Assembly: GCF_030684315.1 (NCBI RefSeq)
Contig: NC_081369.1
Location: 6,357,763 to 6,421,762 of the forward strand
Direction of reading: 5' to 3'
Origin: Stegostoma tigrinum
Lineage: Eukaryota
Length of the DNA: 64,000 bases
Part shown: piece after piece, positions 1 to 64,000 of the stretch
Position numbering within the stretch: position 1 is the stretch's first letter
Layout: each line of letters begins with the position of its first letter
The notes under the pieces: model-generated
Databases searched by the model: none
Told to the model about the DNA's origin: nothing
What the model saw: only the letters and a program-made list of their open reading frames with translations
Position numbers and translations under genes: made by a program

Positions 1-1039
1 GTGCTGGAGGTATTGGCCTTGCACTGAGGAAACCTGGAACCCCACCTGCCAGCTCTGCTGGATGTGGAATATTTCACCGCACAACTCTAAAGAAGCATCC
101 TTTTCTCAATAGGAACCAGGCACAGATGATCCGACAACTATGCTACAGGACATTATACCAATACAGATTAGCGGTACTGATGAGGTGAGAAATTTAAGGC
201 TTTTTTTTCCAGAATATCAGACAGACATTCTGTGTATAAAAGAATGTATTCAGAGGGGACAGACTATTCAGATATTCAAGGCTGGTGCCTCTGTGCCAAG
301 GAGATACCATGGTAAATAAGGATGTTAGCAGGAGCAACCTGAAACGAGCAGCCAGTCTTTAGGTATGAAAAGGGAGGTTTTGGAGGCTGGGTATGGAGGG
401 ACTGCAGTTTGGAAGAACATAGCATGAATCCACCAGCAGGCTGCTGTTATCCACACCCAGGCTATGATGTCCCATGTTGCCTGATGTGAGCAGATGCAAA
501 GTAGGAAAAGTGAAGCTTATTTGCAAACAGGACAAGCACTGGAATGAATCTTAAAACCTGACCCACTTCCAATCCTACCTCAATCACAAGAAATTAGAAC
601 TGTGGCCTGGTTGAAGCAATGATAATTTCATCTTTAGAAATGCTGGATAAAATATATTGTCAAAGAACTTTTCATCTTGCACACATCAGGACCATTGCAA
701 AGAAAAAAACAACTCAAAAGAGAACATTTATACTGCATGAGAACAGTACTGACTGGTTGGCAAAACAACAATTAATGACGATTGGCAGTTAATCATCAAC
801 TTTAAATTTTAAACGTGACAAAGAAATGTCTTAGGATAAACTTTTCCAAATCCTTTGCTCAGATGGACAGAGCGGACAGTGAAAAGTTCAGGTAGTTTGG
901 CAGAGAAAAATCTATGGAAACCATCAAATCTCCGTGTCAGAAGCCATTCAGGTCACCATGCCTTTGCACATTGTTTTAAAGAGTTACAAATTAATCCCAC
1001 CCCTCTTCTGTTCCCAAATTTCTTCTCTTTAAATATGTA

Positions 1040-1470
1040 TCCAATCTGAACTTGCTTCAACCATCCTTTCAGAAAACACACCCCTGAGCATATCCTTGTG
1101 TATGAAGAGATGTACTGATTTCTCCTCTGCCTCCTTATGCATTTAATTTCAAGTTGTGTTCTCTGCCGATTGATCTTTCTGCCGTTGGAAACAATTTATC
1201 CTTATTAAGCACATCTAAACCCACGATCTCGTACTGTAAAATCAAAATACTCCTAGTCTTCTCTTCCCTGAGGAGAACAGGCCCCTGCTTCACCTGTCTC
1301 TTCCAAACAATTCAGGTCTCTCATCCCTTTGAATTTCGATTGAATCTCCTCTGCAGCCTCTGAGGCCTCGGAATCCTTGCCTAACACTGTGCTGCCCTCG
1401 ACTGTACACAACACTTCCGCCAAGGCCCAACCAGTGATTTATAAAAATTTAGCATGACATCCTTTGGGAA
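1040..1470 (-). mobile_element. Decayed CR1-like LINE 3' fragment
   Basis: Motifs typical of the CR1 ORF2 C-terminus on the reverse strand (ctgtacacaacacttcc...ggcccaaccagtgatttata); no intact ORF. Confidence 0.5.
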
Positions 1471-2209
1471 AATATGTGCAGGGTAAAGGAAGTTTCAGAA
1501 GAATAAACAAAGCCACAATTGATTCTGATTTTCAGCTTGGGCCATTCAGAAGCAGCAGTGGGTCGGAGGATAACAAAAGGAATAAACTAAACTTGTCTAA
1601 CATGCAATCCATGGGGAGTTAAACCTAAAGAAAAAGAAACAGTTAGTTAGTGATGTGACTTAATTTGGTTTTATTTATAGAAAATTAAATTTCCTCAAAC
1701 AGCAATGTGCAGAGTTATTAGGCCTTAATGGGAGCAGTGGGCGTTTTATGCCAGCTCTGGTTCACTGGGAACATTTTAACGTTTCAGTAATAACGAAACC
1801 TGCAAGAGGCCCACATTGAGAGTACATTACTACACACACATTATGTAAAATGTTGGAGTTTAAAGACAATTGTCTGTGGAAGTAACAGACCAGAGCGCAG
1901 AAGGACAAGCTAAAGCAAGAATCCAATTGCATGGAACTTTGCTGCAGTGGATGATATACCAGCTTGGACCTCTACTTTTCACTCTATTCTGCTGCCCTTT
2001 TCCTAGATCTTCTTAAATGTGTCAGGGCTCAGGCAGAGTACACTGAGCACTAAGTCAAACTCTCAGGCTTGAAACCCTCTTCAGAGACACAATCCAGATG
2101 CGTACACTTTGTCGTTTCACAGTATAGTGCTACATCACCATCATTTGTCCATTCTCTCATTGCTGTATACAAACAAATTAGCTTCTGTTATCAAAATTAC
2201 AATCAGATC

Positions 2210-2960
2210 CTAGAATCATACAGTATAGAAACAGGTTCTTCAGCCCACCACGTCTATGCCGACCAACACATCAAGCCACACTAATCCCATTTATCTGCAC
2301 TTGGTCCATGGCCTACCGTGCCCTGGCATTTTAAGTTCTCATTCAGGCGCTTTTAAATGTTACGAGATTCCCTGCCTCCATCACCCTCTCAGGCAACATG
2401 CTTCCATACATCTATCACCCTCTTGGTGAAAACAAAATTTCCTTTCTCTAAACCACTTACTCTTCACCTTGTACCACAATCAGATCCTCCCTCAGCCTCC
2501 TCTGCTTCATGAAAAACAAAACCACTCTTATTCAGTCTCTCCTCATAACAGAGCCTTCCCAGCCCAGGCAAAATCCTGGCAAATCTCCAGAGAAATCATG
2601 TCCTTTCGATAGTGTGGCAACCTGAACTTCACACAGTATTCCATCTGTGGTCTAACCAATGTCTTATAAAATTATAATGGGATTTCCTTATTCCTATATG
2701 ATACGCCCCGGCTAATGAAGGCAAGCATCACGTGTACCTTTTTCACCACCCTGTCTATTTGAGTTGACACCTTCAGGGGTCAATAGACTTGTGTATAAAG
2801 GTCTCTTTTTATTTCAGTACTCCCTAACGACCCTACCATTCATTCTATATACCCTTCCCTTTGTAGACCTCCCAAAGTGCAGCACTTCAAACTTATCAGG
2901 ATTAAATTTTATCTACCTGCCATTACTCTGCCCAATTTACCAGCTAATTATGGCTACTCT
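2210..2960 (-). mobile_element. Decayed CR1 LINE 3' end
   Basis: Starts with a tagaatcatacagtatagaaacagg tail like the other CR1 copies here; body resembles reverse complement of 11900-12690. Confidence 0.7.
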
Positions 2961-3921
2961 TTAAATACTTCATTGGCCATAAAACAGTTTGAAGCCTTGA
3001 TGTCATGAAGGGTATTATATAAATGGAGGTCTTATATTCTCATATTCATTCCCTTTAGATGATGATCAGGGATTCTGCTCCCTTACAGCACATTTCATAT
3101 TTTAACAATGCAAACAATATTTCACATTCACATTTAAATTGAAGGCGTCTGACCCAGATTTGAAATGTCTTTTCATTTCTATCTGCCTATTTTATCATTG
3201 GAGCTCGATTAAATGTTAAACTGATTAGATAGGGGAGAAATAGCTTTTACACTTTGCCCCAACAAAGCTTCCCAATGTCCCTCACACAAGGTAAATATGT
3301 CACTTAAGTGAGATTTTGCAAAGTTTGTGCAAATAACGGGGAGCTGTATGTCTTGGACTGCTCCAGGGTGTCTTAACATTCAGGTACAGATAGGGCTGGG
3401 GTGGAAATAAACAGCAAATGTTACCTTCTATTGGTGAATCCCAAATATAGAAAATAACAAGTCTATGGCTATTCTGTAAACACAGTATGTTGAACCATAA
3501 AAACCCTGCAAATGCTTAAGTATTTTGCTGCTCATGCCTTCTTCAGTAGCCAGCGAACATTTACCCAGTTACCAAATTAAGTTGTGAAACCACTCCCGGC
3601 CCTTTAGGAACAACTCTGCTGATCGTGCCTAGAACAGGAAATGTCAGTTGTCAGGCAGAAAGGTCTCAATTCAGCATCAAGAATGGACATGGACATAGTA
3701 CGAAGAGGGGAGGGGTGATGACAAAATACAGAAATAGCCTGAGTTTGTTGCTGATCATTATTTAGGGAAAGAACGTATGGGCATATACACATTGTGAAAT
3801 TGTGGGAACTGATTCCCAACACACGTCAGCACCTTCGGGAGGCAAAGAACAGGGAAGCAGGAGATTTATTTCAGAAAATAAAACATATTGCTCCTTGACT
3901 GATTATAGAGTTGCTAACCAA

Positions 3922-4076
3922 ACAAGGTTCTAAAGCAAGATAATAAAATGTGAGGCTGGATGAACACAGCAGGCCCAGCAGCATCTCAGGAGCACACATC
4001 CAGCCTCACATTTTAATTATCTTGGATTCTCCAGCATCTGAAGTTCCCATTATCAATGATACAAGGTTCTAAAGCA
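3922..4076. mobile_element. Palindromic Penelope-derived mini-element (family A) with 16-bp TSD
   Basis: acaaggttctaaagca at 3922-3937 and 4061-4076; inverted arms gataataaaatgtgaggctggatg / catccagcctcacatttt; same sequence as the termini of the Penelope at 43521-45733. Confidence 0.85.
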
Positions 4077-4104
4077 GTCAGCCTTGTGTGTGAATGCAAA
4101 CTAC

Positions 4105-4282
4105 TTGAGATGAACTGGTACAACGTACACCAGTTGAGGAAGGATCACCAGACCCAAAACGTTAACTCTGCTTTTTTCTTCGCAGATGCTGCCAGACCTG
4201 CTGAGCTTTTCCAGCAACTTCTGTTTTTGTTTGTGATTTACAGCATCCGCAGCTCTTTTGGTTTTTATTGAGATGAACTGGT
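4105..4282 (+). mobile_element. Penelope terminal-repeat fragment (family B) with 15-bp TSD and degenerate hammerhead
   Basis: ttgagatgaactggt at 4105-4119 and 4268-4282; ttgaggaaggatcaccagacccaaaacgttaact is a decayed copy of the 26326-26369 motif. Confidence 0.8.
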
Positions 4283-7200
4283 GCCCAGCCAAGTCTATAG
4301 AGTTAATGTGAGAATGTAAATAAGGAATTGATACAAGAATACATGGCTTCTGGGAAATGGAAGCGTTGCGTGAAGCCTTATCCTGTACTTAGTTAGCATT
4401 TACCAAGTTGAACACAATAGGATGCTAGCCGACAAAGCTTCCAATCATCTTTATCACCTTCTGCATGATGTAACCAAACTAGGACAGAGCTCTGGTGTAA
4501 AAATATCAAGGCAAATACAATGATTTGCTCTTTCACTGGGAATGCTCACCATAGTATCGGCCCTTTGAAATTATCCTGCTTCTTTCACAATCTATCATTT
4601 TCATTACAACCCAAGGACAAAACTATACAACCCCAACATCACGTGTTTGCCTCATGTTTTCTTGTATTCAAGTGTTACGTTAGAGGGTCTGGAAGTCCTC
4701 ATAATACCTTCTATACAAAGTCAGATCACAGAGCTTATCCGTCAAGAATTCTGATCATTGCTGCACGAGGAATGCCCAAATCAGTTTGAGTAAGGCTGGA
4801 AATCAATTGCCCTCTTGAACTAAAACCTATTGATCAGACAAAAAAAAACTCCTTGATCATAGAACAATTAAGCTTTCTAGAGAGATTAACACTGCAACCC
4901 ATGTAAAACCTATCTTTTAAAGGAGATATGTTGATTATCAGTATTTAAATCACGAAATAAAGCTCCTGCAATATCCCCACTGGTACGTTTACTGTGACTG
5001 GCTCACACAGAGCAGAGTGGTTTCAGGTTTGGACTTAGTCAGTTAGTCTTAGCTGAGGTAGTGGTGGGGGCTCTGACTGCACTTCAGTGTTGGTGGGTGA
5101 GGAGAGAGAGTGGAGAGTGAAGAGAAAAGTTAGCCCAATTCCAAGTTGAAGTGTTTATTGAACATTAGACAAGGTAATTGAAGGGCACCATGGAGCGGCC
5201 ATGATATTACTGAATGGTAAAACAGGCTTGAACAACCTCCTTCTGCTCCTAGTTTATATGTACATTTCTATATTGGCAGTGCAGATGCATTGAGCTCGAG
5301 TGTCAAGGTTCACACGGGCAGAATAGGGGACACATACAGGTCAAAAATCAGCAGGTCCACGACAAAACGTGAATCATGCTGTTCACTTCATTTGACAGCT
5401 CATGTTATTTGTGATAAACAAATTTATCATTTTGCTGCTCCATGTTAAATCCAAGCGGCCTCATAAAGATCGGAACTGTTTTCTGCATTGAGCGCACAGA
5501 ATCCAGTTTTCCAGCAGATTCGTGAGAACAACTATGTGTATTTTACAGTCTGTTCCACTTGCTCCCCTCCAACTTTTTTTCTAAAGTATGAAACCCATCC
5601 CTTTCTAGCTGTCTTCAGATCTGAAGGAGAATCATTTCAGACTCAAATAATTAACATTTTACTGTCTCCACAGGTGCTTCCATCCTTGCTGTCATGTTTC
5701 TCCAGTTCTATCATTTTATTCATATATTGTCCTTATATTATCCACACAAACAGGACAAGTTGGCTGGGGCTTCTATAAAACTTTAAACCACTGTTTCGAG
5801 TCATTATTTGACCCACAGAGAAGACTGCCTGTCAAAAGGGGAACCAAGCACAATCTGTATAAACTGATCAGATATCACAATGGAAGTCCAGAATCACTGT
5901 GGTATATTCTACACTGTGCAAGTATTTGAGGATGTGTGGAGGCACCTTTACACATTCAAAGCCAACATGCATGGGCAGTGTGGTTGCAGGGCCTTTATTT
6001 TTAAAACACTTAATACTATTTGCTACATGTCACAAGGGCTCAATGGCTAAACTCAGACTGCTTTTGGTGGCAATGAAAACTGATTTCCTCCTTCTGCGGC
6101 TGGCCTCTATAAGCTCATGGCACTTCTAAAACTTTAAGGACAAGGTAGGGGAATATAAAGGAATGTCCTTGTTAGGTTATTGGAGAGAATCTTTACATTT
6201 TGCTGATGCTCCTAAAAGCTATATCATAGCACTAAGATCAGTGCAGTGACATATCTACAAATTCAAATCTGCTGCAGCTCTTACACAAAGGCAAAATACT
6301 GCAGATGCTGTGCATCAGAAACAGAGAGTTTTGGGAAACCCTACGCAGCATCTACGTAGAGCCATGTTGGACTTGAAACATTCGCTTGGCTTTAGCCAGT
6401 TTTGCGTCAGTCTGGTGGAGATTAATGTATGAAGGTTGATCCACAGCGGTGTCTGCTGTCACGACTTGGTTTTGTATGTGATCCCTATTTGCAGAATGAC
6501 TTGATCTTTGGTTTTTCTAAGCGTTGCCTGTCAGTTACTCACATTACATTCACCAGTTGCCTTTTTGCTGCCATACACCCTAATTATGAAGTCACTGCAG
6601 TAATCTAGCTCGAGCACTAGTGGGATTCATTGTTCAGTACTGCCAACCTTCTTGCTCTGCCTCTTGCCCTGAAGGGGTGGAATATTGCCTGGATACAGTG
6701 ATACATACACTTGTACTCCAGCATCTGGCCAATCCTGCAGCAAAAATGAAGGTGAGCAGGTTCATCCACTTTATCAGGCATTGCAGCATCCCTCATCCAT
6801 CTCGAGTCTCTTTCAGCAAGGATGACTTGAGAAGAATCTCTCTCTTTGGGGAAAGAGAAGGGGAGTGGGGTTAGCTGGATTGATTGTCGAAAGTCAGCAC
6901 AGACTCTATGGATAAAATAGCCTCCTTCTGGAGGTGGAAGCATTCCATAATTCTATCACTGACACAAAGTCTTGGAAAGGCCACTCTTCAACCTGCTGCC
7001 CTCTTCTCCTCATCTTCACCATCTTAGCTCCTATCACCCATTAATGTTCTTTGCCACACGCACTTCAGCCTCATACAGTACATGATTGGTTGTAGGTTTG
7101 CTTTGATCCATGCTGTTTCCACATTTTGGCATGCAACTCGTTTTGTGTTGCCACTTCACCAGGTTGACATCTAATTTTTAGCTATGACTTGGCAAACTCT

Positions 7201-7359
7201 TCTACAGTTGAACCAGAGTAGATCCTTGTTGATCATGGCAGAGAAGAATATCTCAGGCCGTGAGGTACAGACTGTGGTTGAGTTCAGCTCTGGTGCTGCT
7301 GTAGAATGACCGTGCCTCATGGGTGCTCAGTTTGAGCTGCTCAATCCATTTATCTCAGT

Positions 7360-8330
7360 AGGGATAATGGGCAGGTAACCAAATTGGTAGAATGTGATCA
7401 CTGGAGTCTCTCAAAGGTGTGTTAGAGCCTCAATTATTCATGCCATTTATTAACAACTTGGATAATGGCACAGAAAATCTCATATCCAAATTTGCTGATG
7501 ACAGAAAAGTTAGGAGGCACTGTAGACAGTGCACATGCTAATATAAATTAGGCAAGTGGGCAAAGCTGTGGCAGATGGACATTAATGTAAGCAAATGAGA
7601 GATAATCCACATTTGGGGAAAAACAGATCAGGATACTTTCTAGGTGTATGGAAGTTAAGCACAGTAGAGGGCCAAGAGACCTGGGGTTTTAAGTGCATAG
7701 ATTTTTCAAATGCCACAAACAGACGCAGAGAATATTCAGGACAGCTAATGAAATGTTGTCTTTTCTCTCTCAAGAGGGCTGGGGTGTAAGGATGCAGCAA
7801 TTATGTAAAACCCTGACTAGACCCCATTTGGTGTACTAAGAGCAGATCTGGCACCACACCTTAGGAAGGATATGTTGGCTTTGGTGGGAAGACAAACATA
7901 TGTTTACAAATTGATACCTGGACTACAGGAGTTAAGTTAGTAGGACAGATTACACCAAATAGGCCTGCTTTCTCTAGAATTTGTAATGTTAAGGGCAATC
8001 TGATCGAAGGCTTCAAGACAATAACAAAAGAAGACATGGCAGATAAAGAAAAATTATTTTCATTGGTTGGAGATTCTAGTCTCAAAATAAGGGCCAGACC
8101 ATTCAAGGGAAAATGTTCAGAAGCACTTCTACACGCAAAGGGTTGCACAGGCTTGGAGGTCTTCTGCAAACAGCAGCAGATAGAGGATCAGTAGCTGATT
8201 TTAAATTTGAGATCGATACATTTTTGATTAGTGAAGGTATTAAGGGATATAAGCCAAAGGCAGGTAGAGAGAGTTAGGCCATGGCTCAGCTGTGATCTCT
8301 GAGACGCTGAATTAATACTCCTGTTCCTTT
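7360..8330 (+). mobile_element. Decayed CR1 LINE (RT to 3' UTR)
   Basis: atatccaaatttgctgatgac (ISKFADD) at ~7482-7502 followed by CR1-like C-terminus and 3' UTR; many stops. Confidence 0.8.
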
Positions 8331-8419
8331 GTACAAGTTGCAAGCCTCTTCTGGTTTCTCCAGTCTGAACAGTCCACATTGCATAATTTATTAACAACAG
8401 TGTGAAATACTAAAACATT

Positions 8420-9030
8420 TCTAACCATTGTCAGCCAGCAATGCAGAGTGGATAATCCAGCTAACCCTCCTCCGAAGGCCTCTAACATCATAAATCCTCA
8501 CGATATCAAGAAACAGCTGAAAGCACTGGATACTGCAAAGGATTTGGGAAGCTAACAGTATTCTGGAAACAGCGATGAAAGTTAGAGCTTGAGCTGCACC
8601 CCCAATCAAGGTGTTCTGGTACAGCTACAAAACTGACACCGATCTGACAATGTGGAAAATTTCCAAGGACAAATCCAATGTGGCCAATTACCACCCTCAG
8701 TGGAGTCACAATATTAGCAACATGACAAAGTTGTGATGATAGTGCTACAAAGCTACACTTCTTCAGCAATATCCCGCTCATTGATGCTCCACTGGGTTCC
8801 CCTAGGACCATTTAGGTCCTGGTCTCATAACAGCCTTTCCAAATATGGACAAAAGAGCCAAACTTCAGAGGTGAATTAGAGTAACTGCTCTTGATTTGAC
8901 CAACTGCGACATAAAAGGAGCCCTAGTAAAATTGATATCCTGGGAATAGGAGGAAGAGCACTCTGGGATTGCAGTCATACCTGGCACAAAGGAAGGTGGT
9001 TATGGCTGTTTAAGGCATTAGTACATCTGC
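8420..9030 (+). mobile_element. Old non-LTR retrotransposon RT fragment (CR1/L2 group)
   Basis: Degenerate ALDTAK..ELAAP..MWKI..DKSNVANYHP segment typical of the region just before a LINE RT; related pieces at ~6500-7350, ~9995-11260 and ~63500-64000. Confidence 0.55.
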
Positions 9031-9554
9031 AATCAAGCCCTCAATCATACTTCTGTTATCTCTAAACTTGATTTGAAAACACTTCTGCTCAGACTTGCAT
9101 TTGTTATGATCCATAAACTTAAGGTCCTCCACAACTGCTGCCTAGTTCTTAGGCTGAGTTTCTCTAGCATTTCCTACTTATATTTCAAGTTTTTAGCTAT
9201 CGCAATAGTCTGCTTTTAACACTCCAAGATATCTGTACTCATCCAATTATGGGTTTTCGGGAAATTCCAGATTCTGATCACTCAAATGGTGGCTGAGTTG
9301 TGAGCCCCCAAGCTTTAGAATTTGCAGTTTAAATTTGTCCATCTCACGTTCCTATTTTAATATGCTTAAGACACTTGACCTAATATTGGCTCATACGACT
9401 TGATTTTTGTTGGATGACACCCTGAAAGCAACCTGAGACAGCTGATTAGGTTGAAAATGTTAAAGTAGAGGCAACATAAGGCTTAGCACGCTAAATATGG
9501 AACTGCAGAGGGACTAATTAAGAGGCTATGCTGTATTTTACCCGTGGCTCTTAC

Positions 9555-9699
9555 CTTCCTGGGAGTTTTGATATAAAGGTGATACAGCCACTTCAAGACG
9601 GCAATTCTTGTCATCATCCCTGTGACTGTGTCATGAAGATGCCGATCAAGCACCAGCACGATTCCATCCAAGTTAAGGGCTTCCTGAGAATGATCGATC
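9555..9699 (-). CDS. VAC14: VAC14 coding exon 11, 145 nt
   Basis: (T)[48 protein letters not shown]; CAG acceptor, AAG|GTAAG donor. Confidence 0.95.
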
Positions 9700-11270
9700 C
9701 TGCATAAGTAATAAGCAACTTTATCAATGATTATTACTACAAAGGTAAGAGGTGGGTTTAAAAAAAATCCACTGCAAACTACAAGGACTTGTGCCATATC
9801 AAACAAAGACTACCTGATAGAAAGCATTACCATGAAAGAAAACTTTAACAAAACTCAGATGGAATGTCCTACTCAAATGGAGTGCAAAGTGATTCAGACT
9901 GCACCATACTGAGGAGGGTGATAGCACTGAACTGAATACCACTGCAAGATTACAAAAACGTAGCTGTTTCTGGCTGGAGATTAATAGTTTAAAAATTTAT
10001 TTCACAAGACATTACCATTGCTGGCCAGGGTAGCATTTCTGACTCACCCTAACTGCCTTTGAGAAGGTGGTGGTGAGCTGTCGCCTTGAACTACTGCAGT
10101 CCTCGGGTGGCTCTACAATGCTGAGGGGAAGGGAATTTCAGGATTTTGATGTGGTGACAGTGAAGCAACAGCAATATAGTTCCCAGAACAGACACAGCAT
10201 GGTTGGACGCCACGTGTAGACGGTAGTATTCCTGTGGGTCTCTCCACTTTCATGTATGGCTGGTGCTGCTTCTGGTGTGCCCTCCTGTACTCAACATTGA
10301 TCAGGATAAAGTCCCCCAGCTTTATGGTAATAATAGAGCCGGGGATACACTGGGCCATAAGGTTACAGATTGTGGGTCAATATAATTTTACTACCACTGA
10401 TGACCCATAGCATCTTATGGCTGCTCAAAAGTAAACTGCTAGATCCATTTGAAATCTTAACACACGACATAATGGAGGGTATCTTCAATGCAAAGGTGGG
10501 ACTGTCTCCCTAAGAACTGTGGAGGTGGTCACCCCTACTGATACTATCATGGACAGATGCAACTGTGGCAGGTACGTTGATGGGGATGCAGTCAAGTGTG
10601 TCTTAACCTCTTGTTTCTTCTCTCGCCACCTACTGCAGACTCAGTCCAGCAGCTAGATCCTTCAGGACACAGTCAGTTAGTCTTGATGACTGACACTGAA
10701 AAGTCTGTCATTCAGAGCACATTTTGTCTCCAGGTGAATATCAGCGCATCTGCCAAAAAGTGTTCAACATAGCTGATCACTAATTTATCAAAGAATGTGG
10801 TAATCAGCAAGAGGTTTCCTTGCACCCTTGATGCCAAGAGACCTCTCAGGGTGTGGAATCAACACTGAGGACCCTCAGGACAACTCCTTCCTGCCACTGT
10901 CTCCTCTGGTGTGTCTTTTCTGCCCATCTAGCATGGTGGTGCCTGGGGCAAACTCAAGGAGTCGTATCTTACAAAAAAACATTTGGTCTGTACTTAGGTC
11001 AACACTAGGTGATCCACCTAGTTTCATTCTTTGTTGTCTTTTCTGTAGCAGTTTGGTGCAACACAGTGAGCCGTTTCAAAGGCTGTAAAGAATCAATCAC
11101 CTTGTCGTGAGTGTGGAGTCACCCTGGCATCGCATGTGAGGGTGACAGATTTCCATGTTGAAGAGCATTTAGTGAACCAGATTGGTTTTTATGACAACCG
11201 ATGATATTTCTCAGCGGCATTATTGAGACCAGCTTCTAAATCCAGACTTTTTTTTGTTAATGGAATTTTG

Positions 11271-12696
11271 AGGATAGCAAATGTGGTTCCCCTGTTCAAG
11301 AAGGGGAGTAGAGACAACCCTGGTCATTATAGACCAGTGAGCCTTACCTCAGTTGTTGGTGAAGTTTTGGAAAAGGTTACAAGGGATAGAATTTATAATC
11401 ATCTAGAAAAGAATAAATTGATTAGGGATAGTCAGCATGGTTTTGTGAAGGGAAGGTTGTGCCTCACAAACCTTATTGAGTTCTTAGAGAAGGTGACCTA
11501 ACAGGTAGATGAGAGTAAACCGATTGATGTGGTGTATATGGATTTCAGCAAGGCGTTCGATAAGGTTCCCCACAATAGGCTATTGTACAAAATGCAGAGG
11601 AATGGAATTGTAGGAGATATAGCAGTTTGGATCGGAAGTTGGCTTGCTGAAAGAAGACAGAGGGTGGTAGTTGATGGGAAATGTTCATCCTGGAGACCAG
11701 TTACTAGTGGTGTATCACAAGGGTCGGTGTTGGGTCTACTGCTGTTTGTCATTTTTATAAATGACCTGGATGAGGATGTAGAAGGATGGGTTAGTAAATT
11801 TGCAGACGACACTAAGGTCGGTGGAGTTGTGGATAGTGATGAAGGGTGCTGTAGGTTGCAGAGAGACATAGATAAGCTGCAGGGCTGGGCTGGCAGGCGG
11901 CAAATGGAGTTTAATACAGACAAGTGTGAGGTGATGCACTTTGGTAGGAGTAACCAGAAGGCAAAGTACAGGGCTAATGGTAAGATTCTTAGCAGTGTAG
12001 ATGAGCAGAGAGATCTCGGTGTCCATGTACACAGATCCTTGAAAGTTGCCACCAAGGTTGACAGGGTTGTTAAGGAGGCATACAGTGTTTTAGGTTTTGT
12101 TAATAGAGGGATCGAGTTCCAGAACCAAGAGGTTATGCTGCAGCTGTACAAAACTCTGGTGCAGCCACACTTGGAGTAGTGCGTACAGTTCTGGTCACCG
12201 CATTATAAAGGAGGATGTGGAAGCTTTGGAAAGGGTGCAGAGGAGATTTACTAGGATGTTGCCTGGTATGGAGGGAAGGTCTTACGAGGAAAGGCTGAGG
12301 GACTTGAGGCTGTTTTCATTAGCGAGAAGAAGGTTGAGAGGTGACTTAATTGAGACATATAAAATAATCAAAGGGTTAGATAGGGTGGATAGGGAGAGCC
12401 TTTTTCCTAGGATGGTGATGGCGAGCACGAGGGGGCATAGCTTTAAATTGAGGGGTGAAAGATATAGGACAGATGTCAGAGGTAGTTTCTTTACTCAGAG
12501 AGTAGTAAGGGAATGGAACGCTTTGCCTGCAACGGTAGTAGATTCGCCAACTTTAGGTACATTTAAGTCGTCATTGGACAAGCATATGGACGTACGTGGA
12601 ATAGCGTAGGTTTGATGGGCTTGAGATCGGTATGAAAGGTCAGCACAACATCGAGGGCCAAAGGGCCTGTACTGTGCTGTAATGTTCTATGTTCTA
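11271..12696 (+). mobile_element. Young 5'-truncated CR1 LINE (RT and C-terminus)
   Basis: ORFs 11223-11501, 11529-12179 and 12097-12609 give PLFKKG..YRPVSLTS, QHGF, DFSKAFDKVPH, QGSVLG, FADDTK; only two stops and one frameshift; ends in (tgttcta)n. Confidence 0.95.
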
Positions 12697-14034
12697 AGTT
12701 GCCATGTCCCCACAGCATTAGCCTGTGCCTCTGGATTATTAGTCTAAGAAACGGCCATTATAATACCACCATCTTCCCATGAATGCCAACAATGTAAACT
12801 ATCTGTAGCCAGGATACCAGATCATGCTTTGACAGAACTTCAAACAGAAATTGGGATTAAACTAAGATTCATTCCCAATTCAGCACCCAGTTAATATTTC
12901 ATCTGTATTAAACAAAGAATTCTCTCCATTCAAAAGAGCATGAATTCAACCTGGATTATAACTAATTTTAATCGGTTTGCCTTGGATGAGGTTAACTTGG
13001 GCTGAGTCAGTAGTAAATGAGTGGTTCTGTTTATACACAAACTAGTTAGACCTTTCCCCACACCCTCCCTTCAAGTAGTTTTCATTGTCCTGTGAAATCA
13101 GTAGTAGCTTCCCTTCTCAATGACCCAAGTTTCAAAAACTGAGAGGAAGAGAAACCTGGCTTTATAGCCTGTCCCACAGAGGTGTAGTGCCTTATCCATA
13201 ACCACAAGGAGCTCAGTAATCCTTCAATGCAACAGTCTCTTGTACAGGGCAAAGCAGTAGACCTAAAACCCAGCACGAAATAGTGAGATTGGAGATAGAA
13301 ATAAAATAAAATTCATTACTTAAAAGCGATAAGACAAGGAGAAATTTGTCACAAGGGGTAAATAGCTTGCTTAGTGTGACAAACGAGGCAAAATAATTAG
13401 AAAAGCTCCCAGTGCAATCTGTCAGGGAGGAAAATGAATGATTAAAATGAGAAAAAACAGTGCAAGCCCACACACCACTTCTAGCCTCCTATTCCTTCCC
13501 AGGACCCAGTTTCTGACAGTTGACAGCAAAACTTGAGAAGAGCCTCTCCCAGCATTCAGAAGAGCAGGAAGTGAAGGACCCTGAGCCTGCAGACAAATCA
13601 CAGAGCACCCTCCCTTCATAATGGGGACAGCAAATTTCCGTTCACTGCTTCACCATTCAAAAATGTTTAAACAAGTGATGGGAGGCATTATCTATTGCAA
13701 TTAACTTTAAGCTTGGGGTTTATATCATCACTATCTTGGGAAGCAATGATCCTTGCCTGATTATTCATCTTTAAAACATTCAATTATTGTCCCTATGAAC
13801 TGAGATTGAGCTGATTCTGGTCTTAGTCACAAGCACATCCAGTGGCTCAGTCTTGCTGCATGCATCATGACACGGGTTACAGGAAACACAAGAAAACAAA
13901 CAGCTCATTTAATCTCATTGGCAGCACCGCACTCATAAAAGCGGTGCCTCCACGGCAAAGGTCATCGTCACAGGGGAAATTTATCCTCATAATCAGACAG
14001 TTCATCGACATGCCGGGCTACACTCCCTCATTTG

Positions 14035-14480
14035 TCTGCCATGGCTCAGTGAGCAGCACACTCATTTCCGAGTCAGAGGGTCCCAAGTTCAAATCCTGTT
14101 TCTGAGACTTACACAATCCAGGATGGCACTCTGGTGTAGCACTGAACCAGTGCGCAACTGCTAATAGTGCCATGTTTCAGGTGACATAGATATTAAACCC
14201 TATTTGCCCTCTAAGATGGACATAAAATAGCTCATGGCATTACTTTACGAAATAGGAAGCTCACCCCACTACTTAGGCCAATCGTGACCCCTGAACTATT
14301 GTCATAAAACACTGCCGTATGTTGCACATTCACTATTCATCCTAATGTGACTGTTTATGGATGCTTCTTGTGTGCAAACTAGTTGCCGTGTTTTTGGCAT
14401 TACAACAGTCAAAGGTACCCTGGTGGCTGTAAAGTGCTTTGAAGCATCCTGATGTTAAGAGTGCTTTACAAATGTAAATT
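14035..14480 (+). mobile_element. DeuSINE-type (SacSINE1-like) ancient SINE
   Basis: tRNA-like head (tggctcagtgagc...gttcaaatcc), Deu-domain-like core (gatggacataaaatagctcatggcattac), tail ggctgtaaagtgctttg...atcctga; related 3' part at ~53380-53570. Confidence 0.65.
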
Positions 14481-15319
14481 TTTCTCTCTTCAACCTATTT
14501 TACTGGGACATTCATCCAAAGAGAACAGAGGTGCTCCTTTACTTAGTACGTGCCCTGTGCAACCAACATTGGTAATCCCATGACAAATCTGTTTGATTCA
14601 CTCCAGACAATCAACTGGGGACTGCTAACTTTACCTAAACCTGTGGACTAACCAGTGGCTGAGAGGGCTGCATGTGGGTCACACTCGTACATTGTAAAAA
14701 GGATCGTGTTATCCAATTAGAGAAAGCAGTCTATGGGGTCTGGAACTGTTCACTAGGATTGAGAAGGGTGAACATGCTGCTGAGTATTTTCAGTTCAGAT
14801 AAATTCAGGCCACACGTTGGCTTAAAACAAAGACTGTTGAGTGGATGATTTATAGAGGTGTACGAGCGATACAAGACAGTTTGGAACTTACAAGTTTAAA
14901 TCTTAGAGCAGAGACTTGAGTGAATTATATTTAAATTGCACTATGTTCCCAGTGCTAGTGGACAGGAACTACAATGAATAAACCTCTGTCGAGAAGGCAG
15001 GTTAGAATTCTCCACCAACATTAAAACAGAGGATATGTGGAACAGATTTCTACTTAAACATAACAAGACATTGTATTAAATTTCTCATGTATTCACGAGA
15101 GAAATACTTGTTGAGTGCAGAATTGAAGATATGCAGAACATAGATGCTGAGGTGGTTGATGCTCTCAAAGACTTGTAGCTCTAGAGGAGACGAGGGGCGA
15201 GGCTGGGGAGTGAAGTGGGCATGGTCAACTACCTAATGGACGCATTCAGTGCTGCAAAAACCACAATACATCTGAACATAACACGCCAATACGAAGGAGT
15301 TACTGAATCACTTGGATAG

Positions 15320-15545
15320 GTAGACATCGACGGAAGCCAACATCGGTTCAGACCAGGCATCACAGCAGAGGTCGGTATCAAGCCAAACTGGGAATCACAA
15401 TGGAGGTTGATATCAATACAAGACGGGGATCACAGTGAAGACCAATAATCAGCCCAGACTGGTATCATAATGGAGATCAATATGAGCCCAAATTGGGGAT
15501 CATCACAGAAGCCAATAATCGGCTCAAACCGAGGATTGAAGTCAA
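15320..15545. repeat. Degenerate 35-bp tandem repeat, ~6 units
   Basis: GGnATCAy unit starts at 15356, 15391, 15426, 15461, 15496 (exact 35-nt period). Confidence 0.85.
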
Positions 15546-15643
15546 CGCTTCATCTTTTTGCACTACTCAATAAAACACCATGCTGCATGATTAGCCACTA
15601 ACAGCAGTTCTATAGAAGGAGTGAGATGATCTCAGGTACTCAC

Positions 15644-15698
15644 GTGACAGACTCGCCAGTGTGGTTGCTGGTGTTCAAGTCCTGGGATGTGTTTGACT
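15644..15698 (-). CDS. VAC14: VAC14 coding exon 10 (low-complexity linker), 55 nt
   Basis: Strong acceptor TTTCTTCCCCTTTCAG and donor AC|GTGAGT; reads (Q)SNTSQDLNTSNHTGESV(T); supplies the phase 1->2 bridge needed between exons 9 and 11. The peptide itself is not recognisable, so the call rests on splice sites and phase. Confidence 0.82.
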
Positions 15699-16055
15699 CT
15701 GAAAGGGGAAGAAACAGACTTTAAATTTCCTTCTCTGCATAAATTGCAGTTAAACATCTGCAGCGCCACCACTCACCTTAGCTGTGTTTTTTTTAAACCA
15801 CCCCTGCTAGCGTCTTTCAGCCACACACAGTGAGGCAATGCCACTTGAATTTAGAGTGTACCATTACAGGTGAGCACAGCCCTACTGATAAAACATACTG
15901 GTTGAAATCAGCATGTCGTTCTAAACGCTGTTAACTGTATTCTTTATAGGGAGTTGGACAGTCTGAGGGGATAGGAGCCATCAAACAAGTGTCAGAAATG
16001 TCTATGCTGCACATTAGAAAAATTGTGAAAGCCTTGGAGCATGTACAGGAGATTT

Positions 16056-16949
16056 TGTTATAAAGCGGTGGTTGACACCCCCTCCCACCTCAAGAACTGA
16101 AACACCCTAAAGCAGAGCATCATGCCTTATAATCTGTAAAGGGATTGTGAAAAAAGTGGTGCAGCCTGCCTTTCAGCAACTTCTAGTGGTTAAATAAAAT
16201 AAATCCATGACACTCACTTTAACGTCAACAAGTAACTATTTATCTAACTAACAATGAACAAAGTAACTAAACTATTAACAAACCAAATAAATCTCTAACT
16301 ACCAACTATTCCTGAATAAGGCAAGATTCTAATGGTATGCTGTTCCAATAAATACAAGTCCCACATATAATGTGAAAACAGTTAGTCTCTCAAAAATAAC
16401 TAGGTTACGTTTCTTCCAGAATGTTCTGTGCCTTCTGTCGATTTTTCTGTCAGGTACATTATCTAGTTGTGCCATTGGTACCAATGTCGTTTAGATGGTG
16501 CTTTCTCTCAGTCACAGAGGAGGCTGAGAGAGAGCCAGCGATTTTGTCGCAAGCTGAGGGCTGTTCACTCTGGCAGATGATAGTTAGCTTTAGGGTCCTT
16601 GTCTAACTGCATCGTTCTTTTATACCTTTGATGACATATCAATATTTCTTACACTAGGATTAGTTCTATGTTGTCAACACCACCATACTTTAAATTTAAT
16701 TGGTTTTTGGTATCTAAGTGTCTGGTTCAAATTGATTAGCTAAATTAAAAAACAACTTGACTTGGCAAAAGCTGCTGCTTGGCCTGCTAACTGTACGGCC
16801 TTCTGACATGAACATTTCAATTCAGGTGCTCTGTGTTCTTGCAAATTTTCAAACTACTGCTCATGGACATCCATTTAAAATCTCTAAGCAGAGGAAAAAG
16901 TGTGTGATCTTTTAAAGGGACCACGCAATGCTTTCCCAAGTATTTTACA
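16056..16949. mobile_element. Possible solo LTR (unclassified) interrupting a CR1 fragment
   Basis: TGT...ACA ends, no ORF, TATA-like GGTATAAAAG on the minus strand near 16620; CR1-like text at ~16020-16055 resumes at ~17015. No clear TSD. Confidence 0.35.
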
Positions 16950-18879
16950 AACACCAAATTCCAACTTCCTCCCTCCCGATCCACATGTACTCTACCCAAC
17001 TTCACAAGTTTCCAAACGGTTCCAGGACTGAGGGAAGCTCTGGACACACTGGAAAACCAGGAGATATTCTTCTTATGGCATGAAGGTTAGAGAAGAAATA
17101 ATTAAGGCTTTCTAGTAGTTAAGTGATCAATATTTATTCTTCTTTATTATTTTGTAGACATCTCTGGCAAGATCAGCATTTGTTCCCTGCCCTTAATTCC
17201 CTTTGAACTAATTGTCTTGCTTGGTCATTTTGGTGGGCAGTTGAGAGTAACCCAAAAATATTGAGGGTTTGAAGTCATATGGATGTCAGTTTGGTTAAGG
17301 GCAGGCCTATCCAAAAGGATATTTGGGTTTTGTTTTACGGCAATTAATAATAGTTTCATGGTAACCCTGAGACTAGCTCGCAATTCTAGAATTATCAATT
17401 GCAGTTAAGTTCCCTTCACAGCCTACACCCAGTAACCAGAATGCACAGATTAAATATATTTGGCAAAAGAATCAGAGGGACAATGATGATCAGGTTTTTG
17501 CTGAAGTAGCATCAACACTGACTTCCCAAAACAAAAAAATTACAGATACTTGACAATAAAAAATTTACACCGTTCTATGGAAAAGGAGAATGGAATGAAT
17601 GAGATCAGAGTTTCATTGGCCCTTTCATTGTTAGATGCTAGGGTGGTATACTGGTAATGTCAGTGCATAGTAACCCAGCAGTCCGGTTTAATGCCTTGGA
17701 GAAAGAGATTCAAATTGCAGTATGGCAGTCAGCAGGATTAAAACCCAATTAGTACACCAATGCTAGCAGCCAACACAGTCATGGTGGGCTAAACAGCCTC
17801 CTTCTATGCACCATGAAACCTTAAACCCCTTTGATCCTACGGCAGCTTAATGAACCTGCATTGGATTTTTCTACCTCCTGTCAGAAATCTATTTATCCCT
17901 TTCTGACTGCAAAATGGTTGCTTTTCTTCACACAGAAGCAAGAGTGGCAAGACTTTGTTCCGTGTCCCACCTCAGTCACCAACTAGATATCACTTTGTGC
18001 TGATGTGGTGATAAATCCCATGAAATGCCCCTAACAATAGGCTGTGACACCAGCGAGGACTGTGAATGACAGACACCTTTAAAAGGGTCAGCTGCATTCA
18101 GCCCAATTTTGAAGTTCAGGCTATCTTCCTTCCTCCCACGTTTCTCACTGTGATCCCAGCCAGGGTCAGCTAACTCAGGCAGGATCTGGAACCTAGTTAA
18201 CTGGAAACCAGGCAAGGTAGTTACCCAACACACCACTGGGCAAGCTGCTTATTAAGCTCAGATGCCAATGAACTGTGCAAAATTAGAAGGGATAATTGTC
18301 AAGGGATATGAGTCATCTATAAGAATCCGAGGCAGCCATTAGCAATTTAATTTCAAAACTGCATTAAGTCATGGAATTACACCAATGTGATTACATGTCA
18401 CAAGATTTCTTAGAATTAGATTATATTTCAACATTTTAAGCAATGCACATTTGGTTAATTCACACAGTCTACATGAGGTGTGATACAATAATAATTCAGT
18501 GGGATTAACCCGCTAAATATCAGTGGTTGATAAAGGACCCTCAGGAATTATGGAGCTAGGTTTACTGTAGACCACGTTCCTTCCCATGGATTGCCACCTT
18601 GCTGTAGAGGACAGGCCCTTGATCCCAAGAACAATGTCATCTAAGGTTTTCAACCTTAGAGCCACCTGTGATCAAAAAGGTTGGAGGGGAGGAATCAGAG
18701 CAAGCAAGTCCTCAGTGGTGATCCAGGCTAGAGGTACTCGTGATATCAATGACTGCGATGCTGGATGAAGACTGTTGCAGTGGGGAGGTCCCCAGTCATC
18801 AAGATTTCCTTGCCCTGGAAACTGGGCTTGCCTACTGTCAAGGACCATGTGTCCGATGTGCTATAATATTCCTGCTTCA

Positions 18880-20010
18880 AAGAGGTCTTGTCCAAGGTGT
18901 CTACCTTCAGAAATCCAAATTGACTCTGCTGGGCAGGCTACATGCTTGGAATCAGCGCTGCAACTGCCAAAGCAAATTTTCTTCGCCCAGCTCAAGGCTT
19001 GGATGAGGGGAGGACAAAGGAAATGTATCAAAGACTCCTTGAAGGATTCTCTCAAGAAACGCAACATAGACGTCAACACGTGGAAGACCATCATTCAGAA
19101 GAAACCTACCTGGAGGAAACTCCAGTATGAAGATAGATTAGATGGGCAAATAGATTTATTGTTGCCACATGTACTGAGATACAGTAAAAATGTATTTTTG
19201 CATGCTGTACAAGAACATCATACGATACAAAGTATGTCAGGGTAGCAGAACAGAATGCAGAATAGTGTTATAGCTGCAGAGAAGGTAAAGAGAGAGAAAT
19301 CAGAATTAATATTCGAGAGGGCCGATCGAAACACTGATGACAGCAGGGGAAAAAGCTGTTCCTGAATCTGTTGGTATGTGTATTCAAACTTTTGTCTTCT
19401 GCTTGACAGAAGAGTGGGGAAGACAGAGTAACTGGGGTTGGAGGGGTCTTTGATTCTGATGGTTGCTTTCCCGAGGCAGTGGGAAGCCTAGATGGAGTCA
19501 GTGGATAGCAGGCTCGTTTGTGTGATGGACTGAGCTGTGTTCACAAATCTCCGTGGTTTTGTGGGGGATCTTGTGAAGAGCAGTTGCCATACCATGCTAT
19601 GATGCATCCGGCCAGGATGCTTTCTGTCATGCATCTATAAAAATTGGTAGTGGTCTTAGTGGACATGCTGAATTTCCTGAGCCTCCTTAGCATTGTTGCG
19701 CTTTCTTGACCATTGCATCAATATGGATGGAGCAGGACAGACTGTTGGCAATCATCACTCCCAGAAACTTGACACACTCGAGCCTATTCTTCGAGAACAC
19801 CCGTTGGCAAGAAGTATGGAGAAAGGAATTTCGATCTCAACACCAAAAACTAATTCCACCCTCTGAAAACTCCTGCCAAATGCATGGTCAGAGACGTAGC
19901 TCTAGGCTCAGATCCACAGAACCCATGACCAGTGACACGAAATTCCTGAGATGGACAGTCATACTGGCCAGCGAGTGGTTGTCATTGATGACAGCGAGCC
20001 CCAATACCCA
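18880..20010 (+). mobile_element. RTE (BovB-like) LINE 3' fragment, interrupted
   Basis: LPKQIFFAQLK..RGGQRKCIKDSLKDSLKKRNIDVNTWK is the typical RTE-clade C-terminus; interrupted at 19131-19780. Confidence 0.7.
19131..19780 (-). mobile_element. Rex1/Babar-clade LINE 3' fragment
   Basis: Reverse strand reads LRRLRKFSMSTKTTTNFYRCMTESILAGCIIAWYGNCS (~19580-19692), characteristic of Rex/Babar; tail ...acatgtggcaacaataaatc. Confidence 0.8.
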
Positions 20011-20429
20011 AACACTCAAGTTCACTGCCCTACACCGGCTCCCAATCTGGTGCCCGATTGATTTTATAACAGTCTTGTTCCAGTTTTAAAATTCTCTCCT
20101 TGACCTTGCCATTCCTATTGTAGTGACCTCCTCCAGCTAAACAATCTCTGGAATATCAAATATCTTGCAATTTTGGACTCAAATTCCTGATGTCCATTGA
20201 TTCAGCAAAAGGTGCCAGACCACAAACTCAAATTCCCATCTCCCTGCCTCCTTTAAGACCTACCCGCAAACCTTTTCACGTGTCCTGGCATCCCTACGTG
20301 TCTTAGGACAGATTTTGTTTGATAATATGCTGACAAAGGACTGCAGAATATTTCACAACTTGAAGGCAGATAAATAAATTCAAATTGGCATTGTAGGGTT
20401 GAGGCAAATCACCAGTGGCAAAGAAAGGA

Positions 20430-20960
20430 AGAAAATTAACTCTGTATCTAACCCTCTCTTGTATCTGTCCTGGGAGAATCTGATGGGGACAGGGTACAGG
20501 GAGTTTTTCTGTGTCTAACCCCATGCTGTCCATGTCCTGACAGTATTTGATTGGCTCAGTGGAAAGATTCACTTTCAGTTTTAACGAGTGGATAGAGCAT
20601 TACTTTATTTGAAGGAATACAGGGAATCTTACTCTATCAAGCCCCTTGCTGTGCCTGTCCTGAGAATATTTAACAGGGACAATGTCAAGAGAGCTTTAAT
20701 TTCAATTTGAAAGAACAGGGCGTGCTTTACTCTATAACTAATCCCATGCTGCAGCTGCCCTAGGAGTGTTTTTTGAGGACAGTGCAAACAGAGCTTTCCC
20801 CTATGTTGTAACTGCCTTGAAAGTGTCTGATAGTACAAAGTGAAGGATGCTTTACTTTATATCTAATCCTGTACTGTACCTGGGTGTGTTTGATGCAAAC
20901 AGTGTAAAGGGAACTTTACCCTGTGCCTGTATCCAGTGTTGTACTGTCTCTAGATTGTTT
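20430..20960. repeat. Degenerate ~65-bp minisatellite, about 7-8 units
   Basis: Recurrent ctttactctgtatctaaccc..tgctgt..ctgtcctgggagtgtttgatggggacagtgtagagggag-like unit. Confidence 0.8.
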
Positions 20961-23729
20961 GAAGTTTGATGGCCTTTGATCCCAAAATAGTAGCAGCAAG
21001 GTAAATGCATGTATTGTTGACACACCCTCCAATAAATGTCAACTAGCCCAAAGCTGCTTCCTGCATCCTATCCGGTATTAAAACCAATTTGCCCATCATC
21101 TCCACTTTTAGTCCAAGCTTACATTTGCATCCTCCATTCCAAACCCCTCAATGCCTCTGCCCTCCTGATCTCTAAGCTCTCCTGAGGCCCTACAACCCTG
21201 AGATACGCTCCAATCTTGTTTTTATCCTTCAGCACCTTCCCCTACTACTATTGGACATACATTCTAGGTCTTGTGCTCTGGAATTCCCTTTCTAAACTTT
21301 CTGCTTTCCCCTCCAGCTTGGAGACCAAACTTCAAACTTCACTCTTTCACTCAGCACTCCTAACAGTGTGGGCCAACACTTACATTTGTTCAAATCAGCT
21401 TCTGCTGCACCATGGAAACGTTTCTCAATCAAGAGACTTTATGAATATAGTGTCATATTACTAATACCAGAGCAGCAAATTAAATAAACAACGATGGCTT
21501 TTAAATGTTAGACAATAGCACAGTCTGAGTGAAGATGATGTATGACACTTCTTTACTGGAGGTGATAAGAATGCTCACAGTTAGAGAGGATGATTGCCCA
21601 CGGGAATGCTAAAGAAAATTCAAACAGACAATTCCCAGCCAAGACGAAAGAGATTGCAAAACTGCCAGCAACAGTCACCAAGTTTCCAAATGGCACCACC
21701 TTTCCTGGTTTGCAGAGTGCATAGTTAAAATTACCACTCGTGCCTCCCTATGATCACAACCTATAGGAAATCATCCTACGGTACAATTATAGACTTAGTC
21801 TTTCAAAGTCAAAGCTATACCTGGAGAGAACACTTGAAATAGTTTCATGCTGCTGGCTACAGATCTGTCAGAGATGGATGCAATCTAACACGATAGGTTA
21901 AGTATCATCTATCACTGAAGTGAATTAATTGGAGTACGGTGCTTTCCAAGATGTATTGGCACCGATAAACCTAGTGACAGCACAATACAGGAACTAGATT
22001 AACTATCATTCTATTAAATTCACAACAGTAATTCCGGGTCACATTTGAAATTTCAAGGATGACAGGCCCGATTGGGCAAAAAGTACAACCTTGTCATTTC
22101 TGTTGGCAGGCAACCCTTTTATCCAAACCTAGCGCAACACCTACCATCACACATTACATAAATCTTGACAACTTCTGTCAACAGCATGTTCACAATCTTC
22201 AAGTAGGAAGAGAGTTTGTTGGCACGACTGCAAAAGATAAAAGCTGCAGGTATTCACGCTTGCATTCTTTTCAAGCTATTTGGAAGCTTTGGGGCATGTA
22301 CTTTAGCAAACAAAATCAAAGATCATGGAGGACAGGAAAAAGATTTCAAAGAACTGCAATACAAAGTACATTTCCTCTGCTGCCCCTCAACCCAGAAAAG
22401 AGGTCCGACTGAGATTAGAACAAGCCCTCCTGAAATTGTTCTAGTGTCACTAGTCAGACCTAGTGTTGACTACAGAATAGTCCTGAGGTTGTTCCACACA
22501 AGAATCTTCCCTCTCGTGATATGGAGAGTAGTATTTTCTACTGATTAGGATCTGGAGCACACTGCTTGAAAATGTGGTGGAAACAGATTCAAGAACGACT
22601 TGCACGTGTGCATGAGACAGTTTTCTGAAGGGAGAAATACAGGGCCGGGGGAAAAGGGCTGGGAAGTAGGACTAACCGATTTGTCCTGTGGACAGACAAC
22701 ATGAACACTGGGTCGAAAGGCCACCTTCCAAACTAGGAGCAGGGTAAACCATTCAGTCCCATGGACCTGCTTTGCCATTCATCAAAATTGTGGTTAATTA
22801 ATAGTAACCTCCACTCTTCATTCCTACAAAACTCCATGGCTAGTTACAAATCTACCTACCTTTGCCTTAAAAATATCCTCAAAAAAAAACACTCATAGGG
22901 CAGCTGCAGCATGGGATTAGTACAAACCATTGCCTAGGACACTTCAGATTAGCCTCTCACCCAGACTGTTGACAGCACCAGCTTCTGACTGTCATGACAG
23001 TCTCGACTGTAACATTACAGTGCAGCTTCAGCATGAAGGCCACATGTGGTGAGGATGGCCTGAAAAGCAAAGATACCACTACCCAAAATCGTGGATCTAT
23101 GTTTTATGAATCTGCAGAGAAACAAAATGGCCTAGAATTCAAAGTATCAGAGATTGAGTCATTTCTTCACACTTCCCCCATTCATAGACAGTCCTCCACA
23201 AGGTCACCTTGAAGGCTTCCCTTTACGATGGAAAGAGCTCATTACTTGCTTTCCTCCAGGTATTATGGATCTGTTTTAATGGTGAGGTTGCCAGCCCTCA
23301 ATGTGGGGACTGGAGTAGCAGGCACTCACCCCGACTCCAATTTCCTTCCAAGCCCGAGCCAGAAGGTCATTGGCAGATGCCCATGAGTGGACTTTGTAGC
23401 ATGGTTCGCTAAGGTGGTGACCCAGGATGGAGAATCCAATTGGCTTTCTCCCCTCTGCACCTTCCCCTATCTGGCTACTACAGAAAGGGAAATTGGAATC
23501 CCAAATGCCCCTCTTGTGAGGCTAGCTAAGTACAGCATGCAAAAACTATTGAAGGCGGCATGCTCTGGTCCACACAGCGTGGTTTAATACACAGCTGTCT
23601 GGCACAGTACCTGCTGACTCCCTGTTCTCTGAATTTGTGCTGAAGACATTTTACACATTTTCTGTGCTTGAAATTCTCCTAAGCTCGAGAACCGAAAAGG
23701 CCAGCCTAAGAAATGGGAAGAGTAAGTAG

Positions 23730-23906
23730 CTTTAATGTATGTGCTGAGATAATAAAATGTGAGGCTGGATGAACACAGCAGGCCAAGCAGCATCTTGTGT
23801 GTGCTCCTGAGATGCTGCTTGGCCTGCTGTGTTCATCCAGCCTCACATTTTATTATCGTGGAATTCTCCAGCATCTGCAGTTCCCATTATCTTTAATGTA
23901 TGTGCT
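23730..23906. mobile_element. Palindromic Penelope-derived mini-element (family A) with 16-bp TSD
   Basis: ctttaatgtatgtgct at 23730-23745 and 23891-23906; perfect ~47-bp inverted arms 23748-23795 / 23810-23856. Confidence 0.9.
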
Positions 23907-24113
23907 ACTCTGTTTAATTTGATGACAGGTTAATAGTTCACTTAGTCATAGTTGGGGAAATCAGTGCTGCAAATGAAATCGTGTCACCCAGCATCAGCGT
24001 CAAGCACAGTAGCTGCTCCTTCACTGATCTAGGAGTCAACCTGCACAGAGGCACCCCCTACTGCACTGATCTGACTGCCATTTCTCACTTGGTTCAATCA
24101 CGTCATATTTATG

Positions 24114-24271
24114 AGATAGTAGGATCTGCAGATGCTTAAGAATCTGAGATAACAAGGTGTAGAGCTGGATGAACACAGCAGGCCAAGAGGCAGAGGAGCA
24201 GGAAGGCAACGTTTCGGTCAGCCTTCCTGCTCAGCCTGCTGTGTTTATCCAGCTCTACACCTTGTTATCTC
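24114..24271. mobile_element. Palindromic Penelope-derived mini-element (family A variant)
   Basis: Arms gagataacaaggtgtagagctggatgaacacagcaggc / gcctgctgtgtttatccagctctacaccttgttatctc; remnant aacgtttcgg hammerhead half. Confidence 0.8.
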
Positions 24272-25561
24272 ATAATATATATGAGAGATACAGGCTGCAC
24301 TTAATCTGTATACCATCGCTAGATGGTGCAAGTGCGATACAAACATGCAGTATCATTGCAGTCAAATTCCCAAGTGTTGACTCACTGGGATCAAATGTTA
24401 CAGAATGGCAGAACTGACTCATCAGTGTGCAGTTTTGTTAAACTTACAGCATTCTACTGCCACAACATCCATACAAGAGATGCCCCTCAAATGAATTTAA
24501 AAATCACTGACCAAGAAGCGCATTCAGAAACATGGAAACTATGAAGGGTAGGCAATTAGGCCATTCAGCCCTTCGAGCCGGCTCAGCCAATGTGATCATG
24601 GCTGATCATCCAACTCAGTCTCCTGTTCTTGCTTTGTCCCCGTATTTTTTTTTATCCCTTTTGCCCGAAGAACTATATCTATATCCATCTGGAAAACATG
24701 CAACTGCTTTCTGTGGCCGAGAATTCCATAGGCTCACCACTTTCCAGTTGAAGAAATTTCTTCTCATCTGTTTTAATGGTAACCCCGTGCCCTAAGACTG
24801 TGACCCCTGGCCCTGCATTCCCAGTTATTGGAAACATCCTTCTTGCATTTACTCTGCCCAGGCCCGTTAGCACTTGAATAGTTTCTATTGCTACCACACA
24901 TTTGTCCACATTATATTTCATCTGCCATACATCTGCCCACTCTCACAACTTGTCCAAATCACATCGAAACTTCTCTGCATCCTCCTCACAGCGCACTCTC
25001 CCACCCAAACATTCTGTTCTTTGCAAACTTGGAAATATGACATTTAATTCCCTTATCTTTCTTACTTATAAGCAATTGAAGTCCAAGTACCGATTCCTGC
25101 TGCACCGTTTGCCACTCAGAAAATGACTTGTTTAATCCTATTTTTTGCTTCCCGTCTGTCAACCATGTCAGTACAGGGGCTTTACGATTTACAGACATGG
25201 TCTGATCATAGGGGTGAAATTCTGAAGACCCTGTATACAGTTACTGTACTTACAAGTGGCTCCTTTGTATTGGACTGCAATGTGTTCCAATGTGCACACA
25301 AATTAACTTGTGAAAGGACTCAAGAACAGAGCCCATTCACAACCAAGGGATTACCTGTACGCTACCGCCAATCCTGTGCACTTTAATCTTACATGCTAAC
25401 CTTATTGAAAGCCTTCGTGAAAATCCAGGTGAACCACATCCAATGGCTCCCCATTGCTCTACTAGCTACAGCTGAAAAGTTCTACTGGATTTGTAAAGCA
25501 TGATTTTCCTTTGTTAAGTCCCTGCTGACTCCGTCCAATCCAGATGTGGAAATGCTATTGA

Positions 25562-25990
25562 TGGACTGGGGTAGATGAAATCGGAAATCACAATACCATG
25601 TTACGGTCCAACAGGAACAAAAACAAAGTTGCTGGAAAAGCTCAGCAGGTCTGGCAGCATTTATGAAGGAGAAAACAGAGTTGACCCAGAAAGGGTCACC
25701 GGAACTGAAACATGAACTGTTTTCTCCTTCACAGATGCTGGAAGACTGGCTGAGCTTCACCGGCAACTTTGTTTTTGTTCCTGATTTGCAGCATCCGCAG
25801 TTCTTTTGGTTTTTATGGTCCAACAGATTTATTTGAAATCACAAGCTTTCTGAGAGCTGCCCCTTTGTCAGGTGAAGTGACATCAGATTTCACCTGGGGA
25901 AGGAGCATCACTCCAAAAGCTCATGATTTTAAATAAACCTGTTGGGATTATAGTCTGGTGTTGTGTGACTTCTGATTCTGTCCAATCTTG
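25562..25990. mobile_element. Penelope-derived palindrome (family C) with a family-B palindrome nested in its left arm
   Basis: Inner element flanked by ttacggtccaacag / ttatggtccaacag; outer arms tccaacagatttatttgaaatcacaagcttt / aaagctcatgattttaaataaacctgttgg with two decayed inverted hammerhead-like cores at 25845-25922. Confidence 0.7.
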
Positions 25991-26267
25991 TCACCATATT
26001 CCTAGTGCTCTGGTATTAAACATTGTTATATTGGACTCTGGTATCTTCCCCACTAATGCTGTCAGGGTAACAGCTATAATTCAGTTTTCTCTTTACCTCC
26101 TTTTTTTTGAAAGAAATAGTGGGTATATATTTGTAACAAAGCCGACAAACTGTTCCAGAATCTATAGAATCTTGAAAGGTGACCACCGATGCATCTACTA
26201 TTTCCAGGGCCACTACTTTGAGTATTTGGGGATGTAGATTGATTATCAGGCCTTTCTTAGATTTAAA

Positions 26268-27820
26268 GACCAAAACAAAAGTTGCTGGAAAAGCTTAGCA
26301 GGTCTGGCAGCATCGGCGAACAGAAATTAGTTAACGTTTCGGGTTTGGCAACCCTTCCTCAGAACTAATGGCAGTTAGGAACATGCTTGTTTATGGGCAT
26401 AAGGTAGGTTGTGGGGAGGGGGGTTAAGGAGTAAACAATAAGTGGCGACAGAAAGAAGAACAGTCGGACAGACAAGGGATTCAATAATGATCTGGCTTGG
26501 AGAGTGAATAGTTCTTAATGGGGACTGTTAGTCTGCCGTTACACACACCTACTGTTAGTCACTATGTGATAACAAGGCTTGGCATGATGGGTTAAGGGCA
26601 GGGACATGGGAGTGTTTAGGCCCTAAAATTATGGAACTCTATATTGAGGGCTGTATAGCCCCCAAGTAGAAAATGAAGTGTTGTTCTTCCAGTTTTGCTG
26701 AGACAGAGATGTTGGCCAAGGTGGTATGTTAAAGTGGCAGGCAACTGGAAGGTCAGGTCTTTGATGTGAGCAGAACATAGGTGCTCTGCAAAGCAGTCAC
26801 CTAGTCTATGCTTCGTTTCCCCCCACGTAGAGGAGATCACATTTTGAGCAACAAATGCAGTATAGTAGATTCTGGGAAGTGCAGGTGAAGTGCTGCTTCA
26901 GATGGAAGGTACGTTTGGGCCCGCGGATAGTGGGAAGGGAATCGGTAAATGGACAGATTACACCTTCACTGATTGTAGGGGGAGGTGCCGGTGCCGGTGG
27001 ATGGTGATGGTTGGGCGGTGTGGGAGCTGTTGGGAGTGAAGGAACAGTGGACCAGGGTGTCCCAGTGGGAATAGTCCTTGCAGAAGGCGGATAAGGGAGA
27101 AGAGGGGAGTATGTGTCTGGTGGGGTGGCATCTCACTGGAGGTGCAGAAATGGGTCTGATGATCTTCTGGATGTGGATGCTGGTGTGGTGGTAGGAAAGG
27201 GAAAGGGGAACCCTATCGCTGTTGTGGGAGGGAAAGGAGGGGGTGAGGGTGGAAGTGTAGGAGACAGGTTGGTCCTGGTTGAGAGCCCTGTCAACAAGGG
27301 TGCTGGGAAATCAGTTGAGGAATAAGATGAATATTTCAGAGGGTCCCTTGAAGTTGGTGTCAGCAGAATATACGCAGTGGAGACGGAGGAATAGGAGAAT
27401 GAAATGGAGTCTTTAGAGGAAGCAGGGTGTGAGGATGGGTAGTCCAGATAGCTGTGGGAGTTGATGAGTTTATAGAGGATACTAGTGGCCAGTTTATCCC
27501 CAGAAATGGAAAGAGATGTCGAGAAAGGGAAGGGAGGGATCAGAGATAGACCAGGTGAAAGTGAGGGCAGGGTGGAAATGGGAAGTGACACTGATGAACG
27601 GTCCTAATTTTGGACAGGACAGGGATGCAGCACCGATGATATCATCAGTATATCAGAAAGAAAAAAAAAAATTGAGAATAGGGCCCAGAATAGGACTGGA
27701 ACAAGGAATACTCCATGTACCCCACAAAGAGAGGGGCATAACTGGGGCCCATGCGGATACCCATGGCCACCCCTTTAATGTGAAAGAGAATGAGAGGAGT
27801 TAAAAGAGAAGTTGCTAAAT
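26268..27820 (-). mobile_element. Penelope-like element (family B): decayed RT + GIY-YIG + terminal repeat
   Basis: GETKHRLGDCFAEHL (GIY-YIG, ORF 26616-26840); KGVAMGIRMGPSYA (RT, ~27730-27775); NSHSYLDYPSSHP (ORF 27133-27591). Confidence 0.88.
26326..26369 (-). ncRNA. Minimal type I hammerhead ribozyme, structurally complete
   Basis: Minus strand AUUAGUU-CUGAGGA-A-GGGUU-GCCA-AACCC-GAAA-CG-UU-AACUAAU: full core, 7-bp stem I, 5-bp stem II, palindromic loopless stem III, GUU cleavage triplet. Confidence 0.8.
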
Positions 27821-29902
27821 ATCTTAGAATTATCAGCCTTTAATCCCATCAGTTTCTTCAGAATTTCCTAACTAATACAGATTTCCTTCAATTTCTGCCT
27901 CTGACCACACTCTCTCCCAACATTTTGGGATGCTATTCAAGTCCTCCTTTACAAAGGCAGAACTAATGCGTGTATTTAACTGGCATGCCACCTAAATGTC
28001 TTTCTTCACACTTTACCCTGTCGCTGATTGTTAGGGACCTACAGTTGTCTGCACTCACCTTTTATTCTTACATACGTGTAAAAGCTTCTGCTCTGTTCCT
28101 CATAAACTTAGCCTTGGACTTTATTTTCCACCCTCTTAATCAAATCTCTTTATTCTCTGTTGAAAGCTAAACTCCCAATCCTCCAGTCTGCTGTGCCTTT
28201 TGGAAAATTGGTATGCCCTTTTCTTGGATTCAATACTATTTCCTTTGTTAGCAAAGGTTGGGCCACGTTCACTGTTTGATTTTTGTGCCAGATAGGGAGG
28301 AACAATTGTTCCAGTTCCTCCATCTGCTCTTCAGGTGTTTGCCATTGTGTATTCACCATGTTCCCTTTAGGCAGCGCACTCAAAATTGTCAGAGCCAGCA
28401 CTTGCCTCTGACCATCGTAGTTTCCTCGATCCATATTTCAGGACCCTAGTCTCAGAATAAACGTCACTCACCAGCTTCATGAAGAATTCTACCATATTTC
28501 GGTCACTCCTTTTAAGTCACACAGCTACACCGATAATTATTCTCTTCTAATTAGACAATATCCTGTCTCTAGTTGGTTCCTCATCATATTGATCCAGAAA
28601 AACCAGGCCATGCACATTTCAGGAATTCCTCCTCTATGGTCTTGTTACTGATTTATTTTACCTAGTCTATGTACAGATTTGCGTCACCATAATTGAAGCT
28701 GTTCCTTTGTTACACATGTCTCCAATTTCCCGTTTAATATCTTCCCCGACATTTCCACAAAAGTTTGGGGGCACTTTACAAACCCCACTCTAGTTTTCTA
28801 CCCCTTGGTGTTTGAAAGCTCTACCATTTCAGATTCCACTTCACCAGAGCTAATATTCTTTCTCATTGTTGTGTTAATGCTCTCTTTAACTAGTAGGGCA
28901 GCTCACTTTTTCCTCTCATCTGTCCTTCCGAAAATTGAACGCCCCTGGACATTCAGTTCCCATCACTGGTCACCCTGCAGCCATGTCTCCATTACCCTCA
29001 CTATATCATATCATACCATTCCACATCTATTGCATGATCAATTCATCAACTTTATGCAAATGCTCCATGCATTAAGACAAAGCCTTGGTCCCATCTTTTT
29101 AAGATTTTTTGTTTAGTTCACATTATTTTGCATTGTAGCCTTATTTGATAATTGCCTTTAAATTGTCTGCCTTTTTTAAAAAATTTCCCCATCTTTTGAT
29201 TTTTCCCTATATTCTGTCTGCCTCTTTCGGTTCTTCCTTCTGTCATTACAGTTTAAGCCCTTGGCAACTGTACCAGCCAACACTCTCCCTAAGTCGGGTT
29301 CCAGTCCTACCCAAGTGCAACCTGTCCAGCTTGGACCGGCCCCCACTGCCTCCAGATCAGGTCCCAATGCCCCAAGGATCTGAAACCCTTCTCCTCGCAC
29401 CATCTCTCCAGCCACGTATCAATCGGGTATATCCTGCTGTTTCTATTTTGATCAGTACATGGCACAGGTAGTAACCTTGCCATTACCATTGAGGTCTATC
29501 TTCCTCTATTCTATTTTTAGGACCTTGCTCCTTTTATTTACCTATGTCGTTGGCACTGACGCATGCCACAATGACTGGCTGTTCACTCTCCCCTTCGAGA
29601 ATGTCCTCATAATCATTTCAAAAAATCCTTGAGTCTGGCATCCAATGGCAACATACATCCTAGAATCTTGCATGTAGCCACAGAAATACCTACCTATTCT
29701 CCACACAATTGATTCCTCATTAAGTTCCTATTCCACACAGACAGCAGGGCCAACCGTGGTGCAATGATTTTGGTAGTTTTTACCTTCCTGAGGGGCTATT
29801 CTCCCAGCAGTATCTGAAGTGGTGTATCTGTCTTGGCTGGAGGAAGGGCTGCGAGGAAGGTATGAAAGTCAGGGACAGGAGGAGAATGACAGAAGGCTTC
29901 GT

Positions 29903-32576
29903 TGTAGACAATAGGTGCCGGAGTAGGCAATTCGGCTCTTTGAGCCAGCACCACCATTCATTTTGATCATGGCTGATCATCCACAATCAGTATCCTGTTC
30001 CTGCCTTATCCCCATAACCCTTGATTCCACTGTCTTTAAGCGCTCTATCCACCTCTTTCTTGGAAGTATCCAGAGACTTGACCTCCACTGCCTTCTAGGG
30101 CAGAGCATTCCATATATCCACGACTCTCTGGGTGACGAAGTTTTTTCTCAACTCTGTTCTAAATGGCCTACTCCTTATTTTTAAACTGTGCCCTCTGGTT
30201 CTGGACTCCCCCATCAGCAGAAACATGCGTCCTGCCTCCAGAGTGTCCAATCCCTTAATAATCTTATACATCTCAATCAGATCCCCTCATCCTTCTAAAC
30301 TCAAGAGTATAGAAGTCCAGTCGCTCCAATCTTTCAACATATGATAGTCCCACCGTTCTGGGACTTGACCTCGTGAACCTATGCTGCACTCCCTCAATGG
30401 CAAGAATGTCCTTCCTCAAATTTGGAGACCAAAACTGCACACAATACTCCAGATGTGGTCTCACCACAGCCCTGTATAGCTGCAGAAGGACCTCTATGCT
30501 CCTATACTCAATTCCTCTTGTTATGAAGGCCAGCATGCCATTAGCTTTCTTCACTGCCTGCTGTACCTGCATGCTTGCGTTCATTGACTGATGTACAAGA
30601 ATACCTAGATCTCGTTGTACTTCCCCTTTACCTAACTTGACTCCATTTAGATAATAATCTGCCTTCCTGATCTTGCCAAAGTAGATAACCACAAATTTAT
30701 CCACATTAAACTGCATCTGCCATGCATCCGTCCACTCAGCTAGACTGTCCAAGTCATCCTGTATTCTCATAACATCCTCCTCACATTTCACACTGTCATC
30801 CAGCTTTGTGTCATCAGCAAATTTGCTAATATTACTTTTAATGCCTTCGTCTATATCATTAATGTATATTGCAAACAGCTGCGGTCCCAGCACCGAACCT
30901 TGTGGTACCCCACTGGTCACCATCTGCCATTCGTAAAGGGACCCGTTTATCACTACTCTTTGCATCCTGTCAGCCAGACAATTTTCAATCCAAGCCAGTA
31001 GTTTGCTCCCAATACCATGTGCCCTAATTTTGTTCTATGTGGGACTTTATCAAAGACTTTCTGAAAGACCAGGTACACTACATCCACTGGTTCTTCCTTG
31101 TCCATCTTCATGGGTACATCCTCAAAAAATTCCAGAAGATTAGTCAAGCACGATTTCCCCTTCATAAATCCATGCTGACTCTGACCTATCCTGTTACTGC
31201 TATCCAAATGAGTTGTAGTTTCATCTTTTATAATTGACTCCAGCATCTTTCCCACCACTGACATCAGGCTAACAGGTCTGTAATTTCCTGTTTTCTCTCT
31301 CCCTCCTTTGAAACGTGGGACAACATTAGCTACCCTCCAATCTGCAGGAACTGATCCTGAATCTATAGAACATTGGAAAATGATTACCAATGCGTCCACG
31401 ATTTCTCGAGCCACCTCCTTAGGTACCCTGGGATGCAGGCCATCAGGTCCCGGGGACTTATCAGCCTTCAGACCCAACAGTCTATCCAACACCATTTCCT
31501 GCCTAATATAAATACCCTTCAGTTCGTCCATTACCCTCGGTCCTTCAGCCACTACTGCATCTGGGAGATTGGATCTGTCTTCCCTAGGGAAGACAGATCC
31601 AAAGTACCGATTTATCCCTTCTGCCATTTCCTTGTTCCCCATAATAAATTCACCCTTTTCTGTCCTCAAGGGCCCAATTTTAGTCTTAACCTTTTTTTTT
31701 CTTTTCACATACCTAAAAAAGCTTTTACTATCCTCCTTTATATTTTTGGCCAGTTTGCCCTCGTACCTCATTTTTTCTGTGTATTGCCTTTTTAATAATC
31801 TTCTCTTGCTCTTTAAAAGCTTCCCAGTCCTCCGGCTTCCCGCTCATCTTTGCTATGTTATACTTCTTCTCCTTTATCTTTATACAGTCCTTAACTTCCC
31901 TCGTCAGCCCCGGCCGCCCCTGCCTCCCCTTAGGATCTTTCTTCCTCTTTGGAATGAACTGATCCTGCACCTTCTGCATTATATCCAGAAATACCTGCCA
32001 CTGTTGTTCCACTGCCATCCCTGCTCGGGTATTGAACCATTGAACTTTGGCCAGCTCCTCCCTCATAGCTCCATAGTTCCCTTTGTTCAACTGCAATACT
32101 GACACTTCCGATTCTCCCTTCTCCCCCTCAAACTGCAGATTAAAACTTATCATATTATGGTCACTACCTCCTAATGGCTCATTTACTTTGAGGTCCCTGA
32201 CCAAATCCGGTTCATTGCACAACACCAGATCCAGAATTGCCTCCTCCCTGGTAGGCTCCAGTACAAGCTGTTCTAAGAATCCACCTCAGAGGCACTCCAC
32301 AAACTCCCTTTCTTGGGGTCCAGTACCATCCTGATTCTCCCAGTCTACCCGCATGTTGAAATCTCCCATAACAACAGTAGTGATACCTTTGTGACAGGCC
32401 AATTTCAACTCCTGATTTCAACTTGCACCCTACATCCTGACTGTTTGGGGGCCTGTAGATAACTCCCATTAGGGTCTTTCTACCCTTAGACTTTCTCAGC
32501 TCTATCCATACTGACTCTACATCTCCTGACTCTATGTCCCCCCTCGCAAGGGACTGAATATCATTCCTCACCAACG
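29903..32576 (-). mobile_element. Young CR1 LINE, most of ORF2 (APE endonuclease + RT), frameshifted
   Basis: ORFs 32212-32688 (ESVWIEL..GVIYRPPN), 31728-32225 (LGGSDHN), 30953-31771 (KSPGPDGLHP, YRPVSL, QHGF), 30273-30965 (GVPQGSVLGP, FADDTK). Confidence 0.95.
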
Positions 32577-32924
32577 CAATCTTTTGTGGAGGTGTATGGT
32601 GGTCGTTTTGGCATTTGCAACATACACTCAAGTGAAATGCAATACCTTTGTTGGTCCATAGTAGGATATCAGCCCAAACTCGAGTCACATATCATCCCAG
32701 CCAGAAGCTGGATATCAACAGAGGCTCCTGCAATCAAGTCCCTAAATATTACACGTTTAAACCACCAATTCTCTCGCCTAGTACCATCTCTCCACTACAG
32801 AAGTTCCTTAAGTGCAAGAGAGAAAGAAAGGGAGACAGTGCACACAAGGGAAACACCACACATGCAAGAAAGAAAATGAGCAACAGCCTATCCACTAAAC
32901 TGTCACACACAACTAAGCAAGATA

Positions 32925-33860
32925 ATTGAAATAGCTAATACTCTGCTGGCCTTTACATCCAGAGGTAAGAATATACAAAAGGTAAAAGTCAGGCTTCAGC
33001 TGAGTAACCAAATACCATTTAGGTCACAGTCCTGGACATATCTTAGTTTGAATACTCTAGTTTTGGAGGGCTTGCAGCTTTGATTTGTTAGAGTGATACC
33101 TGCACTCTGAGGATTAATTTAAGAGGTGCATTTACTCAAACTGGGACTTTTAGAAAGTCAACCAATGACCTGACTGAAGATCACAAGATATTAACAGAAA
33201 CAGACCGCGAGAGCGCTTACTTCCATTGGTTGGGGAATCAAGAACTGATATCAGGGGAGGAGGTTAGGAAACATTCTCCAGGTGAAGAGATAGAACAGAG
33301 AACAATACAGCATGGGAACAGGCCCTTCAGCCCTCCAATTTTGCGCCAATATACTAAAACTGCTATTCCACACTAAAACTGTCTTCATTACAGGATCCAC
33401 ATCCCTCTACTCCCTTCCTCTTCATGTATTCTCTCAGTGCATCTTGAAAGCTGCTATTGTGTCTGCTTCCACCATCTCCTCTGACAGTGTGTTCCAGACA
33501 TTCACCACCCTTGAGAAAAGTTTACTTCACACAACTCCCCACTACTGCTCACACCCTCCCCCCAGCCCCTTGAATCTGCGTCCCTTGGTAATTGACCTCT
33601 CCGGCTCGAGAGAAAGCCTCATATTTTCCACTCTATTATTGCCATTCACAATCTTCTAAACGTCTCATCAGGTTACCCCTCAACCTCAAGCGTCCCAATC
33701 ACTAAGTTTGGAACTCTTCAACAACTGCAGATTTGAGACTGATAGACCAATGTTAACCACTGATGTTCAGGGGTGTAGGGCAAAGATTCCACAGCCAGTT
33801 CATAGATCAATTACAATGAATGCGCCATGAGTTACTGGAAATCAAGACTGCTGCTCCCAG
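32925..33860. mobile_element. Decayed CR1 3' fragment (+) interrupted by a CR1 3' end (-) at ~33290-33710
   Basis: Similarity by eye to CR1 C-terminal and 3' UTR text elsewhere in the window. Confidence 0.55.
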
Positions 33861-33912
33861 GGTCGTCACAAAGATTAAAGATTTCACAAAAAAAAACTGA
33901 ACTCGATTCAGA

Positions 33913-34123
33913 TTGACAAAGTCCAGAGATAATAGGAACTGCAGAATCTGAGATAACAAGGTGTAGAGCTGGATTAACACAGCAGGCCAAGCAGCGACAG
34001 AGGGGCAGGAAGTGGATGTTTCAGGCCTAGGCCTTTCTTCAGCTTTCCTGCTCCTCTGGTGCTGCTTGGCCTACTGTGTTCATCCAGCTCGACACCATGT
34101 TATCTCTCTTGACTAAGTACAGA
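33913..34123. mobile_element. Palindromic Penelope-derived mini-element (family A) with decayed 15-bp TSD
   Basis: ttgacaaagtccaga / ttgactaagtacaga flanks; inverted arms as at 24114-24271. Confidence 0.8.
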
Positions 34124-35338
34124 CCAGGTTTCTGTTCGTAACATGAAATTATTACTCATTACAAGTAATTAGACTGTAGTCACAGGCAATAACTATGAAC
34201 CACTGGCATATAATACTACCATTAAAACTCTAACTTCTTACACACAAACAAAAAAATAGGTGTTGGCGACAGGGTGAAAGTTTGGGACTGCAATGCAGTG
34301 GCTCAGTGCTCACAGGGTCTACTGAGAATTCTTCTGCCGATCAGAACTCTACTCTCAGTCACTTATTTACAGGAGGTACAAGTGACTGATTCACACTTAT
34401 AAATGGTGTCCGACGTACTAAAATTCACAGTTTATAGCAACTGAAGGAAAAGTAAATTGGTTTTCTTCAGACTTACAGCTTTTACTGAGTTGGAGAAGAT
34501 CCAAAGACTTGTTGCAATTTTGTTCAGTCTCAAGCCAGACAGGTACTCAAGAGCCAATCATGTTGGTGTTGGCAAGCAGAAGGCCTTTGTCATCGAAGAT
34601 TGGTCGGTGGACTAGTGACCACTTATTTGTTGCTGGCCAAATCTCCACAAGTACTTAAGGCTTTTGGTTCCAGCTTGTCTGCAAACTACACTTCAATCAC
34701 TGCTTGAAGCAGCAGTTTTATAAACGATGATCACAATCAATGTTGGATTACTTGCTTCCAAAAACACACAGGAATCCTCAGTTTTAAACACAGTTCTTTT
34801 CTCATTTCAGTCACAATGTAACAATACAGAAAATAAAAAAAAAGAGACAAGGTCGTTACAAATAACAGAGGCAGCGTGAGGGTCCAAATGGCATCCCCTG
34901 TTCTTACATTCAATGGGCTGTGCACATAATAAACAGAATGCGAAGGGGCTGAATGTAGAAGAGTGCTGCGGCACACATACATGAGAGAAAAATACTCTCA
35001 ATTATTCAGCTCATTACCACATTACTCACTGATATTTGTTCTGAGCCATTTAAGTTACCATGCCCTGTTGCAGATCTGCCAAGTGGGCTTAGTACTCAAG
35101 CCCACTCTACTAAAATCATAGCTTCACATGCTGACTTTTCAATTCATTTGTCCTTTTAAGCCCTTTCATTTCCTTAACTGACTACAATTACTTTCCAAAT
35201 AGTTAGCACACTCACAGGCATCACTGGGCAACAGGAGATAGCAAAACCAAGAACACCTTTTAAGTACTTATGTGCATCAACTTCACAATCAATCAATCTG
35301 GTAACCTCAGAGAAACAGGACAAGGCAGAATTTGAAAA

Positions 35339-35423
35339 TAATAAAATGTGAGGCTGGATGAACACAGCAGGCCAAGCAGCATCTCAGGAGCACAAAAGCT
35401 GACGTTTCGGGCCTAGACCCTTT
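35339..35423 (-). mobile_element. Family A terminal-repeat fragment with partial hammerhead
   Basis: aataaaatgtgaggctggatgaacacagcaggccaagcagcatctcaggagcacaaaagctgacgtttcgggcctagaccct; truncated before the CUGAUGA box. Confidence 0.8.
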
Positions 35424-35533
35424 GAGATTTTTTTTAAAAAACTACTTTTGCTCACAATTTATTCAAGCGTGTTTTAAACCATCTCAACAGCTGAAACAAC
35501 ATGATCCTTTCAAGATTTACAGATGAGCTGATA

Positions 35534-35547
35534 CTGCCACCTAGTGG
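35534..35547 (-). promoter_or_regulatory. Candidate CTCF binding site
   Basis: CCACTAGGTGGCAG on the minus strand matches the CTCF core consensus; flanks look non-repetitive. Motif match only. Confidence 0.5.
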
Positions 35548-36065
35548 ATATGAGAGACTGCAGTAATTTCTCACATCCCTGGGGCCATTTAATAATCCAT
35601 TGTGACCCAGTTCAAATTCAACAACTGGCACTTAAACAGAACCAGAAACATAGGAAGACACCCCCAGGCACTTCACAGAAACATTGTCAGTAATTAGTGG
35701 ATATAGACCAGTGGACAGCTGGTTTTAATATTGGTTTAAGCAGAAGGAGAAGAGGAAGGTGGTAGGCTTTAGTCAAGAAATTTCAGGCAAGGGGGTCAAG
35801 ACAGCTGAAAGCATAGCTACTTTTTTGACCAATATATCACATCGTCTCAGTTGAACATTGAGAAGTTTTTCAGTATGCAAAAACTGAAAATCCAGCATCA
35901 AGCTCTAAGATTCTCCAGCTCTGCCCATTTAAAGTAATCATTTGATGAGTTGCATTGTCAATTCTGAATCAGCGACAACTGCTTTAAAACTCCAAGTGCT
36001 GAGTTTGTTCAGGATCTCAGGGCTCCCCATTCGCAAACCTTCTCTAGCATCTCAAGCCCACAACC

Positions 36066-36852
36066 CTGTAAATCTCTCCAAAATAACGAAGTGTGGAGCT
36101 GGATGAATACAGCAGGCCAAGCAGCATCTTAGGAGCACAAAAGCTGATGTTTCGGACCTAGGCCCTTCATCAGAAAAGGGGGATGGGGAGAGGATTTGGA
36201 AATAAATGGGGAGAGAGGGGGAGGCGGACTGAAGATGGATAGAGGAGAAGATAGGTGGAGAGGAGAGTGTAGGTGTGGAGGTAGGGAGGGGATAGGTCAG
36301 TCCAGGGAGGATGGACAGGTCAAGGGGGCGGGATGAGGTTAGTAGGTGGGAAATGGAGGTGCGGACTTGAGGTGGGAGGAGGGGATAGGTGAGAGGAAGA
36401 ACAGGTTAGGCTGGGACAAGTTGGGCTGGTCTGAGATGCAGTGGGGGGGGGGGGGGAGGCGAGGGGAGATTTTGAAGCTGGTGAAGTCCACATTGATGCC
36501 ATAGGGCTGCACAGTTCCCAAGTGGAATATGAGTTGTTGTTCCAGCAACCTACGGGTGGCATCATTATGGCACTGCAGGAGGCCCACGATGGACATGTCA
36601 TCTGAGAAATGGGAGGGGGAGTTGAAATGGTTCGCGACTGGGAGGTGCGGTTGTTTACTGCGAACCGAGCGTAGGTGTTCTGCAAAGCGGTCCCCAAGCC
36701 TCCGCTTGGTTTCCCCAAAGTACAGGAAGCCACACCATGTACAGCGGTGTTCCTAAGATGCTGCTTGGCCTGCTGTGTTCATCCAGCTCCAAACTTGGTT
36801 ATCTTGGATTCTCCAGCATCTGCATTTCCCATTATCACTGTAAATCTCTCCA
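36066..36852 (-). mobile_element. 5'-truncated Penelope-like element (family A) with inverted terminal piece and 15-bp TSD
   Basis: ctgtaaatctctcca at 36066-36080 and 36838-36852; GIY-YIG C-terminal half; hammerhead motif 36146-36173 (CTGATGAAGGGCCTAGGTCCGAAACATC). Confidence 0.9.
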
Positions 36853-37269
36853 CTCAGTTACATCGTTCTGTGATACCCCCTTCATTTACTTCTGGTGTCT
36901 GAGCCTTTGCAGTCATATCAGCAATTTCTTCTCTGAACTTCACCACTCTCACTCGACCTCTAAGACCTTCCATAAAGTACTGTTGCCTCTGTGGACAACC
37001 ATCTGTCTAAAGTGCAACTTTTATAAATGTATGCTATTTTATTATATTCTATTTTAGATTCATTACACAACAGCAATCTTTCACTGTTTCCGCATTACTC
37101 CCACCTTGAACAGCCTTGTTAATGTTGTGTAAAAGCCAGTTTTCTCATGCCCACAAAAGCAACAGCTCACAGAAACTTCCAAATGTCTACCAGGTGTTGG
37201 AGAGTTAAAGCTTAGCCCAGAAAGTTACGGCAGCCATCAATGCACACACTATTCCCAATACACATCACA

Positions 37270-37868
37270 ACTTGGGTGAGGAAGGAAGCTCCGAGAGGCT
37301 GCTGTAGCGGTCAATGCGGTGTGGATCTGGCCATTCCTCCTGGCTGCTTTGGTGGTGGCTGAAGATGAGGTGGCTCCAGGAGGGCCTAGTTGTCCAACAG
37401 CCCGGGTTTCCCCAAGGCTTCTGCGGAGTCTTTGCGGTGTTGTGGTCAGTCTAGGTCTCTTCGTGACGGCTTCAGTTAGTCAGTGACTGCATGCGACATT
37501 GTGGTGGGTCCAGCCCGGGATTCCAACAAGGTGGGAGCGTTGGATCCTAGAGTCCACAGCCATGAAATGGTCTAAGTGTGTTATGTCTTAAATACTAATT
37601 TTGTTTTCTGTGTCATATTATTGTGGAAAGATTGTCACGCTGAACTTGTTCTTTCTTTATTCTAATTTATTACAATGATTTTGTACTATTGAAGGTCTGT
37701 AATGCTGAGCTTTTGATTTCTTTAAATATTCTTTTCCTAAGAAGGTGTACTCAAGAATCTGAATCAAGACACTTTTGTAGCTAAGATGGTGTTAAGTGGC
37801 AATCTGCAAATTTTTCCACTATACTCACGTGAATACGTGTGACAATAAAGCTAATTCAATTCAATTTC
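37270..37868 (+). mobile_element. Unclassified non-autonomous retroposon with Rex/Babar-like tail
   Basis: GC-richer head, T-rich middle, ends gtgacaataaagctaattcaattcaa, resembling the tails at 19131-19200 (-) and 42380-42460 (-). Confidence 0.45.
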
Positions 37869-38850
37869 ACCCAACAGCTAAGGGAGTGTCTGAGGCAGTA
37901 TTAAGCCACATAGATCTCAGTCACAAGTCACCTCTTTGGTCTGTACGTCATCTACTTGAGGGGGTGCAGGGGTAGGGTAAGGAGAGAATGCCATTGATCA
38001 TAACTGGAATCCATGACCTTCAGGCAAGCCCTTTGGTGACAGCCAAGGAGCAGTCATTGTCAGCTGCTTTGCCTTCCCCATTTGAAGAGGCTACCTACTG
38101 GACAGATACTGGAATTGCTGTCAATGAAGCTACACCCAACGAGGAAGTAATATTTTCAAAGGACTGAAAACAGTTAGAGGTGTGGGCAGGGGGAAGACAG
38201 ATGAATGGAAAATGAACATGAAGTACCTCACATTCACAGATTAAATGAGCATAATATCACAGTCATAGCATTCAGTCACTCAGTCCACCATGCCTGTGGC
38301 AGCTTTCTGACCAGACCATCACATCAGGTCAACTGCTTCCCTACAGCCAGGCAACGCTTTCCTTTTCAGGTACAAATCATATCTTCTTTTGAAAGTCACT
38401 ACTGAAGCTGTTTTTGTTGTACTGTTGGGCAGTACCTTTCACAACACAACCTCTTCTCATTTCTCCTCCTGGCTCTTTGACAATTATTTGAAATAACAAT
38501 TGCCGAGGCTCAAAGCGAACTAGCATCATTTACACATGCTGGGCACAATGTCCTCATTAACGTGTGTTTCAAGGCTATGTATTCCTGTGATATAATGAAT
38601 CTCTACACCTGGCCCATGTTTAAAGGTTCATTTATAACAGGTCTTAATGCACAATATTTCTGCATAATTAATGGTCCAATTGAGAACTTTTTGTAAATTA
38701 TAAAATATACTTTACACCTTGCAGCCCTCTTTATCATGGTACGCAACTTAGCTTAAGCAGCATTGAACAGAATAGCACCAGAGGAATTATCTCACTAACT
38801 TAATGAGTGAGAAGTGGATTCTGGGACTCTGCATGCATAGATTTCTGGCA

Positions 38851-38940
38851 TAACAAGGTGTGGAGTTGTATGAACACAGGAGGCCAAGCAGCAAAGGAGC
38901 AGGAAAGCTGACGTTTTGGGTCAGGACCCTTCTTCAGAAA
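38851..38940 (-). mobile_element. Family A terminal-repeat fragment
   Basis: Degenerate hammerhead CTGAAGAAGGGTCCTGACCCAAAACGTC on the minus strand; ttctggca repeated on both flanks. Confidence 0.75.
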
Positions 38941-39029
38941 AACAAAAATTCTGGCAATTATTTTAACTACTTCATGAAAACACAGTGTGCTGGAGTGGAG
39001 AATTCTGAGAGAGGACGCAAAGCAAAAGT

Positions 39030-39310
39030 GCAGCACGGTAGCTCAGTGGTTAGCACTGCTACCTCAGTGCCAGGGACCCCAGTGCAATTCCACCCTCGGG
39101 GACTGTGTTTGCACATTCTCCCCCTGTCTGTGTGGGTTTCCTCCTGGAGCTCCAGTTTCCTCCCACAGTCTGAAGATGTGCAGGGTAGGTGGATTGGCCC
39201 TGCTAAATTGCCTGTAGTGTCTGGGGATGGGTTTGGGTGGGATGCTCTGAGGGTCGGCACTGACTTGTTGGGCTGAAGGGCCTGTTTCCACACTGTATGG
39301 ATCCATAGAG
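39030..39310 (+). mobile_element. HE1-type V-SINE (tRNA-derived)
   Basis: A-box tagctcagtggttagc, V-domain gtttgcacattctccccctgtctgtgtgggtttcctcc..., CR1-like tail gggctgaagggcctgtttccacactgta. Confidence 0.88.
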
Positions 39311-39776
39311 AATCAGACATATCCTGATTGACAGTGTAAAGGATCACTTTAACATTGAGGACCCCACCAGATACAGTTCATTCGTTAGGATTCAAGTCAA
39401 ACATGGTCACACATACAATGTTAACTGGCCAAACGGAACCCAGGAAAATACTCAGCTTGAAAAGTCTGTTGCGACAATCAGTCTGAAAATATATTTGAGA
39501 GACGATCAGGAGATGACAGCCACTCATTCTGTCAAGACATAGCTCACAACAGCATGACTATCCAATATTGACCGTCAGGCCTCACAGGGCATAGAATGTT
39601 GCCATGGTAAGATGCAAAGTAGCTGCAAGCATCAGACAACAACACTCTCAAACTCAATCAGGAGGAGCAAGTGGTTTGGAATCATTGCATTTTGGACACA
39701 CCTCCGGCCAGACTTGTGATTCCAACCTGAACCAGTTTGTGTGTGACACGTAGACAAGTCAGCGAGGATCACTTAC

Positions 39777-39926
39777 GATCAGAGGAGCTCTTGGGGTTTG
39801 AGAAGGACTCATCAGCAGTGCCATCTAGCTGCTGCAGCATGAACTGTCGGATATTGTCACCATCATCCTCCGGCATAATCAGCTTCATCAGAGTCTGGTT
39901 ACACACGTTTGCTACCTCCTTAATAC
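39777..39926 (-). CDS. VAC14: VAC14 coding exon 9, 150 nt
   Basis: (S)IKEVANVCNQTLMKLIMPEDDGDNIRQFMLQQLDGTADESFSNPKSSSD; conserved N-terminal half then a divergent linker; C|GTAAGT donor (phase 1). Confidence 0.95.
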
Positions 39927-41238
39927 CTGGACTTTGAATTAAGGAGGCAGAACACGAAGAACTGTAAATAAAGAAGGTCAAAATTGTGCAGGATGGCTTG
40001 CTCTATTTCTGAGACATGGAAGACCAAGTATTGACCTACTGGTTTAGAGGGTGCTGGCAGGAATTTTGGCAAAAGTAATGTCACTGATCCACTGAGACTA
40101 CAAGACAGAACATTGTGGTTTCCCCAGCCTCCACTTAAGAACACAGCTGGCCTCAAGAACAGGATCACAGCCAATGCTCAAGGGGCTGAGATCAGCCTTA
40201 GGAAGGAGTTCCAGCCTGTGTATGACACCATCTTCGCTTCATTCCCAACGTTATTTGCCACCACAGCACACACAGGGCTGTCAGATTTATGAATTCGGAA
40301 TCCGATGGACAAAGGAAGATATAATGCAGTAAAAGGCTCACGATTCTTAGTTTGTTCACAGGTACTAGGAGGTAATCTGATGGTTGTACAGCACAGTGGC
40401 TTGGTGGTCAGTGCCAGTGCGCCTCAGCACCAGGGACCAAGGTTCAATTTCACCCTCAGGTGACTGTCTGGTGGAGTTTGCGCATTCTCTGCCTGTGCGG
40501 GTTCTCTCTGGGCGCTCCGGTTTCCTCCCATAGTCCAAAGATGTGCAGGTTAGGTGGATTAACCATAGCAAATGCAGGGTTACAGGGACAGGATGGGTGG
40601 TTGGGTCTGGGTGGAATGCTCTTCAGGCAGGTCCGTGTGGATTTGATGGGCCAAATGACCTACTTCCACACTAAGGATTTTACAATTCTATAAAAGGTGA
40701 TTTGGCACTGTTTGGAATGAGACACAAGTTAATGCTTCAGAGCCAGAATAACAGTCTGGAGATAATTTGCAAACGGGGGTGGGTGGGTGGGTGGGGGTTC
40801 TGACAAACTACTGATCATTATCTGGTTCACCCACGGTCTTGAGGGAATGAAATACGCTGCCCATACCTGGTCTAGCCTCTATTTAACTCCAGACCTACGG
40901 CAATGTGGTTCTGATTGAACTGCCCTTTGAAATGGCTGAACATGCCACTCAGTTCAGGGGCAATTAGGGATGGGCAACAAATGCCGATGTAACCCACATC
41001 CCAACAGCTCAATAGAAAACTATGAGTATTGCTCAAGGGGAAATGACACCCAATTTAAATAGTGTCTGGCCAATATCTCAGTCATAGATTAGGGCAATAG
41101 GAGAGAAACCAACAAGTTTGAAAAAGAATCATTGTGCAGGAAGTCCCAAGAAAGGCACTGTGGCAAAACCCGCAGTCTCTCCCTCACAGTAAGTGCATAT
41201 TCAGAGATGGGTAAAGTGCCAACTCGAGAAAAGGATAC
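39927..41238 (-). other. VAC14: U12-type (minor spliceosome) GT-AG intron of VAC14
   Basis: 5' splice site GTATCCTTTT (41238 downward); branch-point box TCCTTAAT at 39938-39945, 11 nt from the 3' splice site; no long polypyrimidine tract between branch box and CAG. Confidence 0.92.
40389..40690 (+). mobile_element. HE1-type V-SINE inside the U12 intron
   Basis: Same head, V-domain and tail as 39030-39310; B-box ggttcaatttc. Confidence 0.85.
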
Positions 41239-41373
41239 TCTTCTTCCTGTCATCGTAGGAGAGGCAGGGTAGAACGGCCGTCAGGATTCCTGAGGAGTAC
41301 GGCAGCATCGCACGACCAGCTAACTGGATAAACTCCCGCATCCAAGTCATTGCAGTCAGTTGAATCAAATCAT
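41239..41373 (-). CDS. VAC14: VAC14 coding exon 8, 135 nt
   Basis: (D)[44 protein letters not shown](S); CAG acceptor; U12-type donor GTATCCTTT. Confidence 0.96.
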
Positions 41374-41465
41374 CTGTGGAAAGCAAGAACATGCAACAGT
41401 AGTATGACCACAACTCTCATAGCACCCTGGCTCAACGAGATACAGTAACCAAAAGCTGGGCAGGG

Positions 41466-41646
41466 TTTAAACTTTGCAAGATAATAAAGTGTGAAGCTGG
41501 ATGAACACAGTAGGCCAAGCAGCATCACAGCAGCACAGCTTTTGTGCTCCCGAGATGCTGCTTGGCCTGCTGTGCTCATCCAGCTTCACACTTTATCATC
41601 TTGGATTCTCCAGCATCTGCAGTTCCCATTATCTTTAAACTTTGCA
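41466..41646. mobile_element. Palindromic Penelope-derived mini-element (family A) with 13-bp TSD
   Basis: tttaaactttgca at 41466-41478 and 41634-41646; ~45-bp inverted arms; ~90 nt upstream of the exon 8 acceptor. Confidence 0.88.
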
Positions 41647-42626
41647 TGCTGTTCCAAGACAGTTGCGCATACTTATTTATGAAAAATGTTTAAAGTGAGG
41701 AAATGAAAGTGCACGTTTTAGGGATAGTAAGTGTGTTAAACACTTTCAAGTCGGATTTAGAATGATCAGAGCAAAACTCCTTGTATTTGGCCCAGGCTGC
41801 AAACACCACTAACAAAATGAACATAAGAAATTGGTTGCTGCCAGCTCAAAAGACTGTTCCCCAGCTCTATAAATGCTGTTTGAAGTCTACCCTTGGCTTC
41901 AAAATCCAGGTCAAAAGAATAACATCTTTCCTTTCAAATGCCAACACCAGTGAAAACATCCTCCAGCTTAGTATAAATCTGTGAAGTGTGGATAATTCTT
42001 CAATATGGATGCACAGCCATTTGGAGTTCGGCTGAGATTTCCAATGCCATCTCAAGTGTTCTTACAATCTTCAGAATACTGTCCTCCCAGTCAGGACTAG
42101 ATTAGAACCCAGGCTCCCCACAGTGAAGGGGCACCGTGTTTAACCCATTGTATCATTTTGGTCTACAGTTCTTTCCAGATTACACTGTCTAGCTTAATAT
42201 AAAATACTATTACTAGAATCTGCTACCCTCACAGAAATAGCTGGACAGCCAGCACAGACAGGAGGCAACGAGAAAGCAATATTAATTTTTAACCTCAACT
42301 GCAAGCCGTGTTGCTATAACAGCAAGGAGTTCAGCCAATTGCAAGTGTGAATTCACTAGCACAAGTAGAGGCTCCGCCAATTATTTGATTTGATTAATTA
42401 TTGTCACGTGTACCTACGTTGAGCGAAAAGTTTTGTTTTCTGTGCGGTACAGGCAGATTTGGGATTATGTACCAAATTAGCATGTGGTAAAAAGGCTTTG
42501 GGGAGCAGGGGTGGTGAGGAGAGAGGGGAAGAGAAAGTGGTGAGTGGAGAAGATGTGAAGCTGAGAGTCAGAGGCAGGGAAAAGGACCAACAGCAGGGTA
42601 CTGCAAGGTTGTGAAAGGGAACTCAC

Positions 42627-42733
42627 CGGAGGCCTGGCAGTGGATGACCAAGATGTTGGCCATTTCAGCAAATTTGACACTTGAAGGGTTTTTCTTGATC
42701 TCTTTCAAAAACTCAACAAGGACAGTCTCACAC
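42627..42733 (-). CDS. VAC14: VAC14 coding exon 7, 107 nt
   Basis: (M)[35 protein letters not shown](D); TAG acceptor, G|GTGAGT donor; phases 2/1 match neighbours. Confidence 0.96.
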
Positions 42734-43585
42734 CTAGAGGCAAGTTAAGAATGTTATCCAGGAATCCTGAAGATTAAGTTGCAGGCTGAAAGCAGTAAAT
42801 ACAGAACCCGAGTTTGTCGTGACGATTTTACCTAACTGTTCAGGTCGGCAAAGCTGTAGGATTAATCAGCAAACTGCGCTGAGTTAGCTGGTCACATCTA
42901 GCTGTGTACAGGGATAATACCTTCAGCACCACAGGTCAGGATGGGGAAAACATCCAGCAGTCGGTCCAGTAAATAAAGACTTTTTAAAAAATAATCCCTG
43001 CAGACACATACGGACTGACGTGCCTTGCTCAAGAAATTGATTTTGTAAAATATCTACAAAGCAAACTGTTTAATTACACAACCCCAGACTGTGGTCACAG
43101 TGGGAACATGGTGGAATTTCGTAAAGATTTCATTATTTGAGCAATACCGTTCACAGCCAATGTGCCCCGTAAAATGCCCTTCTTGGACATGGTCAACATT
43201 TTCAATGAAATGTGCCTCTAAATTTCTCTGCACAACCTCACATGCACGGTATTTAAACAAGTTCTGAATGGTATGTTGCAGGGTGCTTCACAGCTCTCCA
43301 CGTATATCGTTTAACAAGAACACTATTCACAACCCGTGACTGACTTACTGGAAAGCCGAATCATGGCTGGATCAAACTCAGTGCACTGTCAATGGGCAAA
43401 CTCCACTCAGCAGGCTGGGCCATAGCCATCTGAAAAGTTCCCTGTGATCAAAGCTGCCTATCTCAATCAACAAGCACAACCTCCGTGATCTTTAAGAAGC
43501 CCAACCCTCTCTCTAGTTAACAAAAAAAAAGTGTGAAGCTGGATGAACACAGCATGCCCAGCAGCATCTCAGGAGCACAAAAGCT

Positions 43586-43613
43586 GACGTTTCGGGCCTA
43601 GACCCTTCATCAG
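43586..43613 (-). ncRNA. Hammerhead ribozyme core in Penelope terminal repeat (sense to VAC14)
   Basis: CTGATGA-A-GGGT-CTAG-GCCC-GAAA-CGTC; core intact but local stem I is only 2 bp. Confidence 0.6.
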
Positions 43614-45595
43614 AGGGGGATGGGGAGAGGGTTCTGGTATAAATAGGGAGAGAGGGGGGAGGCAGACCGAAGATGGAGAGAAAAGATGATAGGTGGAGAG
43701 GAGAGTATAGGTGGGGAGGTAGGGAGGGGATAGGTCAGTCCAGGGAAGACGGACAGGTCAAGGAGGTTGGATGAGGTTAGTAGGTAGGAAATGGAGGTGT
43801 GGCCTGGGGTGGGAGGAAGGGATGGGTGAGAGGAAGAACAGGTTAGGGAGGCAGAGACAGGCTGGGCTGGTTTAGGGATGCGGTGGGGAAAGGGGAGATT
43901 TTGAAGCTAGTGAAGTCCACATTGATACCATTGGGCTGCAGGGTTCCCAAGCGGAATATGAGTTGCCGCTCCTGCAACCTTCAGGTGGTATCATTGTGGC
44001 ACTGCAGGAGGCCCACGATGGACATGTCGTCTAAAGAATGGGAGGGGGAGTTAAAATGGTTCATGACTGGGAGGTGCAGTTGTTTATTGCGAACCGAGCG
44101 GAGGTGTTCTGCAAAGCGGTCCCCAAGCCTCCGCTTGGTTTCCCCAATGTACAGGAAGCCACACCAGGTACAATGGATACAATATACCACATTAAGCAGA
44201 TGTTCACCTGCACATCTGCCAATGTGGAATGTCATCTTGGGGCCTGGGAGGTGGTGTGGGGCAAGTGTAGCACTTCCTGCGGTTGCAGGGGAAAGTGCCG
44301 AGTGTGGTGGGGTTGGAGGGGAGTGTGGAGTGAACAAGGGAGTCACGGAGAGAGTGGTCTCTCCGGAAGGCAGACAAGGGTGCGGATGGAAAAATGTCTT
44401 GCGTGGTGGGGTCGGATTGTGGATGGCGGAAGTGTCGGAGGATGATGCGTTGTATCCGGAGGTTGGTGGGATGGTGTGTGAGAACGAGGGGGATCCTCTT
44501 TGGGCGGTTGTGGTGGGGGCAGGGTGTGAGGGAGGTGTTGCGGGGAATGCAGGAGACGCGGTCAAGGGCGTTCTCAACCACTCGGGGCGGGGGGGGGGTG
44601 GGGGGGGGGGGTGCAGTTGCGGTCCTTGAAAAACTGGGGCATCTGGGATGTGCGGGAGTGGAATGCCTCATCCTGGGAGCAGATGCAGTGGAGGCAGAGG
44701 AATTGGGAATAGAGGATAGAATTTTTGCAGGACGGTGGGTGGGAGGAGGTGTATTCTAGGTAGCTGTGGGAGTCAGTGGGCTTGAAATGGACATCAGTTT
44801 CTAACTGGTTACCTGAGATGGAGACTGAGAGGTCCAGGAAGGTGAGGGATGTGTTGGAGATGGCCCAAGTGAACTTCAGGTTGGGGTGGAAGGTGTTGGA
44901 GACGTGGATGAACTGTCCGAGCTCCTCTGGGGAGCAAGAGGCGGCGCCAATAGAGTCATCAGTGTAACAGAGGGAGAGGTGGGGTTTTAGGCCTATGTAG
45001 GTGCGGAAGAGGGACTGTTCCACGTAACCCTCAAAGAGGCAGGCATAGCTTGGGCCCATGCGGGTACCCATGGCCACCCCCTTTGTATGTAGGAAGTGGG
45101 AGGAATCGAAAGAGAAGTTGAGGGTGAGGACGAGTTCGGCTAGGCGGTTGAGTGTGTTGGTGGAGGGGGACTGGTTGGGTCTGTGGAACAGGAAGAAACG
45201 GAGGGCCTTGAGGCCATCTGCATGAGGAATACAGGTGTATAGGGACTGGACATCCATGGTGAAAATGGAGGTGTTGGGGGCCAGGGAATTGGAAGTTCTG
45301 GAGGAGATGGAGGGCGTGGGTGGTGTCACGGACATAGGTAGGGAGTTCCTGTCTCCACCTCCCTAGCCTGTGCTTCCTCTCACCCATCCCTTCCTCCCAC
45401 CTCAAGCCGCATCTCCATCTCCTACCTACTAACCTCATCCCACCTCCTTGACCTGTCTGTCTTCCCTGGACTGACCTATCCCCTCCCTACCTCCCCACCT
45501 ATACTCTCCTCTCCACCTATCTTCTTTTCTTTCCATCTTCGGTCCGCCTCCCTCCTCTCCCTATTTATTCCAGAACCCTCTCCCCCTCCCCTTCT

Positions 45596-45623
45596 CTGAT
45601 GAAGGGTCTAGGCCCGAAACGTC
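45596..45623 (+). ncRNA. Hammerhead ribozyme core in the inverted terminal repeat
   Basis: ctgatgaagggtctaggcccgaaacgtc, identical to the 43586-43613 copy but on the opposite strand. Confidence 0.6.
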
Positions 45624-45733
45624 AGCTTTTGTGCTCCTGAGACGCTGCTTGGCCTGAGTTCATCCAGCTTCACACTTTGTTATCTTGGATTCTCCAGCAT
45701 CTGCAGTTCCCATTATCTCTGATAAAATTGTAA

Positions 45734-47460
45734 CCTCTCTCTGGTTACCTTCTTGCTCTAGATGTATTTGTAGAATCTCTTTGGATTATCCTTAACTTTA
45801 TCTGCCAATGCTATCTCACATACCTGCTTTGCCTTCCTGATTTGTTTAAGAATGCCCCTACACTCTTTATAAAGATTAAGAGATTCAATTGAACAAAATT
45901 GTCTATACTTAAAAAAAAAAAAATTTTTATTCTTGACTAGAACCTCAACATCTTTATTAATCCATTGCTCCTTAATCTTACCAGCCCCACCCCTCACTAA
46001 CAGGAATAAAATGCTTCTGAACTTGTCATCACACTCTTGAATGCATCCCACTAGTCAGACGTCCTTTTAACTGCGAACAGTCTACTGCAATCAATGTTTG
46101 AAAGTTCTTGTCTCACACCATTAAAATTTGCCTTACTCCAGTTAAGAACATTGCTAAAGAACACTTTCTGGAGCACATTTGACAAATTCTGCAAACTTCT
46201 AACACCATGGTAGTCTGAGTCAACATTTGGAAAATTACAATCCCCCATTATTGCAAACTTATTATGCCAGCATACATCTGAGAACTCCCTACAGACTTGT
46301 TTCACAATTTCTCTCTTACTATTGGGGGGGCCAAGAGTACAATCCCATCAACATGATCTTTCCTTTCTTATTTGTAATTTCTTCCCATACATTTTCACCG
46401 GATGATTTTTCGTAAATATCTTACCAAGTTACAGCAGTAATGTATTCCTTAATTAAAAATGCCACCGACCCCCTCCTTTCTTGCCTCCTTCCCTATCCTT
46501 CCTACAGCATCTAAAACTGGGAACATTGAGCTGCCAGTCTAGACATCTCTCAGCCACATTTCTACAATAGCTATGACATCCCAATCCCATGCCCTAAGTT
46601 CAAGAGCCTTACCTGTAAGACCCCTTGCATTGAAATAAACGTAATTTAGTTCTTCAGAGTTACTAGATATTCTGACTTTCACTTGCCTTGTTTTTTTAAA
46701 TTGACATGCCTTCCTCACATTCAGAGCCTACCTCATCAAGTCTTCTATTTACCCTGTTACTTAGAGAAGGGGTGTGGAGGAATTCTCAGTATAAAGTCTC
46801 CCTTAATGAAATGAGCAAATCTCTCTGCTACAATATTAGCTCCTTTTCAGTTTAGGTTAGGCCCATCCTTTTGAACAGTTCTTTTCTATCCCAGAAGCCA
46901 TTCCAATTGTCTTAAAAACCTGACTCCCTGAACAAAACACTAGCTCTTCAGCCATTGATTTATCTCCTTTAATATTTTGTTCCTTCCCTCGTTTGGAGTT
47001 TGGCATTGCGACTAAACCTGAAATTACTACTTTATCTCAAATTCATTCTGTACTGCTTTAATCTTTTCCCTTTTAAAAAAAGTAACTATCAACATGTAAA
47101 TAATTTCTGGCTTCTCAATCTCACCTTTAACAATATGCTTGAAGCATACTTAATCCTAGCACCAGGAAAGTCACAAACCATCCTAAAATTTATGCTCACT
47201 GCCACAGAATCACCTGTCTATGCCCCTGACAGGACTGTCCCCTACAAAGCGTAATTCTATTAAATCTCATCAAATGCTGCCTGACATAAGAATGGTTCCA
47301 AGCGTCCAATAACTGACTGGCCCTACCATTTTCTTCGGGGAGACTATCTCCTTCAACTGCTCCAAAACCTGAATATCTATTCGATAGACAAATAGCCACT
47401 GAATATTTTTGAACTTCCTTCTTACCTTTCCTGACAGTCACCCATCCTTCTGACTGATCC
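45734..47460 (-). mobile_element. Decayed CR1 LINE (endonuclease region and ORF1 debris)
   Basis: IMGDCNFPNVD, LNWSKANF, LADKVKDNPKRFYKYI, ICLSNRYSGF motifs. Confidence 0.75.
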
Positions 47461-47689
47461 TACTGGGCAATAACTTTTCTAAATCTACTAGCCATCTCAC
47501 CCTGTACCTTAGGTATGGCCTTAATTATGTTAAGCCTAAAAACAATGTTTTAATAACACCATAGAAATATGATAAACTACCTTTCATTGTCTACAGAAAA
47601 TAATGTTAAATGGAAGAGAGAATTAAAAAGTAAATAAAATCAACCACTTAGCTGATTAACTGAATAAAAATAATTTCTTAAAGTACTGG

Positions 47690-48826
47690 CAAAGATCTGT
47701 AGCTCAGGTTGTGGGTGGGGTTATTGACTTGCTCGCCGAGTTGGCTTGTTCTTGTTCAACGTTTTGTTACCATGCTTGGTGACATCATCAGTGGAGCCTC
47801 TGATGAAGTGATGTTGTTCTACTCCGTTTGGAATTGATACTGTCCAGTCCATTATGGTGAGTACTGTCATTTCTGGTTTTGATCTGTATGGGGTCCAATT
47901 CTATGTGTTTATTGATTGCATTACAAGTGGAGAACCATGCCTCCAGGAATTCTCATGCATGTCTACGTTTGGCTTGGACTACTATGGTTACATTGTCCCA
48001 GTTAAACTGATGGCCTTCACTGTCTGAGTGTACTGACATTAGAGAAAGGTTGTTGTGTCGTTTTGCTGTTAGCTGATGTTCATGTATTCTGATGGCTAAT
48101 TTCCTCCACTCTGTCTGACATGATGTTTGTGGCAGTCGTTGCATGGTATCTTGTAAACCACATTCATTCTGCACATTGTGGGAATGGGGCCTTTAATCCT
48201 TAAGTGTTTGTCATAGAGTGGCTATGGGCTTGTGGGCCACCATGATTCCTAGTGGTCTTAGCTGTTCTGTTGTCTGCAGCTTCGTTTGTGGACATTAGGT
48301 GGGTGCTGTGGAAGTGGTGGATTTGACCTGTATGGGTTGCTTTCCTGTACAGCGAGGTTGGGAACTCCCCGTTGGTCATACACTCAACTTGAATATCCAG
48401 AAACAGACACTGATTGCTGTTTTCTTCTTCCCACATGAACTTAATCCTGCAAACACACTGTTGATGAGGTGGTGGGTCTCGAATTTGTTGCATTTAATAA
48501 TGACAAATGTGGCTACATACCAGATCCAGAGTTTAGGCTGAATATGGGGGAGGGTACTGTGTTCTAGTCTTTGCATGACTGCTTCTGCAATGAGTCCTGA
48601 AATGGGTGACCCCATGCTGTACCATCAATCTGTTTGTATACTTGACCATTAAAGACCAAGTGCATGGCAAGGCAGAGGTCTAGTCATTTAAGTACGTTGT
48701 CTTTGCTGATGGAGCTGCTGTTGTGTTGTTGCTTCCTCTACAGGATCAACAGCTCTGTCGGCAAAGGCAACATACTTAAACTGCTACACCTCTGCCTCAC
48801 CACACACTTCGTCTTTAACGGTCAAG
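47690..48826 (-). mobile_element. Penelope/Poseidon-type element (family D), decayed
   Basis: RT MGSPISGLIAEAVMQRLE..PKLWIWYV, FLDI..LYRKATHT, GIY-YIG remnant RKLAIRIHEHQ; degenerate hammerhead CTGATGA-T-GTCACCA-AGCA-TGGTAAC-AAAACGTT at ~47757-47791 (-). Confidence 0.85.
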
Positions 48827-49394
48827 CTAGATTGGCAACGATTCCCTCCTCATTACACAGTACTCAGTTTAAGATGGCCTGCTCTCTTGTTGGTTCCTCC
48901 ACATACTGGTCAAGAAAACCATCCTCAATACACTCCAGGAATTTCTCCTCAAAAACATTGTGGCAAATTGGTTTGCCCAAACTACACGCAGATTAAAATC
49001 ACCCATAATCCCGATTATTCCCTGATCACACGCATCTCTAATTTCCTGTTTAACATCATTCCCAACATCACACCACTGCTGTTTGGGGGTCTATATATGA
49101 CACCTACTAATGTTTGTTGCTCCTTTTTAAAGGAAAATTTAAAAAAAACCTCAGCTGTTCACTGTAGACCTTTAAAAAGACATTTTAAACGAAAGTTCAT
49201 TTGAAAAAGAAGAGATTTGTTTTGCTTTCTTTCTTGTTTTTTTTGAATGCTAATAAAACAAAATGGAAAAAATCTTACTAATGAACTATAATGACTATAA
49301 CAAACTAAAAAAAATCTTTAACTAAGTCTGCAAACCCAGGTGCAGCCACAAGATCCAAGCTGCTCCAAATCACCTCATTGTTGAACCCCAGGTG

Positions 49395-51032
49395 TTGGGA
49401 CAGACACTAAATGAATATTTTGCATCAGTTTTACTGTGGAAAACAAAATGTAATCTAGAGAACGTGGAGGAATAAACTTCAATGCATCAAAACAGTTGAC
49501 ATTACAGAAGAGGAAGTTTGGGAGCTCTGAAAGATTAAAGTCTCCAGGACCTGATCTAATGTATTCCAGAAAGTTGTGCGAGGTGATGGAGGAAATTACA
49601 AGTCCCCTTGCAGAAATATTTGCCTGAGGTGCCTGATGATTGGAGAGTGGCTAATGTCACAGCTTTAAGAAAGATTGTAAGGAGAAACCAAGGAACTAAA
49701 AACCTGTGAGTCTGACTTCGGTTGTGGATAAATTGTTAGAGGTGATTATAAAATATGGGATTTATGGACATTGAGAGGCAAAAATTGATTAGGGATAGTC
49801 AGGACAGTTTTGTGGGAGGAAAATCGTGTCTCACAGGCTTGGTTGAGTTTTTTGGGGAAGTTACCCAGAAGATTGATGGTGGCTGAGCAGTAGGCATTTT
49901 TATTTGGATTTTACTAAGGCTTCTGACAAGTTTCCATCTGGTCGACTAATTAATAAAGTCAGGTCACATGGGATTCAGAGTGAGCTTGCCAATTGGATAC
50001 ATAATTGGATTAACGGCAGGGGACAGTGAGGGTTGCATTTCGGACTGGAGGTCTGTGCCCCGCAGGGATCTGTTTTGTGTCCTCTTTTGTTTGCGATTTA
50101 TACGACTGATTTGGACAAGAATAGAGAAGGCATAGCTAGTAAGTTTGCGGACGTCACCAGAATTGGTGGCTTTGTAGACAGTGAAGAAGTTTCTCTACAA
50201 TTACAAAGGGATCTTGATCAAACGGGTCAACGGGCTGAAAAATGGCTGATGGAGCTCAATCTGGATAAATGTGATGTGTTGCATTTTGTACAAGGGTAGG
50301 GCTTATACGTTAATGGTAGGGCCTTGCATAGTGTTGTAGAAAAACAGGACCTGGGGGTGCAGATACATAATTCTTTGAGGTTTGCATCACAAATAGAATG
50401 GATGGTTAAAAAGACATTAGGCACACTTGCCTTCATTGCTTAGTCCATTGAGTGTAGGTGTTGGGTGTGTTAAGGTGTATAGGACATTGCTGAGGCCTCT
50501 TTTGAAATGCGTCCAGTTCTGGTTGCCCCACTATAGGAAGGATATAATTAAACTGAAGAAGAGTTAGGAGATTTGCCAGGATATTGCCAGGTATGGAAGG
50601 TTTGAGTAATAAGGAAAGGCTGGATTGGCCGGGACCTTTTCTCCCCCCTATATGGAACATAGGGGGTTGAGGGGTGACGTGATTGAAGTTTATAAAATAA
50701 TGAGGGGTATAGATAGAGTTGATGGTAGTTGCGTTTTCCCTAGGATGGAAATTTCAAAGCTTGGGGACACATTTTTCAGGTGAGAGGAGAGTGTTTTAAA
50801 CAGTCGTAAGGGGCAAATTTTTTTTTTGTTACAGAGGGTGGTTCGTGTGTGGAATGAACTTCCCAATGAAGTGGTGGATGCGCTTAAAAGGCATTTGGAT
50901 GGATATATGAATAGGAAAGGTTTGGACAGATATGAGCCAGAGGCAGGCAGTGGCACTAGTTTAGATTGGGATAATGTTCAGCATGGACCGGTTGGTCCGA
51001 AGGATCTAGTTCCATGCTGCACGGCTCTATAA
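49395..51032 (+). mobile_element. Decayed CR1 LINE (RT to 3' tail)
   Basis: PQGSVLCPLLFAIY..SKFADVT, QRVVRVWNELP; 3' tail similar to the HE1 SINE tail. Confidence 0.9.
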
Positions 51033-51245
51033 CTTGCTGTTTCACCTCTTTTACAACAGTGCCGATGGCTTTCATCAGTTCCCTCTTCAGTCTCCAGCTG
51101 GAAAGCAACCAGTAAAATCAGCTAAGACCTCCTTGCTCAATTCAGCACGTATCAATCCAAAGTAGTCCTCCCAACTTGTTCTGCAATCTACCTAGTTTCA
51201 GAGACCACTTTGACAGCTTGATACAATCACTGACCAATAGCCATC

Positions 51246-51540
51246 CTCTGCAGTTCCCATTATCTCTGATACAATTTTAACCTCACTGCGAAGCCTCTTC
51301 CAGGGATGCCTGACCTGAAGAAGTTACCCTCCTCCCTCCAGACAAACCTCAGGGGATCTCTCTCCCACTGCAACTCTCTTGCATCCATCTTCTATCTGCC
51401 TCCCGCTCTCTCCCTATTTATTTCAGAACCCTCTTCCCCTCCCCCTTTTCTGATGAAGGGTCTAGGCCCGGGACGTCAGCTTTTGTGCTAAGATGTTGCT
51501 TGGCCTGTTGTGTTCCTCCAGCTCCACACTTTGTTATCTC
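51246..51540 (+). mobile_element. Family A Penelope terminal-repeat fragment with mutated hammerhead
   Basis: ctgatgaagggtctaggcccgggacgtc (GAAA->GGGA); agccatc on both flanks. Confidence 0.8.
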
Positions 51541-52038
51541 AGCCATCTTTGTCTGACATGTTATGTACCCATGAGGTCAGAGTTAACTCTAATATCGATT
51601 GAAGAATTAAAACATGCTGAAATAAGTACTCTGATCAAGGTTTCTAGTCAAAACTCCATGAATCTACTGTATTGAAATTTGATCTCAATTTCTGCATCTT
51701 GCCCCTTTCCCCTTAAAGGCATTCATTAACCAGTGTGTTGCTCCACTTAGATGAATTTGGTTTTAATCAACCTATAATGGTGTTGAACATTTCTGACTGC
51801 AACTCAACATTAGAATTGACTTTGATCAATTGCATTTGAGAGTTCGTAGTAACTATTACAGGTAGCATTGGGAGATGTCAACACTGTACCAGAGCTGTGG
51901 CTTCTTAATGCTGAACATCTAAGATACGTATGCTTCAAAGAGGTTTGGTAGCTCACATCTGGACGAACACACCATTTCCGAAGTTTAGGAAAACAAACAC
52001 CATCAATAAACCACAATGTGCAAAACACCCACACTCAC

Positions 52039-52148
52039 ATTTTACGGATCTCTCTGCTGTTATCACCAAGAATCTGAAACAGCCCATCCAGGATTTCTGG
52101 CAAATAGTCCAGCAGGTTAATGTCAGGAACACATTCCAATACCAGGAT
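52039..52148 (-). CDS. VAC14: VAC14 coding exon 6, 110 nt
   Basis: [36 protein letters not shown](M); CAG acceptor, AT|GTGAGT donor (phase 2). Confidence 0.96.
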
Positions 52149-52631
52149 CTGCAAAGATAACCAAGCTTGAAAATAGTACCAAAGCGGACAATGCTCAAAC
52201 ACAACCCCACCCAAATCCCAGAAGTATCTAGTAGCTCAGATTTAAATCTAAAACTTCAACATGAACATACTCACTGCATTTTGAAGCATTGGCGGGGGGT
52301 GGGGGAGGAATTGAAATAAAAAAGTTTCCTGATGCAAATAGCCCTGGTCACAAATGTGAGCACAGGAGGTGACTGCTGAACAGCTCAGGTGCTAGGAATG
52401 TTAGTGGGAACAGTGCTCATACTGGATCATTTGCTCCACATGGTTCAGTCAGAAGAGAGACTGATGTAAATAATACATTGATGAGTCCTCAGCTAAAATG
52501 TGCCACCAAAATCAATGCTGCTGGACTGGCTGTAGGAAAGTTACCTTCCCTCTTAGTTTTAAAACACTTGAGCCACTGGTTCAATCTGACTATACCAGCA
52601 CACGCTGCTAGAAACACTTTTTGGAACTCAC

Positions 52632-52739
52632 CCAGGAGATGATGAATTGTCTTGCATACTGATTGTTGGAATAAATCCGCTCTCTCAAGAGAGGGACAAA
52701 GGCCACAAGGTCAAATTTGGAACTTTCTGTGACAATATC
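52632..52739 (-). CDS. VAC14: VAC14 coding exon 5, 108 nt
   Basis: [36 protein letters not shown]; CAG acceptor, TGG|GTGAGT donor. Confidence 0.96.
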
Positions 52740-52924
52740 CTGTGAAATAAGAAATGACACCACGATTTAATCACCCATCGTGGACTAAACAGTTATTGGG
52801 TATGACAGCTAAGGTATAATACATTCACATTAAACATTTCACATGTAGAGTGAAGTGAAAAACAACTTCATAATTCCATGTGAGGAAATCACTTATTTGG
52901 AAACATCTCAAAGTGATCAAATAT

Positions 52925-53092
52925 CAGAAATAAAAACAAATTGCTGGAAAAGGACAGGTCTGGCAGCATGTATGGAGAGAAAGCCCTACTTCAAAACAGA
53001 AGGGTCACTGAACCTGAAGTGTTAACTCTGCTTCCCCTTCACAGACGCTGCCAACCTGCTGTGCTTTTCCAGTAATTTAAAATTTTCAGCAT
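52925..53092. mobile_element. Family B palindromic mini-element, decayed
   Basis: ttgctggaaaagg..caggtctggcagc / gctgccaacctgctgtgcttttccag inverted arms. Confidence 0.65.
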
Positions 53093-53864
53093 CCTCATTT
53101 CTTCAGTTTTTATGAGAAAACAAAAACAACATGCATTAGGATACACAAAACAAAAGGTCTGTGGGAAAGTCTTGCATGAAACTGGCTGAGTGTTGGCAAA
53201 GAAGAATTGAAAAAGGTCAGACAGGGTTTTCAACACTTAGGGCTCTGTGCTGCCTTTGGTCTTGACCCATATTCCAAACATATTTGGAGACATCACAAAT
53301 GAGACACTATACAAAGGCCACAGCTGCCCTTTCAGTTGGGCAAAAGAACCCACTGCTTTGTTTCAAAAAAAGATAGCGTGTTCTTCCACCACAACCATAA
53401 TCCCTCAAACAACAATAAAATAGATTATCAGGGCATTATCACACACTTTGTGAAACTTGCCATGCGCAAATTGACTGCTGTGTTTCCTACATTACTACAA
53501 GGACTACACTTAATAAAGTACTCCATTGACTGTAAAATGCCATGGAATGATCTCAAACTGTGAAAGCCTCTCATTCTTAGATATGGTTGGCAAACTAAAA
53601 ATACTTTGCAACGTGTCAAAAGCAGATGCTAACAAAAATGCCAACACTCCTCTTACAAATATTCTCTCAACTCTGGTCTCTCATAGCAGATCAACGGTGG
53701 TAAGGAAGCAATTTCGTTAAAACATTGCCTGTTGCAGTGGAGAAGCTACAAAGAACATAAATTTACTTCTGTGAACAGGGAAGCCCTCTATCACAGCAGC
53801 CAAATGGCAACTTGTAGCTCATTGTTATTTTGCCTGTGGACAAAGTGTTCTCATTTTTCATAAA

Positions 53865-54213
53865 ATCCCTACTGTGTGGAAAGCAGGCCATTTGGCCCAT
53901 CGAGTCTACACTGATCCTCTGAAGGGCAACCCACTCAGACCCATCCCCTATCATATCCGTGTCATCCTGCATTTCCCATGGTTAATGCAGCCAGCCTGCA
54001 CATCCCTGGACACTTTGGGCAACTTAGTATGGTCAATCCACCTAACCTGCACATCTTCGGACTGAGAGGGGAAACCGGAGACCCAGAGAAAACCCACGCA
54101 GACATTGGGAGAATGTCTGTGTGGAGTTTGCACAGTCACCCGAGGCTGGAATCGAACGTGGCTCCCTGAAGCTGTGAGGCAGCAGTGCTAACCACTGAGC
54201 AATCATGCTGCCC
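53865..54213 (-). mobile_element. HE1-type V-SINE
   Basis: Reverse complement of the 39030 family, with an internal tandem duplication (cctgcacatc twice). Confidence 0.88.
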
Positions 54214-55353
54214 AATTTCATTTTCACATATCCACAGTTTGCCTGCCAGTGAGGGGTGTTTAAAAGGAAAACCAGATTGATTCATTGCGAAGGTGGTGCC
54301 AGGAGTTCACACAATTGGAGGAAATCGCAGTGGCATCTGCATTTACAACATTAAAATAGCATTCTCCAGTGCCCAAGGTGATGAGAATGGCAGACAGTAA
54401 ACAGTTATGCTTTAAACAGTCCAAGACAGAGTAGACCTGAGTTTACAGAACAGTTAGACAGCATTTCGACACGAAAACAAGTCCCAGGTGATTCATATTG
54501 CCAATGGACATGGAATCTGATAGGGGATGTGTGTAGGAAAAGCCATTGTCAGATTGGGTTACAGGCTTTCTTAAAATATCATTGAAAGAAAGATACAAGT
54601 TCGCCTGTCAGGATCTGGCAGAGAGGGACTCGCCAAAAAGTGGTGAGTTCTGACAGTGCACTGCTCAGAAATACATTGGCAGCTGATGTTCATACTGAAT
54701 AACTCAAGTTCTGAAGATTTGAAACCGGAATTGGAGATTAATCTATCTTGCACTCAGCCGGAAACACTCAATAAAACATAGTTCCCGGGTTAAAAGTTAC
54801 CAGCTTGGTAAGGAAGCAAAGTAAACCCTCAGGAGCTAAGAATCACTTTGGAATCTCCATTCCAATGATTAGCTCAGAGTGTAAAGTGCACCAGTGAATT
54901 GGGTTTTCAGTTGTGCTAAGAGGAACGGGGAAAAATTCTATTCTGTAGTTTATAAATAGTTTTCAGACAAAGGGTTTTTAACCTGTTTGTTACAATCAAT
55001 GTTTTAGAATATGAAATCTTGCTTTAATCGTCCTTTTAACCATCAACTGAAGGTTAGAATTTATGCTTTTAAAACACAAAAGGGAATCATGCAATTTACT
55101 ATCCACAACTGGGATACGTACTTGAAGATTGGAAAGTAAGGCACACTCTCACTTTTCATCTTGTGTAATTACAACTAGGCTTCTCCACAAGTGTGTGGAT
55201 GATGATACAGCAAAGAATTAAGAATTGTGAACCATGTATTCTGTGTTAAATTGATCTTGGATATGAAACACAGGTACGAGATGCTTATGATGCGAGATGA
55301 GTGCTCTCCCAATCCAAACAAGTCCCTGCCCAGCAGCAAGTTTGGATGCTTAC

Positions 55354-55416
55354 CTTTAATAATCGATCCAGCAATTCGGAACCACTTTTAACATTGGGAT
55401 CTGGATCTGCAGCCAA
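55354..55416 (-). CDS. VAC14: VAC14 coding exon 4, 63 nt
   Basis: [21 protein letters not shown]; TAG acceptor, AAG|GTAAG donor; in frame with flanking exons; too short for the ORF track. Confidence 0.96.
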
Positions 55417-55769
55417 CTATGTAAAACAAACATATTACTGAGTAACTATTGTTAGGGATTTGGATTTAACTCCAGCATCACTACAATGAAATGGTAAATT
55501 AAATGAATGATAATGAATCTGAAGGCTGCAGGGGAGACAGGCTTTGGTTAGGACTGCTCAGAGAATCTGAGGATTTCTTCAATACATTTTCTTCTTCTTT
55601 CAATTGGATTATGCAATGGGAAACACCAAAAGTCATGAGCAAGCTCCTTGTGTCAAAAGCCTTTTAAATCGAATGGCATCTGTTTAACCAAAATGATACT
55701 TGTTAAAAAGGTTCAGGATAAGCCAGAGGTACTACGCATAATGGAAACCTAGTCAATGTCCCCATTATC

Positions 55770-56045
55770 AGCTTTTCTCCTTCCCTGGCTTACGAGCAAC
55801 CATCCCTTTCTGTGCCTTACTGTCTTTTGCTCTCTCTGGTCTCCATCATCACCTGTCAGCACACTTCTGCCCTCCCCACGTGTCTCCAGCATTTATATTG
55901 CTTTTTCCAAGCTATTAAGAAGTTCTGAAGAAGGGTCACTACCCAAAACATTGACTGCGTTTTCTCTCCACAGATGCTGCCAGACTTACTGAGTTTGTTC
56001 AGCTAAGCATCTTCAGCATCCACAGTTCTTTGTTCTATTTTATTA
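55770..56045 (+). mobile_element. Family B Penelope terminal-repeat fragment
   Basis: agttctgaagaagggtcactacccaaaacattgact (decayed hammerhead) followed by cagatgctgccagac..cagcatccacagttcttt. Confidence 0.7.
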
Positions 56046-56700
56046 TTTCTTAAAAAACAAGAGCATTATTAAATTGGTATCCCTTGTTGCTTACTATTAT
56101 ATTTAAGTTTTTATTAACTGAATAATCTCTAAGTTTCACATGGTTAGGAAGGAAAGATGACACCCACCGAGTGAGACATAACCCCTGCATGATGTCGGAG
56201 CTGTGGACCCCATTGTAATTCACAGAACCACACCTGTAGCAAGTGTTGGTTGCTTGAGAAACTTGGGCTCAGAGTTGATGAGCTGGAGTCGGAGCTTTAA
56301 ACACTAACATCAGGAAGGGAGAGAGCTCCCCGGATGCCGGTGTTTTAGGACGCAGTCACATCCCTTTGATCAAGTACCTCGAATTCAGACAGTGGTCAGG
56401 GACAGGAGGGTGTGACTATGAGCAAGACAGGTAGAGGGATCCAGGAAGTAGTGCTGAAGGAACCTCAGCCCTTGAGCTTATCCAACAGGCTTGAGATTCC
56501 TGTTCCTGCCTGGGCGAGAGCAGGGGCTGTAGGGAGGATGAGCAAACTGACGATAGCACATTTGACCAGGGAGCCATTCAAATGGGTGAGGAAAGAGAAA
56601 TGCAGTTGACTTCAGGACAGTAGTCAGAGGAATAGACACTGTTCTCTGTGGCAGGATAGAGCATCCTAAAGGCCGAGTCACCTGCTCAGTGCCCAAGGTC

Positions 56701-57015
56701 AGATTAGATTAGATTAGATTCGCTACAGTGTGGAAACAGGCCCTTCGGCCCAGCAAGTCCACACAGCCCCTTGAAGCTTCCCACCCAGACCCATCCCCCT
56801 ATAAGCCCCACACCCCTGAACACTACGGACAATTTAACGTGGCCAATCGACCTAGTCTGCACATCTTTCGACTCTGGGAGGAAACCAGAGCACCCGGAGG
56901 AAACCCACGCAGACACGGGGAGAACGTGCAAACTCCGCAGAGACAGTTACCCGAGGCTGGAACTGAACCTGGGTCTCTGGCACTGTGAGACTGCGGTGCT
57001 AACCACTGAGCCACC
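56701..57015 (-). mobile_element. HE1-type V-SINE with (AATCT)n tail, inserted in CR1 ORF1
   Basis: agattagattagattagatt tail; head ggtggctcagtggttagc on the minus strand. Confidence 0.9.
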
Positions 57016-57751
57016 AGGATATCTCATCTGAGCTGTACCTGGAGCAGGGTGGGAAAGATCCAGTTGTCATGGCCCATGTAGGTACTAATGATAATAGGTA
57101 GAAAGAGGATGGAGGTTCTGCTGAGGGAACACGAGTGGCTAAGGGCTAAATAAAAAAGCAGAACCAAAAAAAGGGAATAATCTCCGGCTGGAGCAAATTG
57201 GCAAGAGGTTGCAAAATTAAATAGGTAAGTGTGTGGCTCTGGGATTAGTGTAGGAGAAAAAGATCCAAATTCATTGGAGATTGGCACCAGTACTGGGGAA
57301 GGAGAGAGCTATTGCAGTGGGATGGGCTCAACCTGAATCATGCTGAGACCAGAGTCCTGGCAAATTGCAGAACTAGGGCTATGGACAGGGTTTGAAACTA
57401 AATCATAGCAGAGGTACTCAGTTGTATAGAAAATGATAAAATCAAAGGTAGAATTGCAGGTTAGTTATGGGGTTGATTGGTATCAGAAAACCAAAGAAAG
57501 GTACAGAATGCACAAATGTCATTGTATCAAGAAACCATTAAAAAAAGTACATCCGATAACAGAACAAACTTAAAGGCTTTGTATCTCAATGTATGAAGCA
57601 CTCAGAATAATGAACTGATAGCACAAATCAAGGTAAACAATTACAATCTCATAGCTGCTGCAGGAATATGGTTACTCGGAGATCAAAACTGGGAATTTCA
57701 CATTCAGGGATATTTGACCTTTCAGAAAGACAGGAAGGTCAGAAAGGGTAG

Positions 57752-57995
57752 CAACAAATTACTGCAGATGCTGAAATCTGTACCAAAAATGAAAAATGCT
57801 GGAGATCACAGCAGGTCAGGCAGCATCTGTGGACAGAGAACAAGCTAACATTTCTAGTCTAGATGATATCACATCAGCTCTCATGTGAAGTGGTGTGGAG
57901 ATAACATTTGTTCAGTGGTGTGGGGGTGGAGTGCTGGGGGAGAGAAGCTGCCAATAGTGTAGATGAAATGACTTACATGAGAGAACAATAGAATG
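57752..57995 (-). mobile_element. Penelope terminal-repeat fragment nested in CR1
   Basis: actgcagatgctgaaatctg..aaatgctggaga..cagcaggtcaggcagcatctgtgga, matching the Penelope termini elsewhere in the window. Confidence 0.65.
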
Positions 57996-59963
57996 GGAAA
58001 GGTGGTGGGGTAGTGCTGTTAATAAGACATGAAATGAGGACAGTTATGAGAGATAACAGAGGCTCAGATGATTATATGATCAGGATTCTATGATAAAGAT
58101 TTCACTTGGTTAGAGGTAACAAACAGCAAGGGAGAAAAAACATTGGTAGGAATTGTGTACAGACCCTCAAACTGCTGCCACTCTGTAGGAAAGGGTATAA
58201 GACCAGTAAATATTAGGAACATGTAAAAAGAATAGAGCAACAATTATGGGTAATCTTCATGTTGATTAATTTAATCAAATCGGAACGGGTAGCTACAACA
58301 ATGAATTCATAGACTGCAATAGCAATACATCGTGGAGTCGACCAAAGAGGTTCTGTCGGATCTGGTAATGGGTAGCGAGGCAGGCTTAATAAATGACCTC
58401 TGAATAAAAAAGATCCCCTGGTAAGTAGTGACTATAACATGATAGAATTTAATATTCAGTTTGGGTGAAAGGAACTTGGGTCAGAAACAACAGTGCTCAA
58501 CTTAAATTAATGAAGGGAATTACAAAAGAAAGATTAGTTAGCTAGAATGAACCAGGTAGATAGATTAGCAGGGATCTGAGTAAACAAACAGTGGCAAATA
58601 TTTAAGGAAATAATTCATGATACTTAGCAAAAATATATCACAATAAGGACGAAGGATTCGAAGACAAGGGCTAACCAAGGAAGTTAAGGAGAGTATGAAG
58701 TTGAAAGAAAAAGCATTGAGGTGGTCAAAGTCAGTGATAGCCTTAAAGGCTGGATAAATGCAGATTCCTGCAAAGGAGGATTAAAAAGATATTAAAGACT
58801 GAGAAACTAAACTGAGGGCAAACTATCAAGGAATACAAAACCTTGAAAACAAAAAAAAACTTCATTAAATTTATAACAGTGAGGTCAGTTTGCATGGGCC
58901 CCTTAGAAAATGAAACTGGGGAGCGGGTTTTGGGGAACAAGGAAATGGCAGGACAGTTAAACAGATACTTTGTATCAGTCTGCATAGCGGAAAATACTTC
59001 CAACATCCCATTACTACTAAAGAATACAAGGGAGGCATTAAGTACCATTACAACTGAAGCAGTATTAGACAAACTAATGAGGTTAAAATCATGTAAGTCC
59101 CCTGGCCCTGAGGATTTCCATCCCAAAATCCTAAAATAAGTAGCTATGTAGATAGTGGATGCACTTGTAACTTCCTAAAAATCTTTGGATCCTGAAGTAG
59201 TACTACAGGACTGGAAAACTGCTAATGTGACACTCCTATTCAAAAAGGTAAGGAGGGAAGTGCATGAAATGATAGGCCAGTTAGCCCAACATCTACTGTT
59301 GCAAAAAAGTGTTGGATTCAATTATTCAGGAAACAATAGCAGAACATTTGGAAAATCAACCTAACTGAGCAGAATCAACATGGTTTCATAAAAAGAAAAT
59401 AGTGTCTGACTAACTAATAACTATTTTTTGAGGGAGATTCAACCAGAGTGGATGGAAGAGAACCAACAGATGTGTTGTATTTGGACTTCCAGAAGGCTTT
59501 CAAGAAGGTACCTCATAAAAGTTTAAGTCATGAGATGACAGCCCAGAGTGTGGGAGATAATATATCGGTGTGGATAGAGAATTGCCATATGGGCAGGAAG
59601 CAGTGAGAAGGGATAAGGTTTTTTTAAAAAAAAGTTGGTGACTTGTAATTAGTGGGGTCTCAGTTCTGGGACTGCAATAGTTTATAGAATACATTAATAA
59701 ACTAGCAGGAAGGAAGTGAATGTACTGCAGCTAATTTTGTGGTCAAGACAAAAATAGGAGGAGAAGCAGGTCCAGGTAGTTTACAGGGAGATTTTGATAG
59801 GTTAAGTAAGTGGCCAAAAAGTTGATAAATGGAGTATAATGTGAGGAAAATGCGATGCTGCTCATTTTGGAAGGGAGAACAAGAGAACAGAGTATTCTTT
59901 AAATGGAGAAAAACTACAGAAAGCTGCAAAGGATCTTGGGGGTACTTGCGCACAAAACACAGG

Positions 59964-60186
59964 GACAGCAGGTAATCAGAGATACAAAGTATGGCGCTGG
60001 ACGAACACAGCAGGCCAAGCAGCATCTCAGGAACACAAAAGCTGACGTTTCGGGTCTAGATTTCGGATGAAGGGTCCAGGCCCGAAACGTCAGCTTTTGT
60101 GCTCTTAAGATGCTGCTTGGCCTGCTGTGTTCATCCAGCTCCTCCAGCAGTTGCAGTTCCCATAATCTCTGACAGCAGGTAGTCAG
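59964..60186. mobile_element. Family A palindromic mini-element with two opposed hammerhead remnants, 16-bp TSD
   Basis: gacagcaggtaatcag (59964-59979) / gacagcaggtagtcag (60171-60186); gctgacgtttcgggtctaga..cggatgaagggtccaggcccgaaacgtcagc centre. Confidence 0.88.
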
Positions 60187-60384
60187 GAAGGCAAATAGAA
60201 TGTTGGCCGTCATTTCAAGGGGCTTGGAACATAAGAGTAGAGAAGTCTTACTGTGACCGTAAAAGGTAATAGTGTGACCACATCTGGAGTACTGAGAGCA
60301 GTTTTGGATCCCCTTTTTAATGAAAGTTATCAGTTCTTTGGAAGTAGTTCAGAGAAGAATCCGAGAATGATCCCTGGCATGAAC

Positions 60385-61503
60385 TGACTCCAACAGCTAC
60401 CTGGACTATACCTTCCCTCACCTAACCTCCTGCAAGAATGCAATCCCATATTCTTAATTCCTGCTCCTCTGCCTCCAAGATGGATCATTCCACTCCTGGA
60501 TATCCCAGATGTCTTCCTTCCTCAATGATCTTCATTTCCTCCCTCCGGTGATTCATAATGGCCTCAACTGCATCTCTTGCATTTCCTGCACTTCTTGCTC
60601 TCAAACGCCTACCCCCCCACAGCAAACAAAATTAAAGACAGAATCCCCGGGTCCTCATATCGTCCTACTAATCTCCACATCCAGCATATCATCCTCCACC
60701 ATTTCCGCCAGCTGCAGCCTGACCCCATCACCAAAGAGATATTTCCCACCCCACCTCTATCTGCCATCTGTAGCGACCACACACTCCACAACTCCCTCAT
60801 CTGCTCCACACTCGCCATGAGCCCCGCCATACCTAGCACAAAAGGAAGTGCCGTCTCTGCCCCTACACCTCTCTCCTCATCTCCATCCAAGGCCCCAAAA
60901 AACTTGCTAAATTCAACATGGTTTCACCTGTATGTCTTCCAACCTAGTCGACTGTATCCATTGCTCCCAATGTGGTCTCCTCTACATCAGTGAGACCAAG
61001 TACAGGCTTGGTGACTGATTTGTGGAGCGTCTGTGCTTTGTATGCCATAATCAATAGCACGTTCCGGGTGCCATTTTAACTCCCCTTCCCACTCCCTGGA
61101 CAACATGTCCATCCTGGGCCTCACGACACCGCATAAACTGGAGGAGCAACATATTCCACCTCAGGAGCTTATAGCCTGATGGCCTCAAGATAGAATTCAC
61201 CAGTTTCAAACTCTCCCACCCCCAGTCTCACCCCATATCCAGCCCTCCCTCTCATCCCTACCTCCTTGACTTGACGCAACCTGTCCATCTTCTTTCTCAC
61301 CTATCCATCCCACCCTTCCCATGACCTATCTCCACAACCTACTTGCATCCACCTATCACCATCCCACCTACCTTCACCCAGCCCCACTCCCTCCCTCTAT
61401 TTATTTCCAAACTCCCTTCACCCATTTCCACACCGAGTCCTGATGAAACGTTGACTCTCCTGCTCCTCTGACCTGCTGTGCTCCTCCAGCTCCACAGTAT
61501 TGA
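60385..61503 (+). mobile_element. 5'-truncated Penelope-like element nested in CR1
   Basis: DSNSYLDY, YRPTNLHIQHIILHHFRQLQPDP, GIY-YIG-like text at 60940-61030; ccctggcatg duplicated at 60372 and 61504; hammerhead with stem II deleted (cctgatgaaacgttgac). Confidence 0.85.
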
Positions 61504-62987
61504 CCCTGGCATGGAGAGGTTGTCTTATGATCAGAGGCTAATCAGGTTGGGACTCTACCCAGTCGAGTTTAGAAGAATGAGAGGTGATCTCATTGAAGGG
61601 ACTCTCTCAAGGGGCTCAACAGGGTAAATGCCGGGAGGCTGCTTTCTCTCATGGGAGAAGCCAGGGCTAGAAGGCAGAGTCTCAGAATAAAGGGGCATCA
61701 ATTTAGGGCTGAGGAGGAACCTCCCCTCTGAAGGTTAAGTGTCTTTGGAACCCCTTGCCACAGAGAGCTATAGAAGCAGAGTCCTTGTGCTTATTTAAGG
61801 CTGAGATGGACAGATTCTTGATCAGAATCATAGGCTATGGGGAAAGGGCAGGAAAGTGGATGCAAGGAATCTCACGTCAGTCACGATCCTATCAAATGGC
61901 AGAGCAGCTGTGAGGTGCTGAATGGCCTACTCCTGCACCTATTCCTTATAGTTTTATCACTTTCCAAATTGTTGTTTCCACGTATTGCGCCGTATCTCTC
62001 CTCCCTCATTTAAGTGTATGAAACAAACTTTAAATTTTACCACAGCATTGTATGCCCTTGTAAAAATCAGGGCCCACAAAGACACTGAGGGAACTCTGAC
62101 CTCAAATGTTTAAAACAAAAAGGAAAATATCAATTCACAATCTGCTTTTTGACTGATGGTGACAACAGGGAGAGGGGTTTACTTGAAAAACTCTCCAACG
62201 GCCCGTGGCTGTATAATTTAATCTCGACAGATTAAATCTAGTGTTCTTAGAAGTGCAAACCTCATCAACTTCCTCCAGAGGTACACTTAATATTGTGATA
62301 GCAAAGTGGTGGTGAGGACCACCAGGAGCTGAATAGGGGATAGGAGCTTCCACATATGCTCCTACCAGCAACTCAGTAGTGACGCTGTGAGGGACGGAAG
62401 GCAGTGGGAGGGGTTGCAGTACCTAGAGAAATTAATCCTCAGTAAAGGGCTGATTTGGTCAAGCTGCTAAAGGCTTCAATCCATGATTGGTCCCTCACTC
62501 AGTTAATTGTGCTGCCAGCCCCGAACAAAAGGAAGCAAAACGCCTTTTTTGTTACATAACTGTGAATAAGGGGCAGGCAGGAGACAAGCAGGCTACAAAT
62601 TAAATGGCATAGACAAATCATTGTTTGTTCTGATTGTTTTCAACTCCACTTGCCAGTGACCAGCTACCCCCAGTATCGTGGGGGTTATCATTGACCAGAA
62701 ACACAGCTAGACATTTTTTTTGTTTAATTCACTCATGGCTGGACCAGCAATTATTGCTCATCTCCAACTGCCCTTGAGGTGGTGGTATAGTGAGCAGAAT
62801 ATTTGCAAATGACAAATTCAAAAAAGTAACAATCACTTGCCCTTGTTTCAATAATCTAGTAGTGCATTCTTGTCACTACACTCCCCCGCAGGTCAGTTTT
62901 TAAAGGTATCGAACCGATGACTGATTTTGTTTTGTTTTAATTATTAAAGCCGTCCAGAATTGACACTGATGTGCTGGCTGCTCTTAC

Positions 62988-63155
62988 CTTACTCAGTCCG
63001 TTGAACAGTACATTGAAATGAGGAAGGACTGAGCCCCTGGCAACCTTTACTATATTGTACAGGGCCTCACAGGCATAATAACGCAATCGACTATCAGCAT
63101 CGTTGAAACAGGTCAAAACTGGCTCAATGAGTTCCTTCAGATACAAACCAGAATC
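62988..63155 (-). CDS. VAC14: VAC14 coding exon (equivalent to human exon 3), 168 nt
   Basis: Translates [56 protein letters not shown], recognisable VAC14 N-terminal HEAT region; pyrimidine tract + CAG acceptor, AAG|GTAAG donor; phase 0/0. Confidence 0.97.
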
Positions 63156-64000
63156 CTGCAGGGAAAAATAAAAAGACAGAAAATGAACACAAATAAGGGA
63201 GAAGACAGACATTGTAATAGAGCATGATTTAACAGCCTCTCTGAGGCACTGCCATACAGTTGTACAGTTAAGTTGCACACTGATAGTTCAAACTTATCTT
63301 TCCTCACGTGAAAATGAGATAACAAGTGCAGACAGTCTATCCTTCTGGACTGAAACTCTCAACCACACACCACACCCAGTTTAAACTCCAGGACACCTCT
63401 GCAAGAGTTCCTTAGGTCCTGGGTCCAGACGTCTCCAGCTGTTTCGATGACCTTCTCTCCATAATGTCAGAAGTGGGGATGTTCATTGATAGCTGCACAA
63501 TGGTCAGTACTATTTGTGATTCTTCAAATACTGAAGCAGTGCATGTACAAATGCAGCAAGACCTGGATAAGATCCAGGTATGCTCTGGCAAATAGCAAAT
63601 AAAATTAGTGACAAAAGTGCCAAGCACAAAAAATCACCCAACAAGAGGGAATCTAACCATCACCTCTAGCCATTCAATGGCATTACCACTGTTGAATCGC
63701 CCACTTCAACAGCAAATGGGTTACCACTGACCAGAAATGGAGCAAGACATTTTTTGCTCAATTCACTCATGTCTGGGCCAGCAATTATTGCCCACTCCTA
63801 GTTGCCCTCGAGATGGTGGTGGTGCGCTGTCTTCTTGAAATGCTGCAGTCTATGTGCTGCAGGCAGACTCACAATGCTGTTAGTGGGGGGGAATTCCAGG
63901 AATTTTTCTCAGTGATACTGAAGGAACGGTGATATAATTCCAATTCAGGACAGTCAGTGCCTTGGAGGGGAACTTACAGTTTGGTTTTCCCTATGTACCT

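Follow-up and report, generated by a model that had tools for sequence, protein, structure and literature searches.

The window analysed here is a stretch of 64,000 nt from the genome of Stegostoma tigrinum, and the VAC14 gene runs along its minus strand (Table 1). Exons were placed by homology, through homologs labelled VAC14 by their sources. Between the exon end at 39777 and the exon start at 9699 lies a hammerhead motif, close to one end of a decayed Penelope-like element (PLE). Since the minus-strand exon map flanks it on both sides, the motif is intronic and in the sense orientation, as the original prediction had held. That prediction also gave the intron the number 9 and a length of 24 kb, and these two points stand less firmly. 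The downstream boundary would be set by a candidate 55-nt exon (15698-15644, minus strand) chosen by splice signals and reading phase only; the splice signals are strong, similarity to tetrapod homologs is slight, and the segment ranks fifth of 45 candidates by protein similarity. With this exon the intron would measure 24,078 nt. It is probably VAC14 intron 9, on a count in which two further exons presumably lie upstream of the window. Searched against the PDB, a VAC14 exon matched generic HEAT repeats only.

Table 1. Features of the VAC14 locus and of the Penelope-like element in its intron. Positions are those of the window.
Feature	Positions	Strand	Basis and remarks
VAC14 exons	63155-62988, 55416-55354, 52742-52629, ~52150-52038	minus	homology
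VAC14 exons	42732-42622, 41380-41240, ~39927-39777, 9699-9552	minus	homology
VAC14 intron holding the element	15699-39776	minus	upstream exon end 39777 by homology and GT donor; downstream exon putative
Penelope-like element of "family B", its 5' truncation falling within the reverse transcriptase part	26268-27814	minus	homology to genome copies
Decayed reverse transcriptase/GIY-YIG coding remnant	26560-27814	minus	7-13 stops in each frame; tblastn
Minimal type I hammerhead	26326-26369	minus	sequence, RNAfold, structural scan; anatomy as in the min-HHR described in PMC4209133
Hammerhead stem I arms	26369-26363 and 26332-26326	minus	
Hammerhead inner parts: CUGAGGA core, extra A before G10.1, 5-bp stem II, 4-nt loop		minus	
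Hammerhead 3' parts: GAAA, loopless palindromic ACGU, U17	predicted cut 26333/26332	minus	
Damaged TATA-like box CATAAA	26390-26395	minus	sequence; family majority TATAAA; putative promoter role
Initiator-like element	26363-26368	minus	A at 26366 is the putative RNA start; most genomic copies have their 5' end there
Family-A hammerhead core, proposed partner	43586-43613	minus	2-bp stem I; separate element, in the earlier VAC14 intron bounded by the exons at 52038 and 42732

The minus-strand letters first reported for 26369 to 26326 agree exactly with the window sequence, and the complete core, the 7-bp stem I, the 5-bp stem II and the loopless ACGU are all present, whether judged by sequence, by structural scan or by RNAfold. 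Every element of the PLE minimal type I hammerhead was found: a CUGANGA core, GAAA, UH, the G10.1-C11.1 pair, one extra base before stem II, stems I and II, and a stem III consisting of a palindrome only. When both strands of the whole window were scanned allowing at most one core mismatch and asking for a stem II of at least 4 bp and a contiguous stem I of at least 5 bp, 26326-26369 was the sole site to pass. RNAfold returns the 7-bp and 5-bp stems with an unremarkable energy (z = -0.89). The cleavage position was derived from the core numbering. Rfam covariance models, proposed in the original prediction as a check, yielded no hammerhead family over the whole window at the gathering threshold or over 22000-47000 at E≤10, a result that fits a motif lacking stem III. 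The only Rfam matches were weak miRNA-type hairpins on fold-back repeats. Fold-back (head-to-head) pLTR insertions of both families occur at 25612-25783, 23743-23890, 52925-53085 and 59975-60140, and the first two are the source of the weak miRNA-like matches or of long inverted repeats.

The element that carries the motif is 1.55 kb long. Genome copies align with it from 27814 down to 26268-26269, about 60 nt past the predicted cut site, and its best paralogs are 77-82% identical. The heavy decay of the Penelope reading frame, claimed from the outset, is borne out by the stops in every frame and by the 5' truncation (Table 1). With changes of frame, the element body can be aligned to stop-free reading frames at other loci (tblastn, E down to 2e-40), two of which match Pfam GIY-YIG with E values of 1.6e-4 and 6.4e-4, slightly below the curated cut-off. 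A Pfam search with the window's own element pieces gave no match, and a related family-A frame inside the window gave a weak RVT_1 match. The hammerhead can be placed in the terminal repeat of an element with reverse transcriptase and GIY-YIG at the level of the PLE class. No second hammerhead-like match was found between 26250 and 28000; the insertion holds one hammerhead and no tandem pLTR, and it lacks the tandem repeat with at least two complete hammerheads that marks a non-LTR retrozyme. Altogether, the motif is a minimal hammerhead of the known PLE class (PMC4209133, PMC8557442, PMC6155905, PMC7761336, PMC6765202), located in the pLTR of a Penelope-like remnant. Anatomy, homology of the host element and the exon map thus uphold the original identification: a minimal type I hammerhead of Penelope type whose palindromic stem III has no loop, borne by a decayed element and lying in sense orientation to VAC14.

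Elsewhere in the window, long and partly frameshifted reading frames occupy 11205-12609 (plus strand) and 30273-32691 (minus strand); we take them to be remnants of LINE reverse transcriptase and endonuclease.

The 5' ends of the family copies bear on how these elements were transcribed. In the family majority, the 4-bp stem I begins 29 nt downstream of TATAAA; family A carries a TA-rich box about as far upstream. Thirty copies were chosen by their downstream flank alone, three pairs of them being the two arms of one fold-back insertion; the start lies at most 6 nt upstream of CUGA in 18, within the motif in 9, near the cut site in 1 and farther upstream in 2. In a related organism, 134-140 contigs per run stop matching at 26366 (three runs, two samples). 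These positions suggest that the hammerhead stands at the start of the pLTR transcript. They also suggest that insertions come from uncut RNA, since most family-B copies examined begin at the first bases of stem I and not at the cut site. A bacterial promoter scan, of a type unsuited to this kind of promoter, found nothing. Putative TATA and initiator elements are described in pLTRs of rotifer elements (PMC3846280), and an internal promoter without TATA in Drosophila Penelope (PMC2377424).

Is the window copy able to cut? On structural grounds, a monomer cannot be expected to close stem III, only a C and a G lying between A15.1 and U16.1, in line with what PMC4209133 describes for such motifs. 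In a double hammerhead, each core would use the cut site and 3' arm of the other copy. The original prediction named the family-A core at 43586-43613 as a partner on the same transcript. This proposal fails: that core lies in a different intron, three exons upstream of the motif, and its 5' arm pairs over 1 bp with the motif's 3' arm, so that it is unable to form stem I for a cut at 26333. A heterodimer cutting there was accordingly rejected. The reverse pairing gives 4 bp and could cut the partner's site only, 17 kb and three exons away. Two family-A copies in the window, at 43586-43613 (minus strand) and 45596-45623 (plus strand), retain core, stem II and ACGU intact, their stem I measuring 2 bp. 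Four further sense-strand remnants were detected in the intron of the motif, none with both an intact core and ACGU.

There remains pairing of the motif with itself. Computed energies are -19.9 kcal/mol for a double-hammerhead homodimer, -21.8 for a pair of monomers and -24.2 for a dimer of non-catalytic form; they leave aside tertiary and protein contacts. It can be argued that the copy still cuts at a low level with no benefit to the host, helped by a living PLE protein or by a second transcript of the same site, while splicing mostly proceeds. All core bases and the ACGU are intact, the strand-swapped homodimer keeps both 7-bp stems at about 2 kcal/mol above two monomers, and younger copies of the family exist (236 exact 41-nt matches). 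In its favour, too, assisted cleavage has been shown for an Anolis PLE hammerhead, which by the account in PMC11167929 cuts only with the element's protein; however, the same account states that this protein depends on RNA from the beginning of its ORF, and the window copy ends shortly past its cut site. It also reports that no RNA-seq reads ended at the Anolis site. The helper protein is hypothetical here. A dimer of two rare pre-mRNA molecules would be disfavoured by concentration, and the probability of stem I in longer context varies from 0.03 to 0.72. In the systems described, the schistosome minimal motif shows no cleavage as a monomer and low cleavage as dimers (Cervera and de la Pena 2014, PMC4209133), and Xenopus retrozyme dimers cleaved in one case of nine (bioRxiv 10.64898/2026.07.22.740005). 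We consider low-level cutting improbable.

The intactness of the motif in so decayed a host was the chief reason for supposing that it had been specially retained. The claim that all other family-B copies in the window have core mutations holds for the remnants examined, which are all core-broken or coreless. Genome-wide, 3,111 matches to the family pattern of core, stem II and ACGU were found, about one intact-core copy per 1 Mb, and none to a reversed-pattern control. The motif is thus far above random expectation and not above the expectation for its repeat family. A long 5' arm is present as well in 438 matches; among the 30 first-listed, 22 have an intact UH, a 5-bp stem II and a stem I of at least 4 bp, and three old-type long copies are intact at 17-22% upstream divergence, vs 23% by the same measure for the window copy. 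The 31-nt flank has 15,268 genome matches, giving a ratio of intact motif to intact flank of 0.20, inside a neutral range of 0.13-0.41 that is wide and was computed for three assumed ages. Against the family majority, the motif has changed at 5 of 38 non-CpG sites and the flanks at 22 of 142 (Fisher p = 1.0; low power with 38 sites): the motif drifted as fast as its flanks. By comparison with other copies, it is therefore no more conserved than the flanking element, the finding that the original prediction had named as its own refutation, and the thousands of intact copies likewise lend no support to special retention.

A reading in which selection kept the hammerhead as an intronic ribozyme, tuning VAC14 splicing or RNA level as in amniotes, can still draw on the rarity of the individual outcome. 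In simulation, the chance that one copy stays intact at 15.5% flank divergence is about 0.2%, and given six substitutions in the motif the chance of intactness is 0.19%. Both core CpGs are kept in the window copy, each surviving in 6 of 29 paralogs picked by similarity to it. The copy further carries two C-G to U-A double changes (one in stem I, one in stem II) together with a bulge deletion, a combination absent from the other copies examined; these genome samples are first-listed matches and non-random. The compensated pairs, the longer stem I, the sense orientation and the precedent of domesticated hammerheads in RECK and other genes (PMC6155905) all speak for selection. Against it stand a substitution rate no lower than in the flanks, thousands of equally intact copies including the old-type ones of similar divergence, the lack of a stem III that a monomer could form, the mismatched partner in another intron and the missing Rfam match. 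In so large a family, extremes of this kind will be picked up when many windows are scanned. We judge selection for such a role very unlikely.

The changes in the stems have ordinary counterparts in the family. The family-majority stem I comprises 4 bp, a 2-nt bulge and 3 further bp, and many long copies retain the 4 bp only. Two family-B subtypes can be told apart in this respect, one retaining the distal stem I pairs after the bulge and one with the 4-bp stem only. In the window copy, a 2-nt deletion removing the bulge gives rise to the 7-bp stem. The "perfect 7-bp stem I" of the original prediction is therefore present and not ancestral, the family stem I being of 4 bp and the deletion recurrent. 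The same deletion occurs in 2 of the 29 paralogs and in 37 genome matches with an intact 3' half; of these, 30 were examined, window copy included, and four (three besides the window copy) combine an intact core with an uninterrupted stem I of at least 7 bp. As for stem II, the U-A double change was found in 6 copies, vs about 13 expected from single changes, whose numbers (6 and 7) were counted by eye in the first 100 matches listed for the core pattern. There is no excess of compensation in stem II. A separate subfamily marked by compensated pairs was considered and dismissed: two candidate sets, of 3,962 and 7,795, offered no close sibling in the 40 top-scoring members of each, and the stem II double change is common to only those 6 copies. 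We hold it very unlikely that the locus represents an early stage of domestication, in which the bulge loss and the two compensated pairs were selected and VAC14 pre-mRNA is cut as a trans-dimer or with the help of a protein. If true, this would show a Penelope minimal hammerhead becoming a host intronic regulator in a cartilaginous fish.

Directly after the hammerhead (26314-26332, minus strand), the family-B majority carries a pyrimidine tract and CAG, resembling a 3' splice site, and then ATG. In the window copy, the AG is lost (CCG) and the deletion creates a branch-point-like ACUAAU.

Sequence from other individuals was of limited reach. At 86% likeness, contigs of the same and of a related organism amounted to about 21,000-22,000 records per run, mostly paralogs, which swamp the motif. 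At the orthologous site, a contig of the related organism covers 25924-26174, outside the motif, with 13 other letters over about 250 bases.

In anatomy, the motif is like the min-HHR of metazoan PLE pLTRs (PMC4209133), whose hosts named in that paper include bony fishes, coelacanth, Xenopus and reptiles, whereas the present host is a shark. Our literature search found no report of PLE hammerheads in sharks, and the supplements of PMC4209133 and of the 2026 preprint may list shark elements. The schistosome min-HHR described in PMC4209133 has a stem II of 7-8 bp, vs 5 bp here, and the 7-bp stem I of the window copy is a derived trait. Poseidon-Ac of Anolis carolinensis is likewise a vertebrate PLE whose pLTR hammerhead is limited to stems I and II, and unprocessed RNA is given as its main insertion substrate (PMC11167929), which fits the present copies starting upstream of the cut site. 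Poseidon-Ac, however, is active and encodes the cleavage-assisting protein, whereas the ORF of the window copy is broken and truncated. Non-LTR retrozymes also carry a type I hammerhead related to that of PLE pLTRs, and they are reported in one chondrichthyan (bioRxiv 10.64898/2026.07.22.740005, PMC7761336). As described there, they are tandem non-coding repeats with at least two hammerheads, whereas the window motif is single and sits at the end of a coding-element remnant. With the intronic hammerheads of amniotes (RECK and others; PMC6155905, PMC7761336), the motif shares the type I fold, a position on the sense strand of an intron and, as those sources would have it, descent from a retroelement. 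The amniote motifs are conserved across birds and mammals and drawn with tertiary contacts in the same sources; the window motif, in contrast, is still within a recognisable high-copy element, is without stem III, matches no Rfam model and, set against its neutral neighbours among genome copies, shows no drop in rate.

We thus hold, with considerable confidence, that the motif is an inert leftover of a dead Penelope-like copy in a VAC14 intron, surviving by chance and performing no useful cutting of VAC14 RNA. About 3,100 similar copies in the genome look intact, so that this one is most likely idle and not a gene regulator. The ancestral element would have begun its RNA at the first base of the 4-bp stem I, from a TATA/initiator promoter in the pLTR, and its loopless ACGU would have needed a second hammerhead or the help of the protein encoded by the element to form stem III. 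RNA that had escaped cutting would have been the template for most insertions. In the window copy, the 2-nt bulge may have disappeared after insertion, with transitions arising that by chance preserve base pairing. The 7-bp stem I so formed is predicted to shift the balance towards the folded monomer; as this monomer is predicted to lack stem III, it would be inactive.

The sister family is far larger. Family A has 97,142 exact core matches genome-wide, one per 33 kb, and its stem I is of 2 bp in 11 of the 12 copies examined. In a VAC14 intron, two opposed family-A Penelope-like copies provide 212-nt inverted arms (43650-43861 and 45348-45559; 93% complementary, 1.5 kb apart) that would form double-stranded RNA in the pre-mRNA.

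For the biology of VAC14 the present locus matters little, being one of thousands of like motifs, and the facts at the level of the family are the more useful. Were the motif conserved and active, it would connect the hammerheads of transposons with the conserved intronic ones of amniotes. One genome contains about 100,000 core-intact hammerhead motifs, and if these cut pre-mRNA, intact copies would be expected to be depleted on the sense strands of introns.
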